Source of the DNA: Chiloscyllium plagiosum | Lineage: Eukaryota | Assembly: GCF_004010195.1 (NCBI RefSeq) | Contig: NC_057751.1 | Location: 18,526,999 to 18,559,347, forward strand | DNA length: 32,349 nucleotides | Direction of reading: 5' to 3' | Shown: in pieces, positions 1 to 32,349 of the stretch | How the letters are laid out: the number at the start of each line of letters is the position of its first letter | How positions within the stretch are numbered: the stretch's first letter is position 1 | The notes under the pieces: model-generated | Told to the model about the DNA's origin: nothing | What the model saw: the letters and a program-made list of their open reading frames with translations, nothing else | The model's database searches: none | Program-made: the position numbers and the translations under genes

Positions 1-231
1 ACCTTCATCCCCTCCCCCACTTACCTATTGTACTCTATGCTACTTACTCCCCACCCCCCACCTCCTCTAGCTTATTCTCCACGCTTCAGGCTCTCTGCCT
101 TTATTCCTGATGAAGGGCTTTTGCCCGAAACGTCGATTTTGCTGCTCCTTGGATGCTGCCTGAATTTTGTGCTCTTCCAGCACCACTGATCCAGAATCTG
201 GTTTCCAGCATCTGCAGTCATTGTTTTTACC
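1..231 (+). mobile_element. Penelope-like element 3' terminus (pseudo-LTR) with minimal hammerhead motif; cut by window edge
   Basis: Sequence cctgatgaagggcttttgcccgaaacgtcgatttt...gatgctgcctga...ttccagcaccact...ccagcatctgcag recurs at 6773-6899, 16489-16616, 16738-16830, 17820-17894 and 26746-26828. Family assignment is from recalled shark repeats and the known PLE-hammerhead association. Confidence 0.75.
105..136 (+). ncRNA. Minimal type I hammerhead ribozyme motif (intact core)
   Basis: CTGATGA at 107-113, an extra A, stem II GGGC-TTTT-GCCC at 115-126, GAAA at 127-130, palindromic ACGT in place of stem III, cleavage triplet GTC at 132-134. Stem I is only TC/GA. Confidence 0.7.
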
Positions 232-736
232 TCTGACACTCCTGTTTACGCTTGCGAGGAGGGCTCCCAGATTGGACCAGGATTACAGTCCCAGTTAGGG
301 AAATCATATTCGGTGAAGTCTAACTGGCTGAACTTGCTACATCACTACATCCCTCCCCCTTTAATTCAGAGGATGTATACGTGTTAGTTTTCTTGTATCC
401 AATTTTGGGGTGTTCTCATACTGGACATGAGTCCTCCGAGTCTGCTTCAGTAACGGGTGCTGTATGTCACACTGATGACTGCCTCTTACAGCTGGAATGT
501 ATTGGAAGAAATCCATCGTGTTCTTCAAGCACTAAAGGCATTGAGGGTGCGACATCCGCTGTGTGCATCTCAGATTCCGAGGTTACTTTGACTTTCGGCA
601 GAGAATGAGAACCCATAGTTTCTGACCTCGTTTCTTGTTGTTCTGAGGGACCGTGTATGTTTTGTTCCTGCACTGTTTGCGAGAGAACAGCTTTGTTGTA
701 ATCCATGCGCTGAGGACTGACTCAGGTACCTGATTT
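232..736 (-). mobile_element. Fragment of a separate LTR retrotransposon: 3' end of internal region, polypurine tract and start of 3' LTR
   Basis: The minus strand reads AAAGGGGGAGGGA (PPT, 362-350) immediately followed by TGTAGTGATG (LTR start at 349). The upstream ORF remnant 467-706 looks like a low-complexity pol tail. Confidence 0.6.
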
Positions 737-1382
737 TAGTAATTAGGCCAGACACTCTTAAAGGATTTCAAGAAAGTTGCCTAGACGCTAGCTTTGCAAC
801 TTGTTTTAAGCACATGCAGTGTGCACATTTCAGGAGAGATGCAACTGGTCAAACCACTGAGTTTCAAACAAACCTAAATTTATTTACAAGATTACAGAAT
901 TAAACACAAACAAAAAAAAACAGAATACCGAATACCTTGGCATATTTGAAAACCTAACAGATCATCCCAACTTCATAATGCAGTTCGAAATACTTGCAAC
1001 AATCCCCATAAACACTCCTTGGGAGAAAAGGTAAAGACAGACACATGGTCTTACAGGAGTGATGTCAGAGAGACAGGTGGCAACATGGTATACCCTACTC
1101 CATTTAGCTGTTTCTTGGATGAGCAACCTCAAACACTGCTACTTGCTAACCAAACAAACAAGACAAAAGCTAAACTGGGAGAACAGGTCACCGATCCCTC
1201 CACCCAATCATTCAATGTTTTTAGACTTGAAAGTCTTTTTTCTTGAGGCAGTATCTGTTAGCTATCGTCAAACTGCCCCTAAAATCCATTAAACCCCAAA
1301 CTTATCATAACCTGTGTCTTTGTGGTATCTTGAGAAAAATAACAAGGACAACACAACCTTGTTAACCAGCGGCATCATCAGA
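737..1382 (-). repeat. 3' LTR of the Gmr1-like element
   Basis: Collinear similarity to 7786-8391 (e.g. ctggtcaaa, aatttatttacaa, atcccaactt, gaaaaggtaaa, gaaaaataacaagg) and, inverted, to 15744-16398. Termini are degraded. Confidence 0.75.
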
Positions 1383-1486
1383 CGCATTAAAAAAAACTAT
1401 TAATGTCCAAAGGTGGCTTCATTTGAATACCCCTTGAACTCAAGTTGTTAATACATTAGAACACTCATATACATTGCATTGACATT

Positions 1487-1821
1487 GGGGCGGCACAGTG
1501 GCTCAGTGATTAGCACTGCTGCCTCGCAGCACGAAAGACCCAGGTTTGATTCCAGCCTCGGGTGACTGTCTGTGTGGAGTTTGTACATTTTCTGTGTCTG
1601 CGTGGGTTTCCTCGGGGTGCTTTGGTTTCCTCCCACAGTCCAAAGAGACGTGCGGGTCAGGTGAATTGGCCACGCTAAATTGCCCATAGTGATAGGTGCA
1701 TCGGTAGGGAGTAAGTGAATGGGTCTGGGTGGGTTACTCTTCGGAGGGTCGGTGGGGACTTGTTGAGCCGAAGTGCCTGTTTCTGCACCGTGGGGAATCT
1801 ATCTAAGAATCTATCTATCTA
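1487..1821 (+). mobile_element. HE1-type tRNA-derived V-SINE, nested in the Gypsy element
   Basis: A-box tggctcagtgattagc, B-box-like ggtttgattcc, V-domain gtgtggagtttgtacatt...ggtttcctcccacagtccaaaga, and an (atct)n-type tail. Confidence 0.9.
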
Positions 1822-2100
1822 ATAATCATACAAACACGCACTCTTACATTACGTTTCAGTTTGTTTTACTCCTGCCACCGAGCACCTCAGTTTCTCATTC
1901 AAGTCTCGACAATATGTTGTCATTCAAGCTTTCTTGTACTTACACATTCAAAATTTACAAGTAAATAGCTGTGACAACAAACTCCATCTAAACAGTCTGG
2001 CATATCTGTCCTTCTATAGTCTTCACAATCGTCAATGGGATATGGTCACTATATATGCATGACTGATGACATAAAGATTGAAGTGTTGTAACAGCAAGAC

Positions 2101-2347
2101 GTGACAGGTTTAGGACAGATATTAGGGGAAGTTCCTTAACTCAGAGAGTAGAATGGGCGTGTAACGGCCAGCCTACAACGGTAGTAGATTCCCCAATGTT
2201 AAGGGCATTTAAGTGGGCATCAGACGTGCATATGGATAATAATGGAACAGTGCAAGTTAGATGGGCATCAGATTATTTTCACAACTTGGCGCAACATCTA
2301 GGGCTGAAGGGTCTGTACTGTACTGTAACGTTCTATGTTCTATGTTC
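2101..2347 (+). mobile_element. CR1/HER1 LINE 3' fragment nested in the Gypsy RNase H region
   Basis: Ends in a (ttctatg)n tail and is homologous to the reverse complement of 18831-19070. TSD taacagcaagac (2089-2100) / taacaccaagac (2348-2359), 11/12 identical. Confidence 0.85.
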
Positions 2348-2424
2348 TAACACCAAGACCAAATTTCGGTTCTCAACTGTCAAATTTTTCTGCAAATGAA
2401 TGTTCAATTTCCTGCAGAAATAAC

Positions 2425-3187
2425 TGGAGAAATGGTGCACTGAGAACAACCTAGCTCTCAATGCCAGCAAAACCAAGGAAATCATTATTGACTTTTGGCA
2501 GCATGTTACTCATGCCCCCCTTTACATTTTAGCACAGAGGTGGAACAAGTGGAGAGTGTCAATTGGTCAATGGTCATCCACAACAAGTTTTATTGGACTC
2601 TTCATGTAGACGTTCTAGTTTCAAAAGCCTAACAATGTCTCTTCTTCCTCTGGCAGCTGAGGAAATTTGACATGAAGGTGAATACCCATGCCAACTTTTA
2701 TAAGTGTGCCTTCGAGAGCATTCTGACTGGATGTATCACTACCTCGTATGGCAACTGTAGCATTCAAGATCAGAGATAGTTACAGAGAGTGGTGAACTCG
2801 GCCCAAACAATCACAAAGGCAGATTCTACAGATGGATTCTGTAGAATCCATCTACCAGGCCCACTGTCAAGGAAAGGCCGCCAGCATTCTCAAAAATCCA
2901 TCCCAACCTGGCAATACTTTTCTACAACCTCTGCCATCGGGAAGAAGATACGAACGCCTGAACACACGCACCAGCCGGTTTCAAAACAGTTTCTACACAA
3001 CTGTTGTAAGAATACTGAATGGACTCACTAACTCTTAACATTTGCCTGTACCTGTGATTTTGTTTTTGCCACTTTTTACCTATTATTTACTTATCAATGC
3101 TACTTAACTCTGTGATCTGCCTATATTGCTTGAAATGTTTTCATTGTTCTTCAGTACACGTGACATTAAATTCAATTCAATTCAATT
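2425..3187 (+). mobile_element. Rex1/Babar-like LINE 3' fragment nested in the Gypsy RNase H region
   Basis: Encodes WCTENNLALNASKTKEIIIDF, ESILTGCITT.YGNC, LQRVVNSAQTI and RTSRFQNSFY; ends in an (attca)n tail. The host RNase H reading resumes on both sides. Confidence 0.8.
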
Positions 3188-3700
3188 CTATAGTCTTTCT
3201 ATCTTCTCATCGTCTTCCTGCAAGAGCACAACACTGCTAGCCACATCACTTGCATTGATAGCCATCTAGAATGGGTTTGCTTAATTAGGTGTGGCTAACA
3301 CTGGGGTAATGGTCAATACTACTTTCAGGCTGCCAAATGCCTTGTGACAGTCCGCTGTCCACTGAAAACTCTTGCCTGTCTTTAGCAATTCAGTGAGTGG
3401 AGAAACCACATTGGTAAAATCCCATACGATCTTTCAATAGAATCCACTCAATCCTCGGCACCATAAGGACTGCTGTTTAGTTGATCTTATGGGAAGCTTC
3501 CCAATTATCTTCGAATGTGCATTCCGTGGAGCCGTTTGTCCATATCCAATAACATGGCTCAGGAAGGTGACTTGGATTGTGGAAAATTCACTTTAAGCTA
3601 ACTTTATCATCAATTCTGCCTTCCTGATCGATCGAACAAGTTTTATAAATGTTGAAAGTGTTTCTTTCATGTATGAGTAAAAATCGTAAGGTCATCAATT

Positions 3701-4016
3701 TTTTTTCATTAGATTAGATTACTTACAGCGTGGAAACAGGCCCTTTGGCCCAACAAGTCCACATCGACCTGCCGAAACACAACCCACCCAGACCCATTCC
3801 CCTACATTTACCCCTTCACGTAACACTACGGGCAACTTATCATGGCCAATTCACCTAACCTGCACATTTTTGGATTGTGGGAGGAAACCGGAGCACATCC
3901 ACACAGACATAGGGAGAATGCGCAACACTCCACACAGAGTCGCCTGAGGTGGGAATTGAATCCAGATCCCTGGCACTGGGAGGCAACAGTGCTAACCACT
4001 GTGCCACCATGCCGCC
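3701..4016 (-). mobile_element. HE1-type SINE inserted in the Gypsy RT catalytic motif
   Basis: Minus strand begins ggcggcatggtggcacagtggttagcactg, contains the V-domain and ends in (taatc)n plus an A run. Confidence 0.9.
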
Positions 4017-6607
4017 TTAATACATACAACATAATTGAGTAATGTGGCAATGACCTTACTGGTGAGTCTCTGTAATGTGGCTGGTGCATTTTGCATACCA
4101 TAGGCATGACTTAATTGAGAGAGTCACTTTGGCGCTATGAAAGCCACAATTATCTTTGCTCTTTCTGACAGTCAGTCTTTGTTACTGTATTGTCTATAGT
4201 TCACACATAATCGTTGGGTATGATCTGGTTTTGTCATCATTACTATGGGCGACCTCCAATCACTGTAACTTACTTCGATTATGTCGTCTTGGAGCAGGTA
4301 TTCAATTTCCTTTTGAACCTTTGCCAACATTACAGCTTATGCCTAGAGGGATGTTGTTTAATCAGAACATCTTTAAATCGTACATAATTAGGAAAGTACT
4401 GCCCAGCTTATTTCTGCACATTGATCGTCAGAACTCTTCCAGGTCATTTTGATTTTCCTTTGGAAGGTAGCTTAATAATTTATCCTAATCTTTGACAAAT
4501 TTTCATTATCCATTTTAACTTGAGAAGCGTCCAATTTAGAATTTTCTGATCCTTGTTATTCACTCTGACTTGAAACCAACGATGCATTCTTCTTTGGCTT
4601 TCCTTTCCTGTCTTTCGAGCATGATCACATGACACACTTTGCGAGATTACATTCTGTCTGGAGTCCTTATCAAATAGTTTACTTATTAAATTTCCTTTCC
4701 ACTTGATAAGGTCCATTAAATCTTGCTTTGAAAGGTTCACCTATCACTGGAAGGAAAACTCAAACCTTAACCTCGGTAGCAAAATTACAAGTTTTTGACT
4801 TCTTGTCTGCTTCCTGTTTCATGATATGATGTGAGAGTTTTAAACTCTGTCGAGCTGACTCCGCCACTGTATTTCATTGCTCCCAAAATTTTACATTTAG
4901 TCCAAATATGTAGTCTCTGAATTCTGACCTACAAGTTTCTCCTTAATCAAATTCAGTGGTCCTCTCTCTTCCTGCCCGTAAACCAATTCAAATAGACTGG
5001 ATTTTGTTGAGTCATTGATGCATCTCTGACCAAAAAAATTACAAAAGCAATTCCCTCATCCAGTCATCTGGATATTCTTGACTATCAGCACTCAACATGG
5101 ACTGTAATGTCTGACATCACCTTCCTAATGTTCCCTGTAATTCTCGGTGGTATGCAATAGATTTTGAATTATTTTATGTCTAAGCTCTACGTTACTACCT
5201 TGAATAATTTCGATATAAAATTTGACCCTTGATCTTATTGAATCTCTATGAGTAGTCCATATCTCTTGAAACTTTGAGTAAGTCCTCACCAGTCCTTTTA
5301 TCTGTGATTTCGCAGAATGGATGAGACTCTGAAAATTTGGTGGATAAGTCCATTATTTTTACCAATTACTGATTCCCACCTTTTGTTGAGGTAGGGGTTC
5401 TACACAAACAATTAAGACTCTTTAAAATGTTCCTCAAATTCAGAAGTATGTATTGAAGATGCATGTTTTATTACTGCCTGCAATTTTCCAATTAGCTGAC
5501 AGGTGTGACATATCAAGCAAATGTCAACTGCATCTTTGTGCCGTCGAGGCCATGAAAAGTATTTTTGAGTTTTAGCATGGGTTTTTCTCACTCCTTAATG
5601 ATCCCCTCGGCGTTGCTCATGTGTTATTCACAACACCTTTTTGTAACCCAGTCACAGTATGATTCATGGACCTCTGCCCATTTCTCAGCTGCCAAAAGAT
5701 ATGATGCCCTTCATTTCTCATGAAGACATTATTTTTAAGATACTAACATTCAGAGATGCATTCGAATTCTTTTTCAGCGTATGGCTTTTGATACAATTGC
5801 TTTAAATTTTCATTTTTCTCCCATAGCTCCGTTAATTTATTTAATCTAATGATGCCTGCCTTGTAATCTATTTTGTCTCCAACATCTGATCAATTATAGT
5901 TGAAATGACTGATAATTATGAATTAGTTCATAAAGCAAAGCTTGGATTCCAAGATCAATTTCAGTACATGAAATGGTGGAAAAGAGAAATCCTCACGTGG
6001 CAAGAGAAAAGTAGATCTTGGTGACGATCATAAGGATAACTTAGGATAAGTTGAAAAGAAACCTTTTCAAGAAAAGCGAAGTTAAAAAGCTCTGGTGTTT
6101 TCATTGATGGGTCTCTGCAAATTCCATTGCAACTTTCTTATCTGTATTATTTAATCTGTCTTATTTCACCTGGTGAGTTTGTGACCTCATCACCACACAG
6201 TCCATAAAAAATCCCAGGATACGTGTCCTCAATACTTCAGTTCCCTGAGCTTTTACTGGCTTTTCAACCATGGTCGGCAGCACTCCAACATATGAACCAG
6301 CTATACCATTGCCAAGGAGAATTCTACTACTGGAGCTGAGAGTTTGTCCAGTACTCCTGCCATTACTTTTACGCTGTTCACTGGACACCCTAGCCTCACT
6401 CTGAATAATTAAGAGCTTCATGTTTCACTGTAAATTCCCGTTGATAGCACGTTTTCTGGCAATAGCCCTTTAGAAGTATGCATCTCCTCATCTTTACAAG
6501 TCAGAGACTAAATGAAGTCTTTGTCTCTTAGAATTGTAATCTCTTTGAATGCTGGTCCTGGCCTATGTGAGTAAACGTTACCTTTGCAGGTATATGGTTT
6601 AAGAAGC

Positions 6608-6703
6608 GAGTCAAAGTTAGAGTGGTGCTAGAAAACCACAGCAGGTCAGGCAGCATCTGATGAGCAGAAAAATCGACGTTTTGGGCAAACGCCCTTTATC
6701 AGG
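6608..6703 (-). mobile_element. Penelope-like terminus fragment with degenerate hammerhead
   Basis: Reverse complement reads cctgataaagggcgtttgcccaaaacgtcgattttt...gatgctgcctgacctgctgtg; both core boxes are mutated. Confidence 0.75.
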
Positions 6704-6741
6704 CTTTTTTTGTTTCTGACATCCGGGTTCTCAGTACTCTT

Positions 6742-6769
6742 GACGTTTCGGGCATAAGCCCTTCTTCAG
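6742..6769 (-). ncRNA. Minimal hammerhead ribozyme core
   Basis: Minus strand reads CTGAAGA A GGGC TTAT GCCC GAAA CGTC. Confidence 0.65.
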
Positions 6770-6772
6770 GAT

Positions 6773-6804
6773 TCCTGAAGAAGGGTTTATGCCCGAAACG
6801 TCGA
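6773..6804 (+). ncRNA. Minimal hammerhead ribozyme core
   Basis: CTGAAGA at 6775-6781, then A GGGT TTAT GCCC GAAA CGTC (ends 6802); stem II has one U-G wobble. Confidence 0.65.
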
Positions 6805-7785
6805 TTCTCCTGTTCCCTGGATGCTACCTGACCTGCTGCGCTTTTCCAGCAACACATTTTCAGCTCTGATCTCCAGCATCTGCAGACCTCACTTTCTCCT
6901 TCTCAGTACTCTTCTAAATCCAACAAGATTAATTCAGTTTAGAATACTGCATTGCAGCGAAATCACTGGAGCATTTTAACATCTTTCCCCTTCACGGGTT
7001 TTCTTTTTAACCTGTGGTAAGTCATCCTTATGTTTTTTTTTACTGAAATCTACCTTTGCTTTTCCATCCGAGGATTTCTCTTTTCTCCAATTTCAATCCG
7101 TCACAGATTTAAAATGATGCTTGAAATGAAACTTTGATTGATGAACCAATTCATAATCGTCAGCCATATCAGCTGCTAATGTTGTGGTTTTAACATGAGT
7201 TCTCATTGCCTCACTTAGCTTACCTTCTGTCTTCACCTCCATCATTTTAAGCCGTGTTTCCTGTCTGAGTACCAATGTCGGAAGTTCAAACTCTTGCTCC
7301 TTTTTCTTTTTGTTCTGCTATGGCCTTTCGTTTTTTTCCTCATTCTTCTGATTTTAATCGTAATTCAATCAGTTTCAATCTGTCTTCTCTTTCTATTTCC
7401 TTTGCATCTAACTCAAGCTGCTTCATTTTCAATTAAATTTTAGCAATCGCCAATGTTTCAGATGGCGTTTCCAGCAACTTTAAATGCTGAGCTGTTGCTT
7501 TATTAACTCCATTCTTTTTTTCGGAGACACAGTCAACTTCAACTATAACAAGCTTGCCAACTCCAGAAGTTTTTCCTTCTTCACCTTTTCTAAAGCCCCC
7601 GAAGTCACTTCTTCTCTCCTAGAAATTTCTTAGTGACTGAAAGAAACATTACTACACCAAGCACTGCTTAAACAAAACAAATACCATAACCGTAACAAAA
7701 TACATAAATACCTAACAGTTGCTGCCTTTAAGCCCAACATCCCTAATCCCAAATTGGGACTACAGAACAAATCACACAAATCCCT

Positions 7786-8391
7786 TGTGGACCACACCAT
7801 CCCCCTTCAACACATTTTAAGAAGATAAGCCAGACTCTAACTTTCATAGTTGTTTTAACCACGTGTAAGATTAATATTCCAGGAGTGATGTAGCTGGTCA
7901 AAACAACCAGGTTAAACAAAACAGAATTTATTTACAAAATAGCAAACGAAACATAAACAAAAAAAATATATAAAGTGAATTAACGTATCGGAAAACCCAA
8001 CTGACTCTATCCCAACTTAATGATACTATTCCAATGTCCTACAATATCCCGTTAAATGCACCTTTGGCAAGAAAAGGTAAAATCAAACAGAGAAGGAGTC
8101 AGCCAGAAAACCTCTGTTGAGTCCAGAAATATTTTTATTCAGTAGAGTTTCATTGACCAGTAGCTTCAAACTAAACCAAACTATATAAAAAACTGAGATC
8201 GAAGACCTGGCAACTCGCCCTTTCATTGTACAAGTGTTTTTATTTAAAAAAAACTATAAACGCCTCCTCTGATTGTTGACTTAGGCCGTTTCAGTTAGCC
8301 ATTTTAAAGTAGCCAGTACCCCTGTGCTTCTGACCAGCCCCGAAAAATAACAAGGGCAAAATAATTTTATTTACGGGGCAACACCATCTCA
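7786..8391 (-). repeat. 5' LTR of the Gmr1-like element
   Basis: Minus strand starts TGAGATGGTGTTGC and ends ...CCACA. Homologous to 737-1382 and 15744-16398. No clear PBS seen. Confidence 0.75.
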
Positions 8392-8873
8392 AACTGAATT
8401 AACAAGGAAGGTCAGATTATAACAGTATGTAGCAAAGAAAGCTCTCTCAAGGAGCTGGACATATGTGATAATTAGTGACTCAACAGTCTCAGCAAAATGG
8501 AAGTAATCTCTGTAATGAATATGAAAACATGTTTAGATATTGATGTGAATGAAAGTGCCTAAAATAGTGCAAGTGGTGCTGCTTGAAGACAAATTGCAAA
8601 TAACCTTTGAGGATCTGGATCAGGTTAATCACTTCCTTAGGGTATACATATACTAACTGAAATCTAAATTTAACACACCACACCTTTAGGCTAAACCTGT
8701 CGTAATTTTTTTTTTCAAATGACAAAAGAAATTCAAGTGTGATCACAGGTTCCCATCGGAGATAACACACAACATAAAGTATCACCTCTGAACTGGCTCA
8801 TCAACAGTTGCAGGAAGATTCTTCAAATCCGAAAGATTTCCAGCTGCAGGGAGAGATTGTTTCATCAACAAGA

Positions 8874-8922
8874 ATGGTCGCAAAAGTGTATTACACTATT
8901 CTTGCTATTGTTGGTATTCCTG
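8874..8922 (+). CDS. Coding exon 1 of the orphan class A GPCR (MVAKVYYTILAIVGIP, TM1 N-terminal half)
   Basis: ATG at 8874 and a phase-1 donor G|GTAGGT at 8922/8923. Splicing to 14068 restores the TM1 motif GIP-V-NLVAIV in frame. Confidence 0.8.
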
Positions 8923-9771
8923 GTAGGTGTTGTAACAATCTACTTTGTATAATTCAGTGCATTGAATCATAGTCATTTCCACTCTCGGACTGATAATTTG
9001 TTTATTTACATTCAGGAAATTAAATGGCAATTGCAAGAAATAGTGTCCTCATTTCTTAAGTTTCAAGTGTATTGTTTATCGTTCAGGAGACTCGACAGTA
9101 ATGTGCAGCATTGCCTCTTTTTCTGTATTGTACAGGATGTGCTTGCATTGACACCTCATTGACAGAGTTTGGCTGAACATCAGTACTGCTTTGTCAAAAA
9201 AACTGTTCAGCAAGGTTGATCTCTCAGTGGAATTGCAAAGCTTGCGATCGCTGAAGTGGGTTTTATAACAATTACTTTATAGTCACATCAAATATTTCCA
9301 ATGCCTTGATCTGAATGAAATTTGACCAGACGTAACATATACAAAACTTGGTTGAGAACGTGGTTATGGAGAGATAGTGAAGGTCAGCATGGATAGCTTT
9401 GAATACCCCGTGATTGAGTCAGTGGATGCGTGGGGACATGACATGTGTGAGGACAGATAGCTGGGATGAGTGCTGAGCACAAGGTTCCAATTAAAATGTA
9501 AAATTGAAATTAAAAGTGTATTGTTCAAATTACTTGAACTCAAATTGACGTGTTAGTTGTGGTATGTATAATATGCGGCACACATTTAACAGGACAATTA
9601 TTGACAGAGCAGTGGCAACAGTGCCCCCAAATTGGTTCAAACAAGTTTAACAAACATGATGCTTCTCACCCTTCCCATTGTTGCTGTTCAATTTGATGTT
9701 CTCAGAATGCTGTTGGTTCACGTAAAGTTCCTCCCAGATCGTATGTTTTGGAATATGATTTTGTGCTTAGT

Positions 9772-10063
9772 TAGCACTGTGTATTTGGTTAACACTGCTG
9801 TCTCACAGCACCAGAGTCCCAGGTACAATTGTAGCCTTGGCCAACTGCACAGAGTTTGCACATTTGCCAGTTGTCCGCATTGGCTTTCACTGTGTGCTCT
9901 ACTTTCCTCCCACAATCCAAATACGTGCAGATTAGACGGATTGGCCATGGTGGTTGCAGGATTAAGGAGATAGGATGAGGAATGTGTCTGAGTGGTTTGT
10001 TCTTTGCAGGTTCAATGTTTCAAATGGCCTCTATCTCCACCATAGGGGTTCTATTATTCTATT
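9772..10063 (+). mobile_element. Old HE1-type SINE in the GPCR intron
   Basis: ggttaacactgctgtctcacagcaccagag head, gagtttgcacatt and tttcctcccacaatccaaa V-domain, ttctatt tail. Confidence 0.8.
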
Positions 10064-10192
10064 AATTTATTATTATTATTATTTTTATTGCTTCGATGTT
10101 GCTGCCAATGATTTTGGTGTGACATTTTGTCGTTGAAGACGCTGGCTATATTTGTAGACCGATTTACAGTGAGACACACGGTGTTAGAACAC

Positions 10193-10346
10193 GACTGTGG
10201 GAGGAAACCGGCGCACCCACAGGAAACTCACGCAGACACGTGGAGAATGTGCAAACTCCACCCAGTCAGTCGCCTGAGGCAGGAATGAACCCAGGTCTCT
10301 GGCGCTGTGAGGCAGCAGTGCTAACCACTGTGCTACTGTGCTGCCC
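10193..10346 (-). mobile_element. 5' half of an HE1-type SINE in the GPCR intron
   Basis: Minus strand reads gggcagcacagtagcacagtggttagcactgctgcctcacagcgccagagacctgggttcattcc through ggtttcctcccacagtc. Confidence 0.9.
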
Positions 10347-12409
10347 ACATATGATATTTTATTTCATCATATTCGGATCACTGTACATTGTAAGGTTGTT
10401 TATTGAAGATTACATTTAGGTGCTGAGTCAGCCAAAACATTGGTTGATTACTGAAGAATCTAAATTATTTTGGGATGGGAGTGAAGAAGTATTCAAATTA
10501 CTTGCTGCTGTCCACTAGCATGTGGAAGTTGATAAAATGTTTGTACTGACGGTAAGGCTAAGCTGAACATGGTCACATTACATTGCCACCACATGTTGCA
10601 TCAATAGTGCCGTGTGGCCATGTCTGGCTTAGCTGTATTTTACATGACAGGAGTTAAACCATTAATAACAATCATTGATACAATAACATTCTGTTTATTC
10701 AATTCCACAATGAAAGAAAATGATTTGTTGGAGTGTTGGGTGGAAGCTTTCATTTGGCAGCAGATAAGACTTTGGAGGATTCAGAGAACATGCACTATTG
10801 CCATAAAGCCAGAGGTTATTATAATACTCAAGCCTGACCTTTCTGGGATACTAGTCTTCTTTCATGCCTCTCTTGGAGTCCTTTATTCTGCCCTTGAAGT
10901 TTAGTCTTTACTTCCCTAGAGGATCTCTAAAATTAGAACAACAGTTAGTATGGGTTACTAAATGAAGGTGAACAACATTCCACAGTGCCTTTCTGTGTGT
11001 CAAAGCATCTCTGATTACAGAATGTAACAATTTGTGAACAACTGAATGAAATAGAATTTCGGACCCCAGAAGTAAGCAGGACCAAGAATCATCGTGTGAT
11101 ACGCTTATATAGCATTTTTATATCTATTCTGCCCAATAGTGCAGTCGTCAAAGTGGATTGGTCACACAATGGACTGCAGCTGGGAAATTGTCTCAGTTTA
11201 TTCAATTTTCTGGCACTCCATTGGTGACAAACAGATGTCCTTTTTTTAATGACAAAACAAAACAGCACAGCAACAACGTTGTTTCAATGAAATGTAATAC
11301 AGCCATGTTTTCTCCAAAAGTATGTGGTACATAGCAACTTCAATCTAATACTTGCACATTAATAAGAATGGACATAAAGCTGGAAATATTGACAGTATTT
11401 CATATCTGTGTCTGATTAGATTCTGATAAACTATTTTCAAATCAGGAAATCATAACGCTTCCACAGTTATTTTCCACTGATTGTTGTGGTTCTCTGTGAT
11501 GTGGGTCCTCCTGGTGAGTTCGTTTGATGAGAATTGTGCATCAACCAGTATTAAGACAATATATAAAAAATGAAAATGAGAATATTAATGGGAATAAATA
11601 TGACTTTTAACGAATGTTCGGGTTTAGTGCTTGTAATATAATTTCTGGATTATTAATGGAATTGATGAACATTTTATGGAATCAACAGAGCAGAACACAG
11701 AACATTAATATAATATTTTAATGTAACGTACGCATCTCTGCCATTCCTATTTGTTCCAAGCTGTAATGCATATTTCATATTCATAAACTCCAGTCGTGGT
11801 CTTTCTCATTTGTTGAAGTTTCATGCCCAACATGAGAGCTGTACTTAACATTCTCTCAGCGAAATTCAAGAGCAATGCAAGTTTGTCCGTGTGTGTCGAA
11901 CATGTAAATGAGCTATGTTTTCTGCAACATATTGAGTCGATTCTGCCCGCCACCTTCGTACTTCATGTCACTAACACTACATTTGAGAGTTCACAAGTTA
12001 AATTTTCAGAATTGTTAGCTTTTCACTTTATTTAATGTGATAATGGCAAACATGTTGACTCTGCCCTGGTCTTCAAACTTTGTCAGAACCTTTTTTTTTG
12101 GGTAATACGATCTCTGACCTGTGAATACCATCGCATGTTAACTGTAAATTGTGACATACTCAGGCTTGATTTACTGGAATTGACAGATAGATTGATAAAC
12201 TGAACCTCAACCAGCTGCACTTGTTTTTTTTTTACAGTTTTGTTTCATTGCTGAAAAACATGCTTCGCTCATAGACATGAACATTTTTAACATATATTCA
12301 CAACTAGGAGTCGTTGTAAAACTGGGCTCAATCAAATTCTAACATTTTTTCATTTCCTGCTGAATTTGGTTCCAGCAGTTTTAAGTGAATCGGCTAAGAT
12401 TCGGCTAAC

Positions 12410-13330
12410 ATTGTTGTCTGCAGGAGCTCGTCAGGGTATGTCCTAGAGCATAACATCTCTAGTTAGCTCATCACTGTCCTTTCTTCCAGCATCATTTTCA
12501 AAGTGATATTTCCTAGCGATTGTGCATAGATAATGAAGATGTCTCTATCCATATACAGTAACATAACATCTATTTGGGCTGAATGTAACATTCACATGTG
12601 ACAGAGTCACACATTGACCAGCTTCAAATTGTTAGAATCTACCAGTTTGCTATTGGCTTGCTATGACATTGCCATCACTGAGTGCCTGACCATCCATACT
12701 CTGAGCCAATCATTGAAAGGAAAATAAACTGATTCAGCCGTATCTGTGCTGTGCACACAGGAGTGCATCAGACACTAATTTTCAGTGGCAAGGAACCTCT
12801 GCCTGCTGATAAATTCATTTCCACTACCAGGAAAGCATAACTCAAGAACTGAATGCTGTTCATTTTCCTGGATGATTGCAGCTCCAACAACAGTCAAGAA
12901 GCTGGACGTTCTACAAGGCAAGTTGTCAATTGACTATGGTGCCACCCACTACAGTCGGTACTCACACATTTCACCAACAGCACTAACGACTATCAATTAA
13001 TAGCAACTATAAGATGCAAAGCAGTAACACACCAAGTCCCTTCTGACATCACCTTGGACAACCATGACCTCCAGCACATAAAAGAATAAAAATAACAGAT
13101 GCATAGAAACAACATCACATACAAGCTCCCATTCAAACCAGATTTCATTCTGACTTGGATTTATATCATTGTTTCATCACTGCTGCTGAGCAGAAATTCC
13201 AAAAACGGTTTTCTGCATCCCAGTTAATGCAAGTGGTCAGAAAGTCAGATGTCCATTGCCATCACGTAGGTGTTTAGAACTGAGCAGCGATCACTGGCCT
13301 AACATCAAAGCTCACTTTCCAAGAACAAGA
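12410..13330 (+). mobile_element. Highly decayed L2/CR1-group LINE 3' fragment in the GPCR intron
   Basis: Patchy similarity to 21343-22035 and to the reverse complement of 23790-24385 (gcagctccaacaacagtcaagaagctggac, ctataagatgca, tgacttgga). A degraded GVPQGSVLG-like motif lies near 12423-12450. Confidence 0.6.
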
Positions 13331-14067
13331 TTTAAAATGTTCACTATTTGCAAATAAGACAGAGGATATTTCTGAATCTGAGCGTGATTTAACGTCCATG
13401 TGTAGTGCTGAGGTCTTCCCAAATTCAAGGCGTCAGCTATCCCAGAGAATAGTCTGTGTCATGAGTTATTTTGCATGATGCACTGAATTTCCGAACTCTT
13501 GCTGGTCTGAAAGCCAGGATACGCATCCTTTCATTCTGCGTTGTCAGTGCTGCTGTGTGTACTTGGTTTTCCATACTCGAATAGTCAATTTGACTGGAAA
13601 ATCTTATGACTTTGAAAGCAAGCCCATTTTGTGAATCTCATATCAGTGTCTACAATTGTTGTGGCACTCTAAGCTGTGAAGGCTAGGCAACAGAAAACGG
13701 AAATTTTGTAAACCATATCTGTGTTAGGTGCTTCCTATTCTTTGTTTTGCCAATTCATTTTGCCTCGAATGTTGTCATCTGAAGGGCAATTCAAGCCAGT
13801 CAAAACAAACTATAAAACAGAGAAACTCAGCTGTTGCATACACCAGAAGTAACCCACTACTCATGTTGTACACGATATCTGTAATTTAAAAGAATACAAT
13901 GGATTCCTTCTGTGAAGGTTTTCTGCTGTGTTTCAATTTTTTAAAAAAATTTATGTGACACTGAACAACAATGTTTATGCTAAAATCCATCACTTACAGT
14001 CTGGTTCAGGTACAGAGAATACATTATCTGTAACTTCAAGTCTATCTTACTTTTCTATCTCTTACAG

Positions 14068-14954
14068 TTAATCTAGTGGCGATTGTATTTTTGTCTGGGG
14101 GTAAGTGTGGGCTTTCTACCTGCACCACTCGATATTTGGTGGCTATGGCAGCATCAGATCTTCTGTTCATTGTCTTCGACGTCATACTTGGTCAGTTCAG
14201 TTACTATTATTATCCACGGTGTTTCCTTGACATCACTCCTGTTTGTACTATTATTTATGCCCTGAATCGTTCATCTATTGACTGTTCTGTCTGGTTAACT
14301 GTCGCTTTCTCTTTTGATCGTTTTGTTGCCATTTGCATTCATCAAATGAAAACTAATTATTGCACTGAGAAAACGGCGATGAAAGTAGTAACAACAATAT
14401 GCATTTTCTTCGTTTTAAAGAATATTCCTATTTACTTTCGATTTGAGCCTAAAATGTTTATCAACAATGTTCCATGGTACTGTTCTAACAGGGAAAGTTA
14501 TCATTATCACCCTCAATGGGTTAGTTTTCGATATTTTGAAAAATTTCTAACACCAATTTTGCCATTTGCTTTCATTCTCTTGCTCAATGCTCTGACAGTG
14601 AGACACATCTTTGAGGCAATAAAGGTGCGTCAGGGAGTCAGGGATCAGAGAAAAACAGAGAATGATCCAGAGATAGAGAGCAGAAAGAACTCTGTGATTT
14701 TATTGTTTGCCATATCAGGCAGCTTCCTACTTCTCTGGTTGATGTATATTTTGTATTTCTTTGATGTCTCTTATCACTTGGATTATGCTGCTTATGATCT
14801 CTTTGAACAAGTCGCATATATGCTACGAAACTTAAGTTGTTGCACAAATGCATTTATTTATGTGGTGACACAAAATAATTTCAGACACCAGATAAAGAAT
14901 GCTGCAAAATATCCATTTGTAAAAATGTATCAGTTGGTGTTTAAATCCAAGTGA
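14068..14954 (+). CDS. Coding exon 2 of an orphan rhodopsin-like GPCR (GPR139/GPR142-like family expanded in cartilaginous fish); spliced product 311 aa
   Basis: Acceptor ttttctatctcttacAG ends at 14067, followed by an uninterrupted frame to TGA at 14952-14954. Motifs: YLVAMAASDLL (TM2), TPVC and ECL2 WYC cysteines, SVWLTVAFSFDRFVAIC (TM3, DRF), PFAFILLLN (TM5), SGSFLLLW (TM6), SCCTNAFIY plus helix 8 FR (TM7). 49+887=936 nt. Confidence 0.92.
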
Positions 14955-15743
14955 CTGAGAGTCAACATTTGATGCAGCTTATAATGGAACGAGGTGTCCA
15001 GGTGAGGAACTGAACGAACAGAAAAGGAGAACACGCAATTTGTCAGTATTTGTCTTCAGTTGGGCGAAGAATGAATCTGAGAAGAAAGAAACGAGAGAAT
15101 TAAATGAAGTATAAAGCTACTACATGAAGAACAGTTAGTAAAAAGGTGAACAGCAGCAAGTATAACTGAATGTGGTATCAGATATTTCAATAATAGAATT
15201 CTTGCCATGCAATCAGTTGTCAGAGAATGAACAAGATACAGAAAAAAAACTGACCCAAAGCAAAGTATCATTGTTCACTGCAGGCAAGAGTTGAACAGGC
15301 AAATCCAGGATTATCTTCACTCATTCTTGCTGAATTGTCTGATCCAAACATCTATACGAACACAAAAAGAAAGCAGAACACACATCTGTTATAAAAATGT
15401 TAAAAATGCATGTGCAGAGACTGCAACCATTCCGGTGATTGACAACGTATTTTCAGTAATAATTTACTTTGTATGTTTGCACTCGATTCACGCTGGCTCT
15501 GGATGAAATCAGAAGGACATTCACACCATCACAAAGACGTATTGTTTGAATCGTCAAACCAGCTCCTGACATCGTTTTTGCCTCATAATCGATTATTCAG
15601 TAATTAATTCCAGCTGTCCGAAATCCACTGCATGTATCACAACATTCCTGCAACTTATTGATACAGGCATGGAGCACTACTCTGTCTTTTGGTCCTTCTC
15701 GAGTAGAATCTTCTGCAGCTGCACTCTGATATCATTGCCCCAG

Positions 15744-16398
15744 TGTGACATTGCTGCTTCGTTAAAAAGGTTATGTTGTCCTTAGTTTTTTTTTCAAAGA
15801 GTGATTTTAAAAGACATGGGTTTCGATTTGACTGAGTACGGGACATAACAGATCCTGCCAAAGGAAACAATAGGAAAATGGTTTTTAGCTGTTTTTTTCA
15901 AACTCTTATACAATGAAAGGGAAGTGAACAGTTCTCTTAGTTCAGGGATTTTTCCAAATGGTTTTTGATTTTAGCTGGGCATCCAGAGGAGCTACAACAG
16001 CAGGAAGAGTGTCCATCCTTCAGCAAATGGAACATAGCTGATCCTCTCTCTCGCTGACATCTACCCTGTCAGAAACTGTGCCTGAATTTAACGTGTTTTC
16101 ACCAAGGAGCATGTTTATGGGAATGTCGCAGGAAATTGGAACAGCTCCTTTGTTAAGTTACGGGGGATGTCATGTCGTTTGGGTTTTCAAATTGCTGTTA
16201 TTCTAAATTATGTTTTCTTTTGTTTGAGTTTTCTTCGGTGGTATGTAAATAAGTTTGGCGACATTAAGTGCCAAGTGTTTTGGCCTACTGTATCAATCTT
16301 GGGATAGCAACCTTACATCTGCCTAAAACAACGGGAAAATCTAGGGTCAGAGCTAACTTCTTAAAATGTCTTGAGGATGTCTGGCCTTTTCTGTAACA
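15744..16398 (+). mobile_element. Solo LTR related to the Gmr1-like element LTRs
   Basis: Termini TGTGACA...TGTAACA with a 4-bp TSD CCAG at 15740-15743 and 16399-16402. Inverted homology to 737-1382 and 7786-8391. Confidence 0.85.
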
Positions 16399-16486
16399 CC
16401 AGGCAGCAGGGATGTGGACATGGCATCCTGAAGACATGTTTATCAACTTGGAAATGCCAGCCCCGTTACTCTACAGGAAGCCTCCT

Positions 16487-16830
16487 TTCCTGATGAACGG
16501 CTTTTGCTCGAAACATCGATCTTCCTGCTCCTCGGATGCTGCCTGGCCTGTTATGCTTTTCCAGCACCACTCTGATCTAAACTCTGGTTTCCAGCGTATG
16601 CAATCCTCACTTTTGCCAATTGATTTTAATCTTACTGCGAATCCTCTACCTTGAAGAAGTTCTCCTCCTCTCTCCACAAGAATCTCAGTGAGTCTCTCTC
16701 TCACTGCAATCCCCAGGTCATCTCCTTATTCAAAAATCCCTGAAGGGCTTTTGCCCAAAACGGCGATTTTCCTGCTCCTCGGATACTGCCTGACCTGCTG
16801 TGCTTTTCCAGCACCACTCTGATCTAAACT
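16487..16830 (+). mobile_element. Penelope-like partial tandem: terminus - short internal segment - terminus, two decayed hammerheads
   Basis: Direct repeats 16489-16583 and 16738-16830 (cctgctcctcggat.ctgcctg.cctg...cttttccagcaccactctgatctaaact). Cores CTGATGA...GAAACATC and CTGAAGGGC...CAAAACGGC. Confidence 0.8.
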
Positions 16831-16889
16831 CAAGAATCCTTCATGAGTTCAGCATGTCTACTGTTCTTCTTAAATTAGAAAAAAATTGA

Positions 16890-17056
16890 AAGAACTGCAG
16901 ATTTCAGAAATCAAAAACAAAAGAAAAGCCAAAATTACTGAGCCTGTGACACAACATAGTTCTGAAGAAGGGCCATGATGTGAATCATTATCTCTGCGTT
17001 CTCTCCACAGATGCAGCCAGACGTGCTGATTTTTTCGAGTAATTTCTGATTTTTGC
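16890..17056. mobile_element. Second Penelope-like terminus family, decayed, with inverted 5' segment
   Basis: ctgaagaagggcc...ctctccacagatgcagccagacgtgctga...gtaatttctgatttttg, preceded by an inverted copy of its tail (ctgcagatttcagaaatcaaaaac...aaattact). Confidence 0.55.
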
Positions 17057-17819
17057 CTCCTCCCACATTCCTCTCCAGCTGTGATACACATAGACTCCTC
17101 TGATGAATCATCTGCATCACAATTCTACAAACCAACACCATCTCAAAGGACTCCTGAACAGCTTGGCTTTCACATGTTCCTTATTTGCCTGCACACTGAC
17201 TGTGGATTCACTTTTCCCAAAATGTGAGATGTACTAGTTCCAGGCTTTCTAGATGGCCCATAGTTACTCCAATTATGAAAACTGGAGCCCCAGTGCATGC
17301 AGGCGGTGACGTTTCATGCAGATAGGTTTTGCGCGAACACCTTGCCCATTTCAGTAACTTGCATTTCACAGACTGACCTTTTCTTTTTGATTTGAAAGTT
17401 ATTGAACAGCTCATCAGTTGCTCCAAAAAATTTCCTTCCATTGCTCCAGAATAAAAATATTTCATTCCCTCTTTCACACAAACTACGATTACTGAACCAT
17501 TCTCTGAGAGATAATTGCTTGAAGCTATGTGAATACCTTGTTGCATTTGTGCTGTACTAATTTCATTGCACAAAATGCAGGTTAAATGCACTTGACAAGC
17601 TTTGCTACCTGCCATTTCGAACTTGCAGAGGGAAATAGATAGACAACATTCTGATACTAAATCTGCACGCAGCCTGCCGTGGGAATGTTGAATACTTCAA
17701 ATAAAAACTTGCACTTTATACAATTTGTACTGTGCCTGTCTTGGGAAAGTCTGATCGTGAAAGTGCGGGTGGAGTTTTATTCTGTAGTCAAAAAATGTTG
17801 TACTTTGCAGGCAGTGCTA

Positions 17820-17894
17820 TGCCCGAAACGTCGATTCTCCGGATCCCTGGATGCTGCCTGACCTGCTGCACTGCTCCAGCAACACATTTTCAGC
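17820..17894 (+). mobile_element. 5'-truncated Penelope-like terminus fragment
   Basis: tgcccgaaacgtcgattctcc...ccctggatgctgcctgacctgctgc...ccagcaacacattttcagc is near-identical to 6790-6864. Confidence 0.8.
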
Positions 17895-18699
17895 TTATTA
17901 TCTAAGGAAATCTAACATGCTCACTCTATTCTTGGCCCCTGCATGATCCACCAGCGTGAATTTTCCAGCAGGACATAGCTTCTCTAACTTTCTAGGACAC
18001 AGTGCAGTAATAATATTCTGTGATCAGTCTAGCTATCTTACAATTCTTGGGTAAGTTACCTTTTATTAGTGTTGATTAACTGACCATTTCTTTGCCATGG
18101 GATAACCACACATGTCTTAGGATAATTATTGCCACCATGCCCCCCTCATCTGACAGAAAAATCATTCTTGCTGAGAACAAATGCATCTTATTCTCGAAAA
18201 CAGAACACACTAATATTATTGGCAACAGATGGATTTGCAACCTGTTGTTATCCATATAATGTCATTAGGCCTGAGGCATCATGAGTACAAGTTGATTAAC
18301 GGGGAAAACTCATGTCTGTATTTCATTGAAAGCTAGAATACAAATAAACTTTTGTAAACCAACAGTTGGTGAGAACATTAAAAAATGTAAATACACGAGA
18401 AAGCATCACATTCAGAATGCAGGTTTTATGAGCAAACCCAGCATTTATTTGTCATTCCTCATGGTACTCAAGGTGGTATCACTAGGCTACATTATTTTTT
18501 ATTGTAATGCATGCCAGAAAAAATACTCCAAAGGTAGTACAGTTGTGAAGGAATTCTGAGCTAGCTATATGGAGGGGAGAGTTTGAACAGGAAGCAACAG
18601 GAAGCAAAATACTTACACATTTCCTGAGGTTATATCACAGAAATCTACTGAAAGGTTAAGCCAATCTTCCAATCAAGCTTGCTCCATCATTCTCTCTCT

Positions 18700-18830
18700 C
18701 ACAAGGTCAGAACTGGGGATTTTCACTGATGGTTGTACCACGTTCAGCACTATTCACAACTCCTTAAATACTTTATTCAAATATAGCAAGAACGGGATGA
18801 TATCCAAATAAAAAATGTGCTTGACAAGAG
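18700..18830 (+). mobile_element. L2/CR1-group LINE fragment, left part, interrupted by the CR1 insertion
   Basis: aggtcagaactggggattttcactgatggttgtacc encodes RSELGIFTDGCT, a degraded FADD region; the element continues at 21343. Confidence 0.55.
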
Positions 18831-21342
18831 CATAGAACATAGAACATTACAGCGCAGTGCTGGCCCTTCAGTACTCGATGTTGCACTGACCTGTGAAAAC
18901 AATCTGAAGCTGATCTATCCAACACTAATCCATTTTCATTTTGTATGCTTACCAAATGACCATTTAAATGCTACTAAAGTTGGCGAGTCTGCGACCGTTG
19001 CAGGCAGGGCTCTTACTACTGTCTGAGTGAAGAAACTACTTCTGACCTCTGTCCTATATCTATCACCCCTCAATATAAAGTTGTGTCCACTCGTGCTACC
19101 CATCACCATCCGAGGAACACGTCTCTCTCTGTCCACCCTGCCTAATCCTCAGATTATCTTCTCTGTCTCTATTAAGTCATCTCTCAATCTTTTTCTTCCC
19201 ATCGAAATCAGCCTCAAGTTCCTCAGCCTTTCTGTATCAGACATTCCCTCCATAACAAGTAACATCCTGGTAACTCTCCACTAGACCCTTTCCACATTCT
19301 TCCAATAATACGGTAACCACATTACTCCAAGTGCGGCAGTTTTGTACAGCTGCAAAATGACCTCATGGCTCCGAAACTCAACCATTCTACCAATAAAAGC
19401 TGACACACTGTGTATCTTCTTAACAACCCTATCCACCTGGGATCTATGTAAATGGACACTGACAGCTGTCTGCTTACCCACACTGCCAAGAATCTTATGA
19501 TTCACCCAATACTCTGTGTTCCTGTTACTCATTCCAAAGCAAATTACCTCAACCTTTTCTGCATTAAACTGAATTTCCCATTTCTCGGCCCAGCTCTGCA
19601 GCTTATGTGTGAACCTCTGTAACCTGCAACATCCTTCGGTGATGTCCACAACTCCACTGACCTCAGTGTCATGCACAAACTTCCTAACCAATCCCTCTAC
19701 GCCGTCATCCAGGATATTTATAAAAATGATATACAGCAACGCCTCCAAAACAGATTCCTGTGGGAAGTCACAAGCAACTGAACAGTGGAATGAGAAGTTT
19801 CCATCAACCATACCCTCCGTCTTCTTTCAGCTAGCTATTTTCTGATCAAAACCACTAAATCACCCTCAATCCCATACATCCACATTTTCTGCAATAGCCT
19901 ACCATGGGGAACCTTATCAAATGCTTTCTTGAAATCCATATACACTACATTAACCGGTTTACATGCATTCACCTGCTTGGTCGCCTTCTGAAAAACTTAA
20001 TAAGCTTTGTGAGGCACGACCTACACTTGACAAAACCGTGTTAACTATCCCTAATCAAATTATTCGTTTCCAGATTAATTATAAATCTTATCTCTTATAA
20101 TCCTTTCCCACACTTTACCCACAACTGAAGAAAGGTTCACTGGTCTATAATTACTAGGATTGTCCCCACGCCCCTTTATCATCAAGGGGATAACATTTGC
20201 TGTCCTCTAGTCTCCTGGCACTATTCCTATAGACAATTATGAAATAAAGATCAAAGTCAAAGATTCTGCAATTTTCTCTCTAGATTCCCAAAGAATCCAA
20301 AGATAAATAGCATCTGGCCCAAGGGACTTATCTATTTTTACACTCTCTAGAATTGCTAACACCTCCTCCTTATGACCCCCAATCCTATCCAGTCTAATGG
20401 CCTGTATCTCAGTATTATCCTCAACAATATTATAATTTTCCAGTGTGAACACTGACGAAAAATATTCATTCAGCGACTCTCCTATCTCCTCCCACTCCAC
20501 ACACCATTCCCCACTGTTGTGTTTGTCCCTATTCTTACTCTTGTTATTCTTTTATTCCTGACATACCTACAGAAAACTTCAGGGTTTTCTTTGATCCTGC
20601 CTGACGAAGACTTCTCCTGTCATCTCCTTGCTCTTCTCAACTCTGCAGTTAGATCCTTACTGGCTGATTATTGACACATGAGTGTCCTAACTGGGCCTTC
20701 ATGTCTCATCCTCACATAAGTCTCATTCTTTCTCTTGAGATTCAACTTCTTTAGTAAACCACATTTCCTTCACTTGACCATCTCCTCTCTGTCTGACAGG
20801 TTTATACTTATCAAGGACACTCAGTAACTGTTCCTTGAACAAGCTCCACATTTCAATTGTGCTAATCCACTGCAGCTTTCCCCATTCGATGCATCCTAAA
20901 TCTTGCCTAATCTTATCATAATTGTCTTTCCCCCAGCTTTAACTCCTGCTCTGTGGTACATACCTACTCTTTTCCATCGCTAAAATAAGTGTAATCAAAT
21001 TGTGGTAACAATCACCAAAGTGCTCACTTATGTCCAAACCTAACACCTCACCTGGTTCATTACCCACTGCCAAATCCAATGTGGTTTTGCCTCTTATTCA
21101 CCTATCGACAAACTGTGTCAGGAAACACTCCTGAACACATTGGACAAAAACTGACCCACCTAATGTACCACAAGCACAGCATTTCCAGTTAATATTTAGA
21201 AATTTAAAATCCTCCTTAAAAAAAAAATTACTGGCCAGTTTCGCTCCCATCCACAATCATCTTTGCAATCCTTTTCTCTACATCACTAGAAATTTTTGGA
21301 TGCCTTTAGAAATCTTCTAACAGGGTGATCTGTCCTTTCCTG
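18831..21342 (-). mobile_element. 5'-truncated CR1/HER1 LINE (ORF2 remnants plus 3' tail)
   Basis: (catagaa)n tail at 18831. ORF remnants 19281-19811 (FPQESVLEALL...KFVHDTEV) and 20237-20500 (KIDKSLGPDAIY) are homologous to the intact copy at 31278-32349. Confidence 0.92.
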
Positions 21343-22035
21343 GAAAAGTGCAAGGCAATGGACATCACCAACAAAAGAAAATCTGTCCTCTATCCATTGG
21401 CTTCGAATAGCAATAGCATCACCAAATCTTCATTGAAGTTCACAGTGCCAAAGTGCTGGGGATTATGATTGCCGAGCAACTGACCTGAATCAATCACGCA
21501 AGTGCCAGGGCGAGAAGCATAAGTCCGAGGCTGGGAGGTCTATGGAGAGCAACTCGCCATCTGACTCCGCAAGATCTGCCCATAATCTAAAAGGTTTGAG
21601 CCAGGTTTGAGGTGGATTATTTGCCAGTTGCCTCTATGAGCGCAGTTCCCCAACAGCCTAAATCCTTGACAGTACATTTGACAAAACCACTCACGCAATT
21701 GATATTACAGACGTCACCTTCAATATTCATGCCCTCCACTTTGATACTTAGGCAGCAGTGTGTTACATCTACAAGATAAACTGCAGCCTCAACAAGGCTC
21801 CCCAGATAGCACCATCTGAGCGCACAAAGCCTGCTACCCACAATCACAACAGCAGCAAAGAAAAGGGAGCACTGTCTTCAAGTTCGTTACCAAGAAACAT
21901 CGTATTCCCAGTTGGAACTGCACTGGCAAATATTTTGGGACAACTGTTCAGCAACATCTTCAAGGACTGTTATAGACTGAAAAGGAATGCTGGCCTAGTC
22001 AATAACACTAACATGCCAGAAATTAATACAAAATA
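21343..22035 (+). mobile_element. L2/CR1-group LINE 3' fragment, right part
   Basis: aagtgcaaggcaatgg...aggctgggaggtctatggagagcaactcgccatctgactccgcaa...atctacaagat; A-rich end. Homologous to the reverse complement of 23790-24385. Confidence 0.65.
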
Positions 22036-22774
22036 AAAAGGACGATTTGATTGTGATCTGTGAAGTTTTTCATTTCCTTCCCGTCATTATTGAGGAACCA
22101 TTTGTAGAAAACTAAGCTTGTCGAACTCAAGATTAACGCTGTTCATTGACCGACTCCCCACACTATCAAGTGAAGGAAATTTGAAAGAGCTGATGACATA
22201 CAATATAAATATTCTCCCAAAAATTTCTCTTAAATGGATGCAAGGTGGAAATCCACCAGGTCCAGATTACTTATGAGCATCTAATCACATTAGCTTTTCG
22301 AATACATTTTCCCTCTTGCTCTTCTTTGAAGTTCCCCGTTTCCTATTCAATTGCTATAGAGCACTTCTTATGATTAAGTAGGTAACTTGGTATAACGTTG
22401 CTTATTCCACACAAGTACTCAGATGGTGAGTCATTTCTATTTCAGTTCAGTGCTGTGTTACAATTTCATTGCTTCTACAATATTATTCTTAATAGGAAAA
22501 TCCATTAATTCAATCTAAGTCAGAATCTCTGAGGAGATGTTACTGTACAGTTTTATTTGAAAAAAAACTGATTCTATAACTTCTCTGAAAAGTGAGAAAA
22601 AAACCACGTTAGTGTACGGTTTCAAGCATTTGCTTTTTTTTCCAAAAGAGAAAATTGTATTTCCTTCAACAGTAACTGGTAATTTATGTGTTACTTTATA
22701 CATTTCATAATCATCCCACACTCAACATGGCATCGATGTACTTAAGGATTTCTTCTTGTCCTCGAGATTTGATT

Positions 22775-22940
22775 GTGGAAAGTTTAAACTAGTTTTGCAA
22801 GGGGGACTAGAACCCCAAGCAGTCGTGGGATGAGAGAATTGGTTGATGTGGTAGTGATAGAGAACAACTTAAATAGGCGAGGCAAGCAAGAGCATGACAG
22901 AGAAGAAGGGAAGATGGTGAACTGAGCGGCATTTATTTCC
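22775..22940 (+). mobile_element. Small CR1 fragment (ORF1 end / ORF2 start region)
   Basis: gtttaaactagttttgcaaggggga...gaacc and ...gcatttattt resemble recalled CR1 ORF1-ORF2 junction sequence. Confidence 0.4.
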
Positions 22941-22965
22941 CACCATTCGGTCTTGCTCAGTTTTG

Positions 22966-23060
22966 TTCTCTATGTGTCTCTGTCTCTCTTTCAGTCTTTC
23001 TCTCTCTCTCTCTCTCACTCACTCTCTTTCCATTTTGCTTCATCGCTCTCTCTTTCTCTC
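22966..23060. repeat. Imperfect (CT)n microsatellite
   Basis: Direct reading. Confidence 0.85.
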
Positions 23061-23789
23061 AATCTATATCTCACACAAATCGCACCACGCTAATCTCAAA
23101 GAGCTGAAACCAGTACATCTAAGGGAAAGTTTTAACTTCCACCAGGTCCTTTGCCGGGACAGGTCTCAGACCTTTAGAATGTCATTATCAGAATGTTGAA
23201 GAAAAGGGGCTGCTTTCAGGCTCCCGAAAAGCCACTGGATATTTATATTTTGCACGCTTCAGGACACAATCACAAGAATCCAAACCTATGGGGGGATGGA
23301 GAAAAGGACAAAACAGTACTTTATATGGCACGTGTGCCACATGGCTGGACAATGGGCTCCAGTTATTATGGGTACAGATAATGCATGAGGCAGGATGGCT
23401 AACTGCATTAATTTGATTCAATTAAAATCAGGCCCAGTGGGCAGTTGTTGTTTAGGCACTGTCTTTGAAATTGTTAACCCTCATGGACATGATGGATAGG
23501 GTAGTGGAAGCTTGTTTTTGCAGGTTTATTCCTGGTGCTGTCACACGTCAGCATATGCAACCTTGCACAGAATGGATCTTAGCTTCCTTCATGCCATGCT
23601 CTCCTCAGTCATGTCCAGTTAGGTTGCCATAGTCACTTGGTAACTTCACCTAGCTCCAGTGGAACATTCAGGTAGGGCATGCGGGCCCACAGTATGTCAA
23701 GAACAGCCAACCTTTATTTGTGCCTGCTTGTAATAGAGGAAGCGCAGTGGCCAATGTACCCACAGCAAGTTCCTGTAAACATCAATTAG

Positions 23790-24385
23790 ACTTTTTCCAT
23801 CCCATTTTTTGGGATTTGGGTTGGACCCTATATTTATTGCCCCTTGAGGCACAATCTTTAACTGCTGCCGTTGATGTGGTGTAGGGACACAGTGCCATTA
23901 GGGAGTGAGCTGCTGGATCTTGACACAGTGACACTGATAAAATGGCAGATAAATCTCCAAGTGGGGATGGTGAGTGGCTCAGATGGGACCTTACAGGGGG
24001 TGGGGTTCACTGATATATCCTGCTTTTGACCTTCTCCTTGGAAGTGGTCGTGGGTTTGGAAAGTGCTGACTAAGGATCATTGTTGTATTTCTGCTGTGCA
24101 TCTTGGCAGTGAAACACACCACTGCTACTGGGTGTTTGCGAATGTGGTGCAAATCAAGCGGTCTGTTTTGCCCCAATTGGAGTTAAGCCCTTGTGTGTTG
24201 TTGGAGCTACGCCCATCCGGGACAAGTGGGGAGCATTCCCTCACACTCCTGATTTGTGCCATGTCGATGGCAGGACACGATTGGGGAGTTAGAAAGTGAG
24301 TTCCTCGCTGCAGGATTCCCAGCTTCTGACCTGCTCTTGTAGCCATTTGTTTATATGAGCTGGATGAGTTCAGTGTCTTGTCAAT
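23790..24385 (-). mobile_element. L2/CR1-group LINE 3' fragment
   Basis: Minus translation ATRAGQKLGILQRGTHFLTPQS...AQIRSVRECSPL is typical of the post-RT region of these LINEs. Confidence 0.75.
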
Positions 24386-24652
24386 TCTATCATCGGTCTG
24401 ACGGGTAGAGTGCGCTGGTGACCAAATGCAATTGTTCTGAGGGCTATCAGTGCTGTGTAAGTTGCCAATTTTATCACTAAGATGCTTAATTATGCCCACA
24501 GTCTGACACAAATAAACGATCAGACTTCAGGTTTCATCAATAGAACCACTGCAAAATTTTGTTTTAATTAAGAAACATATCCTTTTCTATGTGACAGCAT
24601 AGAATCTAAATTATTCTTGTGCAAGTAAAATGATATTTCCCTCTAAATCCCA

Positions 24653-24733
24653 AACACATGCAACACACAGCAACATGCACACGTGCACATCCACACACTC
24701 ACTCACTCATGTATACACACACATACATTCACA
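24653..24733. repeat. Imperfect (CA)n microsatellite
   Basis: Direct reading. Confidence 0.75.
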
Positions 24734-25756
24734 AATCCAATGGTCAAGACACAGGTCTCTGTCAAAATGTAATGTGCAGAAAAAATTAGTACAGAGGCAA
24801 ATTTGTGGATTATGAGTCGGATTGCAAGAGTGGAATTAGATGACTTTTGCACACTCCTTCTGGCTTTAAGTGGCACTGTCAGATTGTTGACGTCATGTCA
24901 GTAGCCGGACAGTTGGAACGAGGTCTTGACTTCAGATAGATGTTCTTCCTTGCCAAGCATTTCAGAGCTCCACTCACAGAAAATTTTAACTAAAGAAAAA
25001 GAGCAAGAGAAACCTGTAGCAACTTCAAGACAAAAGTAGTCCCTCTGCGGTTTCTGTTTCCAAAAAAAAAGTATTCAGTTTATCCGAAAACAGCATGACC
25101 TTGTGTTGCCAAAATGTATACAGTTTAGTATAATCGAGGTAACGAATTGATTCTATAGAATGTAACATAACAGCACTCAATCCAGAGCATATTGTGAAAA
25201 TGAGCATTCACTGGGATTCTATTCCCAAATGCAAAGTGCGTAATCCTGGCAGTGCTAATCGCCAGGATATTAACAAATGTGATACTGATTTGAAAAGTGG
25301 TTGATGGTCACGTGCCTGACTGCATTAATTCCCATCTGTTCTGTTGCAGTAATCGTTTCATGCTGCTGATTTTCCAAGCTATCATGCAAAGGTTGGGACT
25401 GCCGAGAATATACCATGACATTACCATTGTCAAAGAGGTGTGAGGCGTGGTTGCCCAGCTCTGTCGTACAGATTTGGCAATTATGGTGGACAAGATCCGG
25501 GAGAAACAAAATATAAAATGTGTCTGGGGAGGATTGACGGCACCTGTTACAAACTGCACCCACAGTAATTCTAATCCGGCTGGGGTGACACCTCTGTCGG
25601 GGTTAGGTAACAGAGAGCGGAGTGTGAGTGTCATCAGCGGGTAGGGGAGCTCACTGCATTGGTAATTAAGGGTCACAGACTGGAGGGACATGGGCTAAAA
25701 TCCCATGCCCCCACAGCTGGGAAATGTTTTGTTCAGTTTCACAACAAGAAATGCTT

Positions 25757-25761
<5 letters not shown>

Positions 25762-25819
<58 letters not shown>

Positions 25820-25835
25820 AGAGACAGAGACAGAG
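25762..25835. repeat. (AG)n microsatellite, perfect to ~25814
   Basis: Direct reading. Confidence 0.95.
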
Positions 25836-26295
25836 CAGAATTCACATTTTGGCTGAGTCATTCATAGTTAATTGTGTAATGTCAGCATGACTGAGGCTGC
25901 ACCTTTACTCAAAGTCAAGGGCAGTATGTGATTTATTCACTGCCCTTTCACGGAAGCAGAGAGGATGGCAATGGACAAGCTTTGCCATGTGGAACTCGCC
26001 CCATGTACGTGCATTTGACCCATATCCTTCTTAACAGTTCCTCTTCATGTACCCATGTAGTTGCCTTTTATATATAGTAATGTTACACTCCTCCACCACT
26101 TTCTCTGATAGATGATTCCATTCATGCACCACTCTCTGCATGGAAAGGTTGCCCAAGATGCCTTATAAATCTTTCCCTTCTCATTTTAAACCTGGCCCTC
26201 TAGTTTTGGACTTCTCTACGCTGTGAAGACGACCTTTGGCTATTAATATCCCTCATGATTTCATAAACATTTATAAGGTCGCCGTTAGCCTCCAA

Positions 26296-26548
26296 AGTTT
26301 CTTTAGTCAGGTGGTGGTAAATCTTTTGAATTCATTGCGAGATAAGACTGTGCAGCCCAGGTCAATGACTATATTAAAACAGAGATAGATAAGTTCATGA
26401 ATGCCAACGGGATCCAAGTTTCGGGGAGAAAGCGGGAAAATAGTGTTGAAAAACCTATTTGCCATGATTAAATACTGAAGAGGACCCGTTGGACCGAAAT
26501 GCCTAATGCCAGCTCCTATGTCATTATGGTCATATCATTTTATGGTCC
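26296..26548 (+). mobile_element. CR1 LINE extreme 3' fragment nested in opposite orientation
   Basis: tttctttagtcaggtggtggtaaatcttttgaattc...gagatagataagttc...gctcctatgtcattatggtc tail. Confidence 0.7.
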
Positions 26549-26693
26549 CAGTCTCTCCAGTCTTTCTCTAGAACTCAAATCCTCCAGAATCAGTAACATC
26601 CATGAAACCTTTCCATGTTAACGACGCCCTTCCTGTAGGAGGGAGAGCAGAACAGTACACAGGACTACAAAAAGTAGCCTTATCAATGTCCTG

Positions 26694-26828
26694 GGAGCAG
26701 GATAATCGACATTTAGAACATAAGCTCTTCATCAGGATTCCTCGAAATGTCGATTCGCCTGATATCTGATCTGCTGTGCTTTTCCAGCACCATACTTTTC
26801 GACTCTGATCGGCTGTCCACACTTTCTC
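26694..26828. mobile_element. Older Penelope-like insertion with 5' inversion and decayed hammerheads
   Basis: Minus-strand core cctgatgaagagcttatgttctaaatgtcgat joined at ggattcc to a plus-strand terminus. Diverged TSD ccttatcaatgtcctg (26678-26693) / ccttgccaatgccctg (26829-26844), 13/16. Confidence 0.7.
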
Positions 26829-27634
26829 CCTTGCCAATGCCCTGTACAGCCGCAATGTGATGTCTCAACTCCTATACTCTGTACTTAGCAAAGAAAAAAG
26901 AATGCCAAATATCTTCTTCCCTGTCTATGTGTGACGCAAATTTCAAGGAACTATGTACCTGAACCCGTAAGTTTCTTTGTACAGCCAGACTCCCCAGGGC
27001 CTGTGTCCCCACTCCCCTGTGTCAGTCCTGCCAGTCCTTCCCAACATCTCGCACTTCTCTGCATGAAACTCCATCTGCCACTCTTCAGCTCATTATGCAT
27101 ACAGCTCCACCTACTCCTGAACACTGTGCCATTAAGTCCAAGGTGTCAAATAGAGGTGAATTTATTAATATTTTCCAAATTTTTTGAGAGGGTAAACCAT
27201 GAGGAAACCTTCCTTCAGGATCTGAGTCTCATACTATCAGTGTTTGAAACACATACCAAGGGCAAAACTGAGAGGAACGGGGTCGAAGTGCAGGCAAGAC
27301 AATAAATTCTTTTCAGGGTCAAAGGTCAGAATTGTGGAGCGGCCAGAAGCCTTGCAGTCTGGGTAGTTAGATAAACTTGACGATACAATGGATGTGCTCC
27401 GATGCCGCCAATGATGGTCATTGTGTTGTTTGTTTAAACTCCAGGCGTGAGGCTTTGGTGCGCCTCTCTTTGCTTTGGTGAACAGACTCGGACAGAGCAG
27501 CTTGACAACATGCATCACTTGCACTGGGCACATTAAGCTTGTTTTGGTGCCTTTTATATCCGATGCTACTTCTTGGCACACGGTTGCCAGTCGACTCCAG
27601 GCAAAAGCAGAGCAGTGTTCAATCAAGCACGGTA

Positions 27635-28306
27635 AGGATTAAATGATGAACACTAGGACTATGGAAAGTACAGAGGGATCTTGGTGTACGTGAACATCTC
27701 TCCCTGAAGGTAGCAGGACAGGAGAGATAAAGAGTTTCAGAAGGATTATGGGATACTTTCCTTCAGTAACCAAGACATCGAGTTTAAGAGGTGAGTTTGG
27801 CTGGCAACCTTATACAAAGTCGGTGTGGCCACTCAACAAGAGTATTCTGGAATTTACATAATAGGAGGGATGTGACAGTACCGGCAGAGAAGGCAGAGGG
27901 AGATTTAACAGGATGTCGTCTGGTGCTGGAGAGTTTCAGTTATCAAAGAGAGATTGGGACAGATTGTGGAATATTTCCCTTAGGGCAGTGGAGTTTGACA
28001 GGGGATGTGACTGAAATAGATAAAATGAAGTGGACCATCGATAGGGTAGATAGGAAGGACGTTTTTCCCCTTGGTGTAGGGTTCAGTGATTTGGAGAAGG
28101 GGGCAGATGATGGGGGGATTCTGGAACTTGCTCATATTAAGTGGGGGGGGGGGGGGCAGTGAAGAGGCAGAACTTTGAAGGAGGATTTAGTTGTGGCACT
28201 TGCCATGCCAAGGATATGTGCCACATGCTGTAGAAACGGGGATTGGAATATGGAGGTGGTTGGCACAGACACGATATGCTGAAGGGTATTTCACTGTGCT
28301 ATGGAC
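27635..28306 (+). mobile_element. Decayed CR1 LINE 3' fragment
   Basis: gtacagagggatcttggtgtac, ccctgaaggtagcaggacagg, gagatttaacaggatg, gatagggtagataggaagg, gctgaagggtatttcactgtgct. Confidence 0.7.
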
Positions 28307-28417
28307 CACTGTTTGCCTCCTTGGGTATCTCCATTTAGTCCCCTATCCAACTGGGAGTGAGAAATCCACAGACACACGTCGCTGGGATTCAAAGACATAT
28401 CCACTACTTCCTCCCAG

Positions 28418-28642
28418 AAGTGTAGCTCTGGAGTCACATGTAGGCCAGACAAGGTAAGGATGGAATATTTTCTTTTCTAAACGGGCGTGGGTGAACCCAA
28501 TTAGGTTTTTACGCCAACTGATGATCCACTCAACTGCCGTCATTACTGAGATTCAGTTTATATTCCAGGTTTCTGAATCGTTTCCCATTCCATTCCAAGG
28601 GCTGAGTTTAGATTTGATCCCGTGTCATTGGAACATTGGCCG
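28418..28642 (-). mobile_element. Old SINE fragment, Deu-domain/SacSINE1-like
   Basis: Reverse complement contains aaaaacctaattgggttcac...ccatccttaccttgtctggcctacatgtgactccag, matching my recollection of the shark Deu-SINE core. Confidence 0.55.
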
Positions 28643-28853
28643 ACATCCCCACCATTCCCCATTGAATTCCTCCAATCGAATCATTTTTGTAAATTTTTTG
28701 GGCAGAAACAAAGTCTTCAGTCACGGTGGAGATGTGCCTTGATTCCAAAACTGTCTCTCCAACATGGAGCCTCTTATCATCTCTCTAATCGAGAACCCTG
28801 AGTTTCGGGGTGCTCAAGGAGATTGATCACAATCAGATTGAATGATGGGACAG

Positions 28854-29444
28854 GCTCAAGGTTTTGGCAAATGACTGAATCCTTCTCCAATTTGGCCCCT
28901 GGCTTCCCCTCTTTCGATGTATGGGTTTGGTCCGGGATCTGTGTTCTGTTGCAAGCTGATCTGCTCTTCTCTTTTGGCAGCTTCTCCTTGATAATGCACG
29001 AGACAGTGGCACGCTTGAGTTCCCAATGTGATGTGTTGTACATGAATTATATCTTCAAGGAGGAGTGGGATGGAACTTGCCTGACAAATGGGCACTGTGT
29101 TGGCATTAGCACCGCAGGTGGGCACGCAGGCTAGACCAGAAGGAATATGGGCTCAGCATATCTTTGTGCCTATTCAGGACAAGTTTGTAACACTTGGCTA
29201 GGGAGGTGGAGAGTGGCTCAACGGTTTGGTGAATGACTGAATCCTTCACTTGTTTGGCCCGAGTTCCCCTTTTCCGATGGAGGTGTTTGGGCTGGGATCT
29301 GTGATCTGTTGTAAGCTTATCTGCTCTTCTCTTTTGGCAGCTTCTCCTCAGTAATGAACAAGACAGTGGCATGCTTGACTTTCCAATGCGATGTGTTACA
29401 CATGTATCATATCTCATTATCTGAGAAGAGTGGGATGGAATTTG
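28854..29444 (+). repeat. Diverged direct duplication, ~230-bp unit, 360-bp period (28854-29079 and 29215-29444)
   Basis: Shared blocks aatgactgaatccttc, gggatctgtg, atctgctcttctcttttggcagcttctcct (AG at 28980 and 29340), agacagtggca, gagtgggatggaa. Confidence 0.9.
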
Positions 29445-29620
29445 GAACAACCTCGGCTGACTGAGGAGAACGATCATCATCCCCCTGCTGGCCAGACTGA
29501 GCGAAGATAATACTCTAGCGATCACACCACTCATTAGCATTTGAATTCCAAAATGAAACAGTCTGAACAGTTTCAAAATATGGATGCAAAAGACAGGGAA
29601 TGGTCACTCCTCAAAGTGGA

Positions 29621-29821
29621 AGTTGCATGACATCAGGTTATAGTTCATACAGTTCATTTGAAATCATAACATTTTGGAGCGCTGCCTCTTCGTTCCCTTA
29701 TCTTGTTTAAGGATTAGCATTCCAAAAGCGTGTGACTTGAAATAAATCTGTTGGATTATGACCTCGTGTTGTATGACTTCTGAACTTGTCCACCCAGTCC
29801 AAAAGCAGCATGTCCACATCA
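29621..29821. mobile_element. Decayed palindromic Penelope-like terminus (third family)
   Basis: Imperfect inverted arms at ~29621-29684 and ~29715-29779, then a tail cttgtccacccagtccaa...tccacatc. Family call is from recalled shark repeats. Confidence 0.55.
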
Positions 29822-30030
29822 TTATTTGTCATACTAACAGATACATATTTATAAGCTGAATATATGAGGCTGCCACCCACGAGATCACCACAGAGTAGAC
29901 GCTGATCATTACTTTATATTTCCTAATGTGGACGATATAAACTTTGTGAGACTGAAATATCTTATTAGAGTCACTAAAAGACAAACGGTGCTTGGAAATT
30001 TCTGACCGTATTTTGTTGCAAAATAGATGC

Positions 30031-30092
30031 GTGTGTGTGTGTGTGTTTGTGTGAGAGAGTGAGAGAGAGAGCGCGCGAGACAGAGCGCGAGA
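30031..30092. repeat. Compound (GT)n(GA)n microsatellite
   Basis: Direct reading. Confidence 0.85.
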
Positions 30093-30789
30093 AAATTGGA
30101 AAATACAATATATAGAACATTTAGTATAGTTTATAATACTGAAGTGGGGGTGAGATTCAGTGCTGACAGAGAATCGGGGAGGGATTTGGGGAAAACGTGA
30201 ATGGCAGTGGAGCTGAGAGGTAACGGGACTTGGGAGTGCTTGGAAGCCAGGATTCACAAAAGAGCAGGGAGTGACAGAGGTCAGAAGTTCCTGAGACTGA
30301 TGGGGGTGCTAGAGTATGTAGTGTGACAACAGAACTGCAAGTCGTAGGGTAGTACGGAGTTAGAACGGAGCTGCAAGTACCAGAGGTGCATGAAATAACA
30401 GCAGTGATGAGGAACTAGCGAGTGAAAAAAGGAGAGTGGACGAAGATGAGTAGAATTACTCAGCTATGGTATTTAGCTTCAGAGGAGTGTGTAAGGAGAT
30501 GTAGTGTGGAGTTCGAGGGAAGTATGAGGTAGCGGATGATTATGTAGTGAGAGGGGAATGTTCAGTCTCAGAAAAGTTAATTCCCTTGAATTCCATGCTT
30601 ACATTCAAATCGATAAGATCTCTCAAACTGACTCAACGCTCCACACAAATTTTCTTGTTGGGAGAAATACGCTATAAATAAGGAAGAAAGAAAAGAAAAT
30701 GAAGGAAATTACAGACCATTAAGCACAAAATGGGAAATGAAATGGTATGGACAATTTGTTGGACCAACCGCTAGAGCCTTGCTCGGAAT

Positions 30790-31130
30790 CTACTGAGAGG
30801 AGGAAGCACAGTGGAAAGAGTGCAGAGGAGATTGATCAAGATGATGCTTGGAACTATAGAGTTTTTGATGTGAAGTGAGGTTTCATAAACTGGACTAAGT
30901 ATTTTGCTTATAGCAGCTGAAGACTGAGGTGTTGACCACTGCTCAACAAAATAAGGAGGGTGCAATAGTAATTTGGATCATTAAAATATTATCGATTATT
31001 AAAATATAGTCTTTCAGTGATCAAGAAAGTGACAGGGCATCTGTGAATAACCTGTAGGATACTTTCAAACACAAAACAGTGGCTGGATTCTGGTTGGCAA
31101 AGTTGGGTGAGGATGTGGTGTTAATTAATA
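30790..31130 (+). mobile_element. Very old CR1 3' fragment
   Basis: ggaaagagtgcagaggagattgatcaagatgatgcttgga encodes ERVQRRLIKMMLG, a CR1 ORF2 C-terminal motif. Confidence 0.6.
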
Positions 31131-31139
31131 TGGAGTGAA

Positions 31140-31276
31140 GCGGCATGGTGGCTCATGGCGCCAGGGACCTGGGTTCAATTCCCTCCTTGGCCAACTGCCT
31201 GCACGGAGTTTGCACATTCTCCCCGTGTCCGTGTGGGCTTCATCCGTGTGCTCCGGTTTCCTCTCACAATCCAAAG
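31140..31276 (+). mobile_element. HE1-type SINE 5' part, internally deleted, joined to CR1
   Basis: gcggcatggtggctca[deletion]tggcgccagggacctgggttcaattcc...ggtttcctctcacaatccaaaga. Confidence 0.85.
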
Positions 31277-32349
31277 AATGACTAGGGTAGGAATAGGTCC
31301 AGTCAAGGATAGTAGTGGGAAGTTGCGTGTGGAGGCTGAAGAGATTGGGGAGACACTGAAGGAATACTTTTCGTCAGTATTCAATCAGGAACAGGACATT
31401 GTCGTCGATGTGAATACTGAGTCACAATTAAGTAGAATGGATGGCTTTGAGGTATGTCGAGAAGGGGTGTTGGAAATCCTGGAAAAGGTGAAAATAGATA
31501 AGTCCCCTGGGCCTGATGGCATTTATCCTAGGATTCTCTGGGAAGCAAGGGAGGAGATTGCAGAACCATTGGCCTTGATTTTTATGTCCTCAGTGTCTAC
31601 AGGAATAGTGCCAGAAGACTGGAGGATAGCAAATGTGGTCCCCTTGTTCAAAAAGGGGAGTAGGGATAGCCCTAGTAACTATAGGCCGGTGAGTCTCACT
31701 TCTGTTGTGGGCAAAGTCTTAGAGAGAATTGTAAGGGATAGGATTTATGAACATCTGGATAGGAATAATGTGATCAAGGATAGTCAGCATGGTTTTGTGA
31801 AGGGCAAGTCGTGCCTCACAAACCTTATTGAATTCTTTGAAAAGGTGACGAAGGAGGTTGATGAGGGCAAAGCGGTAGATGTGGTATATATGGATTTTAG
31901 TAAGGCGTTTGATAAGGTTCCCCATGGTAGACCACTGCAAAAAATACGGAGGTATGGCATTGAGGATGAGTTGGAGGTTTGGATTAGGAATTGGCTGGAT
32001 GGAAGAAGACAGAGGGTAGTAGTTGATGGCAAAGTTTCTTCATGGAGTGCCGTCACTAGCGGTGTTCCGCAAGGATCTGTTTTGGGACCATTGCTGTTTG
32101 TCATTTTTATAAATGACCTGGAAGAGGGGTTAGAAGGTTGGGTGAGCAAGTTTGCGGATGATACGAAAGTCGGAGGAGTTGCTGACAGTGAGGAAGGATG
32201 TGGCAGGTTACAGCAGGATATAGAGAAGCTGCAGAGCTGGGCAGAAAGGTGGCAAATGGAATACAATGTAGCTAAGTGTGAGGTGACTCACTTTGGGAAG
32301 AATAACAAAAAGATGGGGTACTGGGCTAATGGTCGGATACTTGGTAGGG
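31273..32349 (+). mobile_element. Young 5'-truncated CR1/HER1 LINE with uninterrupted reverse-transcriptase frame running off the window
   Basis: From ATG at 31278 there are 357 codons without a stop: KSPGPDGIYPR, PEDWRIANVVPLFKKG, NYRPVSLTS, QHGF, YMDFSKAFDKVPH, GVPQGSVLGPLLF, KFADDTK. Absent from the ORF track, presumably because no stop is reached. The endonuclease domain is missing. Confidence 0.95.

Follow-up and report, generated by a model that had tools for sequence, protein, structure and literature searches.

A short head-to-head insertion resembling those of Penelope-like elements, with one arm ending at a predicted hammerhead cut site, in Chiloscyllium plagiosum

The insert and its surroundings

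The stretch of DNA analysed here (the window) comprises 32,349 nucleotides of the Chiloscyllium plagiosum genome. It holds an uninterrupted 306-aa stop-to-stop frame (14034-14954, plus strand) with a rhodopsin-family receptor domain (PF00001, E 5e-18) and, at 31203-32348 on the plus strand, a long reverse-transcriptase frame (PF00078, E 7e-37) that runs off the window. A decayed inverted relative of the latter, 75-77% alike, lies on the minus strand at 19811-20515. Both are presumably LINE-like.

The feature of interest is a 158-bp insert flanked by two exact copies of a 14-bp word, TTCTCAGTACTCTT (Table 1). A scan of both strands of the window found no third copy, the duplication is not extendable on its left or right side, and 14 matches at two given places would arise by chance with a probability of about 6e-9. 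The perfect target-site duplications described in an earlier sequence-only reading of the locus are thus borne out. The first 61 bp of the insert form a palindrome, in which the arms 6742-6771 and 6773-6802 are complementary at 29 of 30 positions around a single base, T6772; among the 23 inverted pairs listed in the window it is the sole near-perfect, close one of such length. The only mismatch between the arms is a private C-to-T change in the forward arm, where C is found in 90-96% of the repeat family, and the inverted arm carries the family-majority C opposite it.

The boundary of the inverted arm falls directly after GTC on the minus strand, with no ambiguous base: position 6741 of the plus strand is a T belonging to the target, where C would be expected from the repeat family. 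This agrees with the earlier statement that the minus-strand core stops exactly there and then runs into target DNA. Other copies were said to continue GTC-GATT, which is the case for six of the eight other arms of the repeat in the window; in the remaining two, the GTC itself is mutated. The insert is without a frame for a telomerase-like reverse transcriptase or a GIY-YIG endonuclease.

Table 1. Coordinates of the insert, its parts and related copies in the window.
Feature	Position	Strand	Remark
Places of the repeat group	103-232; 6703-6608; insert (2 arms); 16487-16613; 16742-16831; 17818-17895; 26689-26830 (2 arms)
Copy from this repeat group, more diverged	6608..6703	-	Outside the insert, 24 bp from the target site
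Target flank outside the left duplication	6720..6727	+	8 pairs, one G.U, with element 6816-6823 beyond the cut
Left 14-bp target-site duplication copy	6728..6741	+	3' end is the putative top-strand primer
Inverted 5' arm, 30 nt	6742..6771	-	Core 6769-6742, ending right after GTC; without the 3' strand of helix I
Pivot GGA-T-TCC	6771..6773	.	A6771 compatible with both arms
Forward 5'-truncated family end piece, 129 nt	6771..6899	+	Differs from the family majority in 3-5 letters (among the variant rows listed)
Minimal type I hammerhead core	6775..6802	+	Predicted cut after 6802; features as in the available text of PMC4209133
Optional 3' extension ("tail"), 34 nt	6866..6899	+	From arm ends in the window, judged by eye
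Right target-site duplication copy	6900..6913	+	Contig of the related species aligns from 6900 on
Second, decayed head-to-head copy	26689..26830	.	Same pivot; decayed 11-bp duplication (9/11)

The repeat family

The insert belongs to a repeat group represented in the window by nine arms at seven places. Arm ends were taken by eye, automatic local alignments overshooting into the flanks by about 6-21 nt. Judged in this way, three of the nine arms have 3' ends at about 6865-6866 and three at about 6899, 34 nt apart. In the partial tandem at 16487-16831, a second truncated copy comes after one that reads about 125 nt beyond the tail, into a decayed reading frame. A short, decayed open stretch of 34 aa within it (16630-16731) matched no Pfam family and none of 1.84 billion representatives. 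The insert has landed beside an older relative at 6608-6703. The second head-to-head copy, at 26689-26830, has an inverted arm that reaches 19 nt beyond GTC, is missing about 18 nt after the pivot, and carries an identical C-to-T change (AAATGTC) in both arms.

Four public sequencing runs were mapped on 6752-7150 at 85% likeness: one of raw RNA reads (X21) and three of contigs, of which X1 and X8 are from organism A and X9 from organism B, a related species. The RNA run yielded 2,508 reads, and X1, X8 and X9 yielded 68,363, 50,945 and 49,135 contigs, respectively, counts that are not copy numbers and that indicate a very abundant family in both species. A second, lower-copy repeat lies in the right flank at 7060-7101, where each of the three contig runs reaches a contig depth of about 10,000.

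The commonest right end of the family is 6898-6901 in all four runs (960 of the 2,508 reads of X21; 2141, 1299 and 2263 contigs in the contig runs), and the commonest left end, again in all four, is 6771, just upstream of the core (357, 418, 333 and 365). Since its own ends match both, the forward piece of the insert is a standard unit of the family. Among the rows listed, 6898-6901 is the only clear top right end, the tail start at about 6865-6866 not being one. Both the copy at 103-232 and the consensus of the loose ends at 6771 show further element sequence upstream of 6771. The depth of the left arm is 0.26-2.9% of that of the core, a tenfold spread between DNA runs, from which it follows that copies with exactly the same pivot are a recurring minority.

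Scans for more copies found 0 and 0 in viral contigs and 0 and 0 in genome contigs. Three metagenome loci (L001-L003, 501-537) were considered as copies and rejected, being alike only over a core of 26-37 nt and diverging at GTC or two bases later. They were left out of all counts, as the hammerhead core is all that they have in common with the family. A nearly identical core thus occurs in metagenome contigs with unrelated flanks and is common to distant repeat families. To judge from these sequences, conservation of the core alone can mimic a "breakpoint at GTC" between families.

The hammerhead cores

The motif CTGAWGA-AGGG-N5-GCCC-GAAAC-GTC is present exactly at 6775-6802 on the plus strand and at 6769-6742 on the minus strand. 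With up to three mismatches it has five matches in the window, against a mean of 0.00 in shuffled sequence. The plus core consists of CUGAAGA, an extra A, a 4-bp helix II, GAAA, the self-complementary ACGU and GUC, and the core features of a minimal type I hammerhead, including G10.1-C11.1 and the palindromic 15.2-16.2, are found in both arms. Helix I of the plus arm is weak (6771-6774 against 6803-6806, with three of four pairs in the family-majority sequence), and the minus-arm hammerhead is without the 3' strand of helix I. The computed energy of the inter-strand ACGU helix is -3.1 kcal/mol, and in the family-majority sequence the hammerhead fold comes to -3.1 kcal/mol vs -6.1 kcal/mol for the best fold.

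A transcript of the palindrome, from either strand, is predicted to form a hairpin with an energy between about -66 and -69 kcal/mol and a z of about -10 to -11. On these folding models the read-through hairpin locks up both cores, and the palindrome is best described as a dead hairpin, not as a working double ribozyme. The divergent cores of the sequence-only reading are therefore both there, with exact motifs, and its word "intact" applies to the core nucleotides only, given the missing strand of helix I in the minus motif and the hairpin that would lock both cores.

One variant, 6805 T>A, which accounts for 8-13% of the family in organism A but for 0.1% of it in organism B, completes a 4-bp helix I. 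It is possibly a subfamily with a better predicted ribozyme that has expanded in one lineage.

At gathering score the insert has no match in Rfam, none of whose models takes the minimal motif. Fourteen matches with E up to 10, mostly to microRNA hairpin models, were all below gathering and included no hammerhead; they were dismissed as hairpin look-alikes. One of the models, MIR6136, gives 48 bits with the palindrome at 6739-6805 (gathering 99), and the arms of its consensus likewise end in CCGAAAC-GUC-like letters. If transcribed, the predicted palindrome hairpins could be processed into small RNAs.

The orthologous site

Two contigs bear on the age of the insertion, both from the 24 of 163,501 pieces listed. 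Record 8, from run X1 of organism A, covers 6876-7150 and links the interior of the tail to the right flank. Record 24, from organism B, is 591 nt long with single-copy depth; its alignment begins precisely with the first base of the duplication, at 6900, and extends to 7150. The 58 letters that precede 6900 in it do not fit the insert; if they are left flank, they end 34 nt inside the neighbouring repeat, approximately where a contig break would be expected. The related species thus apparently has an empty site, as the contig join at 6900 suggests above the level of individual letters, which answers favourably the check on relatives proposed in the earlier reading. Run X8 has no contig on 6920-6961. 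The flanks of organism B differ from the window by 15 changes in 251 nt, and from this comparison the insertion probably postdates the divergence of the two species.

Do breakpoints cluster at the cut site?

The sequence-only reading proposed that the boundary of the inverted arm records the end of a self-cleaved RNA, and that breakpoints should then be in excess at GTC. Within the window, one of nine arms ends at GTC and none of the nine starts at 6803, the base that directly follows the predicted cut. The chance of an exact cut-site end is 0.015-0.033 if the window alone is considered. For 100 palindromes with 60-130 possible ends, the chance of at least one exact end rises to 0.54-0.81, and for 356 palindromes (assuming two per window in 178 windows) to 0.94-0.997. 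The idea of a self-cleaved end gains no support from these figures, since the other inverted arm in the window ends at +19 and one exact end is expected by chance in a scan of this size.

The mapped stretch was begun inside the left arm, at 6752, so that GTC-ended arms would appear as loose ends at 6802. No loose end at 6802/6803 is found among the 24 rows listed of 993 in the four runs, nor any joint at 6802/6803 among the 15 joint rows listed of 100. The table of places where reads begin or end in a pile has a single entry, 6758, and none at 6802/6803. RNA read depth is smooth over the cut (1164 at 6798 and 1222 at 6805), in a poly(A) single-cell library, X21, that is ill suited to detecting cleaved RNA ends. 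If the loose-end rows of X21 are ranked by count, any unlisted row has fewer than 139 reads, under 15% of the 960 reads at the tail end. At this coarse level there is no major pile among the loose-end rows listed, no begin or end pile and no step in RNA depth, contrary to the excess that had been proposed; the mapping is biased against short arms, as a GTC-ended arm gives only 30-51 letters, and a minor excess would be invisible.

A backward joint in run X8, with a depth of 282, departs from 6862 plus three letters, in effect from the tail start at 6865, and leads to 6803. It is one of 12 rows listed of 238 and the deepest among those 12; a similar backward joint goes to 6822. The joint to 6803 may reflect either a jump from a cleaved 5' end or slippage involving the GAT stretches at 6803-6805 and 6868-6870. 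Nothing found here shows the GTC junction to be more than a coincidence. The literature searched, which took in few of the subscription papers, held no report of Penelope junctions at a hammerhead cut.

How the insert may have formed

The insert is probably an ordinary short insertion made by the machinery of a Penelope-like retrotransposon, its inverted arm the product of ordinary internal priming or of fold-back. An endonuclease would nick both strands 14 nt apart, and the bottom-strand end would prime reverse transcription at the usual start of the family, the tail end at 6899/6900. From there 129 nt would be copied, through an uncut hammerhead, up to the usual stop at 6771 upstream of the core. 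The 30-nt mirror arm would come from the same event, with either the top-strand end priming on a second template or the first cDNA folding back on itself, and would be joined at the pivot, where one base fits both sides. Its outer end would then lie at a non-standard internal position that is by chance the cut site, possibly steered there by pairing of the flank with sequence beyond GTC. The pivots differ by a few letters between copies, and 14 of the 15 joint rows listed (of 100) skip from the pivot region to 6806-6878. Varying pivots together with forward pieces that start at many places fit two separately truncated cDNAs. An alternative is that palindromic copies arise by fold-back with later deletion.

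The pairing of the flank was noticed post hoc and lies mostly outside the 14-nt overhang. Besides the pairs listed in Table 1, target 6732-6734 pairs with element 6810-6812 in a register that ends at the junction. This register has 12 of 21 identities, and a fraction of 0.016 of 4,000 controls is as good. For the 22-nt top-strand flank, the best duplex of 106 registers, level with those next to it, is the one in which the 3' end of the flank meets the junction, and it is equalled by a fraction of 0.022 of 4000 control primers. The 14-nt duplication alone has no useful pairing with the template (rank 66 of 114, control fraction 0.62), and an anchored alignment score for the flank pairing has a control fraction of 0.34. 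Pairing of the flank with sequence beyond GTC hints that the element was still attached past GTC, as an uncut template, when the junction formed. Against the ordinary reading stand the exactness of the junction, the joint to 6803, the post hoc nature of the pairing and the want of a coding link to a Penelope protein.

A less ordinary possibility, which we consider unlikely, is that the hammerhead cut one template RNA and the GUC-ended 5' product stayed in the protein-RNA complex. The top-strand nick would in that case have primed reverse transcription at the GUC 3' end, giving an arm that stops exactly at the cut. The junction is indeed exact and unambiguous, and the polarity fits, as the arm corresponds to the 5' cleavage product with its 3' end abutting the target. 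The 14-nt overhang also offers no useful pairing beyond GTC, and one backward joint begins at 6803, but that joint may be GAT slippage and has a similar counterpart to 6822. The available text on the Poseidon element of Anolis reports a hammerhead that cleaves in vitro only with its protein and a faint band suggesting priming at the template 3' end; however, mutants of the ribozyme insert normally in the same system (PMC11167929). A precedent exists in another class, where R2 RNA is described as self-cleaving at the precise 5' junction (PMC3774820). On the other side are the lack of a pile at 6802/6803 among the rows listed for the four runs, the second inverted arm in the window with its end at +19, a weak helix I with a hammerhead fold well above the best fold in energy, and a flank that is complementary to sequence beyond the cut.

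A wider form of this idea is just as doubtful. Hammerheads of the Penelope type would cut in vivo, and a minority of insertions would use both cut ends, the GUC-ended 5' product as the template for top-strand priming, which would build the inverted arms, and the 5' end of the 3' product as the point of reverse-transcriptase run-off and of a jump to a tail-start template, as in the joint between 6865 and 6803.

It is much less probable that the arm was once longer and was trimmed to GTC afterwards, as could happen through a deletion in an unstable palindrome, or that it stems from a separate second insertion at the site. Unequal arms and internal deletions are common, as in the copy at 26689-26830 with its missing 18 nt or so and in the joints that skip to 6806-6878 (14 of the 15 listed). 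However, the perfect duplication abuts GAC, and a deletion would have needed to stop exactly at the border of element and target. Both trimming and a second insertion also sit poorly with the CUGAAGA variant common to the two arms, which differ in one of 30 letters.

Least credible of all is an artefact of assembly, or a distinct small mobile family with a fixed, GTC-ended palindromic left end: palindromes can be library chimeras, the depth share of the left arm varies tenfold between DNA runs and no contig crosses the left junction (the mapped stretch having begun at 6752), but a chimera would account neither for the perfect duplication nor for the private mismatch that sets the arms apart, the X1 contig links the tail to a right flank where the related species is without it, and pivots that vary by a few letters fit inversions built anew at each insertion.

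The anatomy of the insertion is thus real and its kind ordinary, and the junction at the cut site is a coincidence unless a genome-wide count says otherwise. Taken by itself, the insert adds another young case to an insertion pattern already in the literature. What the hammerhead does in Penelope-like elements is described as unclear in the available text of one study (PMC8557442). If cut-site junctions proved to be in excess, this question would become a simple count on an existing genome, and if hammerheads do cut in vivo and a minority of insertions use the cut ends, histograms of junctions in so abundant a family would allow ribozyme activity in the Penelope cycle to be read from a genome for the first time. 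The value lies in a possible excess of junctions and not in the single junction.

Comparison with known systems

The comparisons below draw on the available portions of the papers cited. Judged by its sequence, the insert bears the structural marks of a truncated Penelope-like insertion; no link to a protein was obtained. Its tail, truncation, head-to-head arms and 14-bp duplication uphold the earlier assignment to a Penelope-type end that bears a minimal hammerhead and shows a 5' inversion and a true target-site duplication. A DNA transposon of the MITE kind was rejected, as it needs inverted repeats at both termini and the only one here is confined to 61 of the 158 bp, at the start of the insert.

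Penelope-like elements typically show inverted, 5'-truncated copies and a tail of 30-40 bp on one side (Craig et al. 2021, PMC8557442), and in rotifer elements head-to-head palindromic junctions with duplications of 8-10 bp have been attributed to self-priming (Arkhipova et al. 2013, PMC3846280). Like endonuclease-bearing Penelope-like insertions, the insert has a 5' truncation, a head-to-head arm and a palindromic junction (PMC8557442, PMC3846280). It further resembles Penelope-like insertions in the optional tail, the variable length of the duplication (14 bp here and 11 bp, decayed, in the second copy) and the partial tandem at 16487-16831. Unlike the usual insertions, however, it is very short, at 158 bp, with no reading frame, and its inverted arm stops 97 nt before the end of the tail, about 63 nt before the tail start, whereas arms usually end at one or the other of these.

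The minimal hammerheads of metazoan Penelope-like elements are mostly solo, with dual motifs on opposite strands 100-700 bp apart (Cervera and De la Pena 2014, PMC4209133). Those of the insert share the CUGANGA box, the extra base before helix II, G10.1-C11.1, GAAA, the palindromic 15.2-16.2 and the lack of a loop 3. They differ in having a helix II of 4 bp and, in the minus motif, in lacking half of helix I. In contrast to the published dual motifs, the two motifs here are 5 bp apart and mutually complementary, and a read-through transcript is predicted to leave neither of them able to adopt a ribozyme fold.

In vitro work on the Poseidon element of Anolis carolinensis found cutting and extension of both target strands (Frangieh et al. 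2024, PMC11167929). According to the available text, reverse transcription starts internally, downstream of the hammerhead, and two internal start sites define the tail. Dead-ribozyme mutants insert normally, making cleavage dispensable, and RNA-seq gave no reads with an end at the cut (PMC11167929). The present family is similar in that two putative internal start sites define a tail downstream of the hammerhead, both target strands would be cut and extended, and copies would run through an uncut ribozyme (PMC11167929). It differs in that one arm does end at the cut, where none was found for Poseidon, and in that the searches tied no protein to the family.

A precedent for a ribozyme cut that sets an insertion junction is the HDV-like ribozyme of R2 (PMC3774820; review PMC6765202). 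However, in R2 the cut gives the template its 5' end, as is the rule in full-length copies, whereas here it would give a template its 3' end and be an exception at most. The insert is also like the non-LTR retrozymes (bioRxiv 10.64898/2026.07.22.740005), which are non-coding, carry a type I hammerhead and are derived from Penelope-like ends. It was rejected as a member, since in the available text these are defined by head-to-tail tandems with a hammerhead in each unit, and the insert is single and head-to-head. The architecture of the insert is already published.
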